Below, piece by piece: positions 1-64,000 of a DNA stretch of 64,000 nucleotides. The notes beneath the pieces are model-generated. The model did not search any database, was not told where the DNA came from, and saw nothing but the letters and a program-made list of their open reading frames with translations. This stretch comes from Diplonema japonicum (taxonomy: Eukaryota > Protista > Euglenozoa: Diplonemea): NCBI GenBank assembly GCA_964019335.1, contig OZ025678.1, positions 496,001 to 560,000 of the forward strand. The letters run 5' to 3'. The first letter of the stretch is position 1. Each line of letters starts with the position of its first letter. The position numbers and the translations under genes were made by a program.

Positions 1-107
1 CTTCATCGTAGCATCCATCACGGTGAATTTCCCCAGTTTCTTTTTTCCTTCCTGCTATCATGCTTTTCGGCTCGGTTTTTTTTTTTCTTTTCTTTTTTCC
101 GCTTTAG

Positions 108-153
108 ATGAGAACAAAGAGGAGGCGGCTCAAAGACCTCTTTTTTAACTCAT
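108..153. repeat. Short palindromic dispersed repeat (ATGAG...CTCAT); related copy at 37784-37833
   Basis: The arms atgagaacaaagagg and cctcttttttaactcat are imperfectly complementary. The 37784-37833 copy shares gatgagaacaa and taactcat. Confidence 0.45.
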
Positions 154-468
154 TTCTTTTTTTAGGTGGTGGGGATAACATGAAAATATAAGAAGAACAT
201 CAGATGTGTTGTTCGCTGTTGACCTCCTCGTCGGTCATCACCGGTAGCGCCCGAGTGGAAGAACATAATGCAGATGCTCAGGGTGACGAACAGGCAGCAA
301 ACTGCACGAGCGCAGAATCTTGGTTACCCGGGACGCACAGGCTGGGTTGAGCTGTACACCGCACGCATTAAGGACACGACGCGGAACGCAGAAGAAGCTA
401 CAACTCGGCCGCGGCGCGCCCCCTGTAATCAAGTAGACAGTTCTTGTGCAGGGCGCCGCCAACACCGG
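154..468 (-). mobile_element. SINE-like or truncated retroposon copy
   Basis: Closely matches 18192-18378. On the minus strand it ends in an A-rich tail (ccacctaaaaaaagaaatg). It is flanked by near-duplicate cctc..tttaactcat at 137-153 and 469-483, a candidate TSD. Confidence 0.6.
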
Positions 469-481
469 CCTCCTTTAACTC

Positions 482-518
<37 letters not shown>

Positions 519-703
519 TTTTGGATTACCAATTTCTACTTCCACCATAGTGTGTCAAATATTGCCCCCCTTCACTCTTCCCCGTTCTTTTATTCATTTG
601 TTGGTAGTTGTTTTTTTTTTCTTCTTTCCTTTCTTTTTAAAAAAAAAAAAAAAAAAGAAAATTATACCGGCAGAAGAAAAAACACGCAACACACAACTGA
701 AAC

Positions 704-994
704 ATGAAGTGCGGAGGTACAACTGATGCCAGGTCCCCTAGCGCTGATGAAAAGACCATGTTTGCAGGGTTGAAGGGTGCTGTTGAGGGTAAGGCCGGGA
801 GCACTTTTGAAAACTTTGAACCTGTTTCGCTCAAGTCCCAGGTAGTTGCCGGGACCAACTTCTTTGTAAAGTACAACGTTGGTCCTTCCTGCGTCCACGT
901 ACGCGTCCACCAGCCCCTTCCCGGACAGGGAGACCTTCAGGTAGTTGAAGTACAAACCGGCAAGGCGTCTGGTGACAGCATCGACTTCTTCTAA
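704..994 (+). CDS. Type 1 cystatin (stefin, cystatin A/B-like) cysteine protease inhibitor
   Basis: 96 aa, N-terminal CGG, QVVAG reactive-site motif, HVRVHQPLP, no signal peptide. Confidence 0.93.
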   Translation: MKCGGTTDARSPSADEKTMFAGLKGAVEGKAGSTFENFEPVSLKSQVVAGTNFFVKYNVGPSCVHVRVHQPLPGQGDLQVVEVQTGKASGDSIDFF

Positions 995-1283
995 GAAACC
1001 TATTTTTTTTTTTTTTTAAACCCAACGTTTTCAAAATTCAATTTGAGGAAAGAAATCTTTTTTTTTTTTTTTTTTTGCTCTTTCTTATCTCCTCTTCGCA
1101 AGAAGCCTTGGGTGTCGTTTTTTTTTTTTTTTTGTTATTGTTTTCTTACATGTTAAAGCGTTTGAAACAGAAAAAAAAAAGTTTCCCCCTTATTTTCTTT
1201 TTTTTAAGTTTTTTTTTTTTTTTTTTTACGTTTTACGCCTACACGCAAAGCCTCCCACTCCCCGCGCTCAGCATTTAGAAGAG

Positions 1284-2807
1284 ATGGCGTCAAAGAAGTT
1301 CACAGAAAAGGAGCAAGCGAGACGCTTCGATGAGATGTTCAAGAAGCCTGCGAACAAGGAGTGTTTCGACTGCACTGAAAGGGTATGGTGGGGGAATGAA
1401 AGAAAGCTATCATCCTTAACAGGGCCCTAGGTGGGCGTCGACGAATCTTGGGGTGTTCCTGTGCCTGAACTGCGCAGGGCAGCACAGGAAGCTCGGGGTG
1501 CACATCTCAAAGGTAAAGTCCGTGAACATGGACAAATGGGAGCCTAGCATGGTATGTCTATCCCTCCGTTGCTACCTCACTACAGGTAGCGTTCATCGAG
1601 CACGTTGGGAACGAGCGTGCCGTCGCGCTGTACCGTGCTAAGGCACCTGGAACCTACGAGAAGCCAAAAACAGGTTCCTCTTCGCGAGTTCTCGAGAAGA
1701 GCATCACCGACACTTATGTCATAAAGAGGTACGCTGTTGACGATCTCGATGAGCAGCTGGAGCACATCAAGTCGCTGGCCACCTCGGGTGCCAAACCTGG
1801 CAGCACCCCCACCGCGCCCCCTACACAACCTGCCCCTACCTCGGACCGCAAACGCGAACACTCACCCGAACAGGGTCCGTGGAAGTGCAGCAGGTGCACT
1901 TATCTCTCAGCACCCAGCGTCGCGAAGTGCACCATGTGCGAGACACCGGTATGATGTAAGGATCAACTGTATTAACGCACAGAGGGAGTCGCCGCAGGCT
2001 GGGATGTGGTCCTGCTCCCGGTGCACGTTCAGCAACACCGGCAGTTCGGCTGCTTGTAAGATGTGCGAGGCACCGAAGGGACAAGCTCCTCAACCACCCG
2101 CTTCGGCACCAGCTCCTACTCCTGCACCTGCTCCGGTGGCTCCTGCGCCAGTTCCTGTGGCAGCGCTTCCTACTCCAGCGCCTGTTGCGCCGGTCCGTGT
2201 CCAAGCAGCTCCGACTCCCGCCCCTGCCCCTGCCCCTGCCCCCGTGGCCGCTGCGCCCGCGACTGCTAACCTCATCGACCTCGACGGCCTCACCACCAGC
2301 AACGACCCATTCTCCTTCACCTCGGCCTCTGCCCCTGCCCCAGCGTCCACCGCCAAGTGCTCGATATTAGACGCGTTTGGGGCACCTGACGCCAACCAGG
2401 GCCCCCCTCCCATCGGCGGGGGCCCGCCGCCCATCGCAGGGAACGGGATGGGGATGAACAATGGCATGGGGATGAACAATGGCATGGGGATGGGAATGAA
2501 CAATGGAATGGGAATGAACAATGGGATGGGAATGAACAATGGCATGGGAATGAACAACGGCATGGGGATGGGAATGAACAATGGAATGGGGATGAACGGG
2601 GGTCCCCCGCCCATCCCGATGCAGGGAGGGAACGGGATGGGAATGAACAGGCAGGGGATGGGAATGAATAATGGGATGAACGCGGGAATGGGGATGGGTG
2701 GCCCTCCCCCTATCCAACAAAACATGCAGCCGCAAGGGGGCATACAAGGGAATGCTTTTGGGGCCCCTCCCATCATGCAGCAGCAGCCAAAAATGATGTT
2801 CAGATGA
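1284..2807 (+). CDS. ArfGAP-domain protein with two RanBP2-type zinc fingers and a Pro/Ala- and GMGMNN-rich tail (3 introns)
   Basis: Removing introns 1383-1422, 1552-1585 and 1949-1982 gives [46 protein letters not shown] (ArfGAP). It is followed by [13 protein letters not shown] and [13 protein letters not shown]. Confidence 0.92.
2443..2700 (+). repeat. Coding minisatellite (GMGMNN)n
   Basis: Tandem ggcatggggatgaacaat-type 18-24-nt units within the ArfGAP C-terminus. Confidence 0.9.
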
Positions 2808-3318
2808 TGCCCTTGCTTGTTAGAAGGTTGCCTTTCAGTTTCTGATTCTCCGTAAAGTGTAGCCTTTCGATGCTGATTCAAAAAAAAAAAGTGCCTTCAC
2901 CCCTGATTTCTTTGTGCTATTTGTTTGTTCTTCCTTCTTCCTTAGTAGTACTTTCCTTACTCTTTAATCCTACCTTTTGCCTGCGACAGCCCCCACATCC
3001 CCCCCCCCCCCCCCCCCCCGGTTCCAGAATAAAGTTTTTCTATGTTCAGGAAGGGGTTAAGATGATTAAGAGTCTTATTTTTCTTTTCTTTTTTTTAAAT
3101 GCCCTCCTTTATTTTCCCCGGGTGGTGTTACTCCCCCCCCCTTTTTTTCATTTCGGGGGAGACCAATACATTTTTTATTTTTCCTAATTTTTCTTCTGTG
3201 TTCTCTCATCCCCCACCCCCTACCAGTTTTTTTTGCTTCTTCCCCCTCCCATCCAAAAAAAACCCAAAACAATCCAAGCGATGGGGGTATGCGTCCCGAG
3301 TAGGACGAAATATGAACA

Positions 3319-6300
3319 ATGTGGTTGAGGCTACAAATTGTGTTGATTCTATTGCTGGCGTGGGGCCGGTTGTGCAGCAGCTGTGACGTCGACAGGGTGA
3401 CTGTAGATGTGTTGAAAACCCTTTACAACTCTTGCGGTGGGGAGAGTTGGGAGAGGCATGAAGGGTGGATGGGAGAGACCAGCGTCTGCACGTGGGAAGG
3501 CATCTCGTGCGCACCTTCAGGAGCGTGTGTTGTGGGCATAAGTTTACCAATGAACAACTTGACTGGAACTCTTCCTGCCTCGCTTGTGGATGGAATGATC
3601 GAGCTTCTCGACGTGAGCTCTAATAGCCTAACAGGGACTCTCCCTGAAACCTACGGCGAGCTCACCACTCTGAACACTCTCAATGTGAGAATGAACGGGC
3701 TGTCAGGTACCGTCCCGTCTTCGTTGTTTTCAAACCAATTCCTAAACATGCTCGACCTCAGCACAAACAGCTTTGATGGGTTCGGCGACTTCACCATCAG
3801 CGAGAACGGGACCACGCTGACATCGCTGAATCTAAGCTACAACAAGATAACGCAGATCCCCTCGTCTCTAGGCCTGCTCGACCTGTTGTCATCGCTGATT
3901 CTAGATGGGAATGATCTCCACTCTGCCACCATCCCTTCGCACATCTGCAGCCTCGACAATTTGCAGTTTCTGTCCATACAGCACTCCAGGCTTATCGGTA
4001 CCCTCCCTGATGATATTGGATCGCTGGGGTCGCTGCGGCACGGTATCCAGCTGCGCAATAACAGTATATCCGGGACCATCCCGAGGGGGATAGGTTTTTT
4101 GGCGTATCTTACTTATTTGGATGTGTCGCATAATAGGCTGTCGGGCAGTATCCCTAAAGAGGTTTCTGGCATGGCGTCCCTCAGGACTGTGCTCCTCACG
4201 AATAATTTTCTGACCGGTGGGATCCCTTATGAGCTCGGCACCCTCAGTCAGATGTACTATCTTGACCTGTCGCACAACCAGTTTCTCAGCATCCCTTCTT
4301 CGCTCGGGGGCATCGCGGCTTCCGACATTTTCCTCAACTACAACAACATCACCGGCACCATCCCCGAGAGCTTCTCCCAGCTGTTTAATGTTCGAAGCCT
4401 CTGCCTCAACAACAATTTTCTAGAGGGCACCATTCCCAACCTGAGCTCCCTCACTAAGCTACAGCATTTGTACTTGCAAGCGAATGTTTTGGGGGGCGGG
4501 TTCCCAGCTCTGCCCCCGAGTGTCACGATAGTTGACGTGAGCCAGAATAAACTAATATACTGGGGGTTTCCAATGGGCGACTGTAAAATGCTGCAGTCTC
4601 TGCTTGTTTTTGAGAATTCGATCACAGGTACCATTCCGGAGTCGGTGATGGCAATCCCCAGTTTGAAACTCCTTGACTTGCGAAACAATGAATTTGAAGG
4701 TACCATTCCTGCGGTTGTAAGTCAGCTAAAGCAGATCGGGTTGATCTACTTGGCCAGCAACCGTCTGTCAGGAACCATACCCGATCTGGGCAACATGACC
4801 TCTGCACCGAGGTTGACTGTAGACTTCCACAGCAACATGTTCTATGGTACCATCCCCGACTCGATCGAGAAGCTTACAAACCTGTTTTACCTTGACTTGA
4901 GCGAGAACAATCTGGAGGGGACCATCCCCGCTTGCCTGGGGACTATGCCGCAGCTGTACTATTTGGAACTCTCTTCAAACCGCTTCAGGGGCAACCTCCC
5001 TACTGGCCTCGGTTCCATGCGGTATCTCGGAGCGGCGGCAAACAACCTTGGAGGCACAGTGCCGCCGTCGATATTCTCGTCCACGATGTTGGAGTACCTA
5101 TCGTTGGAGGACAACAACTTGAATGGAGTGCTGCCGCCTGTTAGTGAAATGTCGGCACTGCAGTACATCAACCTAGGCAGGAACAGCCTGACGGGGTGTA
5201 TGCCGGGTGGCTTGAAAGCATCAGCGTTGCTTCTGCACTCGAACAAACTGCAAGGGTCTGTGCCTGTAAGCATCTCTGCCTCGGCATTGCTGTTGCACGA
5301 CAACCACCTGTCGTGTCCTCTTCCGAACATCTCAAGGACGCCCAATGTGTCGATCGTGTTGCCGGGGAATGAGTTTACACTCCCTCTGCCATCATGGATA
5401 GTTCTGCACGATGCTGCGCTGCTTGCCGTCTCGAGCAACCCGTGGCATGACTACACGTGGACGTGGGTTGCAGGGGGGCCTGCTATTATTATGGTACTTT
5501 GCTTGTTTTGGGTGGAAAAGAACAAGAAGCCTCTCGCTGTGATTGCAGGGGCCTTTGCGACGTGGTTCACATTGCTGCTGTTCACGACAGTAATCGCCTC
5601 CAAGAAATTTGAATGCGGGCGGATCATCCTGCGATTTTCGATTGCAGGCATCGACAGCAGTTCACACACAGTGCTCTTCATCGCCTTCCTCTTTACCGTC
5701 CATCTCTGTGTGGGCAGCGCACTTGTCTCGATCATCGTCACCTCTGCACCTGTCGTGCGGAAGAAGAAGCGGCGCCGTAAAAGGCGCAGCAAACTCCCCA
5801 ATATCACACCTTCAACAAAACCTTCGATTTACAGGAAGGTGTCCGCCTGTGTGATGTTTCTTTTCAGTGCTGTCTTGTTGTGTGTACCCAGCGCCTTGTA
5901 CAGCGCAAGCCATTCCCTTCCGCCCAACAATGTGCTCGGCTGGGGACCTGATTCGTTCTATTTTTCGTTTTTCTTTACCTCTGTGTTAACACCGTTTACC
6001 GTGCTAGTATGTGTAGCTGTCGTTGTGCCAAAGCTGTCTCGGGTTTTGCTGAAGTTCGGCTGGGGCACTGCAGACCCTCAGCGTCTGAACAGAACCGTGT
6101 GGGCCATCCGTGTGTTGGTGTCGTTCGGCATTCCTATTGCCGTGTTGTTGATATTAGATCAGGGCTGCGGCCAGATGTGGACCTCCCTGTGGTGTGGGTG
6201 CACAAACGCGGGACACTGCAAGAAGGTCCCGGAGGCGGAAAAAAACGTGACAAAAGTCATCGCAAAGGGATTAGCCCCGGTCTTAGAAGCCACAGTATGC

Positions 6301-7303
6301 ACCGCATAAAAAGGGAGGGACAATTCAAAAACAAAACTTACAGGCGAAGCGGCTCGACTATGCCCCCTTTTCGCACGGCTCCGTCATGCGCCTGGCAGAG
6401 AGCGCATCGCCTTGTTACACATCCCGCAAAAAGGGGGTCTGCACAAGGAGGATCATCGAGGTCCTGTCACCCCTCCTCCTTTCAAAGCTGGTGTGCAACT
6501 CAACTTGTCTTCTCAATCACAGCAGGTAATGGCGACCATCGTGCAGCCCATGTCGCTTGTGATCCAGGCGTACCCGTATAAGATGAAGTACGTGAAAAAG
6601 TTTCAAAAACTGATTGGCGGCCGCCAGCTAAGCGCAGCGACGCGCCTTGCTGAACTCGAGGGCAGACTGGTGTGTGCTCACATTTAAAAAGAAAAAAAGA
6701 AAAGAATAAATCGCACAGGTATGGGCCGGATGGTTGGGCTTTGCAGCGCCTCCCATTATGTGCGCGATGCTCATGGTAACGTGCACGCTGGCTGGGTTTC
6801 TGAAGAGGGTGCAGCTATGGCACAAGGTGACGTGGACCGACGTCTGCGCGGTCGACGCGTTGCCGCTCTTCACCATGTTAGTAGTGTGCTACATACAAGC
6901 GGTAGCCTTCTGGGTGGACAATGAATGGAAAGGCACAATACTAGTAGGTGTCTCGCCCATTCCAGCTGCAGTATCGTGGGCCCTTGCGAGAAAGTGGTGG
7001 AAGCAAAGAGTCGCCAACGATGAGGGCGTGGGCTCTCGACAGTCAAGCCCCGGGGCAGACACCTTGCAGCCTTCACGTCCTGCCGACCATGCCATGCTTG
7101 TTCCACAGTCTGATGCCCCTCAGTGGGATTTCTTGGGTGTGCCGTGTTATGGTATAACTTCTATTATGCCGGGGCAGGAGGAGGATATCGATAATGAACA
7201 GGACAGAAACGTATGTGTTGAGGAGCAGGAGGAAGAAGAGGAAGGGTTGGAGTACTCTGTGAGCGAAACGGCACTTCACTGTGGCAGCTTAAACGCCGAC
7301 TAG
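3319..7303 (+). CDS. Receptor-like protein: signal peptide, plant-type LRR ectodomain and multi-pass TM C-terminus (3 introns)
   Basis: Hydrophobic N-terminus, LRRNT cap (W..W...SVCTWEGISC) and about 20 LxxLDLSxNxLSGxIP repeats. Introns 6295-6343, 6491-6525 and 6670-6718 join ORFs 3319, 6412 and 6734 and add several hydrophobic helices. No kinase domain. Confidence 0.88.
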
Positions 7304-7399
7304 CGCCTGGAAATTTACTTTTTTATATATATATATATATATATTTCTTTTTTTTATAAAGTCCTTTTGCTGTTACTTTAAACAGGTTTTCTTTCGGAG

Positions 7400-7430
<31 letters not shown>

Positions 7431-7443
7431 AAGAAAAGAAAAA

Positions 7444-7548
7444 ATGCTTGTAGGTGACGTTGCACGTGTTGTCGTCTTTGCTGTTGCACTTCTCTTTGAA
7501 AGCGCCTCTGATGAGGCTCCCGCCAGCCCCAAGGCTGACATGTACTGA
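7444..7548 (+). CDS. Possible 34-aa hydrophobic micropeptide
   Basis: ATG-to-TGA ORF MLVGDVARVVVFAVALLFESASDEAPASPKADMY. It forms a GC-balanced island behind an A-rich leader and a T-rich..AG, like the neighbouring genes. Confidence 0.3.
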   Translation: MLVGDVARVVVFAVALLFESASDEAPASPKADMY

Positions 7549-8058
7549 AAAATACACACATTTTCTCTAGTCTTACGGCCCACCCTTTTTTTTTTTTTGC
7601 GAGTGTGAATCGGGCCACTTGTTGTTAAAAATGTTCCATACTACTTGTTCTATTGCTTTTTTTGAACAGAAATAGAAGAAATTAAATTATAGAAAAAGAA
7701 AAAAAAAAAACAGAATGAAAACCCCACTCCCCCCCTGAAGGAAAAATAGGTGTTTGCCAAGCACACCTCCCCCGTCCCCGTTGTACTCTTTTCTTTTTAT
7801 TCTTTGGGGGCAAAGATAATGGGGTAAAAAAAAAAAATAAAAAAAAAATTACGGATTCTAGGAGGTAGGGGGGTTTTTTTTTCCCACGAACCTTTTCAAA
7901 ATTTTTTATATACCTTCCCTTTTTTTTTTTTTTGGCTTGCACGCTCTCTATTTAGTCCGTGAGGAGCTGAAAGAAACTGAATTTTTACCCCTCTTCTTTT
8001 TTTTTTTACTATTACACTACCAAGAAATGCACCCCCCCCCCCCCCCCCTCCCCTTGTT

Positions 8059-8520
8059 ATGTTCGAAACCGCAAGGCATATAAAACTCACACAGGAGGAG
8101 GGAGAAGGGAGGAAGATGACCGATGTAGAAATGCGTGATGCCAGCGAAGAAGAAGAGGAGGAAGAGGAAGAGGAAGATGGAGAGATGAATGAGGTAGCCT
8201 TGCAGTGTGTGCTGAAAGACGATTTTGTCAATTTCTCTGTGCTTGTGGGCGTGGGGTTGGACCCTTCGTCGTGGGTGGACGAGAACGGGATGACTCTGGT
8301 CCACTGGGCAGCCTGCAATGGTAGTCCAAAGGTCTTGGCCTTTATGCTCAAGAGGGCACCCCACATGGCAGGCTTGCTAAACAAGTGGGGAGAGCCCCCT
8401 CGCAACCTCGCAGTCAGAAAGAACTTTCCCCGCATCGCGGAAATGTTCGACCAGCTGGCCCGAGGAGAGGAGGTCGTTGTTCCCCAGCAGCGGGTTTCCA
8501 GGACTATAACCATCAGCTAA
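8059..8520 (+). CDS. Small ankyrin-repeat protein with an acidic tract
   Basis: DENGMTLVHWAACNGSPKVLAFML and NKWGEPPRNLA ankyrin-type motifs. Confidence 0.8.
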   Translation: MFETARHIKLTQEEGEGRKMTDVEMRDASEEEEEEEEEEDGEMNEVALQCVLKDDFVNFSVLVGVGLDPSSWVDENGMTLVHWAACNGSPKVLAFMLKRAPHMAGLLNKWGEPPRNLAVRKNFPRIAEMFDQLARGEEVVVPQQRVSRTITIS

Positions 8521-8691
8521 AGGCACGCCCTTCAAGGCCCGCCGTTGGCCGGGGGGGAGGGGGTTACTTTTGTGGAATAAACACTCCGTGCCGGTGCACA
8601 AAGCAAGAACAAGTGCCTGATAGTTTTTTTTTTTGTTTTTACCTAGCAGCGCGGAAGAAGAATTGTTGGGTTATTACCACCAGTCCCCCCT

Positions 8692-11600
8692 ATGCATCAC
8701 AGGTCTCAGGGTGCCAAGATGATGGACAAAATGCGTGATACTCCTATCAAGGAGCTTGTGAACCTGCGGCAAAGCGCACCTTCTGCGCTTAAGAAAGCCG
8801 CCGATAACTCGACGCAGAGGTTCGTGACAGGAATGGGCGCCAGGAAGCCGAGTTGGTCAGTGCGAAAGGTGAGCAATCTAAAAGACTCTCAAAAGGGCGA
8901 ACGAGATGAGATGCCCAAAGACAGACGGGAGAAGCTGCAGGCAATTTTATTCGGGCCCGAGCATGACCACAGCCACCTGTCACGGTCCGAGACCTTCTTG
9001 GACACGCTTAAAAGGAAAGAGGCTGCGGAGCGCATCAAGAGTGACGATCCTGTCGAGGTGCTGTTCAGCTCTCCTCTTGCCCCCATGATCAACAGGAACG
9101 GCAAACGAGCTATTTGCGTGACGCGGAAGGCTGTCCACCTTCTTGAAAAGCTAGACAACAGCAACATCACCAACGCACGGCACGGCAACCACACAGTGCT
9201 CCACACCTTCACCCTCTCAAACCTCGTCTCCATCATCGAGTCGAAGAAGGACCCCAAGTCCGTGTGCCTCGACTTCCGGCCCTACTCTCACCAAGACGAC
9301 AAGCGGAAGCCTTTGATCTCTTCGCTCCCCGACGCAACGTACATCTTGTTCCCCTTCCCAGAGACATCTGGCTCTGACAAGGCGAAGTCGCTGAGCAGGA
9401 AGGACGAATTTGTTGCTGTCCTGTACTTCAGGTTTTCGCCGCCCTTTTCCGATGATAAACCGAAGGGGTGCTTGGTGGTCACAGACCTGCCAAGCTTGAG
9501 AACGGCCGACGACGCACAGCGTGCGATATCGCAGACGCTGCGGAAAGAGGCGTTGAACAAGAACGGCCCTGCTGCCATGGTGGAGCTCATGGATGCGGGG
9601 GGCGGCGACAAGCAGCAGGTCGCACAGAACAACGCGGTGGTGGAGTTGCTGAAGAATGAAGGCGACAAACGGATACTTGTGTCGCTGCTGGTCAGCATCT
9701 TGGGGAAGTCGGGTTCCGTGAAGTCAGACGTGCTCCTCGTCCTCACAGACTGCGCCATCTACTACAACGAAGCGCAGCAGCCAGAGAAGCTCATCCGCCG
9801 CGTGGAGCTGCAAGACATCGACCGCATTGTTCTGGAGGACAACTCCAAGCGGGACCTGAACAACAAACAATGGGACGTCCTCCTGCACATCGATCTTGCC
9901 AACGACAAGTCTAAAGACTTCCCCACCGACATGCTTTTCCGGTGTGAGAAGAAACACCAGCGGGAGCTGCTGGTGCGCTCTATCCAGTCTGCTTACCAGG
10001 ACCTTGTTATGGTGCCAATGTCGGTGCTGTTAGGTGCGAATATAAAAAAAGATAAAAAGGGGAAGCTCGATGCGTGGCTTCAGACACTTAGAGGAGGCGG
10101 GCGGCGGAAGCAGGCCATCGACAAGCGAACGGAGGAGTCTCTCAAATGGCTAATCTACTTGGTGCAGCACAAGATGTATGATTTTCTATCTGCCCTTGCA
10201 GACGTCATCCCACCCGATGACCTGCAGATCATGGGGAAGAGTTTGGTGTCGTTGTGCGGCTCTGCAGACCTGACCGAGAAGCTGCTCAGAGAGGTCGTCA
10301 ATGTTGAGATGGATTCCAGCACTGACACCACAACTATCTTCCGTGGCAGCACCCTGTCCACAGCCGTGCTTCGCGCGTACATAGGCGAAAGCGTCGACGA
10401 CTACCTGAAGCTGGTCCTGTCGCGACCTTTGCAGCAGTTCATGACACGGAACCCAAACATCGAGGTGCGGCGCGACTTCGTCGACGAACGGGAAGCGCGG
10501 CTGAACGCACCCAGCCTGTGGCTGTGGTGCGATCGGTTCTTCGACAGCATCACGAACGCGAACACCGTGGAGAGCATGCCGCACGAGATGCGCAAGGTGG
10601 TGGGGATCATATCCGAGGCGTGCAAGAAGCGCTCCCTTGACAGCAACCCGTACATCGGCGGGTACGTGATGCTGAGGGTCTTCTCACCTGCACTGACAAC
10701 ACCGCACACGCACAAATTGACTCACGAGGAGCCTGATCATAGGACAGTGGCAAAGCTCATGCTCGTTGCAAAGGTGCTGCAGCATGTCTCTAACAAGACG
10801 TTTGTGTCACAAGCAACGGACCCCACTTTCTATGCACATGTCAACTGGTGGTTGCGGAAGCAGTGCGGGAGCGACTCATATGACCAGCCCAGGACCTACA
10901 AGTTCCATGGTACCGACGAAGCGCAGCATGAGCGCACCACGTGGAAGGTATATATCAACATGCTGGTCAACAACCAGCTGACACTGCACGCGGAGGAGGA
11001 AGACGAGGAATTCCAAGATGTTGCGGAGATCGAGGCCAAAATAAGGGACCCTGGGTTCGCAGAGGGGTACGACACTAGGACACTGGGGGCAGCTGCGGGG
11101 CTGCACAATTTGCTAACAAAGTACGCGGAGCAACTTCTTTGCTTGTTGTGGGCAGAGACTGGTATGAAGAAGTATGCGTTGGACGAACTGGAGGCGAAGC
11201 TCGAACAGATGGAACAGGAAAGAATAATGGAAAGCGAGTCTTCACCCCACAGCGGGCAAACCCAGTACGGTTCAGGGAAGTTCTTATCCCCGCCAGCAGC
11301 GTTTGGAAGCCCGTTGTCAACACGCGGGTTCAACCCCCGTTCCCCATTGCACAGGGGGAAGCGTGAGGACTTCTACCAGAGACGATCATCAATGCCAATA
11401 CAAGCAGAAGCCTCTTCTGCAGAGCAAAGCCCAATGGCTAAGATGGCATCTCCGATGAACAGGGACCCAAGGTGTGTTAACCCCCTTTTTTTTTTACGAA
11501 GTAAACTCACAGTAAAGTCATGAACAAGTACCGGAGATCGTCCTTGGGTATGATGGCGGCTAGCCCTATGAGGATGTATGTTGTGTTCTTTTTGTTTTGT

Positions 11601-11828
11601 TTTGTTATGTTATACAGAAAACCTGCTTTGAAGTCTGCGTTCACGGAACAGTCACCACCGGATGAGGTGGCCACAATCCCCTTCGTAGGTAGCAGTAAGG
11701 AAGTAATGCGTGAGAAGCAGGAGTACGTGGAGTACCTCAGGGGGCTCCTCTCCTCGCGCGAGATGGAGGTATCAACGCTCGTGTGCGAGCGAGATCGTCT
11801 ACGGGAACTGGTTGGCACAGCGTCGTAA
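8692..11828 (+). CDS. Ras GTPase-activating protein (RasGAP domain) with N-terminal PH/TH1-like regions (2 introns)
   Basis: TTIFRGSTLST (arginine finger), GGYVMLRVFSPAL (FLR-motif variant) and LMLVAKVLQHVSN. Introns 11472-11512 and 11576-11617 join the ORF to ORF 11520-11828. The start may be 8719. Confidence 0.85.
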
Positions 11829-11996
11829 AAAAAAGAAGCAAAAAAAAAAAAGAATAATCCCCCCCCCACATAAAAATAGAATAGCAAAAAGTAAAAACAT
11901 GTTGATTTTGACAAATTCAATTCACTATTCCCTCCTCCATTTGTAGTTTTCTTCTTTTTTTTTTACCCCCCTTCTTTTTTTGACACAACCAAGTCC

Positions 11997-12569
11997 ATGT
12001 CACAGCAAGGTCCAGGGAGCATGTCGCAGGATGTCCGGCATGGGGTGTTGGTAAAGTATCAGTACGAAACAAGGTCGAATGGAGTCATGAACTATGTCGT
12101 GACGAAGGGGGGCAAGGTGATGTGGCAGCATCCTGTGAAGGCAGGGGTGGTGACGATCAACGCGTCGTCGGTGGAAGGTGGGAACTTAGGCGATGTGTGC
12201 GATCTATACCCGTCAGAGCAGAAGTTCGTTACCCAAGACGTTCCGTATAGCTGGGTGTCTTTCACCTTTAAAACATGTCGTGTGCGGCCTACCCACTACA
12301 AGCTCGGCCTAGCGTCGCCTCCCCCCCCCTCCTCCTGGCACCTTCACGGTTCAACAGACGGGATCAATTGGATCATCCTCAAAATTCACACCAACGACCC
12401 CTCCCTCGCAATTTGCACCGAAGACGATGCTGTCTGGAGTCTCACCCCAGTCCCTGCCGGTGCGTACCGCCACTTTCGCATCCTCCTCCAAAAGGAAGGG
12501 AGCCAGGCCTCGACCTCCGCCCTGTCCTTCTCTAGCTTCGAGGTCTACGGCGAGGTTTTTAAGGATTAG
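11997..12569 (+). CDS. F5/8 type C (discoidin/galactose-binding-like) domain protein
   Basis: SWVSFTF...RPTHYKL, SWHLHGSTDGINW, YRHFRI and FEVYG motifs. Confidence 0.8.
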   Translation: MSQQGPGSMSQDVRHGVLVKYQYETRSNGVMNYVVTKGGKVMWQHPVKAGVVTINASSVEGGNLGDVCDLYPSEQKFVTQDVPYSWVSFTFKTCRVRPTHYKLGLASPPPPSSWHLHGSTDGINWIILKIHTNDPSLAICTEDDAVWSLTPVPAGAYRHFRILLQKEGSQASTSALSFSSFEVYGEVFKD

Positions 12570-12680
12570 AAATAAAAAGAAACATTTTTTTTTTTTTTTT
12601 TTTTTACAAAAAGAATTACCCCGATAACAATTAGAAATGCTCTTACAAAGGTGTGGGGGAAAAGGACAAAAAAGAAAACC

Positions 12681-15600
12681 ATGCCGAAAACAAAGAAACC
12701 CCACAAAAGGAAGGCAGATGAGATGGAGGGGGCTGCCGTGCCAGGCGACGAGTTCGTCTTCCAAATACTAACCGACCTGAACGAAGATGATGTTGAGTTC
12801 AACGGCATTGTGCTGGCGTTTAAGGGGGGCGCGGACCTGAGCTTGCAGCAGGATAAGATGCAGGCTTTGGCGAGCTGCTTGGACGGGCAGATGAATGTGC
12901 GGTTCGACTCTGAGATGCTGGACATCTTGTACAAATCGATAGCCTCTCTCGATCACAGTGGGAAACAAGCGCTGCAGCAGCACAGGATGTCCCTTCACCT
13001 CGCTACCTGCATGTATGGGTTGCTTGCCTCGCCGCCATGTGAGGCTTTCCGTGCCTCGAGGGTGTACCTTGCGCTCCTCCGTGCATACGGTGCCAACGCG
13101 TCGCTTATACTGAACGCTTTCTTTATGCGTAGGATACTGTCGACCATCACGAACTTCCTTGCGTCCTACAGGGACCAGGCCCCCGATCTCACACAGGACG
13201 TCAGCACGCAGCAGTCCATACAACTCACACCTGACATGCCCGCATCTCAGTTCGCGCAGCTCCCCGTGTCGCAGAAACCTAAACGACGCAAGGGGGGCAA
13301 AAAAGCAGGTGACCTGGGTGCAGACTGGGAGCAAGCCTACAACAGCATCCTTGACATCATCAACATGTTCGAAAATGGCCATCTCTTCGCGTACCTCGAC
13401 TCCGACCTGGTGGCAGTGATCCTGGAATCCTGCGTGCACCTCCCTGGCAGGGAACTCACTGGCCCGCTCAAGGCCGCTGGAGTTCTGTCCTCTCCTTCCA
13501 AGATTCTTGTTCAGAGCTTCGCGGTTCTGAAACACTCCATGCAGGACAACACCGAACACACCATCTACGAGCAAGAAGGCCAAGACGAGACTGCTGCTAG
13601 GGAGCGAACAGTCACAACACAGCAGCTGATCCTCCCCCTATTGCTTCCCCTGCTTCACCTATCGCTCCACTACATACATAGCAACGTGAAGCTCAGCGAT
13701 GCCGTTGTCCTGCAGACAGCTGCACTCAACTTGCTGAAGGAGTCTGACATCGAGAAAGAAAACCTGTTGCTTCTCTTCAAGCTGCTCCTTCAAACTGGTG
13801 AAAAGCGCCCGAGGAGCGACCCTATCCTGATTGCCAGCAAGGGGTGTGTCGCACTGCTGAACCTCATGGATAAGGAAAAACAGCTGGCAGCGATACAATA
13901 CTTGGTTGAGATGGGCAGCTCTGAACGTGTGTACCACAGGTTGTTTGCAGTAGAGGTAGTGCACACGATGCTGCGTGACGGGCCGGCTCTTGCCTCGCTG
14001 GGCGTAGACGGGACGCAGGATGCGGTGAAGATGTTATTTTCCGCCATCAACGACACCGCTGCAATCGTACGCACCAAGGCGCTCACGAATCTGTCGAAGA
14101 TCATGCAGGCCATCGGTGCGCCCGACAGCGTGTCGCGTGGCACGGTCTCTGCTTACCTCGTTAAGATACGCACGACATCGCTCAACCCCTCTCTAGCTGC
14201 ACCATCCGTCGAGGGAGTCCCAGAGGCCAATCCTGAGACACCCAGCGTGAAGGGGACGCCCAAGGGGATGTCACCGTCTAGTGACATCGCCTTCTCTCCT
14301 GGTGCTGCATTGGTCTCAGCGACAGAGATGAACCACCTGCTTGCTTCGGTCGTCGCAAGGACAAGAGAAGAGAAAGCGCTGGTCAGAAAGGCTGCCATCG
14401 ACTTGCTACTGCAGTTCTTCGAGCACAAGGTTGTCGAGGCTGGGCCTATCATGTCGACTGTGGTGGAACTTATGGACATCAAGATGGAGCCTTCCGTTCT
14501 TGTTAGGAGGCAGGCTGTGCTTTGCGCGTGGGCTATCATCTTGCACTTCAGCGATATTGATATCAGAAGCAAGATGATGGGTGCCATTTTGCAGAACTAC
14601 ACCTTGGAGAGCGAAGATTTTGTTGTCAAGACAATGTTGCAGAGCGTGCAGGTGCTGGTCGTGCTGCCCTTAACTGGCGATGAGCGGGAGTTCAGTACAG
14701 CGGACGTGTGGCAGCTGACGGCGAGTTTCACAGATGCACAGCTGAGCTCTTTGGGTAAGATGTGCTACAAGCTGGTCGAGCACGGCGAAGTGAAGGGTAG
14801 CATCGTGACCACCTTGCTGAATAGGATTGATGAGCATCCTTCCTGCAGGGACGCGTGGTCGCTGCTCCCAATCGTCGCGAAGAAGTTCAAAAACAAGATC
14901 AGCTCGAAGATTGTGATGAAATGCTTCCAAGAGCTGCAGGGCAGCTTCGACAACGGCTCCACGAAGGACCACGCAGTGCTGCACCACGTGCTGTCTTTGA
15001 TGCCCGTCATCAATATGCCTAACGAGAGCAAGCAGGAGGTGACGCGTGTTTTGGAGCAACTATTGCTCTCCATGTCGTGCCACGTGAACCTTGTCCACTG
15101 CGCTGTGACGTGCTACGCGGTGCTCATGAAGGACACGACCATCCACCGCTTGGCGGTGATGTTCATCAAGCTGTGTCATACGCTGCTCTACAACTTGCTG
15201 ACAAATGGGAACCATAAACCACTGCCGCAAGAGGCCACGTCTGCAGGCCTATCTGCTGTGAGCCTTGTCGAGCTCCCTGTGGCCATCTGCACAATGGGGT
15301 CGCTTATCCTGACGTCCGCGTACAAGGGCAAGGCGGCGGACATCATGCAGATCAGTGAGATGATAAACGCAGCGTGCAACACGATCACCATCACCGACGA
15401 TGTGGACATGGTGGTCACAAAGACTATTCCCGAGCAGGTCCTTAGGCACTGCTTCCTGTGCCAAGTAAAACTGTGCATGTTCACAAAGGCTGTGTGCAAA
15501 AAGGGCGTCCCCATCCTTTTGCAAGGTCTCGAGTCACAAGAGGTCAGTATCAGGACGACTTGCCTCAACGGCTTGGCCGACCTCAGTATCAAGTACCCCG

Positions 15601-16655
15601 GTACAGTGGACAAGTACCTCCCCAACATCGCTGCCCTCCTCTCCGACCACGACGTTAAGGTCCGCCTCACTTCTGTGACGTTGCTCACCCAGCTTCTGGG
15701 CGAGAGCTTTGTCAAACTGCGCCCCTTCTTAGTGTTCGAGGTGCTCGCCCTAGTGGCTGATGTGAACGATAGCGTTGCCGCCTTTGCTCGGTACTCGCTG
15801 TTGAAGGTGATGGTGCCGAAAGACCCGTATCTCATCACGAACAACTTCAAAGAGGTGCTCTTTGTGCTGAACAACTACCCCTTCCATCCGAAGTACAACA
15901 AGATGCACAGCCCCATAGTGAAGCTCACGGGTGACGGGTTGAGGCACACACGTGTGCAGCTGATGCGATTCCTTGCGTCGCAGCTGACAACGGAGAAGGA
16001 CCTGCTGCGTGTGCATGAGCAGCTGCATGACATCCTGGAAATGTGTTGCGTGGAGGGCGGGGAGAGTGGTACCTTGAACCTTACTTGTGTGGAGGGGGTG
16101 TCGGTGTTCAAAGACTGTGTGCAGGTGCTACTGAGCCAGGAAATGAACTTGGCGGGACGAGTGTTGGAGGGACCGAAGAAGGCAACAAATGATCCTACGG
16201 AGCAGGAAGATGAAGACGCAGAGTCGCAGATGAGGAAAGCACTGTGGGCAGGTGTAGTGAGGACAAGGTTGAGAGACATGGTGTGCCCTGTGATCATCTC
16301 CGTGTGCAGCAGACTGCGTCAGTTGCGATCCCCCCTGCAGAAGGACATGGTGCACTACGCCACCTACATCATACAGGACCACATGAAGGACCTTGGGGAG
16401 TTCATCCCTGACAAGCAGCTGCAAAAAGACATCAAGGCAACTCTCGAAGAAACAGCAAAGAGAGGCAAAACGCGAAAGCTTGGCACCATCATCCCCAAAA
16501 ACACTCCCAGCATCACCCCTTTGAAGCGGTCTAGCAGCTCCTCAGGCAGTTCCAGGACTCCAACCAGACTTCCCCCCCCAAGGTATGCTTTTTGCTTTTA
16601 GCTCATATAACACCAAATACATAGATCGCCTAGTACTGTCGGGAAGGAAAACTGA
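12681..16655 (+). CDS. NCAPD3: Condensin II HEAT subunit CAP-D3 (Cnd1 domain); 1 intron near the 3' end
   Basis: HEAT repeats. LADLSIKYPGTVDKYLPNIAALLSD..VR...LLTQLLGESFVK and FKEVLFVLNNY..HPKYN resemble CAP-D3 more than CAP-D2. Intron 16583-16624. Confidence 0.78.
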
Positions 16656-16918
16656 ACCCTGTTCTTGCGTGTAGATTTAAGTTTTCTGAATAAGCCTTTT
16701 TATTTTTTTGCCATTATATTAGATTAGAACCTGCTTCCCCCCACTTTTTATTTTTTTGAAATTATACTGAACAAAAAAATCTTGTCCTCATCTCATGAGG
16801 ATGTTTTTTTATACCACTTCCACCCCCCCCCCCCCCCCCCCATTGTTGATGTTTTCCCATTTTCACTCTTCCCGTAGTCACATGTTTCCCCCATTTTATT
16901 TTTGTTTCCATTATCCCA

Positions 16919-16954
<36 letters not shown>

Positions 16955-17085
16955 TCGCGCGTTGAGTAGAGTTATTGTCACCCCATTTCCTTTAATACTA
17001 CTTTTCAGCTTTTTTATATAAGAAAACAGTTATAGGGGGGCGGTACCAAGATTATCGCGAGCAAGCCGAGAGGGGAAGGGGTGAA

Positions 17086-18150
17086 ATGGTGGATATTTCG
17101 AAGAAAAAAGAGCAGAGGTTGAAAGAGGCGCAGAAGGTGATGGATCAGGCGAGAAGCAAGGTGGCGATAGGGAAATTTGAAGACGCGGAAAAGCTGTTCC
17201 GCTACTGCGCACAAATAAGGTCAGGGGTCCTCGAGGGGAACGATCCGGGAATGTCAGCAGTGGCACTGGAGCTGGGGGACATGTGGATGGCACAACACCA
17301 GTTCGCAAGAGCCGAGCCGTTTTATTTGGACGCTTACAAAACAGTTCAGGAAGGTCTTTCTTCCGACCCCAACAAACCCCTCCGGGCACAGCACCGACAC
17401 TTACTCCGCGAGATAGCGTTTTTATACTACCTACAGGGCACCGTGCAGGCGACGCGCTCTGAAATACAACAGCAGAAATGGATGCAAGCTGAAAAAGCGT
17501 TCAAAAGAGCGATACAGCTGACGGAAGCTGATCTTGGAAAGCTGTCCCCTGAGCTGGTAGAGCCTCTCCGTAACCTTGCGTCGTTGTACGTCAAAACGGG
17601 TGATTTTCACAACTCGGAGATTAACTTCCGCAGGTGCATTGGGATACAGCTCATCACGAAGGGGCTGGACGATGCAGGGCTGTTGATCACAAGGCAGCAG
17701 CTAGCGATTGTTCACGAGAGGAAGGATCAGCAGAAGTTCCATGATGCGGCCTTGACGATCCAGACGGGGTGGAAGATGTTGGGGGCGAAGATACTGCGGA
17801 ACAAGTTGAAATCCGAGCGTGCTGAGAGGATGAAGACAAGCCCGGAGTCGTCTGAGCAGTCTGTTGGATACTTCACCCCCGGCGCTGAAGGGCTTGGTGA
17901 CTGGGATCCCGATGACGAGAGTACTACTGCTGACCCCTCCTCCATCCACTACGCCCTGCCCCCTATGCGTGATGCCGTCACCAGCAGTCCCGGCTCTTTC
18001 ACTATGGTCATCAGTGCTATGTCTTCTGTTCCCAAGTCTGTCCAATCTGTTCCCAGCTACCCCCACTGGTCGTCGACTGCTCCAAATGAAGAATTCACCA
18101 AGGAGGAGATTGAGCTCCTGAGTTGTTTCCCACTTGCTACGCCCCCTTAG
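17086..18150 (+). CDS. TPR (kinesin light chain-type) repeat protein with an IQ-like motif
   Basis: AEKLFRYC, AEPFYLDA and LRNLASLY..G.F..SE..FRRC TPR motifs, plus AALTIQTGWK. Confidence 0.75.
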   Translation: MVDISKKKEQRLKEAQKVMDQARSKVAIGKFEDAEKLFRYCAQIRSGVLEGNDPGMSAVALELGDMWMAQHQFARAEPFYLDAYKTVQEGLSSDPNKPLRAQHRHLLREIAFLYYLQGTVQATRSEIQQQKWMQAEKAFKRAIQLTEADLGKLSPELVEPLRNLASLYVKTGDFHNSEINFRRCIGIQLITKGLDDAGLLITRQQLAIVHERKDQQKFHDAALTIQTGWKMLGAKILRNKLKSERAERMKTSPESSEQSVGYFTPGAEGLGDWDPDDESTTADPSSIHYALPPMRDAVTSSPGSFTMVISAMSSVPKSVQSVPSYPHWSSTAPNEEFTKEEIELLSCFPLATPP

Positions 18151-18191
18151 CATATGCTCTTGGGTTGGTCCTTTTCCAAGGATTTCTTTTT

Positions 18192-18378
18192 TAAGGTGGT
18201 AGGGATAACATGGAAATATAAGAAGTATATTAGATGTGTTGTTCGCTGTTGACCTCCACGTCGGTCATCACCGGTAGCGCCCGAGTGGGAAAATGTATTG
18301 CACCGCACGCATTAAGGACACGACGCGGAACGCAGAAGAAGCTACATCGGCCGAGGTGCGCCCGTAATCAAGTAGACA
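18192..18378 (-). mobile_element. Second, internally deleted copy of the 154-468 SINE-like repeat
   Basis: Shares ggtggt.gggataacat..gatgtgttgttcgctgttgacctcc..ccgagtgg and caccgcacgcattaaggacacgacgcggaacgcagaagaagctaca..gtaatcaagtagaca, but lacks about 90 nt of the first copy. Confidence 0.7.
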
Positions 18379-18695
18379 CGACGTTCATGCTTCGTTGCGC
18401 ACTTAACGCCACTTAGTGTTGCAATCAAAGCCCCATTTCTTTTTTTTTTTTTTTTTTTTTCCTTTTCTTTTTTTACCCTCTCTTTTTTTTTTTTTTTTTT
18501 TTTCCGTGATATTTTACTTTTTTTTTTTTATACCGAGTTTTCCAAATGAAAAAAAACAAAGGAGGGGGAAAAGGGGAAGAAAATGGGGTGCGGCGTCTCG
18601 CACATGGAGCAAGAGGCTGCACCACGCACGATACCGGGGTGTGTACTAAAATATTATTTAAAAAAAAAAACAAAAAAACCAGAGTGCTTCCGAAC

Positions 18696-19535
18696 ATGCA
18701 CGAATTACTGCAAGGCGCGAAAACCCCGCAGGCAGACTGTGTGGTGCCGCTGTTGTATTTGGGGAACATCGCCTTCGCCCGTGATAAGACAAAGCTGAAG
18801 GAGCTGGGGGTAAAAAGGGTATGGCAACCGAAGGAAAAACAAAATAAAAAGAACTAGATTGTGAACGTAACCCCGGAGGCACCATGCTTCCCTGGGTCTT
18901 TTATGTACGAAAGTCTACGTGTGGAAGACACACAGACGGCAGTCATCCAGCCGCATTTACTAAACGCTGTCGGGTTCATCGCAGGAGGTATCGATGCAGG
19001 AGAAGCTGTTTTTGTCCATTGCGAAATGGGTATGAGCAGGAGCTCAACTGTGGTTATCGCGTACCTACTCCACCAGAAGGGGTGGAGCGTGCGACGGGGG
19101 CTTCTTCAGGTGAAGGTCTCGCGACCCATTGCAAGGATCACACGGTCGTTTGTCTTCACTCTTCTTGACATAGAAATGAAGCTTGTTCGAGAAAGCACAT
19201 TGGACCAAGAGCTTTTGATAGAAGAAGGCCTTGAAGGCTCAACAGAAGGTGGGGTTGAACCTCTTATCGTCACAGCTTCCTCCCTGCAGCTCTTCTTCTT
19301 CCCGTCTCCTGACCTCGTCGCTGACAATCTCAAATCGGTCGGGCTCTTTCCACCTCAATGGGATACTTTTAAGCACACCTTCCTCTGTGGGGTTGATTTC
19401 AACTCTCTTTCTATGCAAAACCCTCCTTTGATGGCTGAAGTTCTCGCCGCGCTCAAAACATCAAACACAGCCCGTGCGGCCTACAGCAAGCTTAAGAAAG
19501 ATTATGCCTCACATATCTCGCCATTCGTGAAATAG
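18696..19535 (+). CDS. Dual-specificity protein phosphatase (1 intron)
   Basis: LYLGN..A.D...LKELGVKR|IVNVT and catalytic VFVHCEMGMSRSSTVVIAYL. Intron 18819-18857. Confidence 0.9.
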
Positions 19536-19583
19536 AATAGGTGGGGGTGGGGGGTGGGGGAGGAAGAAGAAAAATAACTTCTC

Positions 19584-20078
19584 TATGACTATATGTCTTT
19601 GTTGTTTGCTCGGCACAAGTTGCATATAGTTATAAAATCATTTTTTTTTTGAAAGATAAGTAGTTGTAACAAAAAGAAAGGGGTATGTCCTTTGTTGGAT
19701 GTTCGTAAAAAAAAAAAAAAAAAAAAAAAAAAACCGAAAAGAAAAGATCTTTTCCCCCCCCATTTTTATTCTTTGACTCTTCTTCTTCTTCTTCTTCTTT
19801 TAGTCTTTTTTAAATTCTCCCCCCTTATTTACGTGCTTTAGTTGTTCCATTTTTTTTTTTTTTTTTTGGGCCGAGTTGATAGCATCCCGCCCCACTTTTT
19901 TTTCTTCTCTCTCTTCTTCTTCTTTTTTTTTGTTGGTACAAACATTTATCTTTTAGAAAGAAAATGATTTTTATAACCATATGCAACTTGTGCCGAGCAA
20001 AAAAAAAAAAAAATGAAGGCAACTTAAGCTTTCTTTTAATTTTTGCTCGTGCGAACAACAAAGAGACATATAGTCATA
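19584..20078. mobile_element. Inverted pair of a dispersed ~80-130-nt repeat (MITE/foldback-like)
   Basis: 19584-19660 is the reverse complement of 19946-20078, apart from an internal insert in the right arm. A third copy lies at ~37465-37580. Confidence 0.7.
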
Positions 20079-20111
20079 AAGAATGGTTTTTTTTTTTTTT
20101 TTTTTTTTTTT

Positions 20112-20148
20112 TTGTTTTAACAATATTATTGTCGAGACTAAAAACTAG
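20112..20148. repeat. Short dispersed repeat, also at 50771-50808
   Basis: ttgttttaacaatattattgtcgagac is identical at 20112-20138 and 50771-50797. Both are followed by aaaacta. Confidence 0.7.
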
Positions 20149-20150
20149 TT

Positions 20151-21497
20151 GATGGCAGCGTAATGAGCTATTTTATTAGGTAAAATTCCGCTCGTGCGCA
20201 CAAACAAAGAAAATGTCAAGGCACGAGTTCGAACTAGGGAAGGTTAAGTGGACGGACGTCGAGACATCGACATATCCTCCTTCGGCTACCCCCGCGAAAC
20301 ACGGCCACGACTGTGTGTTCTTCCCCTCGTGCGATAGGGCCCATGATCTGGGTAACCATTGCGCGAGGGGGGGATCCCGAGTGCCTACGGGCGAAAATGA
20401 AAACGAAGGCCCTACGGGTGCGCTTCGAGTTGCCCACGAGTTCAGAGGAGCTTTGGGTTTGCCCTCCGTGTTGCTGGGAAGTTGACAATGGGGCTGACTT
20501 AGTTGTCACCGACGAGGGGGCAGATCATGCGGAAGGGGAGGACGAGGAGCGCGAGGAAATGACGGACACTGGCGGGGTCGCTGAGAGGATCTGGCACTAC
20601 CTACGGGTAGCTCGCGACGAGGAAGGCAAATGGTCTAAGGATCTACTTCCAACGCTGCACAGTTACATGCTACGGCTTGAAGCTCTGTGCGTGCTCACGG
20701 AGTGTGGCCAGAATTTCCGGCTCGGGATTCAGAAGGCTCGCGCTTACGAGGGGTATCTCTTCGGGTCACACTGGGAGGACTTCTCCGATAAAAAGCTACG
20801 GCTTACATTTAAGCACATGAACTCTACGGAGGCCGTGCTTGAGGTCTTGAAGAAGGATCGGGAGAGGGAGAGGGAAGCAGACAGGTTGAGAAACAGACAA
20901 GGTGGAACCCCTAAGAGGACTAGGTTGGGAAGTTTCTCGACTCCAAAAAAGTGAGCCGCGGCCTCACTCTCCCCGAAACCCAAACCCCTCCTTCCCCAAT
21001 CAAAAAATCCCTCTCCTCCTTCCTCTCTTCCAACTATAACGCTTTCCGATTCCCCATGGAGCGATCTTCTCCGTGGCGGAACCACACCCCACCTGTCAAA
21101 GGAGATGTGCTTTGCGATGTGGGTGCAGCGTCTACGCGACGAGAAGCGCCTCAGCCCGAGTTCGGTTCTGCAGTATATGACGTACTTCAGCCAGGCGGAG
21201 AGGTCCCCTTTTCAACTTCTTCGGCGATCCCTGAGTCGAAAACTCTCGGACCACTCCGCGCACGAGGACAAGATGGCTCGGGTGCCGACCATGTCCGCAG
21301 TGAAGGAGGTGATCCCCAAGAGAGGCATCTTGGCGAGCTGGCTTCGGCGTGCCGGTGGGTCGACTTGAAGAATCTCCTAGTCAAGCACGTGGAGCAGGGA
21401 CATCACGACACCCCGAAAGGTTCGGTGATGCTTACCTTTGTAATGAGCTATTTTATTAGGTAAAATTCCGCTCGTGCGCACAAACAAATGGAGCGCC
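20151..21497 (+). mobile_element. Internally deleted gag + tyrosine-recombinase (DIRS/VIPER/TATE-like) retroelement with direct repeats
   Basis: Exact 48-nt direct repeat at 20161-20208 and 21441-21488, with aaactagtt on both flanks (20142-20150, 21498-21506). ORF1 is frameshifted and Cys/His-rich. The 21105 frame (FAMWVQRLRDEKRLSPSSVLQYMTYF..LLRRSLSRK..MARVPT) resembles a YR N-terminal core-binding domain. Confidence 0.6.
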
Positions 21498-22390
21498 AAA
21501 CTAGTTTTTTTTCCGATCACTTTGTCATATTCTGACAAAGTAGAAGCAACCAGAACAGTCAGTTGGGCGGAAGCCTGTCGAGAGCCTGTTTCATTTGTTA
21601 AACGGATCGATCTTGGCAGCAAGCGTCATCTTGCCTTTGGCATAAATCCAGAGGAAGGGCACTGGAAAGAATGAATGTGAATAGTTGGGGAAATGAATTC
21701 TGATTCCAGGTGGAAGGTGGCGGGCGAGAGTTTTTCACTTTACTGAGGGGAAAAAAAAAGAGAGGGAGGGGGGTGTTTGTGCTGCAGTTACACGTTTTGC
21801 AAAAAGAAAAAAACCCCCCTTTTTTCCCCCTTATGTTTCGGTTGACAATCTAATTTTTATTGTCTTTCGCAACCCTACTTGTACAACCTCTACTTTTTTT
21901 TTTTAAAAAAAGGTTTTTCTTGTTTATTCAGGGCTATGGGGGAGAAAATAAATAATATACCAGTAGCCTTAGGGCTGATATCTCAAATTGGGGGGGGGGG
22001 GGGGGGGGGGAGTTTGTATAATCGCAGTTGCTCTTCTTATTTATGCGAGTATCCCCTCCCTTTTTTTTTAAAAGATCCGAGACACCTATTAGGTTATCTT
22101 TCCCTTGTTTCGTGCCAATTTATGTACCCGAGATAGGGAAAGAGACCGGTTTCGGTCCCAAAGGATCTAGGATCTTTCTTTTGATAAAAAGAGAAAAAAA
22201 AGAAATATTTTTGGCAATGTGCGGAACTACATGTCTCTCTGTGCGACCGCCTCTAGTAGTGACGGAACCCCATATTTCCCTTTAGCTTTAGTTTCTTTCA
22301 TTCTGCTCCGTTTTCTTTTGTTCCAATTTTTTCTTTTCCGGTGAGTACTGTGCTTCAGCCAAGAGCGCTTTGAGTCAGTTTTTTTTAGTT

Positions 22391-22406
22391 TTTCTGTACT
22401 TTATTG
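22391..22406 (+). other. Spliced-leader (mini-exon) 3'-end relic TTTCTGTACTTTATTG
   Basis: Matches, from my recall of the consensus, the conserved last 16 nt of the euglenozoan (Leishmania/Diplonema-type) SL exon. It lies at the 5' boundary of the LINE. Confidence 0.65.
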
Positions 22407-23611
22407 GTGTCCGACCGTGCCAATAAAGTCAATAGGTAATACGGTTTGTAAAGAAAGAAAATTGAAAGAAGTTGAGAAAGCAGATCGCAGAAAAGAGAGC
22501 TAAAAGAGGGTAAAAGAAGACATTGAAGTTGACAAGAAGTGAAAAAAAAAAAAAAAAGGAAGCAGAGGACAGCACGAGCAGCATGGAGAGACTGCGGGCG
22601 GGGTTACGCGGGTACGGCCTGGGGCTGGAGGGAGGAGCCGGGAGCTGTACGCGGTGGCGGGGTCGAAGCGACACCGGAGGTCAAACCTACAGCGGGGGTA
22701 GAGAGGCTAAGGCAGGAAAACGCCCGACTGGAGAGGGAAGTCCAGAAAATGGCGGCGCAAATGGACATGATGTCCAAACAGATCGGGGGACTGATGAAGC
22801 AGGTTGAGAGCGGGCCGGCTCCCCTTGGACAGACCTTCGCACAGAAAATAGCCCAAGGAAAGGAACAAACTTTTGACTTTACAGATGATGACGACGACTT
22901 GGGACCCCCACCAACAGAAGAAAACGAGGAAATGGAACGAGAACCAGAGGGAGAGGACGAGGATAAAGATTGCGATTGGAGAATCTGCAAGGCGACCGGG
23001 AGCTCACACGTTTTCAACAATGTGTTCCATCACTGGGACGCGGGATGCAGTGTTTGTGGGGAGGCCCTCACGAAGAAGAGACAAGGTGTAAGGTGCCTCC
23101 AGCAGGATTGTATGGTGTGTGTTTGCCGAGCGCGCGAAGTGACATGAAGTGAACGAGACCCCCACTCACGCGCCAATCCCCACCCCTCATCATCATCAAA
23201 ATCGATATCATCAGTAACATCATCATCATCATCATCATCAACATCACTTGAACCATCGAAATATGACCCTAAAGGGTTAGCCGAAAAGAAATTCGAGCGA
23301 CTGGTCGTGGATGGGATAGAGCCAAACCCGGGACCCATCGTGCCCCGCCCGCCAACGGGGAATAGCTTCACGATCCTAACACATAATGGATCGTCATTGA
23401 ACAACCGTCTCGGAGAGTACGCGGGTGTCCTCCCGGATGTGTTCTGCATGCAGGAGACGGCACTCACGGCGCAAACGCAGTTGGAAATAGAACGAGAGAG
23501 GACGAGTGGGGGAAGCAGTACGAAAGGCTGTGGAGCAAACCGCAACCGGGGAGGAGGTCCAAGGGAGTCACCTCGCTGACCATAGCAGAACGAGGAGGGC
23601 TGGGAACACTG

Positions 23612-25579
23612 GTGAAGAAGCCGAGGACAGCAGTTCGATGTGAAACGAGCGGACCGCACAAAGAGCGGTGGACGCACGTCAAGGTGTCGCTAGACGCTGA
23701 CAAACGCTGGCTCCACATAGTGAACGTCTACTGCCACTCCGGCCAGGACCCCATCAAGAAGGGAAAGCGAGAGGAACTCCTGAACTACATACTGCACCGC
23801 CTGAGGTTTGAGCTTGGGAACGTGCCAGTGGCGGTGGTAACACCTATGAACACCCCAGTACTGAAGAAAGCTCTGCAGACGGATTGGATTGACGCCGCGG
23901 ACTTCTGTGCGAGGCGGGAAGGGACACCACTGGAGGACACCTTCGTGAAGACCAACAGTGGGACAAGGATTGACAGGATCTTGTTGAACACGGTGGCAGC
24001 GCAGGGCCTCAGACACTGTAGGGTGGACGGCTCAATCCTGGGCTCAGATCACCGCTGCTTGGCAGTCACCCTCGACGTCCCGGCCTTCCACCAGGAAGTC
24101 CTGAGATATGTGGTGCCGCAGGAGATCCCGAAGACAAAGAAAGCGCCTGCTGCGGCGGCAAACCTGGTGCAGGAGTCGAGATACAAGGAGTACATCGCAG
24201 CAAAGAAGCCGACAGAAGCGCTGACTGAAATCTCGAACATGGCGGAGACATACCTCTTACATGGGTACGAAGGACCATCACGAGGATCGTACACAGGGAG
24301 GGGAAACGTGCGGAGGCCAATACCCATGGAGCTAAGCGCGAGGTCGACGGGGGCGGCAGTCGGGGCTGCCCCCAACAGGCAGATACGGCTCGAAAAGCTC
24401 AAGAAGAAGATACGAGACAGGATATCGCGACTGCAGGAGGAAGGAGGCTGCGGAGTGATGTCGACAGAGACCCATAACTTGTTGAGGAACAGAAGGCACG
24501 TGACGGCCTGGATGAATAACAGCACCAAGCAAGGGACACAAACAGTGGATGCAGCTGACGGAGGAGTGACGGCCAACCTGAAGATGGACAAAGTGATGCG
24601 GACGGCGTGGTCGGACATCTTCTGCGCACGAACACCAGAAGACGAGCCGCAGTTCGACGAGTTCCAGAGACGGTACGGTGAGCACATCAAGAGCAACCCG
24701 ATGGCACACGCCCCCATCGACGCCAAGCTGCTGAAGGAGGTGATCGGTAAGAAAGCGGACAAGGGGGCATGCGGCGTGGACGGCTGGCGGATTGGTGAGT
24801 TGAAACGCCTGTCGATCCTGCAAGCGGCGGACCTCTTCAACTTGATAGAGGAGACGGGCGAATGGCCGATGCAGGTCACGACGGCACTCGTATCCCTCAT
24901 CCCAAAGGGGGAAGGAACGGCACCAGCTGGCACTGGTGGAGGACGAGCCGCTAGAAGGACTTGCATTGGACTTCAGGAAGTGCTTCGATCTGGTCCCGCA
25001 ACAATTGTCGCACGAACTGATGCTGCCCTGGGACTAGACCCAGCAATCGCACGAGCACTCCAAGGAATGTACGGGCAGATCTCGAGGAGATTCAAGTTCC
25101 CCATAGGAATAGGGGCCACCTTTGAAGCAACGAATGGGATACTCCAGGGGTGCCCGCTGTCGGTGATCATAATAAACGCCTTACTGGCTGTGATGATCAG
25201 GACAATCGAGAAGGAAGCACCTGGAACGGAGGTTCTGTCCTATGCAGATGACACGTACCTTCTGGCAGAGTTGGAGAAGACCTTGCAGGCTGCGGTAAAC
25301 GGAACTTTGGAGTTCTGCGGACTCACTGGGATGAAGCTTAACCCGGAGAAAACGGTAGCGTTTGGCACGAAGAAGGACTTCCGGTCAAAAGTACTGGGTG
25401 ATAGGACAGTAACACAGAAAGGGAGAGAGGTCGCAGTCCCCTATAGAACAGTGACGTCGTTCAAGGCACTGGGCGTGATGGTGTTCACGAACAGGACAGG
25501 AACGACGTGGAACAAGCCAGCGACGGAAGCGGCCAATACGGCTCACAGAGGACCCCCTTGGGACCGGTGGGGAATCTGA
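23612..25579 (+). pseudogene. APE-RT polyprotein remnant of the LINE
   Basis: Largest surviving ORF. It contains the APE C-terminal half and RT motifs QG/YADD, and is broken by frameshifts and deletions. Confidence 0.88.
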
Positions 25580-26492
25580 TATGCAGGTGGATGCCGAGAA
25601 TCGGATGGGACTGGGAGAAGATGGAAATAGCCACAGAACTTGAGTGGCCCAAACGAGGAAGCGCCTTCAGGGCGGCTGTAAGGGCAGACAGGAGTGCGAC
25701 ACTAGTAGCGGAACGGAAGACGGTCATCGGACTCGGGGAAGGAGCAGACTACAAAACGAATGACCTCTGGAGGACAGCTAAAGATCGCCATCTAGCTTTC
25801 TGTATCAAGAGGGTAATTGCGGGAGGGATCCCCTACCTGAGTCCGTATGCCAAAGCAGGACCAAAGTGTGTACCCCCCACGAATGAGGACGACGAGTCCG
25901 AGGGACGGAGCGAAGAAGAGGAAGATCAAGACGAGCCAGCGGCGCATGAAGGACAAGACGAGTCGGGATTTGAATGTGACCTCTGCCCGACCAAGCATGC
26001 GGACACAGTAACACTGCTACGCCACCAGCTGTACGAGTGTCCGCCAGCACGAGAGGAGCTGATGCGGGAGGAAGGCAGAATCAAGCTGTTGGTGGAAAGA
26101 GCCAACGCAGTGTGCAGAACGAGACGGATAAGACGCCCCTTCCCTGCGGACGGGGCAAAGAGGGTCAAGTCGCTCACAGCGATCGGAGGCAAGGCTGCAA
26201 TAGGCTTTAACAGGAGACCGATCTTCGCATCAAGACAGACAGCGCAAAAGCTACAGTTGAAAGGGACATACAAGAAAGAACGCGTGTCTACGAAAAGCTT
26301 TAAAGGCGACAATAGGAACGAAGGCTATGCTCCAGAAGGGGAGCATTAATAGATAGGAACTCACACCACAAGAGGCTGTCCTCAAGTGGGATTGTCTTTT
26401 ACTATGAGTTTTATTTTTATATTTACTTGGTTTTTTCTCATAGTCCAAGTGTTCTATGCGTTCTTTGTATTTGTAGTCAGTGTACACATGAG

Positions 26493-28436
26493 ATGGCCTG
26501 CACGGAGGAGTCGTTGGTTGCCTCGTTGTTGTTGTTTGATCACAGTCTGGGTAGGAGGAGCAGCACTGTGGTGGCCCTGCAGCACTATGACTGGTGTGTG
26601 AAGGAAGGGTTAACTATTGCTGCGAGCATCCCGAGGGTGGCGCGACTAGTGAAGACCGCACTGCCCTCGATTACGGAGTTCAACAAATATTGTGATTGGA
26701 TGAAAAGCTGCTTCACCAGCAGAGGCCTCTTCCGCCACGCTCTTAACAAGCACATGAAGAATGTTCGCCGTGTGCAGCGTACCTTCCGCCACTACCAACA
26801 GGTCCGCGAGGCACAGATCGCCTTCCACTGCCAGCTGTGGACCAGCTACGAAACAGAGCTCCGTGTCGTTAAAAAACAAGAAATCGCTGAATACGTCAAA
26901 AACACCTCCAAACAGGCCCGCAAGCAGGAAGGGGACAAGCTTTACAAGGCATACATGGCCCTCGATGTCCCTGATCATGTGAAGCGACAGTACGTCACCT
27001 CCATGCGCACCGAGATGGTCATCAAGTACATAAAGGAACACCGCTCATGGAGATTGGCCTGCAAAGACATGCGCAAGGCTGCTTACCTCGAGCCTGTGTT
27101 TCGCTTCAAGCTCCCTCCAGCAGCCATGGTCAGCTACCTTTCCAAGAACCAAAAAAGCGAGATCCAAAAACTCTCCAGCTTCGTCCTCAAACGCCTAACC
27201 CTGCGTGCCCTGTCCCGGACCATCGTCTCCCTCTTCTCTCTCGTCAAGATACAGAGCCTCCCTCCCGAGAAGCGGCCCAAGTTTAGAGTGACACCGAAGG
27301 TGCGAACAATAGCTCTTCTCTTCAGCATCACCCAGAAGGAAGCGACGCCTGAGCTGCCTTCCTGCTTGATGCCAATCCTGACGCCGCTGCAACACACAGT
27401 TGTAGACAGCACGCCCCTCGGGACTTATGGATACGAGTGGGACGCGATGAAAGCCAAGAAGCAGAAGACGAAAAGCATGCTACAGTCCATCAATGAGTAC
27501 CTGACGACGCAGCACCGCAACGAGGTGCGCAACGGCATGATATCACACTTGGCGGTGACGCAGAACTTACGCAGCATGATAGCCCTCCCGCCAGGTTTGA
27601 CCCACGAGCTTGGCCAAACAGATCCCAAAGTGGCGAGGAGCAGACGCCTCATCATGGCGCAAATGTTAGAGGACAAGCTCTTGAGACATCACAAAGTAGG
27701 AGTGGCACCAGCTGCTGACGCTCCTTTGTGGTTATCTGCTACTGCTGTGTGTGTCGGGTCAGCTGCTCTGGTGGTGTGTATCCCTTCTAAGGTGCAGAGC
27801 GCCGAATCGTGGCACACATTGGTGGTTCTTTCAGCCGCTTATGTATGCCGATTCATGTTGGTGAAAAAGATAATAAGAAAGAACCGGGTTCGGCAGAATC
27901 TACAAGAGACCATCATGAAGGCAAAGACATGCAGGAGAGGCAAAAGGATGTTCGTGTCCAACCTGAAGCCCGTAAGCTCCGCAGGCAACTTCTTGGACCA
28001 CCCTACGTTCTACGTGTCGAACCCTTCTGAGTACGCAGACGGCGAGTCCTTCGAAGAGGAGCAAAGTGAGCAAAGCAAGCAAAGTGAGCAGGAGGATCTA
28101 GAGGCATTTGGGGACTTCTTTGAAAACCTCGGAGGACTAGCTCTGCCCTCGGAGCCCCTCATCAAGCCCGTCTTCGATGAGACCGACATCCGCCTCGTAC
28201 CCCACACACCTGTGGTAGCTAAGGACAGCAAGTTCTGGGAAAGATGGGGACCCCCCCAGACAGCTCGCCCCATGGTCAGACCCCTGGTACACCCGACACC
28301 CCATTGCAGGCCCCATGCACGGTACTGCAAAGCGAATAAACCACTTCCTAAGCCTGTCTGGACACAGCACCACAAGGCACAATGGATAGACTTTCGATTG
28401 TCTCAAACAATTAATACTTCCAACAAGCGGAGATAA
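26493..28436 (+). CDS. Hypothetical basic protein with an IQ-like motif
   Basis: Long ORF with host-like codon usage and VRRVQRTFRHY. No family recognised; the start is uncertain. Confidence 0.6.
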   Translation: MACTEESLVASLLLFDHSLGRRSSTVVALQHYDWCVKEGLTIAASIPRVARLVKTALPSITEFNKYCDWMKSCFTSRGLFRHALNKHMKNVRRVQRTFRHYQQVREAQIAFHCQLWTSYETELRVVKKQEIAEYVKNTSKQARKQEGDKLYKAYMALDVPDHVKRQYVTSMRTEMVIKYIKEHRSWRLACKDMRKAAYLEPVFRFKLPPAAMVSYLSKNQKSEIQKLSSFVLKRLTLRALSRTIVSLFSLVKIQSLPPEKRPKFRVTPKVRTIALLFSITQKEATPELPSCLMPILTPLQHTVVDSTPLGTYGYEWDAMKAKKQKTKSMLQSINEYLTTQHRNEVRNGMISHLAVTQNLRSMIALPPGLTHELGQTDPKVARSRRLIMAQMLEDKLLRHHKVGVAPAADAPLWLSATAVCVGSAALVVCIPSKVQSAESWHTLVVLSAAYVCRFMLVKKIIRKNRVRQNLQETIMKAKTCRRGKRMFVSNLKPVSSAGNFLDHPTFYVSNPSEYADGESFEEEQSEQSKQSEQEDLEAFGDFFENLGGLALPSEPLIKPVFDETDIRLVPHTPVVAKDSKFWERWGPPQTARPMVRPLVHPTPHCRPHARYCKANKPLPKPVWTQHHKAQWIDFRLSQTINTSNKRR

Positions 28437-28592
28437 CCCTTGTATTCTTTCTTTTTACGGGGTCTTCAAGTGGGATTTACCCTTAAACATCGCCTTTTTT
28501 CTTTCTCTCTTCCTGTCCTGCCCTTCCGGAATAGGTAGGATGTGCTTTCGATGATATTCCAGTGCCACAGCATTCATAACATTACAGGAGTC

Positions 28593-29966
28593 ATGACGTT
28601 CGATGTAGGGCCTGCAGGGCATGCGAAGGCTCTCTACAGCACATACCTCGGAGGCAGGGCCATGGTGCAGCCGTACCTTTCAGTCACATTTCATGACAAA
28701 GGTCTCAGTACTAGTGCAATCGGTTTCCTTCTTGCTGGTGCGCCGTTGTGTGTCGCAGTGTGCGGTCCCTTGTGGACACTGGCTGCTGATGTCACGAGCA
28801 ACCCGGTGAAGCTCTTTGCTGTGTCGGCGATCGTGTCGTTCCCGTCGATGGTCTTGTACGCGCTCCCTGGGTTGGAGGTCTCCATCGTCGGTGTCATTGG
28901 GTACTTCTTCGCACAGGCAGCGCACTTCCCTCTCGTAGACAGATTGGCTGTTGCGCTTACCGAACGGAACTCCTTAGATTGGGGGAAGCAGCGGATGTGG
29001 GGCACCATTGCATGGGCCGTGGGCGTACCTTTAGCGGGGTTGATTTACGACAGCAACAACGACTGGGTGCGGGCCATTCCTCCTGCGGTGTACGCACTGA
29101 GCCTCGCACTGAGCACTTTGATAATGCAGCGCGACGTGTTCACCGTGTGTCAGGAGGAGGCCACTGGGGGGTTCACTGCTTCATCGTTAAGTGAAATAAA
29201 GAAGGTGCTTTGGGACTTCAAGGTGATAGTTTTCCTGCTAGTGGTGACATCTGTGACTACTGGCATCCACTTGGTTTTTGTGTATGTATACTTGCACTTA
29301 GAAGACCTGGGCGCCAGCAGGCTTTTGATGGGGTTCAGCACCGCGATGGGCATGGCATCGGAGATACCGCTGCTGGCTGTTTCGGAAGCAGTGATGAAGC
29401 GTGTGGGCATATCGGGTATGGTGTTCATATCTTGCATGGCACAGAGTGTGAGATTCTACTTCTACGCACTGTTGAAGACACCGGGTTACGTGCTGTTCAT
29501 AGAGCCCTTACACGGGATTGCTTTCGCTTTTGCGTGGTCCGCTGCTATGACCTACGTCACGAAGATCTCCCCCACTGGCACCAGGTCTACCATGATGGGC
29601 ATTCTAAGCTGCCTAACATGGGGTGTTGGCCCACTGATAGGAACTGCTCTGGGCGGGTTGGTCTACGACGGTGTAGGAGCACCTGCCTTCTTTGGGGGAT
29701 TCGCGACATACCTCCTTGTGATCGCTGTCTTCTATGCTGTGGTTGAAAACCCATTCGCGCAAATAACGAGACAGTTGGCCCCCGAAACTGATACCCCCGA
29801 GCTCCTCGTCAATGAGGAGCACGGCCCGTCTGTGGACCAGGAGCTGCACTCCCTTTCAAGCCAACAAAACGAAGAGAATGAGGGTCCTGGTCCCACTCCT
29901 CACGACCTATCGCCCACTATAGACTCCACCACTGTAGACCCTACCACTGCAGACCACGAAAACTAA
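28593..29966 (+). CDS. Major facilitator superfamily transporter (MFSD6/MFS_1-like)
   Basis: About 12 hydrophobic helices, WGKQRMWGTIAW, SEIP and FIEPLHGIAFA motifs. Confidence 0.88.
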   Translation: MTFDVGPAGHAKALYSTYLGGRAMVQPYLSVTFHDKGLSTSAIGFLLAGAPLCVAVCGPLWTLAADVTSNPVKLFAVSAIVSFPSMVLYALPGLEVSIVGVIGYFFAQAAHFPLVDRLAVALTERNSLDWGKQRMWGTIAWAVGVPLAGLIYDSNNDWVRAIPPAVYALSLALSTLIMQRDVFTVCQEEATGGFTASSLSEIKKVLWDFKVIVFLLVVTSVTTGIHLVFVYVYLHLEDLGASRLLMGFSTAMGMASEIPLLAVSEAVMKRVGISGMVFISCMAQSVRFYFYALLKTPGYVLFIEPLHGIAFAFAWSAAMTYVTKISPTGTRSTMMGILSCLTWGVGPLIGTALGGLVYDGVGAPAFFGGFATYLLVIAVFYAVVENPFAQITRQLAPETDTPELLVNEEHGPSVDQELHSLSSQQNEENEGPGPTPHDLSPTIDSTTVDPTTADHEN

Positions 29967-30046
29967 AATAGTTAGTTACACTCTTAATAAATGTATCAAT
30001 ATAGTATTTACGACATGATATCAAGCACATATTACCACAGGAAGCG

Positions 30047-33000
30047 ATGGGGAACAAGCAAGCCCGACCCAAAGATGACGCAGACCTAGAAGGGTTCAAG
30101 ATTGATGAAGCATTGAAGGCGCCTGACTTGAGCGACATCGAAAAGGCCCTTGCGGCTGCAGACGGTCTAGGGGGGGACATCGATGTGGGCGACCTTGATG
30201 TGGGTATGGACTTCAGTAGGGACGACGATGATGATGACACGATCAATGAGGCCGACATGAAGGACCCAGCGATGCTCGCCATGCTGAACGACATAGGTGC
30301 TGTGCCTGATGAGTGGAAGCAGCCTACAGTACCTAAGTCTCTTACAAAAGAGGATATATTTGCCATGGTGAAGAAGCTCTCCTCAGGTGGACAAGAACAC
30401 AAGGAACATGCTCTCATTCTACAAACACACGAGCAACGCATTCTCAGCGTTCGGAAGATGGTCATCACGGCAAAACGGTCCAACCCCGGACAGGCTAAGA
30501 AGTTCGAAGAAGAAGTAACAAGGCTAGAGAAACAAAGAAAAACCTTGATCGTCACAGCGGAGGAGCTAGTAAAGGAATCTGAGTCCATGAACGAGCTTGC
30601 AGGGATGACAAAAGAAGAAATTGAAGATATGATTGCATTGGGATGGGAACCACCTAAGCCTAAGGAACGTCCTAAGCCGAAGGCCAAGCCAGCTGCAAAA
30701 GCACCCCCTCACGTCATAGAACTGGTCTCCGAACTGACGGCAACAAACAAGCCATGTGCCTACGAACACGTTCTGGCACTGGAAGCAAATGAAAATGCTT
30801 GTGCATCGGCGAAAGCACGTGCACTTGAGATGCACAAGAAAGGCGACAAACCAGCAGCACTTGACGCTGCAAAAACGATGAAGCAAGCGGAGGCGGAGCG
30901 AGGGACTCTGGTCGAGGCGGCTAAGGCTTACTTAGATGAACTGGCCAAGGAGCAGCAGAAGCAAGAAGCTGGTGGTGACGTTGAGCTCACAGAAGAAGAC
31001 ATGAACGACCCTGATTTGTTGGCGGCACTTGCAGACCTCGGGGGCGTCCCAGCGTCTGCAGTTGAAGAACAAGAAGCTGAAGACGAGGTAGAAGTGACGG
31101 AGGAGGACATGCAAGACCCATCGCTTTTGGCTGCTTTGGCTGAGATCGATAACAAGAAGATGCCTGTGTCCAAGCCAAGCACCAAGAATGCCAATCCGCC
31201 GTCATCACCTGAGAATAAGAAGATGCCTGTGTCCAAGCCAAGCGCCAAGAATGTTAAGCCACCGTCATCACCGGAGGACTTCGTGCTCGTCGACCCTACT
31301 GAAGGTGGCCTTGCTGACGGCAAGCTGAAGAACAAGAAACAAACAGGTAAGATGCCTGTCTCTTTGCCGCCCAAACCGACTCCTAAACAAGCTGCACCAA
31401 CTCCTGCGTCTACTCCTATTGCACCGGCTGCAGAAGGTGTTCCTGCTCAGGCACCAGTCGTGAAAGAACAACAAGCATCTGTGCCTGCCCCTGTTGCAGT
31501 GCATGTGCCTGTTGAGAGCAGTGCCCCACCTCCCGAACAACCCAAACAAGCTGCGCCTTCGACACCAGTGACGGATGCCCCTCGTCAGTCAAGCACGCAG
31601 AAGTGGGATGAACATGCTAAGGAAGTGATTACCCTCCTCGAGCAGCGCCGACAGAAGGCAGTATCAATGCAAGATACGCAGAGCAATGAGGAATGCAAGG
31701 CCGCCGTTGCAGAACTGGAAGCGAGTTTGAGTAACGTCGTGGTGCTAAGACAACAGGCAACTGAGCTGAAGAAGAGTAACCAGCAACTGAAGATGATGAA
31801 ACTGCTGAAGGAATGCAAAGCGAAGGAAGCAGACCTGCAGGTTTTGATCGAAAAGGGAGGAACAACAGCGAAAAAGGAGGTAATGGACATGCGCGTGTCT
31901 CCAAAGGTGTTGGAGTTATTCAAGAGGTACGATGCGGACACGATGAAATGGAACCTGAAGCAGCTCAACAAGTGCTTAGTGCACTGTAAAGGGGATCTTG
32001 TGACAGAGGATGTTTGGAAGCAGCAATGCGAGGCCTATGGTCTGGATCCTACTGAGGGGATCACCGTGCAAGTGATGGAAAAATACATGGCACAGCACAG
32101 AAACATCGACCTTGACCTGAAGATGTCTGAGATGGGCATGGAAATTGATGCTGTTATCAGGAAAGCCATCGGACTTAAAAACGCTGGCGACTTGCAGGGT
32201 GCCAAAGAGTACGTCGTCAGGAAGCGCAGCATGGAGATCTCGCGTGACAACTACTACGCGACCGAGATGGCTCCCGAGCCAGAGCCTGAGGTATGATATC
32301 CCCTTCCTGTGACAAACAACAGCCTCTCGACCCGCGCACGCAGGAGTTCTTTGATAGATACGACAAGAAGAAGACGGGACACTGGAACCTCAATGAGGTG
32401 TGTACAAAATCACAGAAAATAAAGAAGTAAAACAAAAAGGCAAAGAGGAGGAAAAGATAATGAATAATCCAACAAAACAGGTGAACCTGTGCGCAAAGCA
32501 CTGCGGCACTGACCTCATCACGGAAGCCATGTACACCGAGCAGTGTGAGGCGATGGGTTTGGACCCTGCACTGGGCTTCCCTGACACTGTTGTCTGCCAG
32601 GGCTACATGGATGGGTCGGCAGACATCGAAAGGGACATTAAACTATCTGACATCTCTCTCGAGATCCAGCAGGTGGTGTCGAAGGCCATAGCGTTCAGAG
32701 ACAAGGGGGACATCGAAGCTGCAAAGGAGGTGCTTGGTGCAAAGAAAAAGTTAGAAGCCGACAAAAAGGCCATTCTGGAAAATGCCAGCACAGCTGTCAT
32801 CCTGAAACCAGAAGAAGAGGCACAACCAGTGACTCAGGAGGCACCAAAGGTACGAACTCTTTTTTTGTTTCATGTTGCACAGCCGCCACCGCTTGACCCA
32901 CGCATCCAAGGCTTCTTCGACAGATACGATGTGAGTAAAACAGGGCACTGGAACTTGCAAGAGGTATATTCCTGACACACACCCATGCACCGCAGACAAA

Positions 33001-33753
33001 TCGTTGCATGAAGCACCTGGGAACTGATCCCATAGACGATGCCTCGTGGAGGGAGCAGTGCACCCAGTTGGGTGTTGACGTAGCTATCGGGTTGCCCGCC
33101 GCCATGGTCTGCCAGGGCTACATGGACGGGTCGGCCGACATTGAGAGGGACATAAAGCTGTCCGACCTCTCCACCGAGATACAGAAGCAAGTGTCCAAAG
33201 CGATTGCACTGAGAGAGGCGCTCGACCTAGATGGTGCCAAGGCAGCACTTCGACGCAAAAAGGAGCTGGAGGCTGAGAAGGCTGCGCTCCTGACAGCAAG
33301 TACAGATGCTGAGCCACAGCCTCCACAGCTCGACCCGCGCATCCAGTGCTTTTTTGATAGATATGACGTGAGCAAAACAGGACACTGGAACATCAAAGAG
33401 GTATGTGCTCGACTCGACTGTACGAATCACTTCTACAGGCAAATAGATGCGCGAAGCACGTGGGGGGGCCTGAGACAGGCGAGGCCACTTGGGCTGTCCA
33501 GTGCAGGAAACTAGGTGTCGACCCCAAGGTAGGCTTGCCTGCTGCTGTTGTATGCCAAGGCTACGTGGACGGGTCAGCCAACATCGAGAGGGATATTAAA
33601 TTGTCGGATATTTCTTTCGAAATCCAGAAGCAGGTGTCCAAAGCCATAGCCTGTCGTGAGGCCCTCGACCTCGACAATGCAAAGGAGGCGCTCAAGAAGA
33701 AGAGAGAACTAGAGGCAGAAAAGAAGGAGATTATGGAGTGCAAGAAAAACTGA
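30047..33753 (+). CDS. Putative myristoylated protein with DM14-like (CC2D1/Lgd-type) and EF-hand-like repeats (5 introns)
   Basis: MGNKQA N-terminus, VEVTEEDMxDPxLLAAL repeats, ALxxKxxGDxxxAxxxxKxxK helices and FFDRYDxxKTGHWN loops. Introns 32291-32322, 32398-32480, 32850-32882, 32964-32995 and 33401-33438 restore a single frame. Confidence 0.75.
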
Positions 33754-33897
33754 TCGGAACAATTTACAATGTACTATTTCTCAGCCCCCCTTTTTTTTTC
33801 AGTCTAGCCCTTTGCTCCTCTATCTGCTAGCTTCAAGACTGTTTTGAGATCCTTTGTTTCCTGTTATTAAACAAACCTACAGTACACCAGCTTTAAG

Positions 33898-36508
33898 ATG
33901 GAGGAGCTGAGCTTGGAAGAGATGAAAGAGAAGTTGATGGAGCGGCTGCAGCAAGGCGGGAAGCTTGGCACACTGAAGGCGGGTATAAGGAAGTTGATGT
34001 TTCACGATTTAAGTGAAGGAGGCCAGCTAGCGGTGGGGTCGCAGAAGAGCTTGTCACAAATAGCCTTAGACACAGTGGTGTTGGAGTACTTAAAGGCGGC
34101 AAAATACCACTTTTCGACTTCTGTTTTCGTATCGGAGGCGAACCTCACGAGCAGCTCTGTCAACAAGCTGACGTTGGACGATGCGCACAAGGTGCTTGCA
34201 GACCTCGACACCACGCACGACTGCATCCGGCCCCTCTTGCAGACGTTGCTGCAGGTGCGCCGTGCTGGCTATGTGGACTCGGAGGTCCAGGCAGGCGAAC
34301 AAGACGTCTTCCGACTGGACTACAAACTGCAGCAAATCGATGAGGACTTCAAAATGCTGCGCCTGCAACAAAAAGAGCCCTCCGTCACAGAGCGCATGCG
34401 ACGCTTTGAAGAAGAGCAGCACGAAGCATCTAAGAAAACCATCGCTGAGGAAGTCGAGAGGTTCAAGCGACACGAGCTGTCACAAGTGCGGCTGGAGGAA
34501 GCCGCCAAGTACGAGAAGAAACTGGCCGAGAAGGTACGCGAGCTCTCCGAACAAGACAGGAAGATGCACCACGAAGTGCAGATGGAGAAGTATGAGCTGC
34601 AGTCGAGGCAAAGGGCCATCGAGTTTCAAGCCATGCAACTGGAGAAGGAGCGTGTGGAGTACACACAAGCACTCCAGGCACGCGAGTCTTCTATGACAAC
34701 GGTGCAGAAGGAACTTATTGCTAAGGACACTAGAATGCAGCAGCTAGACGTGCAGCTCGAGACAACACGGGCGGAGCTGAGGACGAACCGCGAGCTATGC
34801 AGCGAGCTGCAGATGAAGCAGCACCACTATACATCAGAGATTGCCAGGATGCAGAGTGAGCATGATGTAGAGCTGCAGAAACGTGCCGACGAATGGAGCA
34901 GGTGGCATAAGGAGAGGTCACAAATCATCATGGAGTTCGAAAGGAAGACCGAAGAGAGTGATCTGCTGCTGCAAAACAGGACTGAGGAGATGCGAAGAGA
35001 GTTCGAAAGCAAGAAGCGAGCAGCTAACATTGAGTTGGAAAAGGCCAAGTCACAACTGCGAGCGGAAGAGGAAAGCCTTCGTGAAAATGTCGAGAAAGAG
35101 GTAAAGGCAGGTTTCTCATGCCAAATAACAGAGTTGCAAGAGAGGCAAGCTGAGTTCTGCAGATCTATGGTGGAAGCGCAAATGAAACTGGACCAGAGGC
35201 GGCAAGAGCTTGATAAGTATGTTGACACTACTACCAACCACAAGTAACAGGGACGCAAAGCTCTTCCAACACAGGAAAGTAAAACCTCGCAAAAACGTGC
35301 GAGAGCACGTATCGCCACGTAGGATACAAAAAACACGGTTGAAAGAGACACTGCTGAATGACACCCCGGACTTGTTCCTAGAGGAAAGCAGCCCTAGCAC
35401 ACCAGGCACTGACGACATCATTCAGGTAGGTGCAATACATGGTTCTAACCTGCTACAGATCGTACGAGCGCAAAATAAAAGAAACTACCAGTTGCTCGGT
35501 GAAGCAGCGCCACTGCCCTCACCACATGTAAGACACGGGGTAGAGGCAGAATACGCACAACCTGTACCTAAACGGACCGTCAAGACACAACCACAAGAAC
35601 AGTATTTGCCCAGGCAGGTGTCTGAGAAGCCGGAAGAGTACCAGGCACGGCTGCAGCCAGAGGTGCAGTACCCACAGCAACAACCACTCGCGCAAGAAAG
35701 GAGCCATCCAAAGCAACAACATCAGCGCCAAGACGGCTATCGTCGGACTCCGTCACCTCGCCAACGGCAGCAAGAGCCTTTTTACCAGCAGCAAGAAAAG
35801 CAGCCACAACAGCAGCCCTCGCAAGACGATGTTCCCTTGCCTGCCTCCATAGTGTACAAGGGACCTACATCGCCACCACCTACTCCTGCCGAAACCGAGG
35901 GTTCCATTCCGGCCTCTGCACCTGCTTCGATGCCAGTCTCTGCTTCCGCATCACCGCGTTCACAGCACCCACACGATGCTCCCCACGCTGATAAAGAAGT
36001 TCCCGAGGCTACTAACATTCCTTCTTCCAACTCGTCCCCATCTCCTCCCTCTCCTTCACCCGTGTTGCCCCCCACGGAAGATGAAGCAAAGGGAAGGATG
36101 GAGGCTATCAATTTAGAGCTCAGTGAAGTAACTCTAATATGTCAACAGTTCACGCAACAACGTCTCGTTATCGAAGAGGCGCAGTCACGGGTGGGACTTT
36201 GCACCGAGTGGACAATAAAGATGTTTGAGCTGTGTGAGCCTCTTGAGGTGCACAGGAGGGGGATGCTCGTGTGTGAAGGGGACGCTTTGCGCAGCAAACT
36301 AAGTGCGCAGCAGAAGGAAGAACACGCCGCTTTCCCCAACGCCCAGCTGGAGATGATGAAAAGGGTTGCAGAGGCAAAGGCAAAAAGAGAAGAAATAGAT
36401 CGCGCGCGACGCGAAGCGGAGATTGAAGAAGAGGAAAGCGTTGAGCTGGAGCCCTTCCAGGAATCCAGCTCGGAGTCAGGAGCCAGCGAGAACAAGTGGG
36501 TGTTCTAG
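33898..36508 (+). CDS. OFD1: OFD1-like centriolar/basal body protein (LisH plus coiled coil; 1-2 introns)
   Basis: LKAGIRKLM..LDTVVLEYLKAAKYHFSTSVFVSE (LisH) and EEVERFKRHELSQVRLEE. Intron 35217-35250 joins the two ORFs; 35426-35458 is a probable in-frame intron. Confidence 0.8.
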
Positions 36509-36637
36509 GGGGCACAAAACTCAAGGTGATTCTTATTGCTGATAGAAAGTTTAGTTTAGATATTAGAGCTGTGTTTTTTCTTTCTCTTTCCCTGTTGTTC
36601 CCCCTCGCCTCCCTACTTCACAACCAGAAACGACTCC

Positions 36638-37420
36638 ATGAGTGACATTGTGTTGTACGAAAAGTGTAACGGCGTGGCAACCATCACGCTGAACAGGCCT
36701 GACAGAATGAATGCATTGTCGGCAGAGATGAGGGCGCAGATCAAGAAGGCCTTCGCTAAAGCGAAGGAAGATCAGGAAGTGGGTGCTATTGTGCTAACTG
36801 CGAGGGGAAAGGCCTTCACGGCAGGCTTGGATCTAATGGAACTGGCCAGCGGAAAAAGTGACAACAAAGCTGCTGTGAGTGATAATATGCTTCAGAACTC
36901 TGTTGGGAAGACAGGCAAGCCTGTTATATGCGGCGTGAACGGGTTTGCGATCACTGGGGGCTTTGAGCTCGCCCTGATGGCAGACTTCCTTATCGCGTCT
37001 GTGAACGCTAAGTTCGCCGACACACATGCTCAAGTAGGGATCGTGCCCGGGTGGGGGTTGTCGCAGAAATTCCCTCGTCTTGTGGGACTGAACCGAGCGA
37101 AGGAGATCTCGTTTACAGGAAGGTTCGTCGATGCGGAAGAAGCCCTGAGGATAGGCCTTGTCAACAGAGTCGTCCCCGAAGGTGACCTTGGCCGCGTGTG
37201 CCAGCTGCTGGCTGAAGATATCGTCAGTGCCGATGCCAGGACCCTGTCCACGATCAAGAAGATCACCGACGAAGGATACTTCACCACCCTACGCGAGGGT
37301 TTGCGTATCGAGGCCGAAGCCAACGAGAAGCACATGGAAACCACCACACCCAAGTTCCTCGGGGAGAGGCGCAAGATCGTGATGGCCAGGAACCGACGCA
37401 AAAAGAATGCCAAGCTGTGA
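36638..37420 (+). CDS. Enoyl-CoA hydratase/crotonase family protein with PTS1 (-AKL)
   Basis: VATITLNRPDRMNALS, AFTAGLDL, KPVICGVNGFAITGGFELAL, FADTHAQVGIVPGWG and a C-terminal AKL. Confidence 0.93.
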   Translation: MSDIVLYEKCNGVATITLNRPDRMNALSAEMRAQIKKAFAKAKEDQEVGAIVLTARGKAFTAGLDLMELASGKSDNKAAVSDNMLQNSVGKTGKPVICGVNGFAITGGFELALMADFLIASVNAKFADTHAQVGIVPGWGLSQKFPRLVGLNRAKEISFTGRFVDAEEALRIGLVNRVVPEGDLGRVCQLLAEDIVSADARTLSTIKKITDEGYFTTLREGLRIEAEANEKHMETTTPKFLGERRKIVMARNRRKKNAKL

Positions 37421-37464
37421 TGACCCATCTCCGTGATCCCTCCCTTTTCTTTTGTTACACATAT

Positions 37465-37580
37465 TTATCTATCAAAAAATGATTTTATAACTATTTGCAA
37501 CTTGTGCCGAGCAAAAAGCTTTCGCAGCTTTTTTAAAAACCTTTTTTGCTCGTGCGAAAAACAAAGACATATAGTCATAA
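37465..37580. repeat. Third copy of the 19584-20078 repeat family
   Basis: aaaatgattttataac..gcaacttgtgccgagcaaaaa...ttttgctcgtgcga..acaaagacatatagtcata. Confidence 0.8.
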
Positions 37581-37589
37581 ATATTTATT

Positions 37590-37675
37590 AGGGAACGACC
37601 CCAAAAGGGGAGCATCATAGGTAGGCACGCCACCGCGGCGGGCCGTTGCTAACCACTTCGTTCCTATCATAGTGA
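37590..37675 (+). mobile_element. Severely 5'-truncated LINE 3' end with 7-bp TSD
   Basis: Nearly identical to 39667-39750. Flanked by ATTTATT at 37583-37589 and 37676-37682. Confidence 0.8.
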
Positions 37676-38107
37676 ATTTATTTTTTTTTAATAACCGCTC
37701 TTTCTTTTGCTGGGCCATCTTTTTATTCTTGAGCAAATACCATCTCAAGAAAGAAAGAAGAAGTGCATGACCAACTTGTTCGGATGAGAACAAGGGGGGC
37801 ACGTCTCACAAAAACTTCCTTTAAGTAACTCATATGTTGTGTAAAACAGGGGGATCGCATTTGGCTTCGGCAAAATAAAAGGATGCCCCCCCTCCCCCCC
37901 CTACCGCGAGGAAACGGGCGCCATGTCTGAAAGGTGATGCCGCACAGGTTAGAACTCACTCCAATGTATCGTTTGACTACAAACACCCCCACCCCTTGTA
38001 CTTTATGGTACACTTGGAGCGTTGTTCGATTTGTCACTTTGGCGTTAAAAGATCAAATTTTGCTTCCCTGTTCGTATATTTTGTTTCTCTGAGTAAACTT
38101 ATTTTCG

Positions 38108-39328
38108 ATGTTTTACAATAATCACACGCATCAAAGTACGATGTTTGTGCGAAGGGTGAGCACTGCACTCGCGAACTGCGAAGATGATGAAGCTGCGGCA
38201 TCTGCTTTCGACATGTTAACAGTCGACGAGAGGCAAGGGGACGCAGCGAGGATAATATTTGGGGTAAAAAAGAGTACCGATGTGGTGCTTAAGGACGTGC
38301 GTGCCTGGTCGAGCAAGGTACTGGCGGTGATACGAGATATGAACAAGACACTCTCCCAGATCTCTCTGAATGACGAGTTCGACGACCTGATCGGCCGCAG
38401 ATTAGAAGCTTATCGTGAAGCAGTTGAAAAGATTGAGTCTGCGGACAAGGCATCCCGAGGCACGTACATGGACGCATTGAAACAACTCGCCTTGCTTCAC
38501 TCGCGCAGCGGCATCATCGTGGTCGGAGAGAGGTACAGAGAATCCTTTGAACACACATCTATCATTCCGAGCGACATTCCCAGCGAAATTGTTGATGGTG
38601 ACAGGTGTTTTAACTTTGTTGTGCAAGAGGAACCTCAAGGTTCAGGAACCTTCCACCGTGCCAGTGGGGAAGCAGCTTGCATCTACAAATCATTTTCACG
38701 AACAAAGAACTGTACCCTGACGGTGAAATCCCACAGCAAGGAGCACTGCGAAACAACATGTTCATGCAAATACCTAATACGTGTGCTGGACGAGGAATGC
38801 CCACCCGGACAGGAGGACACCTCGATGCTTCTGCAATGGTGTCATACAAACCAGTTGGCGACTTCTTTCAAGCAAGCGATGCTGTACTTCATACAAGTAA
38901 CAATGGCAGTGAGCGTGGCGCACAAGACTGGTTTGGAACAAAACACCCAAACCGATAGTGTGATGCTTGTCGACTCCTGCGAGAATGTGATGTGCGGTGA
39001 CATGGAAACAGCATATACTGAAGCCCAGCAGCTCATCGTGCTCTTAAAGTGTCTCACAGCTCATTGCAGTGACATAGACAAGGGGGAGAGAGACGATGTG
39101 AGGGATCTGCTGGCCGACATGGAAGGCATGTCCAGCAGCAGCGTCATGAAGCATGCTGTGGTGCAGAAGTACTTGCATCTCGTCACGTGCCCGACCTTCC
39201 CGACCCCTTCCGAAGGTTCAAAACCAGCTGACACACAACGTGTTGCTGCAGCACCGGCCCTGAGTCTTACAGCCTTCGTCCGGCAGATCATACTCTCATC
39301 ATGGGGGTACCAGTACGTGAAAGCATAG
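38108..39328 (+). CDS. Hypothetical protein with a degenerate protein-kinase-like C-terminal half
   Basis: Long intronless ORF. QGSGTF, LLQWC, YFIQVTMAVSVAH..G and VMLVD...VMCGD echo kinase subdomains, but the HRD and DFG residues are absent. Confidence 0.5.
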   Translation: MFYNNHTHQSTMFVRRVSTALANCEDDEAAASAFDMLTVDERQGDAARIIFGVKKSTDVVLKDVRAWSSKVLAVIRDMNKTLSQISLNDEFDDLIGRRLEAYREAVEKIESADKASRGTYMDALKQLALLHSRSGIIVVGERYRESFEHTSIIPSDIPSEIVDGDRCFNFVVQEEPQGSGTFHRASGEAACIYKSFSRTKNCTLTVKSHSKEHCETTCSCKYLIRVLDEECPPGQEDTSMLLQWCHTNQLATSFKQAMLYFIQVTMAVSVAHKTGLEQNTQTDSVMLVDSCENVMCGDMETAYTEAQQLIVLLKCLTAHCSDIDKGERDDVRDLLADMEGMSSSSVMKHAVVQKYLHLVTCPTFPTPSEGSKPADTQRVAAAPALSLTAFVRQIILSSWGYQYVKA

Positions 39329-39353
39329 CCGGTAATCCTCCACTGATTTTTTT

Positions 39354-39750
39354 CGGATGCACCCCATCCCGATTTGGGAAGTTAAGCACCAGCAGGCCAG
39401 GTTAGTACTGCGGTGAGTGATCACGTGGGAAGCCCCAGTGCTGTATCCTCCAAACTTTTAAGAGGAGACGCGCTTTTCCGGCGCAGTCATGCAAGAACGT
39501 GAGATCACTACGATCCATTGGCCGCGACCACGTCGTTGGCTTTGATAGGAGGGCCCTGTTTGCATCGGGGCTGACGGCGACCAAGCTGAAAGGACTGAGA
39601 GAAAAGATTACCGAAAGGAAAGGATTAGAAGATATAAACGACACGCTAGGCACTACGGTGGGTAGCAGGGAACGACCCCAAAAGGGGAGCATAAGGTAGG
39701 CACGCCACCACGGCGGGCCGTTGCTAACCACTTCGTTCCTACCATAGTGA
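39354..39750 (+). mobile_element. 5S rRNA-LINE 3'-end chimeric retrocopy (or truncated SINE3)
   Basis: 5S fragment, then ccaaactttt, then ~290 nt encoding RRRAFPA..VRSLRSIG....GFDRRALFAS..TATKL, which is homologous to the C-terminus of the 22-26 kb LINE. T-runs lie on both flanks. Confidence 0.8.
39355..39449 (+). pseudogene. 5'-truncated 5S rRNA copy
   Basis: gcaccccatcccg..tgggaagttaagc..ggcc.ggttagtactgcggtg.gtga.cacgtgggaa.cccc.gtgctgtatcct matches eukaryotic 5S (A box, intermediate element, C box). About 20 nt are missing from the 5' end, and there is a small internal deletion. Confidence 0.88.
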
Positions 39751-40120
39751 TTTTTTTTTTTTTTTTTTTTCAGAGCAGAAATTAGTGATTTCTGCTTCCG
39801 TTTTTTGAACGTTTCCTTAGAAGCTAATTAAGTTGCAGTTTCAGAAATTAAAAAAAGAAAGAAAGAAAGGGGGGTTTTGGAATGGGGGAAGAAAAAGCAT
39901 GTGGCACGAAAACATTGAAAGAATGTTGGAGGAAGGTTGTTTCACAAACCTCGTGGCCAAAAAGAAAAATACTTCTCTCGTCCTTTAAGAACTGCGAATT
40001 TCTCTACTAATTATTTTTATTATGTTCTCGCCAGATACTGTCTATCTCACGAACCAGACAGCAACTGCAGCACCGTGACCTTGACTGTGACCGATAAGCG
40101 TGAATTGCTAACGTTAGGCA

Positions 40121-40219
40121 CCCGCCGGCACACCGCAAATTTATCAAAAAAATACTTTTTCGCTAAGTGTCCCGAAAGAAAAGGTTTTTTTTTGATAAAG
40201 CTTCGGTGTGCGGGGTGGG
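40121..40219. repeat. Long imperfect hairpin (palindromic element)
   Basis: Arms gcacaccg/cggtgtgc and tttatcaaaaaaa/tttttttgataaa. Confidence 0.55.
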
Positions 40220-40458
40220 CTCACCGGGGAAAAAAAAAAAAAGGAAATGGATGATATCAAACCTCATCCAGCTATGGCTTCGATTTTACTTACTTTTTTT
40301 AATTTTATTTTTTCATTTTTTTTTTTTGTGAAAAGAAATGTCGCCACATACACGGAAAGGGAAAAAAAAAAAAAAAAAAAGAAAAAAAGAAAAAAAAGGG
40401 GGGGAAAACGCCCACCAGCGGGAGAACAAAAAAAAGAAAAAAAGGGGGGTAAAAAAAA

Positions 40459-41434
40459 ATGAAACTGTTAGACATCGACGAGTTCGCCTACCTAAATGGC
40501 ATACTGGATAAGATACAAGGCGCGGGGATGACGGTGGTGGGGAGGGTCGAGGCGTATAGCTGTAAGAGGGTAACACAGGACAAAAGACTTGCTAGGAAGA
40601 TACAAGACTTGCAGGAGAAAGCATGCTTATCCCCACAGTGCGTGGGTCCTCTGGACGCAACCATGGTGGAAGCCGACGAGGAAGGGGATTTTTGTTTAGG
40701 AGCACCACTGGCAGTACCTAGCTATTCCGCAGGCTCTACTGAATGCCTCTTGGACCCCGAGTCAGCAGAGGACAGGGACGCTTTGGTGAACCTGGTAGGG
40801 ACCCTGAATGTCTCTTTTTCCGACTACGATTTTACGTATGAGTTTTGCTGTTTCCTTTTTTAACCCCCCTCACAGTGATGTCCCAGCTTCGTACTTTTCA
40901 AAGGAAACACCTTCATCAGTGCATGCTTTGGTGTCAAGCAGATTAATGGGCACTGGGGAGGGTTTGGGGTCGGTAGGTGTGACGAATTTTGAAGCAATGC
41001 TGTGGAAGGAGATAGACCAGGTATGAGAGAGGGGAAGGTTTTTTTTTTTTTTTTTTTAAAAAAAAAAGGTGGTTGGGTTGAATGGTAGCGAATTCTACTC
41101 CTTTAACCCCCCTTCGTCCCGTTCGCCAATAGAGGCGTCGTGGTCACACTTCCTGTTTATTCAAAACAGGAGGGCGGAGGTTAATAAGTTGATCTTCTTG
41201 ACCCTCTCAGGCGTGGCGCCCGAGGATGAGGATATGCGCTCCATCGATGAGTTCCCTCCGTCCGCGAGCAACACTTACATGTTCACTGCCCCTACCTCCC
41301 CTCACGCCACCGCTAGCAACGGACGGGTGTCCAGTGTGAACTCTCTCCACAATCTTGATATTTCGTCTGATAATGAGGCATCCTTTCAACCTTCACAAGG
41401 GCAAGGGCAATTGCTATGCACTGTGGAACAGTAG
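40459..41434 (+). CDS. MAF1: Maf1, repressor of RNA polymerase III transcription (2 introns)
   Basis: MKLLD..GRVEAYSCK...DKRL, LVGTLNVSFSDYDF, LWKEIDQVV and EFYSFNP. Introns 40836-40875 and 41021-41068. Confidence 0.92.
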
Positions 41435-42530
41435 GAGAGATTAAAAAAAAAAGGGGGGGGGAGGGGAGGGATTGAATGATGGCTTTTGTTATTTTTTTTT
41501 TTTTTTCCGGCTAGATTTTTTTTTTATAGAAAAGAAAAGAAGAACCCTGTAACCCCAAGATTTTTTTTTGCCTCGGTTGGGGGGGAAAAAAAAAAAGAAA
41601 AATATAAAAAAAAAGGGTGGTAGAAAAGGAAGGTATGCTGAGTATGTACACATGGCCACATAGAGGAGATAGAAGGGAGGGGAATAAAAAGGGAAAAAGG
41701 GGGGGGAGAAAAAGAAAAATGAGTTATTCACCTATCCTCCTCAACTCTCTTTTTTTTTTTTTGTTTATTTATGCCTTGGTTTTTTTTTCTTTTTAAAGGC
41801 TCGATTCTTTTTTTTATTTCCAAAAGGAATGACTACACAACAACCAGTTTATTTATTTTTTTTGTTTTTTTTATCTTTATTTTTAAGTTTCGTGTTCTCC
41901 TCTTCCCTTTTCCCTCTTAAGGCCGGCCATCGCCGCTTTGATTTCTTTTCCACTCCACTTCCCCCTTTCGTATCCCAGATATTGTTATATATTCAAGGGC
42001 AGTAGGTCGGCCTTGTGTTGGCGTGAAATGTTTTGCAGCGAAAAGGAAGAGAAAAAAAAAGAGAAAGAAAAAGAAAAAAACGAAACTTCGTATGTGTTCT
42101 TTTTTTTTTTTCATTCTTTCTTTCTTTGTTTCTTCTTTCACCCTTCTTTCTTAAACCATATGGACAAGAAGAAAAAGGAAAAAGAAAAGAGAAAAAAAAA
42201 AGATCCGGCTTAAAGAGAGGTGAAAAGAAAAATGTTTTTTTTCTATTCACCAGTGGCGAGGGGGAGACCTACTTGATGAACTCTTAAAAAAGATTTTTTT
42301 TTTCCCCCTTCGTAAATATCGAGAGCTGCATCAGAAATTCGGTTTTTTTTTTTTAAACCCTTTTTTATTATTTCCCCCCCCAAGAAAACTCTACTTTTTA
42401 TCTCCTGGGGGAATAGAAAAGAAGAACAAAAAAAAAAGAAAGAAAATACTGTAATGCAAAAGAAAAAATAAAAAAGATTTAAAGGGTGATATCCTCTTTT
42501 TTTGTTTTTTTTTTTTTCTTTTTTCAAATA

Positions 42531-43358
42531 CTGTAAAAACAAAAATCCACCGGAAGATAAAATATCCGGACCGCCGAAACATCCGGACATTTTTTCTTCC
42601 GGACATTCTTTTGGGCACTTTTCTAAGGGGGTACCTAGCCTTCCCTACGCACTGCCCCCTCTGTCTGGAAAACTTATATTTCTGTTGCAAGAGTCTTAAG
42701 AACGGCAAAAATAAAATTCAAATTAACAGACGAAAGCTGGATGATTTGGGACCCCTTTTCGTCTTCTTCCCAGCGGCAGCAGCTGGTCCATGTTCCAGGT
42801 CAACCGGCCTGATCTTTGTGAGCCTCCTCGCTGCTTGGGTGTCTTTGGGGCTGCTAGACTTCCCTGTTGTTGGGCGGCGGCTTGTGATGCCATGCTTGGG
42901 GCACAGCTGGTTGGCCCTCTGCATACAGGCAGATGTCCGACGCTGCTACCGGCACCCCCCTTCCGTTCTGCATCTGGATCCAAACAAAGAGGGGGGATCG
43001 ACCTTGGAGCAAAGCGGTGCTTCCAGTCTGATATACTGGACATTGGCTCCATGACGCAAACCCGCAAAAAAATAAGAACAACCCTAAAGCAAGCACAAGA
43101 AGTGGTTTGGTTCAACAAGCTTGTGGTAGAAGCAAACAATCAGGATCTGAGGTGTCTTTTAGTTCTTGGAAAAGTCCGTAATTCAATTCTCTGATTTTTG
43201 TTTGATTCTCTCTTGCTATAGAAACTAGTTTCATCTGTTTTCGGGTCCAGCCCTTTAATAAAAGGGGGGTCCCAGGAAAAAAATGTCCGGAAGAAAAAAA
43301 ATATCCGGACCGCCAGAGCTCCCGGACATTTTTTCTTCCGGTGATTTTTGTTTTACAG
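42531..43358. mobile_element. Non-autonomous TIR DNA transposon with TA target duplication (Tc1/mariner-pogo-like)
   Basis: ~80-nt terminal inverted repeats (ctgtaaaa.caaaaatc.accggaaga.aaaat.tccgg / ccggacattttttcttccggtgatttttgttttacag) flanked by TA at 42529-42530 and 43359-43360. No intact transposase. Confidence 0.8.
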
Positions 43359-43698
43359 TAGTTTTAAAAGCCGTTGGCTCACACAATTGAGGATCAACAG
43401 AGACCGCAGTTCGCTGTCCAGAACTCAAGAAAAAACCATGGAACCAAGCTGCCCAGAAAATTGAATTTAGAGTCGGACCCCCTCCCCCTCCCGATATAAT
43501 CAGTTTCTTGCATACAGTGTATTCGGTTCTTTCTTTTTTTTTAAAAAAAAACCCCCCCACCTTTTTATTCTGGAAAGAAAAAAAAGAACAAAAAAAAAAA
43601 AGAATTCTTGCTTTTTTTTTTTTTTTTTTCTTTCCAAAAAACAACCCCTCATTTGTTGATCCTCACAATATTTTTTTTACGCAGGAACACACAAAAAA

Positions 43699-45303
43699 AT
43701 GCTATTGTCACGTGCTGCAGGGCCTACGCACTTATCGCCGGTGGAACATGTAAGGTTCGCTGGGGGAGGGACTGTGGCCATCAGCAACGACAGGAAGGGG
43801 AACACATTCAAGTACTTTTCTGCGACCGGTGTCCTGCAGAAGTACCCCAAGAGCTCGTCACAGTCTAGCTACTCTTGCATGACCCTCTCTGACGATGGGC
43901 TGACCATCGGCGCTAAGCACGGTGATGACTTCTTCTTAGTTGACGTAGCAAATGGGAAGCAGACATGCGTCCTTGCGAAAAAGAACATCAACCCCCCCCT
44001 TGCCACAGGCGCTGAGGACCGCTGCATAGTGATCCGAGGCAGGGAAGCCTACGTTGGCTACAGCACAGGGGAGATCATCATCTGGAACTCTATAGGAAGC
44101 AGCGACCGTCTGCTCTGGGACCGACGGGACGAGATCTCCCCCTGGCACGCCATCACCGTCAGTGACGACGGCACCCTTGTCGTCGCTGCCACCGATCACG
44201 AAGTCGTTGTTTGGAACAAAACCCTCGGCGAGGAGCCTGTCTCCATCTTCGAACACCTCAGCTCCGAGGCCTCCATATTCTTGAAGCTAACGCCCGACAA
44301 CCGGTTCATCATCCTCGGGAGGAAGGGCTCCATCTACATCCTGGACATCGAATATGAGAGGATAGAGGAAATCAACAAGCGCGACAACCTTGGGACACCC
44401 GTGCACGCCGCCATCATGGACAACTACTGCCTTGTGGGCTACGACAAGGGCACGACGGTGATGTGGGGGATAAAACCGGGGCACTCGGACTTCAAAAGGC
44501 AGGTGCTTGTGCTGCAGGAGCACGACGACGTGCTGACCAAGGTGCTTGCTGTGAGCGTGTCGAACGACGGGCTGACGGCCACCACCGCCTCAATCAGGAT
44601 GGGTGACCTCATCTATAGCACATGGGACATCAAGTGCAAGGAGAAGCTTGCTGCCCGTAAGTTCTTGCTGTTCTGGAGTCGCATAGACGAGCCGAGTTCG
44701 TTGGGGAAGCTTGTGACAGAGTACATCATGCCGGTGCCGGAGCCAATGCTGTACCCGGGACAGCTTGCTCTGGTGAGGGCGGCCATTGGCGTGGTGAGGC
44801 ACATTCCATGTGTTGTGATCTCGGGAACCGGGTCTGTAGGGACATGCTACTATAATGTGATGGCTCTGCCACTAGTAGGCCCAGTGGAGGAGGGGTTGCA
44901 GGACTTTGCGGGGGTTAGGTGCACGGTGTCTGCCAATGACGTGAAGCCTTTGACTGAGTCGGAGTTGTCGCGAAACGAGACTCGCGAGCAGTTCAAGAAG
45001 CGGACGGACCTGCAGAACGTGGCAAGCAGCAGGGACAAGCGGTACGTGGAGCAAATGGGGGCGTGGGACAAGGAGATGTGCTGGCGGGCCCTGCGTATTA
45101 CCAAGAACAGTGTAGTTGATGCAATGGAGCTCCTGAATAAGAAGAAAGGGCGCATCCCCGATGACAAACTGGATGCCCTCCTCCCAGAAGAGCAGGAAGA
45201 GGAAGAGGAAGAGGTTGAGGACACCCCCATGAACCAAGCCGAACAGGAGACAAGCGACTTCATCCCCCAGTACTCGGAGGATATTGAGGACGACGACATA
45301 TAA
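43699..45303 (+). CDS. WD40 beta-propeller protein with a C-terminal UBA-like domain
   Basis: Repeats such as YVGYSTGEIIIWN, ITVSDDGTLVV..VVVWN and AVSVSNDG..TWD. VEQMGAWDKEMCWRALRITKNSVVDAMELL is UBA-like. Confidence 0.72.
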   Translation: MLLSRAAGPTHLSPVEHVRFAGGGTVAISNDRKGNTFKYFSATGVLQKYPKSSSQSSYSCMTLSDDGLTIGAKHGDDFFLVDVANGKQTCVLAKKNINPPLATGAEDRCIVIRGREAYVGYSTGEIIIWNSIGSSDRLLWDRRDEISPWHAITVSDDGTLVVAATDHEVVVWNKTLGEEPVSIFEHLSSEASIFLKLTPDNRFIILGRKGSIYILDIEYERIEEINKRDNLGTPVHAAIMDNYCLVGYDKGTTVMWGIKPGHSDFKRQVLVLQEHDDVLTKVLAVSVSNDGLTATTASIRMGDLIYSTWDIKCKEKLAARKFLLFWSRIDEPSSLGKLVTEYIMPVPEPMLYPGQLALVRAAIGVVRHIPCVVISGTGSVGTCYYNVMALPLVGPVEEGLQDFAGVRCTVSANDVKPLTESELSRNETREQFKKRTDLQNVASSRDKRYVEQMGAWDKEMCWRALRITKNSVVDAMELLNKKKGRIPDDKLDALLPEEQEEEEEEVEDTPMNQAEQETSDFIPQYSEDIEDDDI

Positions 45304-46028
45304 CTTAGCAGCCTGCAGCCTCTGCATCTTAATGGATTGTAGATGTCTTTCTTAATTGTTAAGAGCTCCTGTCCAGAGCGGTGGGCCATTGCCAGCTACT
45401 TCGTTTCCAGTGACTAGTGGGTCGAACCCGCGAATTTTGAGTGTCTATTTTTTTTTTCTTTACATAGTTGGTCCTTGCTTTAGACGTTAACCCTTTTCCG
45501 CCTTCATGGTGAATTTTTGTTAAAGTGTTTTTATCTGAGGAACAAACGTAGCTTTTGCATTTCTTTTTCCCCTGGTGGGCGTTGCAAGAGCGCCAAAAAA
45601 ACCGGGATGTTTGGACGAGGTTTTTTTTCTCTCTCGAAGATGCTGCGCGCTGCACGATAACGGAGGGGTGGGACCTGGGCGTCAAGGCTAAAACGCATAC
45701 CTTAAAAGAAGTTTTTCTTTTCCTCTTTTGAGTGGCCATCGTAGGGAATCTCTTTCGTAGACATGACTGTCATTATCTTCTATCCTGCAGTCCGTCCCTT
45801 TTTTTTTTTCTTTCTTCCAGTTAGTTCCCTTCTGGCCCGGGAGGGGGAAATGCCTTGCCTTATTCCATTTCTCAACAAAAAAGAAAAGAAAAGTACCTTG
45901 CCTTACCCAATCCTGTTCTCGCCTTTTTTTTCCTCTTCTTTTGACAGCAGGCAGGAGCTCCTTAACAATATTCAAGTGTTTTCTTACTCGCTCCTACTCA
46001 GTATCACAACAGGTAGAAAAACCTTGGA

Positions 46029-46451
46029 ATGGATCTCAGAACGAAAATAGGAGCGGGGTGCTGCGTGGTGGGGGCAATGGGGGCGCTGGGATATACTATG
46101 TGCTGGAGGGAGAGGGAAGTGGAGTGCGAGGATGGTGAGGGGATCCCTGCTCTTTCTGTGGAAGAGTCCATGCGTGTCGCGCTACGAGACAGGTTCGACG
46201 CAGTCAAGAAGTACGCAGTCATCATAAACAGGCTCGAGGGCGAGACGCTGGGCGAACAACACGCACAAGAAATAGAAAGCCTACTTGAAGATATTCTTCG
46301 AGAGCTCGAGAAGGTAGACGGCACACCTCTTCTCACCGTCACCTCCGACACCGACCGCGACCAAGTACGAGCCGTCCGCAAGGAGGCCGTCACCACGTTG
46401 AAAGCCCTCGAAACCCGCCTTCTGAAGCTCCAACAACAACAGCAAGCTTGA
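46029..46451 (+). CDS. Small N-terminally membrane-anchored BAG-domain-like protein
   Basis: Hydrophobic N-terminus. ESLLEDILRELEKVDG...RDQVRAVRKEAVTTLKAL fits the BAG helix 2-3 pattern. Confidence 0.6.
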   Translation: MDLRTKIGAGCCVVGAMGALGYTMCWREREVECEDGEGIPALSVEESMRVALRDRFDAVKKYAVIINRLEGETLGEQHAQEIESLLEDILRELEKVDGTPLLTVTSDTDRDQVRAVRKEAVTTLKALETRLLKLQQQQQA

Positions 46452-46619
46452 TCAGAAATGAGGATTCTTTTTTCGAGTGCTGAGGCACTATATTTTTTTT
46501 TTCTTCTTCTTCTTGTAGACATGCATCACATCACCCACAGCACAGGAGGTTGGGAGGGAGGGGAGCTCACGATGTGGCGTTTCTTGTTGTTCTTGTTTTC
46601 CTTCCAACTTTTCGAGACG

Positions 46620-47366
46620 ATGTCGTCGAAGTCGCCGAAGACAGACACAAGCAGGTGGCCTGCCGCTCTGCACAATGCAACAGGTGACGAGCTGGAGGGG
46701 TACAGGAGGCTAGCGGAGGAGCAGGTTGGGAATCTGGTGAACGCGAAGCACATGGAGTGTGAGGAGTGGGGACCAAGGAAATGGTGCGGGGGGAAAACAC
46801 GAAGCGGCGGTGCGAAGTTTTGGTTCATGTTTGGGTGCGCCCCGTCTGAAGGGGGCACCTGCAGCGGGATGGCTGGGGAGGTGTCCTTCCAATCTGACAC
46901 TCTCCTGGCTGTTGAAAGACGGATCTCATCTGATGAGGGGTTTCACTCTCTCTTGTTTCTAAAGTCATTTGTCAAAACGGTACTTGGTGCAGCCAATGCA
47001 ACACTTGGGTTGGAAGAGGACGCTTTCACTATGAGGTTGTTCCACTCCAACGTCTCACCTACCAAAGCACCGCCCATCTTACCTTTCTGGGCTTATATAT
47101 CGTTCCTAAATTTTCCGTATATTTTCCTCTACCACCTCTCTACGACCCTCCCCTGGCTCCTTCTCGACTTCGCGCCCATCACCGACCCTAACTTTTTTAT
47201 CCTCCGAGCCCTGCACATCATAATCCTCACCCTGGCAGCCATGCCCTTCGTGCGCTACCCACGCTATGCCATCGCCATCTCTGGCTGTTTCGTCTTCCTC
47301 TCCCAGCTGACCCTCTCCGCCTTCGCTGTCTTCGCCATCTCTCTGCTCCTAGCTAAATTGGATTGA
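46620..47366 (+). CDS. Hypothetical membrane protein
   Basis: ORF with a hydrophobic C-terminus. The start is placed at the ATG following a pyrimidine tract and AG; the ORF is open from 46458. Confidence 0.55.
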   Translation: MSSKSPKTDTSRWPAALHNATGDELEGYRRLAEEQVGNLVNAKHMECEEWGPRKWCGGKTRSGGAKFWFMFGCAPSEGGTCSGMAGEVSFQSDTLLAVERRISSDEGFHSLLFLKSFVKTVLGAANATLGLEEDAFTMRLFHSNVSPTKAPPILPFWAYISFLNFPYIFLYHLSTTLPWLLLDFAPITDPNFFILRALHIIILTLAAMPFVRYPRYAIAISGCFVFLSQLTLSAFAVFAISLLLAKLD

Positions 47367-47691
47367 AAAAAAATAGGGGGGAAAGGGGAAAAGAAAAACA
47401 AAACAAGAAAAAAAGGGATCAAGCACTATAGGTTCATGTGAAAAAACCTTTATTTTTGCTTTTTTTTTTCTCTGACGCTTGGTTTAGCCCCCCTCCTACT
47501 CCGAAAAAAAAAACCAAAGAAATGTTTTTTTTTTTTTGGGAGGGTGGAGTATGCATTTTGTTTTTTTTTATTCATATTTCCAACAAAAGAAAAAAAGAGA
47601 ATTAAAAAAAAAGAAAATCAAAAGATTTTTCATTCCTTTTTACTTAAGCTCTGCAACAGGATAGGGGCATCAGAAGGTAGTGTACGAAAAA

Positions 47692-50600
47692 ATGGATGAG
47701 AAGGTGATCTGGCAGTTGTTGCAAAACTCCAACTCGCCGGATGGGGCGACGAGGAGGCAAGCGGAGCAGGAGCTGAATGATCACAAGACAAAGCCCGGGT
47801 TTCCTAGCCTCGTGCTGCGAATTGTGGGGACGCCGCAGGTTTCTGAGGAGATCAAACTCATCGCCAGTGTGTTTTTGAAGAACATTGCGAAGAACAACTG
47901 GTCGCCCTCCGCTGACAATATCATCACAGCAGAAGACAAAGCGCAGATCAAGCAGATGATAGCAGGTGTGCTGCTGGACGCCCCCCCTGCCGTCAAGCGC
48001 ACGCTCTCCGACGCAATCACGAAAATATGCGAATGCGACTTCCCCAAAGAATGGCCCCATCTCGTCACAGAGCTCGTTACCCGAGCAAGCGCAGCCTTCA
48101 CCGAAAAGAACGTCGACCTCCTCTCCGGCATCCTGACTACGATGCATTCCATCTTCGTCAGGTATAGACAGGCCTTCCTTACAGAAGCCCTAAAGGAAGA
48201 GATCCTCCCCATCATCGCCTCTGTTGGGCCCTGTCTTTTGACCGTCTTAAGCTGGCTCTCCACGGAGACACAAACCCACCACCCTGAAAAACAACTTACA
48301 CTCCTCACCCTGACCAGGATTTGCATCGACATCTACCACGACCTCACCTGCCTAGACCTGGCTCCTTTCATGGAGGACAACATCGGGGGCTTCATGAACA
48401 TCTTCCTTCAGCTCATGAAGTACGACAGTGCAGCGCTTCACACCAAAAGCGCGTACGAGGAAGGCCCCCTGGAGCAGACGAAGGCGTGCATCACCGAGAT
48501 GCTTACGCTCTTCCTGTCACAGTTTGACGAGGACTTCCAGCCCTTCCTCCCTGCCTTTGCGGAGATCATCTGGAGCTCCCTCACGAAGATAACTGACGTA
48601 CCGAAATACGACGAGCTGGCCATCGCAAGCATGGACTTCTTGTCAGCGACCGCAAGGAGCATCCACCACACAGTTTTCAAGGAACCTGCGACCCTGTCCA
48701 CCGTCTGCGAGCAGATCATCATTCCAAACATCAGAATACGGCAGAGCGACGTCGACATGTTCGACGATGAGAGTGAGGACTACATCAGGCGGGACATCGA
48801 GGGCAGCGATCAGCATACTAGGCGCAGGAGCGCTTGCGAGTTCACGCACTCGCTCTGCAAGAATTATCAGTCGGATGTCACTGCGATCTTCCAGGGACAC
48901 GTCACGACCCTTCTCCAGTCCTTCGCCACTACGCAGGACTGGAAAGCCAAGGACTCTGCCATCTACCTCATCACCGCCCTGTCTGTGAAGCAGGCCACCT
49001 CCAACATCGCCCTTTCTGGTGTGCGGAGCACGGAGATGGTCAACGTAGGCGACTTCTTCAACTCCCACATCCTCCCTGAGCTCCAAACGGAGGGCAACGC
49101 CGCAAAGCCAAAGTTCCCTGTTCTTAAGGCCGACGCTATCAAGTTCGTCTCCTCTTTCAGGAACCAGCTGCCCCCTGAGCACCTCCCGCCAGCCATTTCC
49201 CTTCTCAGCGAGTGGCTGTTGTGCGAGTCTGAGGTGGTGCACACCTACGCAGCTGCTACCATCGAAAGGCTGCTGACGATGAGGAACCCAGACGGGACTG
49301 CGCAGATACAAAAGCCTGCAATGGTGCAGCTCACGGGGCCTCTCTTCCAGAACCTGTTCACCGCGCTTGACAAGCAGTTGCGGGAAAACCACTACCTGAT
49401 GATGTGCGTGATGAGGGTTATCAGGACCTCAGAGGAGATCGTCGGTCCGTACATCGGGCCCGTGTTGGCGCCGCTGTCCAAAATCCTGTTTCAGGTGACG
49501 AAGAACCCATCGAACCCTGCCTACAACCACTACCTCTTCGAGTCCATCTCAGGTCTCGTAAAGCACAACCCTGCACAGGTATGCACTACAAGGAGGCGTC
49601 ACATCACCTTAGGTGGCTGACATCGAGAAATCTTTGTTCTCGATGTTCATGAAGATCCTGGAAGCTGACGTCGTGGAGTTCATGCCATACGTGTTCCAGA
49701 TCCTAGCGCAGCTGCTGGAGGCAAGACCCGACGTGCCGCAGTGCTATGGGCAGCTGGTATGAATTATTGCGTTATAACAACATTGCAGACGGGGCTGTTG
49801 GTAAGGTCTGAGCTTTACAAGAGCAAGGGGAACATCCCAGCAGTTATTAGACTGCTGGGCGGTATGCTGTGTGTGGGATTCCTTCTAACCTTTTCCATTT
49901 AGTCTTCATTGCGAAGGAGCCGCAGAAGTTCGCAAACACCGCGTTGCTGGGCGAGACGATGGGGGTGTTCCAGAAGCTCGTCATGTCGAAGACGTTGGAC
50001 AACGAGGGGTTCGAGCTGCTGAATGCCATCATCCAATACGTGCCGTATCAGAGCGTGAAGCCTATGATGCCGACGGTGATGCAGATCATGTTCACAAGGC
50101 TGTCGGGCAGCAAGACGATGAAATTCTGCAAGATGTTGGTGCTGTTCTGCAGCATTTTTATCGTGAAGCACGGAGCCGATGAGCTCATCAGTGTGTCAGA
50201 GACGATGCAGGCTGGTATTTGGAAGATGTTGTTGACCAACGTGTGGGTGCCAAGCGTGAACAAGGTGGACGGCAGCAATTCGAGGAAAGCATGCGCCGCA
50301 GCTTTGATAATTCTGTCGGGATCCCCTGCAATGATGCAGACCTATCAGACAGAATGGGTTTTATGTGTGAAGGCACTTGCGGGTCTCATTGCAGGTGAAA
50401 AGGAAGGCGATGACGAAGGCCACCTGTATGACCGGGCAACGCTCGATGTCAACAACCTGGGGTCAAAGGTATGGGAGAAGAAAAGATTTTAAAAAGAATA
50501 AAAAAAAAACTTTTAGTACGACGATGGGTACACAAACTCGTTCTGTCCTTTGGCGTGTGCTGCAAAGCCCGAGACCGATTTCTGTTCCCACATCCCCGAC

Positions 50601-50723
50601 ATCGCAGCCTACTTCAATGAGAAGTGGACCGCTGTCTTGCAGCTGCCCCAGTTCCCTCAAATGAGCGCTATGCTGCGTACCGTCCTGCCTCCCAACCACC
50701 TGGCTTTCCTCAAACTTGCTTGA
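47692..50723 (+). CDS. CSE1: Exportin-2 / CSE1 (CAS) importin-alpha re-exporter (4 introns)
   Basis: IBN_N (RRQAEQEL..ASVFLKN), DFPKEWPHL, YIRRDIEGSDQHTRRRSA and EFMPYVFQILAQLLE. Introns 49579-49612, 49757-49788, 49862-49902 and 50469-50516. Confidence 0.95.
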
Positions 50724-51452
50724 TTTAGTGACTCTTTTCCACCTACACGAAGTTTTTTTTTGTTTTTTTTTTGTTTTAACAATATTATTGTCGAGACAAC
50801 GAAAACTAAGCTGCTGAGGAACTTCTCTTTTCCTAGGTAGTGTGGACGCAAAAGATGGAGAAAAAAAAAAAAAACAAAAAGAGAGAACATAGGACATCAA
50901 ATATTTTAGTTTTGTTCGTTCTTCGTGGTTTTCCCCCCAACTCTTCCCCCTTCCCCACCCTGGTCTTCATTTCTTTTTTTTTTTTTGTGATTTGTTTTTC
51001 CTACAAAGGGAGGGGGGGGATATGCGTCCCCTGTGATCATGTACCAGTTGTGTATTTTGTCCGATTTCTGCGCCTCTCAATTTTCTTTCTCTTTTTTCTT
51101 TTTTTTTTTCTCCCGCGTATCTTTTGCAAATGGAGAAGGGGGGGTTTTTTTTTTGAGGGCCCCGTTGAATACACATCATCTTCAAAAGAAAAAAAAAGAA
51201 GAAAAAAAAGGAGAAACACAGACGGCATTCATTTTTTATTTTTCCTATTCCCCTTCGATGCCCCTGTCAATTTCTGTTAACTTCCTGCGGTTGCACCTGG
51301 CAAGGTAAAGGTTAGATCACCTGGATTTGTTTCGTCATGAGATTTATTTTTTCCAGTTCTGTGGATGGGGGACAAGGGGGGGGGGGGGGGCGAATAAAAA
51401 ACTATAAATATAAAATAACAACCACCACAGAACAGTTGCCAATGCACAAAAA

Positions 51453-54400
51453 ATGATGAGCAGTGTCGGAAAGAAATTGCAAAGACATGTGTTTACTCTG
51501 CTTGGTACACGATGGGGCCTTGGGCTGCTGCTGCTGATTAGTTTCGTTACCCTGAACTCTGTTCTGCATGCCGCGGAGAAGATCCTAAAGACCAGCATCG
51601 TATGCCCGAAGCCCGCATCAGAGCGGGACTTCAATGACAACATAGCCCGAAGGAGCTACGAGGGCTACCTGTGCCAAGAGCCCATCGACGTTGTGTACAC
51701 CTGGGTGAACGGGAGCGACCCTTGGATGAAGAAGAATGTCCACTACTTCAAGAACGAGTTGCTCGTCGACGACAATAGCACTTTTGACGAAACCAAAACC
51801 TCCGCTTCTCGCTTCCAGGACAACCAAGAGATGCGCTACTCCTTCAGGTCCCTCGTCAGGAACGCAGGCTGGGTGCGCCATATATATGTTGTAACTAACG
51901 GGCAGATCCCTTCCTGGCTCAACATCGACAACCCGAAGATCACCATTGTCCCGCACCACCAGATCTACCCCAATGTCTCTCATGTGCCTGTCTTCGCGTC
52001 GCCCTCCATCGAGTGCCACCTGCACCGCATCCCTGGCCTCTCACGCCGCTTTATCTACATGAACGACGATGTTTTCTTCGGCCGCCCCATCCACCCCGAG
52101 GACTTCTACTCCAACGTCGACGGGCACAGGATCTACCTTTCGTGGCCCGTCCCGAACTGCGCGGAGGGTTGCCCCAGCACATGGGTGGGTGACGGGTACT
52201 GCGACAGGCCTTGCAACTGTACAGAATGCGACTACGACGGCGGTGACTGTGTGGGGAAGAACGCGAAGACCACGACACACAACGTGCCTTCTACCACTTA
52301 TAGCTCGTCGACGCGTGTAGACCAGTGCGGGCAGGGGTGCCCTGACAACTGGTTAGGGGACAAGTTTTGCGACAGAAATTGCAACAACGCCGCATGCGGC
52401 TTCGATGCAGTGGACTGTAGCATCGAGGACGTGCTGACCCTGAACATGCTGCACGTCACACGCGAGGAGAGCGAGTACACGGCGCCCGCAGGGGCCAAGG
52501 CCTTTGCCGTCAACCTGACGGCCATTTTCGACGAAGAGGATACCATCACAGCAGGTGACTACGAAGCATCGGGGACTACGGTGCGTCTGACTTCTGTGTC
52601 GCAGAAGGCCAAAATCATGGTTGTGCTTGTCAGGGAAGACTCGCCACGCTCTGTTGCAACCTTCACCTTGTCGGGCCTACAGGCGGACACGAAAAACCCC
52701 TTGTTCGTGGCCTTCAACGTCACGGTTGGCGGGTCGCTCCCTTCAGTCACCGAGACAGCCACCTTGACGGCCACCGGCAGCGAGACAGAAGTGACTGTGG
52801 AGGACATAGCAACCACTGCCTCTGGCGGCTTTAGGAAATTGCTGTCGATGCGCATAGCGGAGGGCACTACTGCCTACGATGCTGTCGGGATAGGCATGCG
52901 CATGCAGGGGGAGAAGGCTTCAGACGCGGCAGAACGAAGTGCCAGCCAGCTAGTGGAGCCACAGGCGGGGGGCAGCAGGACATGGAGTGCTAAGAAAGCT
53001 TATTTGAAGCACAAGATATTCGAACGTGAAAAACAAGAAGATAGAAATAAAGAGGACTGGCGAGCGCTAGAAAATTTGTGGAGAGAACAATACGGGAGTA
53101 TTCTGACTGAAGAAGAGTTGCGCGAGACGACGTGGAGCACAAGGAGGAAGCTGTTGGATACTTTCGGTGACTCTCTCAAGTACGTCAACAGGCTGATGAA
53201 CACGCGTTTTGGAAACTCGGCAAGGAAGGTCCCTGCCCATATGCCTCATTTCATCGACTCGCAGGTGGTGCGGGAGATGCATGAACAGTGGAATGAACAA
53301 TTCGAAGAAACGTCGGCAAACAGGTTCAGGTCGCCTTTGGACATGCAGTTCTCCTTCACGCATATGTATTGGGTAACACACGCCACGAACGCAAAGAACT
53401 CCTTCAACTTTTTCATCAAAAACCTCGACTTGAACGAGAATGGTGTTTTGGACAAAACCGAGTACCGCCGCACGGCAGTGATGCTCTGGGAGGGCAAGGT
53501 GACACAGGACGACATGCGGGCTGTCCTTGATGCACCGGACCTAGTGCCCGAGGAGCCTGTGCACAGCGACGAGGCATGGAGGTTCTCCAACATTGACGAG
53601 AGCATGGTCGCAAGGTGGCGCGCCAACCTCACCGGAGAGAGCTTCAATCCTGATGTCGATGAGAACGTGGTGACACAGGAGCTGGCAGAGACGAAGTGTG
53701 CGGACTCGCATGAAGCCGATTCTGATTCTGGGGCAGCACCTGTGCTGAGCCCATTTGCTGAAGAGATCATAATTAACAACACACATCTTCCAACCATAAC
53801 GCAGCTGGCCAATACACCGCTGGTCTGCAGCAACCAAAGCATCGAAGTGAACAGGAATGGCAGCATCGTGTACGAGATGCGTGAGGTGTGCGAAAGGGTC
53901 GTTGAGGTGCCGCCCGAAGCCGCACCTGTGGAACCGCCTGTATACGTGTGGAAGCCTCCCTCCGAGGACGATGAGCCAACAATGCCAGCGGAGTACATGA
54001 AGTTGGTGACGCAGCTGATCGAGCTAGCCGCGGCTGGGGTGGGCGTCACGAGGTACATCCGTCCGTCGCTCACCGGGAAGCTGACGGCGTACCACTTCAA
54101 CGACTCTCACTTGGCAGCCTTTCTGCAACGCGGTGAGGAGGAGATGCGGTACAAACACGTGGTGATGCCAGAGGATGAGATCTCGTTCTTCATGATTAGG
54201 GAGAACGCGACGGTGGTACAGCGACAGATGGACCACATGCTGTGGAAGAGGTCGAAGTTCATGTGCATCAACGACAACATGAACCACTCGGACCCTGAGA
54301 ACCAGGAGGTCATTACCGTGTTGCACACTTTCATGAAGGAATACTTTCCAATTGAGACGGAGTTCGAGCACCCTGAAGGGGTGGAGAACACCCACCTGCA

Positions 54401-54732
54401 CACCTTCGAGTATTCACCGGAAAAGCAAGCACAGTATGGGTGGTATACGCCCAAGGGACTGCACCCAGTATTTGCAGCGAGCATGGAAACGAACGGGGAG
54501 AGCCAATCCTATCTTGACATCTTCCGAAGAGTATGCCAACTACTTTGTTCTTCCTTTCAACATAATTACACAGGAATCCTTGATCTTGTACACACGCCAC
54601 AGTGCTGTGTCAGTGCTGTGTGGTGTTTTGATTATTGTATTCGCAGCCCAAAAAGCATTGTCTTTTGTAATCAGCGTGGTCACGAACAGGGCGCCCCCAC
54701 CCCCTCTGCCTTCCGGACTACTTGGTCGTTAG
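51453..54732 (+). CDS. GNPTAB: N-acetylglucosamine-1-phosphotransferase alpha/beta precursor (Stealth family; 1 intron)
   Basis: N-terminal TM, CR1 PIDVVYTWVNGSD, CR2 (SRFQDNQEMRYS..FIYMNDD), two LNR/Notch repeats, RRKLL/DTFGDSL + PAHMPH (CR3), EF-hand and CR4 FMCINDN. Intron 54531-54573 adds a C-terminal TM. Confidence 0.92.
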
Positions 54733-54955
54733 TTACAGTCCGTGTGATAGTGTAATCATGACAGTGTATATTTGTTTGCCTTTTTTTTCTCCCCTGCCTC
54801 CGCAGCCTTGTCTTCCGTGCGCTTCTTTCAGATCTCCTCTGAGAACGCTTCTCGCCGCCTTCTAGGTTGAGGTCAGAAGTGATGAGGTACGCAAATGAAG
54901 GGGTTAAAATCGAGATTCAAGGGGCGAGTTAACAAAAAAAGGAACCAAAAGAAAA

Positions 54956-55186
54956 ATGGGGAAGATCCTGATGCATAGGATGGCCAAGCATCATGGGGTG
55001 CACACTTGTGCGGAGCATCCTTACCCGAAGTGGCGTGAGGATTACCAGCCTTATGAGAGGTTTCCCGAAACGGGCGGCTGCCCGCACCACATCCACGGCA
55101 AGTCTCGCGAGGAAATGCCCGAGATCAGCAAAGCGATGACGACTGTTACACACATTGGGGAAATTCGATCCTTTTTGTATCCATGA
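54956..55186 (+). CDS. Small hypothetical His/Pro-rich protein
   Basis: 76-aa ATG ORF with host-like codon usage after an A-rich leader. No family recognised. Confidence 0.45.
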   Translation: MGKILMHRMAKHHGVHTCAEHPYPKWREDYQPYERFPETGGCPHHIHGKSREEMPEISKAMTTVTHIGEIRSFLYP

Positions 55187-55283
55187 TCCTTTTATTTACA
55201 CTTATAATAGACTTATTCCATGCTTTTGTTCAATCTAGTACTCATTACAGGAAAGCAATTCACGAAAAAGTGATGCTTCTCCC

Positions 55284-58200
55284 ATGGCGTCCCAGCCCCT
55301 CCTCGAGACGTCGCTGACCCTCACAGAGGGCAGCCTTAGCGGTGATGAGACAAGCAAGCCTCCCGAAGAATTCAACCCTATATTTGGGCGCCCCCCTCTC
55401 ATCAGGTTGGAGACCTTGACGTCGTTCAACGTTAGATGGATTTTTGCTGTGTTTTATGTAAGCCTTGGGATGACAATGTACTTCAGAATAGAGGAGAGAA
55501 AGGCGTACTCCTGTTACCCGCTGTGTCCGCAAGAACCGTCGTATGACTCATGCATGATGGATGTGATATCCGCTCGTGATGATGTGGTGACGTGTGCGAA
55601 CAAAACAAACGGGCAGTGGGTGTTTGACCTCCAGAACATGGAGAATTGGAATAGGTGGCTCTATCTGTACGCGGGCCTAGACCAGCTGGCGGAGGCTGAC
55701 AGCGTTACGGTAAATGTGAACTTCACTTTACAGTTCTTGCGGTCCAACGAAACGAAAACCGACAGTATACCAGTTGCCTTCACGTGCCCAGAGAGCGACA
55801 GCGGTAACAGCACAATCAGCTGTGGTGTGGAGTTCCTGAAGAGATACGATGGCGTGCACAACGCGCGGTACTTGATTGTGGACGTTGCTGCCGACGTTGC
55901 ACTATCGGGGCTGCGCTTCGAGGCGCTGACCGGCAACAAAACATTCTCGATAGTCGAGCTGTCATTCAGGTGCCTCATGATTCTCATCACGTTGATCCTC
56001 TTCATAAGGTTGTTCGTTATGTTGAGACTATCCGTTTTTTCATTGTGGCTACCCGAGCACTTGTGGCTTCTATGGGTGCTGCTTGCTATGATCTTTGCGC
56101 TTGACCCCTTCTGGTACTGGGGGCTCACGCACGACGACTTCTCGTCAGCATTCGAGCGCTTCAGCTATTTCGAGAAACAAGTCTTATACGACTTCTGCTC
56201 GGACGTCGTGAAAGCCTTTGAGTTCCTGACGCTGTCGTCCATCCGAGACGCTGCCAATGAAAGCCACTGGATGTTTGATGGAAGGATGTTCAAGCCCGCT
56301 GTGTGGTCTTCAGTGTGGCTGTTTGGCATCACGCTGAACAGGGTAGTGCGTGTCGCGACCATGCCCTGGGATCACAGCACCGACGGCATGCCGAACGACT
56401 TCTTCGTGGTCCCTGACCCGGATGCTGACGACTTCCACTTCGTCGTCATCAAGATCTTGTTCGACTTCGCCTGGTACCTGGCCATCGTGCTGCTAACTGT
56501 GCGTACGTCGAACACACTCGAGAAGCTTCCCTACCTCCAGACCCGCTACCGCCAGCTCACCTTCAGGTTCATTGTGTTCCTGTACCTGTGCTTTGTAGTT
56601 GCGTGGATCCCGCCTTACTTCATCAGGATGTTTCTCGATCACCAGCCTCCTCCCCTCCACATCAACATAGGTGAGCTCTTGGGAAATGCCGCATATACGT
56701 GCATTCTAGCGTACGTACTGACTCCTATCACCGACTACCAGCACAAGCTAGTGTACGTAAACGAGATCCCCGACCCTTCTGACAGGCGGTGGATCAAAGC
56801 TGCCACCTACAACGTTGACCTCATGCGGTTCATGAAGGGGGACCAATCGTTGTTCTTCTTCTTTACTGAAGAAGAGCGAGACACCTTCTACGCATCCACA
56901 GAAAAGGCCTACGACACAGCGGTCGCACAGTGCGCAAGTGAACATTATAAGAATTCAGAAAAACACAGCCTGACAGAAGCCAAAAGGGCCATGGCACGTG
57001 TACGGGAGGTGTTCCACACGGGGATGGACGTTGCCAAGGACAAGGTGATGAAGAGCGCACAGAAAGCGCACGAGTCTGTTGTGCAGCTTCCTACGGCGAT
57101 GGCGGCCTTGCCGAGGAAGTCTAAGGAGGCTGCCGTAAACGCAGCATCGTCGGTGAAGCAGGGTGTGATGCACCCGATGAACACGGCGGCTAGCTTGTCG
57201 AACAGGACATTTGAAATCTGTGAGCAAACTGTCGAGAAGATTCTGTGCAAGTTGGAACCTAACACTAAGCCGCCTGGTGGCCTCACACGCAGTTTCCACG
57301 GCGCGCTGGGTCTTCCTGTCGTCGTGGGAATGCGTGAGGACGACACTTCCATCACCGTCTCCCCGCCGTCGCCTGAACACAGGGCGGAGGAAGCCAGCGA
57401 GCCCGAGTCTCCACTTGGTTCAGAACGGTCCTTTGCCGCTTCCATTTCTTCCAAAAAGTCTCGTAGACCACGCAGCGAGTCGCACTACGCTGCCGTGGGT
57501 TGGTTCCTTGAATGGTACGACAGGATCACGAAAGATATGTTCGGGTACAGCCCCGTGCCTGAGCCTCTCTTCTGCTTGGAGACATCACACAACATGTTCA
57601 ATCTGTCGTGGGAGGCATATTTCCAGGACCCTGAGGAACAGTTGACCGAAGACTTCATCAACGAGGTAGACAAGTCACTAGCAAAGAGGGCTAAAAAGCG
57701 TGAAAAGGAGAAGAAGAAGCGTCTTGAACACAGCTTCAAATCGCTCCGCGATAAAAACAAATTGTCATTGAAAAACCTCTTTAAGAGGTCTAACTCGCCA
57801 CCCACGTTCCGTGACGACGATACGCTCGACTCCACTCAGAGGCGGACGAAGTTCAAGCAGTCGCTACCGGCGCTGGACGTCAGCACTGGGTTGGATGAGG
57901 AGGTACCAAGGTCTACGAGGAACACACCTTTCAATATGCTGCGCAAGAACACGTTCATCAACGAAAAGCACTTGTTGATGAAGCGGCGCGGGAAGGGCTT
58001 TAACGAAAAACATGAGAAGGAAAGAGTGTTGCTTGAGGTGCTTGAGGATAAGGTGTACATTGACGTTGAGCAGTATGGGTACACGCTGGAGGCAGTTGTC
58101 AACAAATCGCAGAATCAGGTGATCGTTGCAGCTAAGGATGACCACATCTCCATCGCCTTCAGAGGCACCTGCAATACGAACAACGTCAAAACCGACCTGA

Positions 58201-59569
58201 CACTCACAAGGCAGAAGCTCGAGCACATCAGTGGGTCCAGCGGATTCCTGGGGAAGCTGGCCACCAAACTTGGCCTGTTCCAGCCCAGGGTGCACGTCGG
58301 CTTCTACAAGGTGTGGATGATCCTTCGCGACGACGTGATCGCAGCCATCAACAGGTTGACATCTGAGCGCCACGTGTCGAAGATATACCTCACAGGGCAT
58401 TCCCTCGGGGGGGCCTTGGCCACCATCGCTGCGTGGGACATCACCAAGTGGGTGACGCGGGAGATAGGTGTTGACAAGTACGGACACCCTGCTGTCAAGA
58501 TCAGCATGTACAACTTCGGCTGCCCCCGTGTGGGCAACCCTGTCTTCAGCAACTACTACAACATGTTCGTTCCCGACTCCTTCCGTGTTGTCAACGATGG
58601 TGATGTCGTGTGCTCGACGCCCCCACGGCTCTACATACCTTTCATCGGTGGGATGTACCGCCACGCTGGTAAACAGGTGATCATCGACTGGAAGGGTAAC
58701 TTTGTAATCCGTCCCGACTTTGTGGAGCGTGCACTTCCGAAGTGGCATTTGCGACGCAGCGACCCCACACGGCATCAGATGGCGGGTGTTGCTGCAGACG
58801 TAGATGCAGGGCGTCAGACTAGCTACAGAAGTGCGCTCAACGCGGTGGCTGCGTACTGCAGGACGGGCACACGGTGCTTTCAGGTTCTGATACAGCGTCT
58901 TGAGGAGTTCGATGAGGACCAGCTGGAGGCGACAGTACGTTTGACCACGACGAATGCAAGGATAGAAAGGTGCACGTCACTCTTCGACACATTAATCATG
59001 CCAGGGGGGGACCCGGAGGCGTCGATGGCTGTGGTGGTGGGCACACTATGTATGGTGAGTGTCGCACGTGTGCAGCGTGGGCTGTGCGCACTTTTGAAGT
59101 CACCGTCAGTTGCGTCGCACGACACGATGCTGAGCATGCCATCGATCATGCAGCACAACGAAAGCAACAGCTCGCCGCTCACGACGCCTCACTTTGCGTC
59201 GCGCACGCAGAGCGTGAGCAGCACCGAGCTTGCTCAGCATCTGCTGCCACAGCGCACACCTTCACAGTCACAGTCGCAGAGCTCGAGCAATGGGAGGCGA
59301 GGATGCGTGTTGACGAGCCCTGTAAGCATCTCGAACCCCTTGGCAAGGTATGAGAATTGCTTTCTTTCACATCATTGCTCAGGAACTCTCAGCAGCTTTC
59401 CTCTGTGAACTCCACGCCCACCACCTCTCGCAGTATTGGCCTAGACACCAACTCCCTACGATACCTCTTGGTGCGGTACGGTGTGGCGGGCCCCGCTCCG
59501 TCGCCTAAGTCTGCGACACCTTCGAGCATCGCCTCCCCCACGCAGCACAGCCATCACATCACCTTGTAG
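55284..59569 (+). CDS. Multi-pass TMEM181/Wntless-like domain fused to a class 3 lipase (1 intron)
   Basis: TM region N.TFSIVELSFR...WLPEHLW..IFALDPF. Lipase motifs IAFRGT, VHVGF, YLTGHSLGGALA, YNFGCPRVGN and RVVNDGDVV. Intron 59348-59382. Confidence 0.82.
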
Positions 59570-61411
59570 GCATTTTTTTTTTACCCCCTCTTTTTTTTTT
59601 TGTTCAGTTTTAACAGTTATTTTAGCCTAGGCAACGGTCTATTCAACTTTTTCATCCATACCATCTTTTTTTTGTTCTTCTCCCTTCTAGTGGGTGTGCC
59701 TTAAGATAACTCGTATCGGCACGCCTTCGAGCGAAGCAAAGCAAGCAAAGCACCCATTTCAGGGTATTATTGTTGTTGTTTTTTTTTTTCTTTTCTTGTT
59801 TTGAATTTTGTCGGGAGGGGGAAGCAACCAAGTGGGGAGCGAGGAAGAAAAGATAGATATATCAATATATTATTTCTTTTTTTCCAACACCCTGGCAGAA
59901 CATATCCTTTTTTTTTTCCCCTCAAGGTCTGCCTTTCAAGAGGACCGCAGCATTGAAGCGGACCCGGCCCCCGGGGCTTGTCCTCCCCAAGCGCAGCCAT
60001 CAGTTTTTTCTTCCCCTCCCACCCTGCCTATTGTTGATTGTTGATTGTCCTTGTACCAAATGTTGCGCCCGCCGGTTGCACAACAACGCCCCCCCCCCCC
60101 TTTTTTTATCTGTGAAGTCTTTTTTTTTTTCTCTTATATTCTTTTTTTTTCTTTTTTTTTATTTGCCTCTGTGCATATTGTCGTGTCGAAGAAAAAAAAA
60201 GAAGAAAATAAAAAAAAAGGAAAGAAAAAAAAAAGCTTGTATAAGAAGACTAAAACTTCCTTCCCTATCCGGGCCCCAATAGGTGGCCACTGTTTTCGCT
60301 TTGGACACATCTGGTCTTTTTGGTCCACTTGCAGGGTGGGAGTGGATACTTAACACTTGAATGCTTAAAACGTCTGCTGGGCAGGATCCAAAACTCCACC
60401 GGGTGCACTATGCAGTGACGGAAGGAAAGTTTTTTCTCTCTTCTTGTTTCTGGAGATAGCGCGTCGTATATACCTTTCTTTTCAATATCCTCTTCTCCTT
60501 CTCCTCTTTGTTTTCCCCCCCTTTTTTTTCTTTTAGTGCGTCGGGGGGGGGGGGGTGTTCAATTGGCAACAACTAGCGAAACAGAATATTAAAATAAAGA
60601 AAGTGTTGTTTCCAGTTTTTTCGTTTTACGTATTTTTTCTTTTTCTTTTTTTTTTCCCGTTTTTTTTTTTCGGAAAACAAAAAAGTTATCTCTTGTCCAG
60701 CAACCGTTTGTTTGGGCATGCCTGTTTAAAAAAAAAGGGAGTGGGAGGGGGGGGGGGGGGGGGGGGATCTCATTGGAACAGGAGAACTTCCTGCGCTTTT
60801 CCTGTAGTCTGAAAAGCGAGAAAAAAAAGAAAAAAAAAACCAAAGACCTTATTTACAACCTACTCACGCTGTACTGATACATGGGGCGTTGCTTTTGGTC
60901 CTTCAAAAAATTTAGTTGAAAAATGTGCACAGATACAACTGACCAGAAATTGACTTTCTAAGAGCCTATTCCAAAGCGCGAATTTCTTTTGACTCAAACT
61001 ACTGAATAGCGCAATGTGGGAGGTAAATACTCGGTCGCAAAAAAAAAAAAAAAAAAAAAAAGGGAAGAAAAAAATAGAGAGTTGGAGAAAACGTCAGATA
61101 AGAAATATTGTCTTATTGGTCCCAATAATATGGAGGTGGGGGGAAGGAAGGAAGTAAGAAAAAAGATTTTTTTTTTTAAAAAGAAAAAAAGAAAGAAAAA
61201 AAAGATCGAACGATTATTATAAACCAGTCGAATCCATCCCCATAACTGCCTCCTTTTCCTGTCCCACTTTTTTTTTCTTCTTCTTTTCTTTTATTTTTTT
61301 CCGCCTATGTTTTTGTTTCATTGTCAGTTCCTTTCGCTTTTATGCTGTATTTTAAACAGTCCTATTTTCCCTTACTTCCTTACCTACCTACAGGAGCCTT
61401 GCTACCACAGT

Positions 61412-64000
61412 ATGTACAGCACGTCTGCCGAGACGGCGGTGCAGCAGATCCAGGCGAATGAACCTTCAAGGAAGGAAATGTCATTGTCGTCAAGAGGGAT
61501 CGACGACCTGCAGTGTACAAGCATTGCAGAGGCACTCCAAGCCAACGACACTTTGACTGTATTGGATTTACAGAGCAACAGGATCACAGCAGCAGGCGGG
61601 GAAGCACTGAGCCAAGCCCTCAGGTGCAACACATCTCTTGTAGAGCTCAACTTGGAGAACAACCAACTACAGGACGCAGGTGCCGAGCGGCTGAACGAAG
61701 TCCTCAACGAGAACCACTCCATCAAAGCCCTGCACCTCGAGATGAACCAGGTCAGCCCCAAGCTCTTGGAGCAAATCAACAACAAATGCTTGCTGAACAC
61801 GCAGCCCCTTCCCCTCAAGCAGGCCATGCCGCAGCTTGTAGCCAACGACCCTTCCATCACAAGCCTCGACCTCTCTGCCTACACCAACGCGAACCTCTCG
61901 TGCTACATGCTAGTCGACGTCTTGAAGCACAACACAGTCCTGAAGCATCTGAACCTCGCAAACATCGGGATCCAAGACAAGGGTGCTGAGATCCTCGCAG
62001 GCCTCCTGCGCAAGTCCTCTGCCCTCGAGTCACTTGACATCTCAAACAATGGGATCGGCCTTCACGGTGTGCGTGACCTGGGCGACGCACTGAAGAGCTG
62101 CACGTCACTCGTGTGCCTTCTGCTGAGAAGGAACAAAATCGGCGACGACGCCACCAGGATCTTCGTCGAGACGTTGAAAGTGAACGACAGGATCACGGAG
62201 CTCGACCTTTCGGACAATGCAGTGTCGCAGGGCGCGTTGGAGCTCTTGGCTAAGGCACTGGAGCTGAACTCCCAGCCCCTCGAGCTCAAGAAGGGGCTGC
62301 AGCGCACACAGTGCAACGATCCTTCTCTGACCACCATAGACTTCTCCTGCATCACAAACATGACAATGTCGGCGGCCCTTTTGAGCAGCGCCTTGAGGGT
62401 CAACACGACAGTGAGGGTTCTAAACTTGTCGAACAACCACATCAAGAATGAAGGGGCATTTGACCTAGCGAACGTGCTGAAAGTGAACAGGACGATCACA
62501 GAGCTGCAGATCCCAAACAACAACATCACTGCGGATGGCGGGAAGGCCATTGCCGTTGCGGTGGTCGACAACCAGAAGCTCATCGACCTCAACATGGCGA
62601 ACAATGAAATCGGTGATGGGGGTGCCTTGCAGTTCATCGAAGCCCTCAACACCAACAACTCCCTCACTGCCATCAACCTAGAGCTCAACGACGTCACTTC
62701 GCCGTTGATGAAGGCGGTCGATGACGCCCTCTTCATCAACCTGCAGCCACACGCTTTGAAGGTGGTGCTGCCCAAGCTAGAGGCAAACGACTCTCGCTTC
62801 GATGTGCTTGATTTCTCGAAGTACGACGGCGAACGGTACCACAACGACAACAGCATGACGGTGCTGTGCAAGTCGCTGATGGTGAACAACAAGGTGCAGG
62901 TTATGAACCTTGCGGACAACAACATCGGCGACATCGGGATGATCTGCCTAGCTGATGTCCTGAAGAGCAACAGGTCCATCCACACGTTGGTACTGTCCGA
63001 CAACTCCATCAACGACAGAGGGGTCAAGGCACTGGCGGAGAGCCTCAAGACAAACAGGACGCTTACGAAGCTGGATGTGAAGGGGAACAACATCTCGGAG
63101 TCTGGTGGGGCAGCTCTCTTCGATGTGCTGAAAGTAAACCACGCGCTGCTCTCCGTACAGACCAAGCTGAACAAGATACCACAGAGCTTGCAGAATGAAA
63201 TTCAAATCGCATGTGCCATCAACACACAGCCTGTATCCTTGAAGCAGATGACTCCCAGGCTGCACACGAACGACCCCACGCTGATGGATCTAGACGTGTC
63301 ACATTTCGACGGGCAGAAGTACTATGACGACACAGCCGTGATCATTCTATGCCACGAGATGAAAGGCAACGAGACGATCACATCCATCAACCTGTCCAAC
63401 AATACCTTCGAGACGGATGGTGCAAAGGCACTTGCCGAGTTCCTCGTCCAAAACAGTACTCTCACAGAGCTTGCGGTGGCCAACAATACTATTGGTGACC
63501 TTGGCTGCCAGTACCTTGCGGCTGCCCTTCGCCAGAACACAACCCTGGCTAGATTAAATCTGGACAACAATAACATCGGGGACAGAGGCATCGAGGCGCT
63601 CATCGAAGCCTTGCAGGTGAACGATACGCTTGTGTCACTGAACGTCGACCGGAACGACATTGCCAAAACGCTGTTCCACCAGCTGGACGACGCCATCGCA
63701 CTGAACAGCCAGCCGCTTCCACTGAAGCGAATGCTCCCGAAGATCTACGCGAATGTGGACACGATGACATGCATCGACATCTCGGGTGGGAATGACGGCA
63801 AGCTCTATGGCGACGTGTCGTGCAGGATCCTCGCGATCGCCTTAAGGGACAACAACACCGTGAGGGAGTGCAATGTGACCGACAACGAAGTGACAAGCAT
63901 CGGTGTGGGCTACCTAGCTGATATGCTGGAGGAGAACCAGACCCTAGAGGTGCTGCATTTGGACAACAACAAGTTCGACGACAAGGGCGTTAAGGCATTG
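61412..64000 (+). CDS. Long RI-like (NLRC3/CARMIL-type) leucine-rich repeat protein, 3' partial
   Basis: Frame from ATG 61412 appears open to the window end, so it is absent from the ORF track. 28-residue repeats LxxNxTLxxLxLxxNxIGDxGAxxLA. Confidence 0.9.
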   Translation, partial: MYSTSAETAVQQIQANEPSRKEMSLSSRGIDDLQCTSIAEALQANDTLTVLDLQSNRITAAGGEALSQALRCNTSLVELNLENNQLQDAGAERLNEVLNENHSIKALHLEMNQVSPKLLEQINNKCLLNTQPLPLKQAMPQLVANDPSITSLDLSAYTNANLSCYMLVDVLKHNTVLKHLNLANIGIQDKGAEILAGLLRKSSALESLDISNNGIGLHGVRDLGDALKSCTSLVCLLLRRNKIGDDATRIFVETLKVNDRITELDLSDNAVSQGALELLAKALELNSQPLELKKGLQRTQCNDPSLTTIDFSCITNMTMSAALLSSALRVNTTVRVLNLSNNHIKNEGAFDLANVLKVNRTITELQIPNNNITADGGKAIAVAVVDNQKLIDLNMANNEIGDGGALQFIEALNTNNSLTAINLELNDVTSPLMKAVDDALFINLQPHALKVVLPKLEANDSRFDVLDFSKYDGERYHNDNSMTVLCKSLMVNNKVQVMNLADNNIGDIGMICLADVLKSNRSIHTLVLSDNSINDRGVKALAESLKTNRTLTKLDVKGNNISESGGAALFDVLKVNHALLSVQTKLNKIPQSLQNEIQIACAINTQPVSLKQMTPRLHTNDPTLMDLDVSHFDGQKYYDDTAVIILCHEMKGNETITSINLSNNTFETDGAKALAEFLVQNSTLTELAVANNTIGDLGCQYLAAALRQNTTLARLNLDNNNIGDRGIEALIEALQVNDTLVSLNVDRNDIAKTLFHQLDDAIALNSQPLPLKRMLPKIYANVDTMTCIDISGGNDGKLYGDVSCRILAIALRDNNTVRECNVTDNEVTSIGVGYLADMLEENQTLEVLHLDNNKFDDKGVKAL

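What the first reader, a model, noticed from the sequence alone, without database searches (positions are those of the whole stretch)
39354..39750. 5S rRNA fused to a LINE C-terminal/3' fragment inside one insertion
Seen: truncated 5S, then a ccaaacTTTT trailer, then LINE sequence. RRRAFPAQSCKNVRSLRSIGRDHVVGFDRRALFASGLTATKL aligns with RIRRPFPADGAKRVKSLTAIGGKAAIGFNRRPIFASRQTAQKL of the 26.1-26.3 kb LINE end. T7 lies on the left and a T-run on the right. Established: U6-L1 chimeras join a Pol III RNA's oligo-U end to a LINE 3' part, and SINE3 elements have 5S heads with LINE tails. Inference: the retained TTTT favours a pre-5S/LINE chimera or proto-SINE3; I know of no described case in euglenozoans.
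Basis: partly seen in the sequence, partly recalled or inferred. Interest (0 to 1): 0.85.

Follow-up and report, generated by a model that had tools for sequence, protein, structure and literature searches.

The report
5S rRNA–LINE chimeric retrocopy, one of many
A dead, front-truncated copy of a 5S ribosomal RNA transcript is welded to the last 291 bases of a jumping gene (LINE), almost certainly pasted in as one piece; it is one of at least 16 such 5S-retroelement hybrids in this diplonemid genome, a known kind of accident that appears not to have been described in this group.

Summary
Window 39357-39459 is a sense copy of this genome's own 5S rRNA, nt 23 to the 3' end, including the native trailer CCAAAC and TTTT (Rfam 44.6 bits; 93% identical to the genome's 5S genes). 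With no spacer, 39460-39750 is the last 291 nt of a young, abundant LINE ("LINE A", at least 600 candidate copies), followed by T20. T7 plus CGG lies on the left.

The junction is unique in the genome, so this is not a SINE3-like family. It is not an isolated case either. Of about 24 5S-like loci, only two are array genes (5S + T14, beside an SL RNA gene). At least 16 others are joined at the 5S 3' end, always in sense and with 0-6 T, to retroelement pieces. Four carry LINE A tails with four different breakpoints. The rest carry two other LINE tails, the intact 5' end of a full-length APE-RT-RNase H LINE, and two abundant SINE-like elements.

The best reading is recurrent template switching from retroelement RNA onto 3'-extended 5S transcripts during target-primed reverse transcription. 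The proto-SINE3 reading is rejected. I could not run an empty-site test.

Earlier agents of this scan reported single 5S chimeras elsewhere in this genome. It is a new member of a known kind.

The parts
39347..39353 (+). T7 run directly upstream of the insertion. It is the candidate target T-run and 5' copy of a short target-site duplication: TTTTTTTC at 39347-39354, compared with the last T's of the 3' run plus c at 39771.
   Evidence: Sequence. About 15 of 21 simple 5'-truncated LINE A copies have a T-run at the same place, and L028 shows a clean duplication that begins with the T-run.
39354..39356 (+). CGG: three bases matching neither 5S nor an obvious flank. They are probably untemplated 5'-junction bases; the C may belong to the duplication.
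   Evidence: Alignment to 5S genes. Similar G-rich extra bases occur at other 5' junctions (L003 GGGGGG, L075 GGG, L058 G, L029 G).
39357..39449 (+). 5'-truncated 5S rRNA body: nt 23 to the end of the Rfam model, with a 4-nt deletion and 3 substitutions relative to the genome's 5S genes.
   Evidence: Rfam RF00001 at 44.6 bits; 93-94% identity to 17 full-length 5S copies.
39450..39459 (+). Native 5S 3' trailer CCAAAC plus TTTT (the start of the Pol III terminator). It marks a 3'-extended 5S transcript as the template.
   Evidence: The same trailer follows 5S in the array genes (CTCTAAAC+T14) and in other copies (CTCCAAACTTTT).
39460..39750 (+). Last 291 nt of LINE A: the final 78 codons of its ORF, the stop codon and the 3' UTR ending ...CATAGTGA. 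It is 5'-truncated at 39460.
   Evidence: At least 40 copies at 95-96% whose bodies continue upstream. It differs from the consensus of 29 copies by 4-5 substitutions and 4 indels. Protein homology to the RT-bearing LINE B in the window.
39751..39770 (+). T20 run that ends the insertion. This is the variable-length T-run found at the 3' end of every LINE A copy.
38108..39328 (+). Upstream ORF (406 aa, no Pfam match). Its stop codon lies 18 nt before the T7, so the chimera sits in its 3' flank.
   Evidence: The flank is unique in the assembly.
37590..37692 (+). A separate, simple 5'-truncated LINE A tail (about 91-103 nt plus a T-rich run) with no small-RNA head. It is shown for comparison.
22391..26400 (+). 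LINE B, a paralogous LINE family. Boundaries are approximate.

Best explanation
The stretch 39354-39770 is one retrotransposition product: a bipartite chimeric retrocopy.

Proposed sequence of events (inferred):
1. LINE A's machinery nicked a T-run (A-run on the other strand) 18 nt downstream of a gene's stop codon.
2. It began target-primed reverse transcription at the 3' end of a LINE A RNA and copied 291 nt.
3. It left that template and continued on the 3' end of a 5S rRNA transcript still carrying its trailer and U-tract, that is, a nascent or incompletely trimmed Pol III transcript.
4. It copied 5S back to nt 23, and the cDNA was joined to the upstream T-run with 2-3 extra bases.

The product is inert. 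The 5S part lacks 22 nt, carries a deletion, and is separated from the LINE tail by a Pol III terminator.

Shown here: the anatomy, the native 5S trailer, the LINE identity and truncation, the uniqueness of the junction, and the recurrence of such fusions with variable breakpoints.

Inferred: the single-event origin of this particular copy, and template switching (rather than RNA ligation) as the joining step.
For: (1) The 5S piece is in sense, ends at its native trailer+TTTT, and abuts the LINE tail with no spacer.

(2) Four 5S-LINE A fusions have four LINE breakpoints: 291 nt (window), about 129 nt (C93), 40 nt (C28) and 37 nt (C60) from the LINE end. Their 5S 5' ends also differ: nt 23, 82, 50 and 1.

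(3) At least 12 further 5S copies are fused in the same way to other retroelements.
- SINE-like X, five times. X has at least 1,435 candidate copies. The X parts are 88-97% alike among the fusions but 99% identical to solo copies.
- SINE-like Z, its last 41 nt, twice. Z has at least 633 candidates.
- Full-length LINE Y, two independent events. Its ORF2 is an intact 1,431-aa APE-RT-RNase H protein.
- A 318-nt tail of another young LINE, a 52-nt tail of a family with at least 199 copies, and others.

(4) Only two 5S loci look like array genes: T14 terminator with an SL RNA gene beside it.

(5) The junctions carry 0-6 T. Eight have none, which rules out insertion into a terminator T-run for those.

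(6) The composite is flanked by T-runs just as simple truncated LINE A insertions are (about 15 of 21). L028 shows that LINE A duplications begin with the T-run. A possible TTTTTTTC duplication brackets the whole composite.

(7) The divergence of the two halves is compatible: 2.9% versus about 1.5%, both with indels.

(8) The same architecture is established for U6/L1 and other chimeras in mammals and for MINE in Magnaporthe, including shared hot-spot breakpoints (10.1101/2025.02.02.635956; PMC2104539).
Against: - No empty-site allele or orthologue could be examined, so one event versus two is not proven for this copy.
- The putative duplication is only a T-run plus one base.
- LINE A does insert into T-runs. 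One locus (L029) has a complete Z element, T16 and G, followed by LINE A truncated at the very same nucleotide as here. That can be read either as a hot spot for switching or as sequential insertion into a T-tail.
- Nothing here separates template switching from RNA ligation before reverse transcription.
- No RNA data show that 5S transcripts with this trailer exist.
- No pausing hairpin is predicted upstream of the breakpoint (z = -0.29).
Confidence: 0.8

Rival explanations
1. Two sequential insertions. Either a 5S retropseudogene ending in TTTT was already there and LINE A, which favours T-runs, later landed in its T-tract. Or a 5S-UUUU RNA was retro-copied into the T-run left at the 5' edge of an older LINE A fragment.
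For: LINE A insertions are flanked by T-runs, and tails of older elements are reused as targets (L029, L025). The window junction does carry four T's. Simple LINE A fragments exist nearby (37590-37692).
Against: No 5S retrocopy with a plain T tail and no retroelement behind it was found among the ~24 loci. One diverged copy, C20 (L047), has neither a T-run nor a checked flank. Eight fusions have no T at the junction. Junction T-tracts are 0-6, whereas element tails and targets are T6-T34. Four exact 3'-end fusions to LINE A among ~24 loci is far above chance for about 600 tails in 62.5 Mb.
Confidence: 0.1
2. The chimera is a single event, but the two RNAs were joined before reverse transcription by an RNA ligase (as RtcB does for U6/L1) rather than by a template switch.
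For: This mechanism has been demonstrated for human U6/L1 (PMC6789731, listed; discussed). It gives the same sense-sense architecture.
Against: That pathway uses a 2',3'-cyclic phosphate end, as on U6. A Pol III U-tract with 3'-OH is not such a substrate (general knowledge, not tested here). Fusions to the intact 5' ends of X and Y, with 0-2 extra bases, look like end-to-end template jumps.
Confidence: 0.07
3. A proto-SINE3: a 5S-headed, LINE-tailed element able to be transcribed by Pol III and amplified.
For: It has the head-tail layout of SINE3. The internal control region of 5S (roughly nt 50-97) is retained. Two 5S-Z fusions share one junction.
Against: The junction is unique. The first 22 nt of 5S are missing. 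TTTT would terminate Pol III before the tail. The copy is older than most LINE A copies and carries indels. 5S-X fusions arose independently.
Confidence: 0.02
4. Assembly artefact or chance adjacency.
For: None specific.
Against: Ten runs from three studies hold 59-86% of the sampled words of 38800-40400. The assembly matched by size is reported as HiFi-based (PMC13598402). The fusion is exact at the native ends of both partners and recurs at other loci.
Confidence: 0.01

Closest known systems
Mammalian small-RNA/L1 chimeric retrocopies (U6/L1, U3/L1, 5S/L1)
   Same: The 5' part is a copy of a small nuclear or ribosomal RNA. The 3' part is a 5'-truncated LINE ending at the LINE's own 3' end. 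The two are fused directly, inserted by the LINE machinery, recurrent, and do not amplify further. Like U6/L1, the small RNA is in sense and keeps its U-tract.
   Different: Human 5S/L1 chimeras are mostly antisense with the 5S start at the junction. Here all of at least 16 are in sense and joined at the 5S 3' end. The LINEs here end in T-runs and sit in T-runs, not poly(A). The host is a diplonemid. Most dispersed 5S copies in the genome are such chimeras.
MINE and related bipartite/tripartite chimeras of Magnaporthe grisea (WEIRD-MGL, WEIRD-MgSINE)
   Same: One abundant non-coding RNA is repeatedly fused to variable-length 3' parts of a LINE and to a SINE. Some breakpoints are shared by independent chimeras (PMC2104539). 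The parallel cases here are window and L029, and L058 and L071.
   Different: The captured RNA here is 5S rRNA with its Pol III trailer. Several LINE and SINE families take part. Clear 10-20 bp duplications are mostly masked by T-runs.
SINE3 and other 5S-derived SINEs (zebrafish, fruit bats)
   Same: A 5S-derived head followed by a LINE-derived tail.
   Different: Those are amplifying families with a fixed head-body junction, a complete promoter-bearing head and no internal terminator. This is a single, truncated, terminator-containing copy.
End-to-end template jumping by R2-type reverse transcriptases
   Same: It would explain 5S joined to the intact 5' ends of X and Y with 0-2 extra bases. 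This comparison rests on general knowledge and was not tested.
   Different: The window case is a switch from an internal position of the LINE RNA. No biochemical data exist for these enzymes.

Membership tests
LINE-mediated chimeric retrocopy (template-switch type) | The 5' part is a sense copy of a cellular RNA that ends at that RNA's native 3' end. | tested here: met
   5S nt 23-129 with native trailer CCAAAC+TTTT.
LINE-mediated chimeric retrocopy (template-switch type) | The 3' part is a 5'-truncated LINE that ends at the LINE's own 3' end, fused without a spacer. | tested here: met
   39460-39750 is the last 291 nt of LINE A, and other copies continue upstream.
LINE-mediated chimeric retrocopy (template-switch type) | Independent events with variable breakpoints in the same genome. 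| tested here: met
   Four LINE A fusions with four breakpoints and four 5S 5' ends, plus at least 12 fusions to other retroelements.
LINE-mediated chimeric retrocopy (template-switch type) | A target-site duplication brackets the whole composite. | tested here: inconclusive
   Only TTTTTTTC can be matched on both sides. T-runs mask duplications in this family. L028 shows the family's duplication starts with the T-run.
LINE-mediated chimeric retrocopy (template-switch type) | An empty site lacks both parts together. | not testable with these tools
   The flanks are unique in the assembly. No relatives are in the genome collection.
SINE3 / 5S-derived SINE | A multi-copy family sharing one head-body junction. 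| tested here: not met
   Only the window's own locus matches across the junction.
SINE3 / 5S-derived SINE | A complete 5S-derived head able to drive Pol III, with no terminator before the tail. | tested here: not met
   The head starts at nt 23, and TTTT lies at 39456-39459 between head and tail.
SINE3 / 5S-derived SINE | A LINE-derived 3' tail. | tested here: met
   LINE A tail.
Site-specific LINE insertion in 5S genes or arrays | The insertion lies within a 5S gene array or at a fixed position of functional 5S genes. | tested here: not met
   The flanks are single-copy gene-flank DNA. The array-type genes (5S+T14 beside SL RNA) lie on other contigs.
Functional 5S rRNA gene | A full-length 5S sequence with helix I. 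| tested here: not met
   Rfam model positions 14-109 only. The homologous part starts at nt 23 and carries a 4-nt deletion.
Non-LTR retrotransposon (LINE), for the 3' part | RT-encoding element with a constant 3' end and variable 5' truncation. | tested here: met
   Truncation series of 29 copies. The ORF is intact over the last 1.7 kb and homologous to LINE B, which carries RVT_1.

The most novel reading that the evidence does not exclude
The LINE and SINE families of this diplonemid end in T-runs and insert at T-runs. If their reverse transcriptases prime from A-runs on U-tailed RNA (a mirror image of L1 and poly(A)), then nascent Pol III transcripts, which naturally end in oligo(U), would be preferred co-templates. 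That would explain why nearly every dispersed 5S copy is a sense fusion retaining its trailer and U's. It would also make this genome a natural setting in which 5S-headed SINEs could arise; candidates are the 5S-X fusions (five) and the two 5S-Z41 fusions with one shared junction.
Probability: 0.25. Interest if true: 0.6.

Novelty: new member of a known kind. Interest (0 to 1): 0.4.

Why it matters
It extends LINE-driven RNA recombination, documented in mammals and one fungus, to a diplonemid (Euglenozoa). It also shows that in this genome the process is common enough to account for most dispersed 5S copies.

There are two practical consequences.
- Dispersed "5S genes" in annotations of this genome are mostly retro-chimeras. 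The real genes are those in the 5S/SL repeats.
- The fusions preserve the 3' ends of 5S transcripts and the 5' and 3' ends of several active retroelements. They therefore give a free map of those RNA ends and of the T-run target preference.

The individual copy in the window has no likely function.

Tried and rejected
- **Reads test for an empty site.** One local script used window 38001-41000 as a BLAST subject for the LINE A reference, and that slice spans those places. Nothing was aligned or read there.
- **Fetching more loci.** As a result I could not read LINE A's RT core, the flanks of the six U6 copies, or further junctions.
- **Paralogous or haplotig empty site.** Both flanks are unique.
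- **Pausing hairpin upstream of the LINE A breakpoint.** None is predicted (z = -0.29).
- **Ribozyme or other Rfam family in element X or in 39200-39900.** Nothing was found beyond 5S.
- **L079 as a full-length LINE A.** It is a 1,060-bp truncated copy next to a piggyBac-like ORF.
- **Literature on T-tailed LINEs.** The search returned nothing relevant.
- **SINE3 family hypothesis.** Rejected; see the membership test.

Full report
**What is there**

Rfam finds one family in the 64-kb window: 5S_rRNA at 39348-39439 (+), 44.6 bits, model positions 14-109. A permissive scan of 39200-39900 gives the same hit.

Compared with the genome's own 5S genes, the homologous stretch is 39357-39459. That corresponds to nt 23-129 of a 129-nt gene+trailer reference, with three substitutions and a 4-nt deletion. 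The Rfam model ends at ...GTATCCT (39449). The next ten bases, CCAAAC+TTTT, are the native trailer:
- the array genes read CTCTAAAC followed by T14;
- six other copies read CTCCAAAC.

At 39460 the sequence switches, with no spacer, to the last 291 nt of a LINE that I call LINE A (39460-39750), followed by T20 (39751-39770). On the left are T7 (39347-39353) and CGG (39354-39356). The stop codon of a 406-aa ORF ends at 39328.

**The LINE part**

A whole-genome search gave 616 candidates. The 40 that were scored are 87-96% identical to the window copy, most of them 93-96%, and all but three begin their match exactly at 39460. In 26 of the 29 loci I inspected, the sequence upstream of that point is the same LINE body, so the window copy is 5'-truncated.

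The 29 copies form a truncation series. Six or more extend beyond 1.8 kb. The others stop at 1,767 down to 296 nt from the 3' end.

An intact reading frame runs through the last 1.7 kb (L023). It is homologous to the C-terminal ORF of the LINE at 22.4-26.4 kb of the window ("LINE B"): 39% over 185 aa, E 4e-27. In several copies it is also homologous to the end of LINE B's RT ORF. LINE B carries RVT_1 and gives weak matches to R2 and L1 ORF2p reverse transcriptases.

The other LINE A copies are 0-0.7% from their consensus. The window copy has 4-5 substitutions and four indels, so it is an older insertion of a recently active family.

**T-runs**

Every LINE A copy ends ...CATAGTGA(A) followed by a T-run of variable length (T5 to T34), not poly(A). 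About 15 of 21 simple truncated copies also have a T-run immediately upstream, sometimes with a few extra, mostly G, bases. L028 has a clean duplication, TTTTT+GCTTGAACAA, that begins with the T-run.

The window composite has the same bracket, T7 on the left and T20 on the right. At most an 8-nt duplication (TTTTTTTC) can be matched.

**Is the junction a family?**

No. Only the window's own locus matches across 5S and LINE.

**Is it an isolated accident?**

No. The genome has about 24 5S-like loci.

Two of them (C15, C59) are array-type genes. They have 5S+T14 and, about 370 bp away on the other strand, an SL RNA gene whose exon ends ...CAGTTTCTGTACTTTATTG. This is the diplonemid 5S/SL arrangement described for D. 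papillatum (PMC10161547).

Nearly all the others are joined at the 5S 3' end, in sense and with 0-6 T, to repeated elements:

| Partner | Loci | Details |
|---|---|---|
| LINE A tail | window, C93, C28, C60 | Retained LINE length 291, about 129, 40 and 37 nt. 5S starts at nt 23, 82, 50 and 1. |
| X, a ~335-nt SINE-like element (at least 1,435 candidates) | C73, C91, C86, C24, C23 | Full-length 5S joined to X's intact 5' end. The junctions differ slightly. The X parts are 88-97% alike among the fusions but 99% identical to solo copies. |
| Z, a ~283-nt SINE-like element (at least 633 candidates) | C66, C35 | Last 41 nt of Z. |
| Y, a full-length LINE | C52 (5S nt 15-129); a duplicated locus on C61 (nt 76-124) | Y's intact 5' end. 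Its ORF2 is an intact 1,431-aa protein with Exo_endo_phos, RVT_1 and RNase_H domains. |
| Another young LINE | C52:246942 | 318-nt tail; at least 24 copies at 98-100%. |
| A LINE-like C-terminal coding tail | C55 | |
| A family with at least 199 copies | C84 | 52-nt tail. |
| A repeat with at least 397 copies | C7 | |

Several fused copies, both full-length and truncated, have T-runs directly upstream.

**Interpretation**

This is the architecture of LINE-mediated chimeric retrocopies. It is established for U6/L1 and other small RNAs in mammals (10.1101/2025.02.02.635956; PMC4476161, listed) and for WEIRD-MGL/MgSINE in Magnaporthe (PMC2104539).

I therefore read the window element as one insertion. 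Reverse transcription began on LINE A RNA at a T-run target, left that template after 291 nt, and continued on a 5S transcript that still carried its trailer and U-tract.

Compared with the human cases:
- All the diplonemid fusions are sense fusions at the 5S 3' end, like U6/L1.
- Human 5S/L1 chimeras are mostly antisense.

Shared breakpoints parallel the hot spots reported in Magnaporthe:
- the window and L029 share one LINE A breakpoint;
- C66 and C35 share one Z breakpoint.

No hairpin is predicted upstream of the LINE A site.

**What is not shown**

I could not test an empty site. The flanks have no second copy in the assembly, and there are no relatives in the genome collection.

A two-step origin therefore remains possible for this copy, because LINE A does land in T-runs, including the tails of older elements (L029, L025). 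I consider it much less likely for two reasons:
- I found no 5S retrocopy with a plain T tail and no retroelement behind it.
- Many junctions have no T at all.

Template switching versus prior RNA ligation (PMC6789731) cannot be separated with sequence alone.

**Organism**

Three things fit Diplonema japonicum YPF1604:
- the diplonemid-type SL next to 5S;
- the assembly size, 62.5 Mb in 132 contigs;
- the published genome note, 62.30 Mb with 118 chromosome-scale scaffolds (PMC13598402).

Earlier scan notes used the same name. This is an inference, not a sequence-level identification.

Neither that genome note nor the D. papillatum genome paper describes such chimeras. My literature searches found none for euglenozoans.

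**Earlier notes of this scan**

Other agents had reported single 5S-LINE or 5S-SINE retrocopies elsewhere in this genome, one of them as a "one-off". The census here shows that they belong to one recurrent process.

**Verdict**

This is a real feature and was correctly observed. It is a chimeric retrocopy of a known kind in a new lineage. It is not a SINE3 precursor, and the copy itself has no likely function.

Noticed in passing
L002-L030 (LINE A copies); window 26380-26440 (LINE B end); L058, L065, L029 (X and Z ends): At least four retroelement families here (LINE A, LINE B, SINE-like X and Z) end in T-runs of variable length rather than poly(A). They are preceded by T-runs when 5'-truncated. 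L028 has a duplication, TTTTT+GCTTGAACAA, that starts with the T-run. This suggests priming from an A-run on the nicked strand. I know of no described LINE with this habit, and the literature search was uninformative.
   Followed up: partly
L029 (G000:C91:332906-333505, minus strand): A complete Z element with T16 and one G is followed by LINE A truncated at exactly the same nucleotide as the window copy. This is either a Z-LINE A chimera at a switching hot spot or an insertion into Z's tail.
   Followed up: partly
L081 (G000:C52:168500-177000, minus strand): A full-length LINE (Y) has an ORF1 candidate and an intact 1,431-aa APE-RT-RNase H ORF2. A 5'-truncated 5S (nt 15-129 plus TTTT) is fused to its first base. 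Its 3' region looks A-rich, unlike LINE A.
   Followed up: partly
L076/L077 (G000:C85:29164-29267): The 3' part of 5S (nt 86-125), one A, then 5S nt 1-65, head to tail, followed by unrelated sequence. This may be a 5S-5S template jump with later loss of the rest.
   Followed up: no
window 22387-22429: The LINE B copy begins with the last ~19 nt of the spliced-leader exon (...TTTCTGTACTTTATTG GT), followed by an inverted copy of part of it. The sequence diverges from the SL RNA gene just after the splice-donor GT. This suggests a trans-spliced LINE transcript was retro-copied rather than SL RNA captured.
   Followed up: no
window 37590-37692: A second, simple LINE A tail fragment (about 91-103 nt plus a T-rich run) with no small-RNA head lies 0.4 kb upstream of the 406-aa ORF.
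   Followed up: yes
G000:C31:607755-608781 (outside the window): The repeat that follows the 5S copy on C7 also occurs as a ~148-bp tandem array on the window's own contig.
   Followed up: no
G000: C52:445913, C8:559647, C51:53631, C51:301952, C109:9913, C109:30209: There are six full-length U6 matches on four contigs.
   Followed up: no
L054 (G000:C17:472899) and L072 (G000:C73:197047): The two 5S copies share a repeated upstream flank. The full-length one is fused via TTTT to a tRNA-like sequence (GGGCTAG...GGTCGATTCCC) that Rfam does not call at gathering score.
   Followed up: no
window 40053-40150: Weak similarity (71-75%) to a dispersed repeat with at least 40 copies, just downstream of the insertion.
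   Followed up: no
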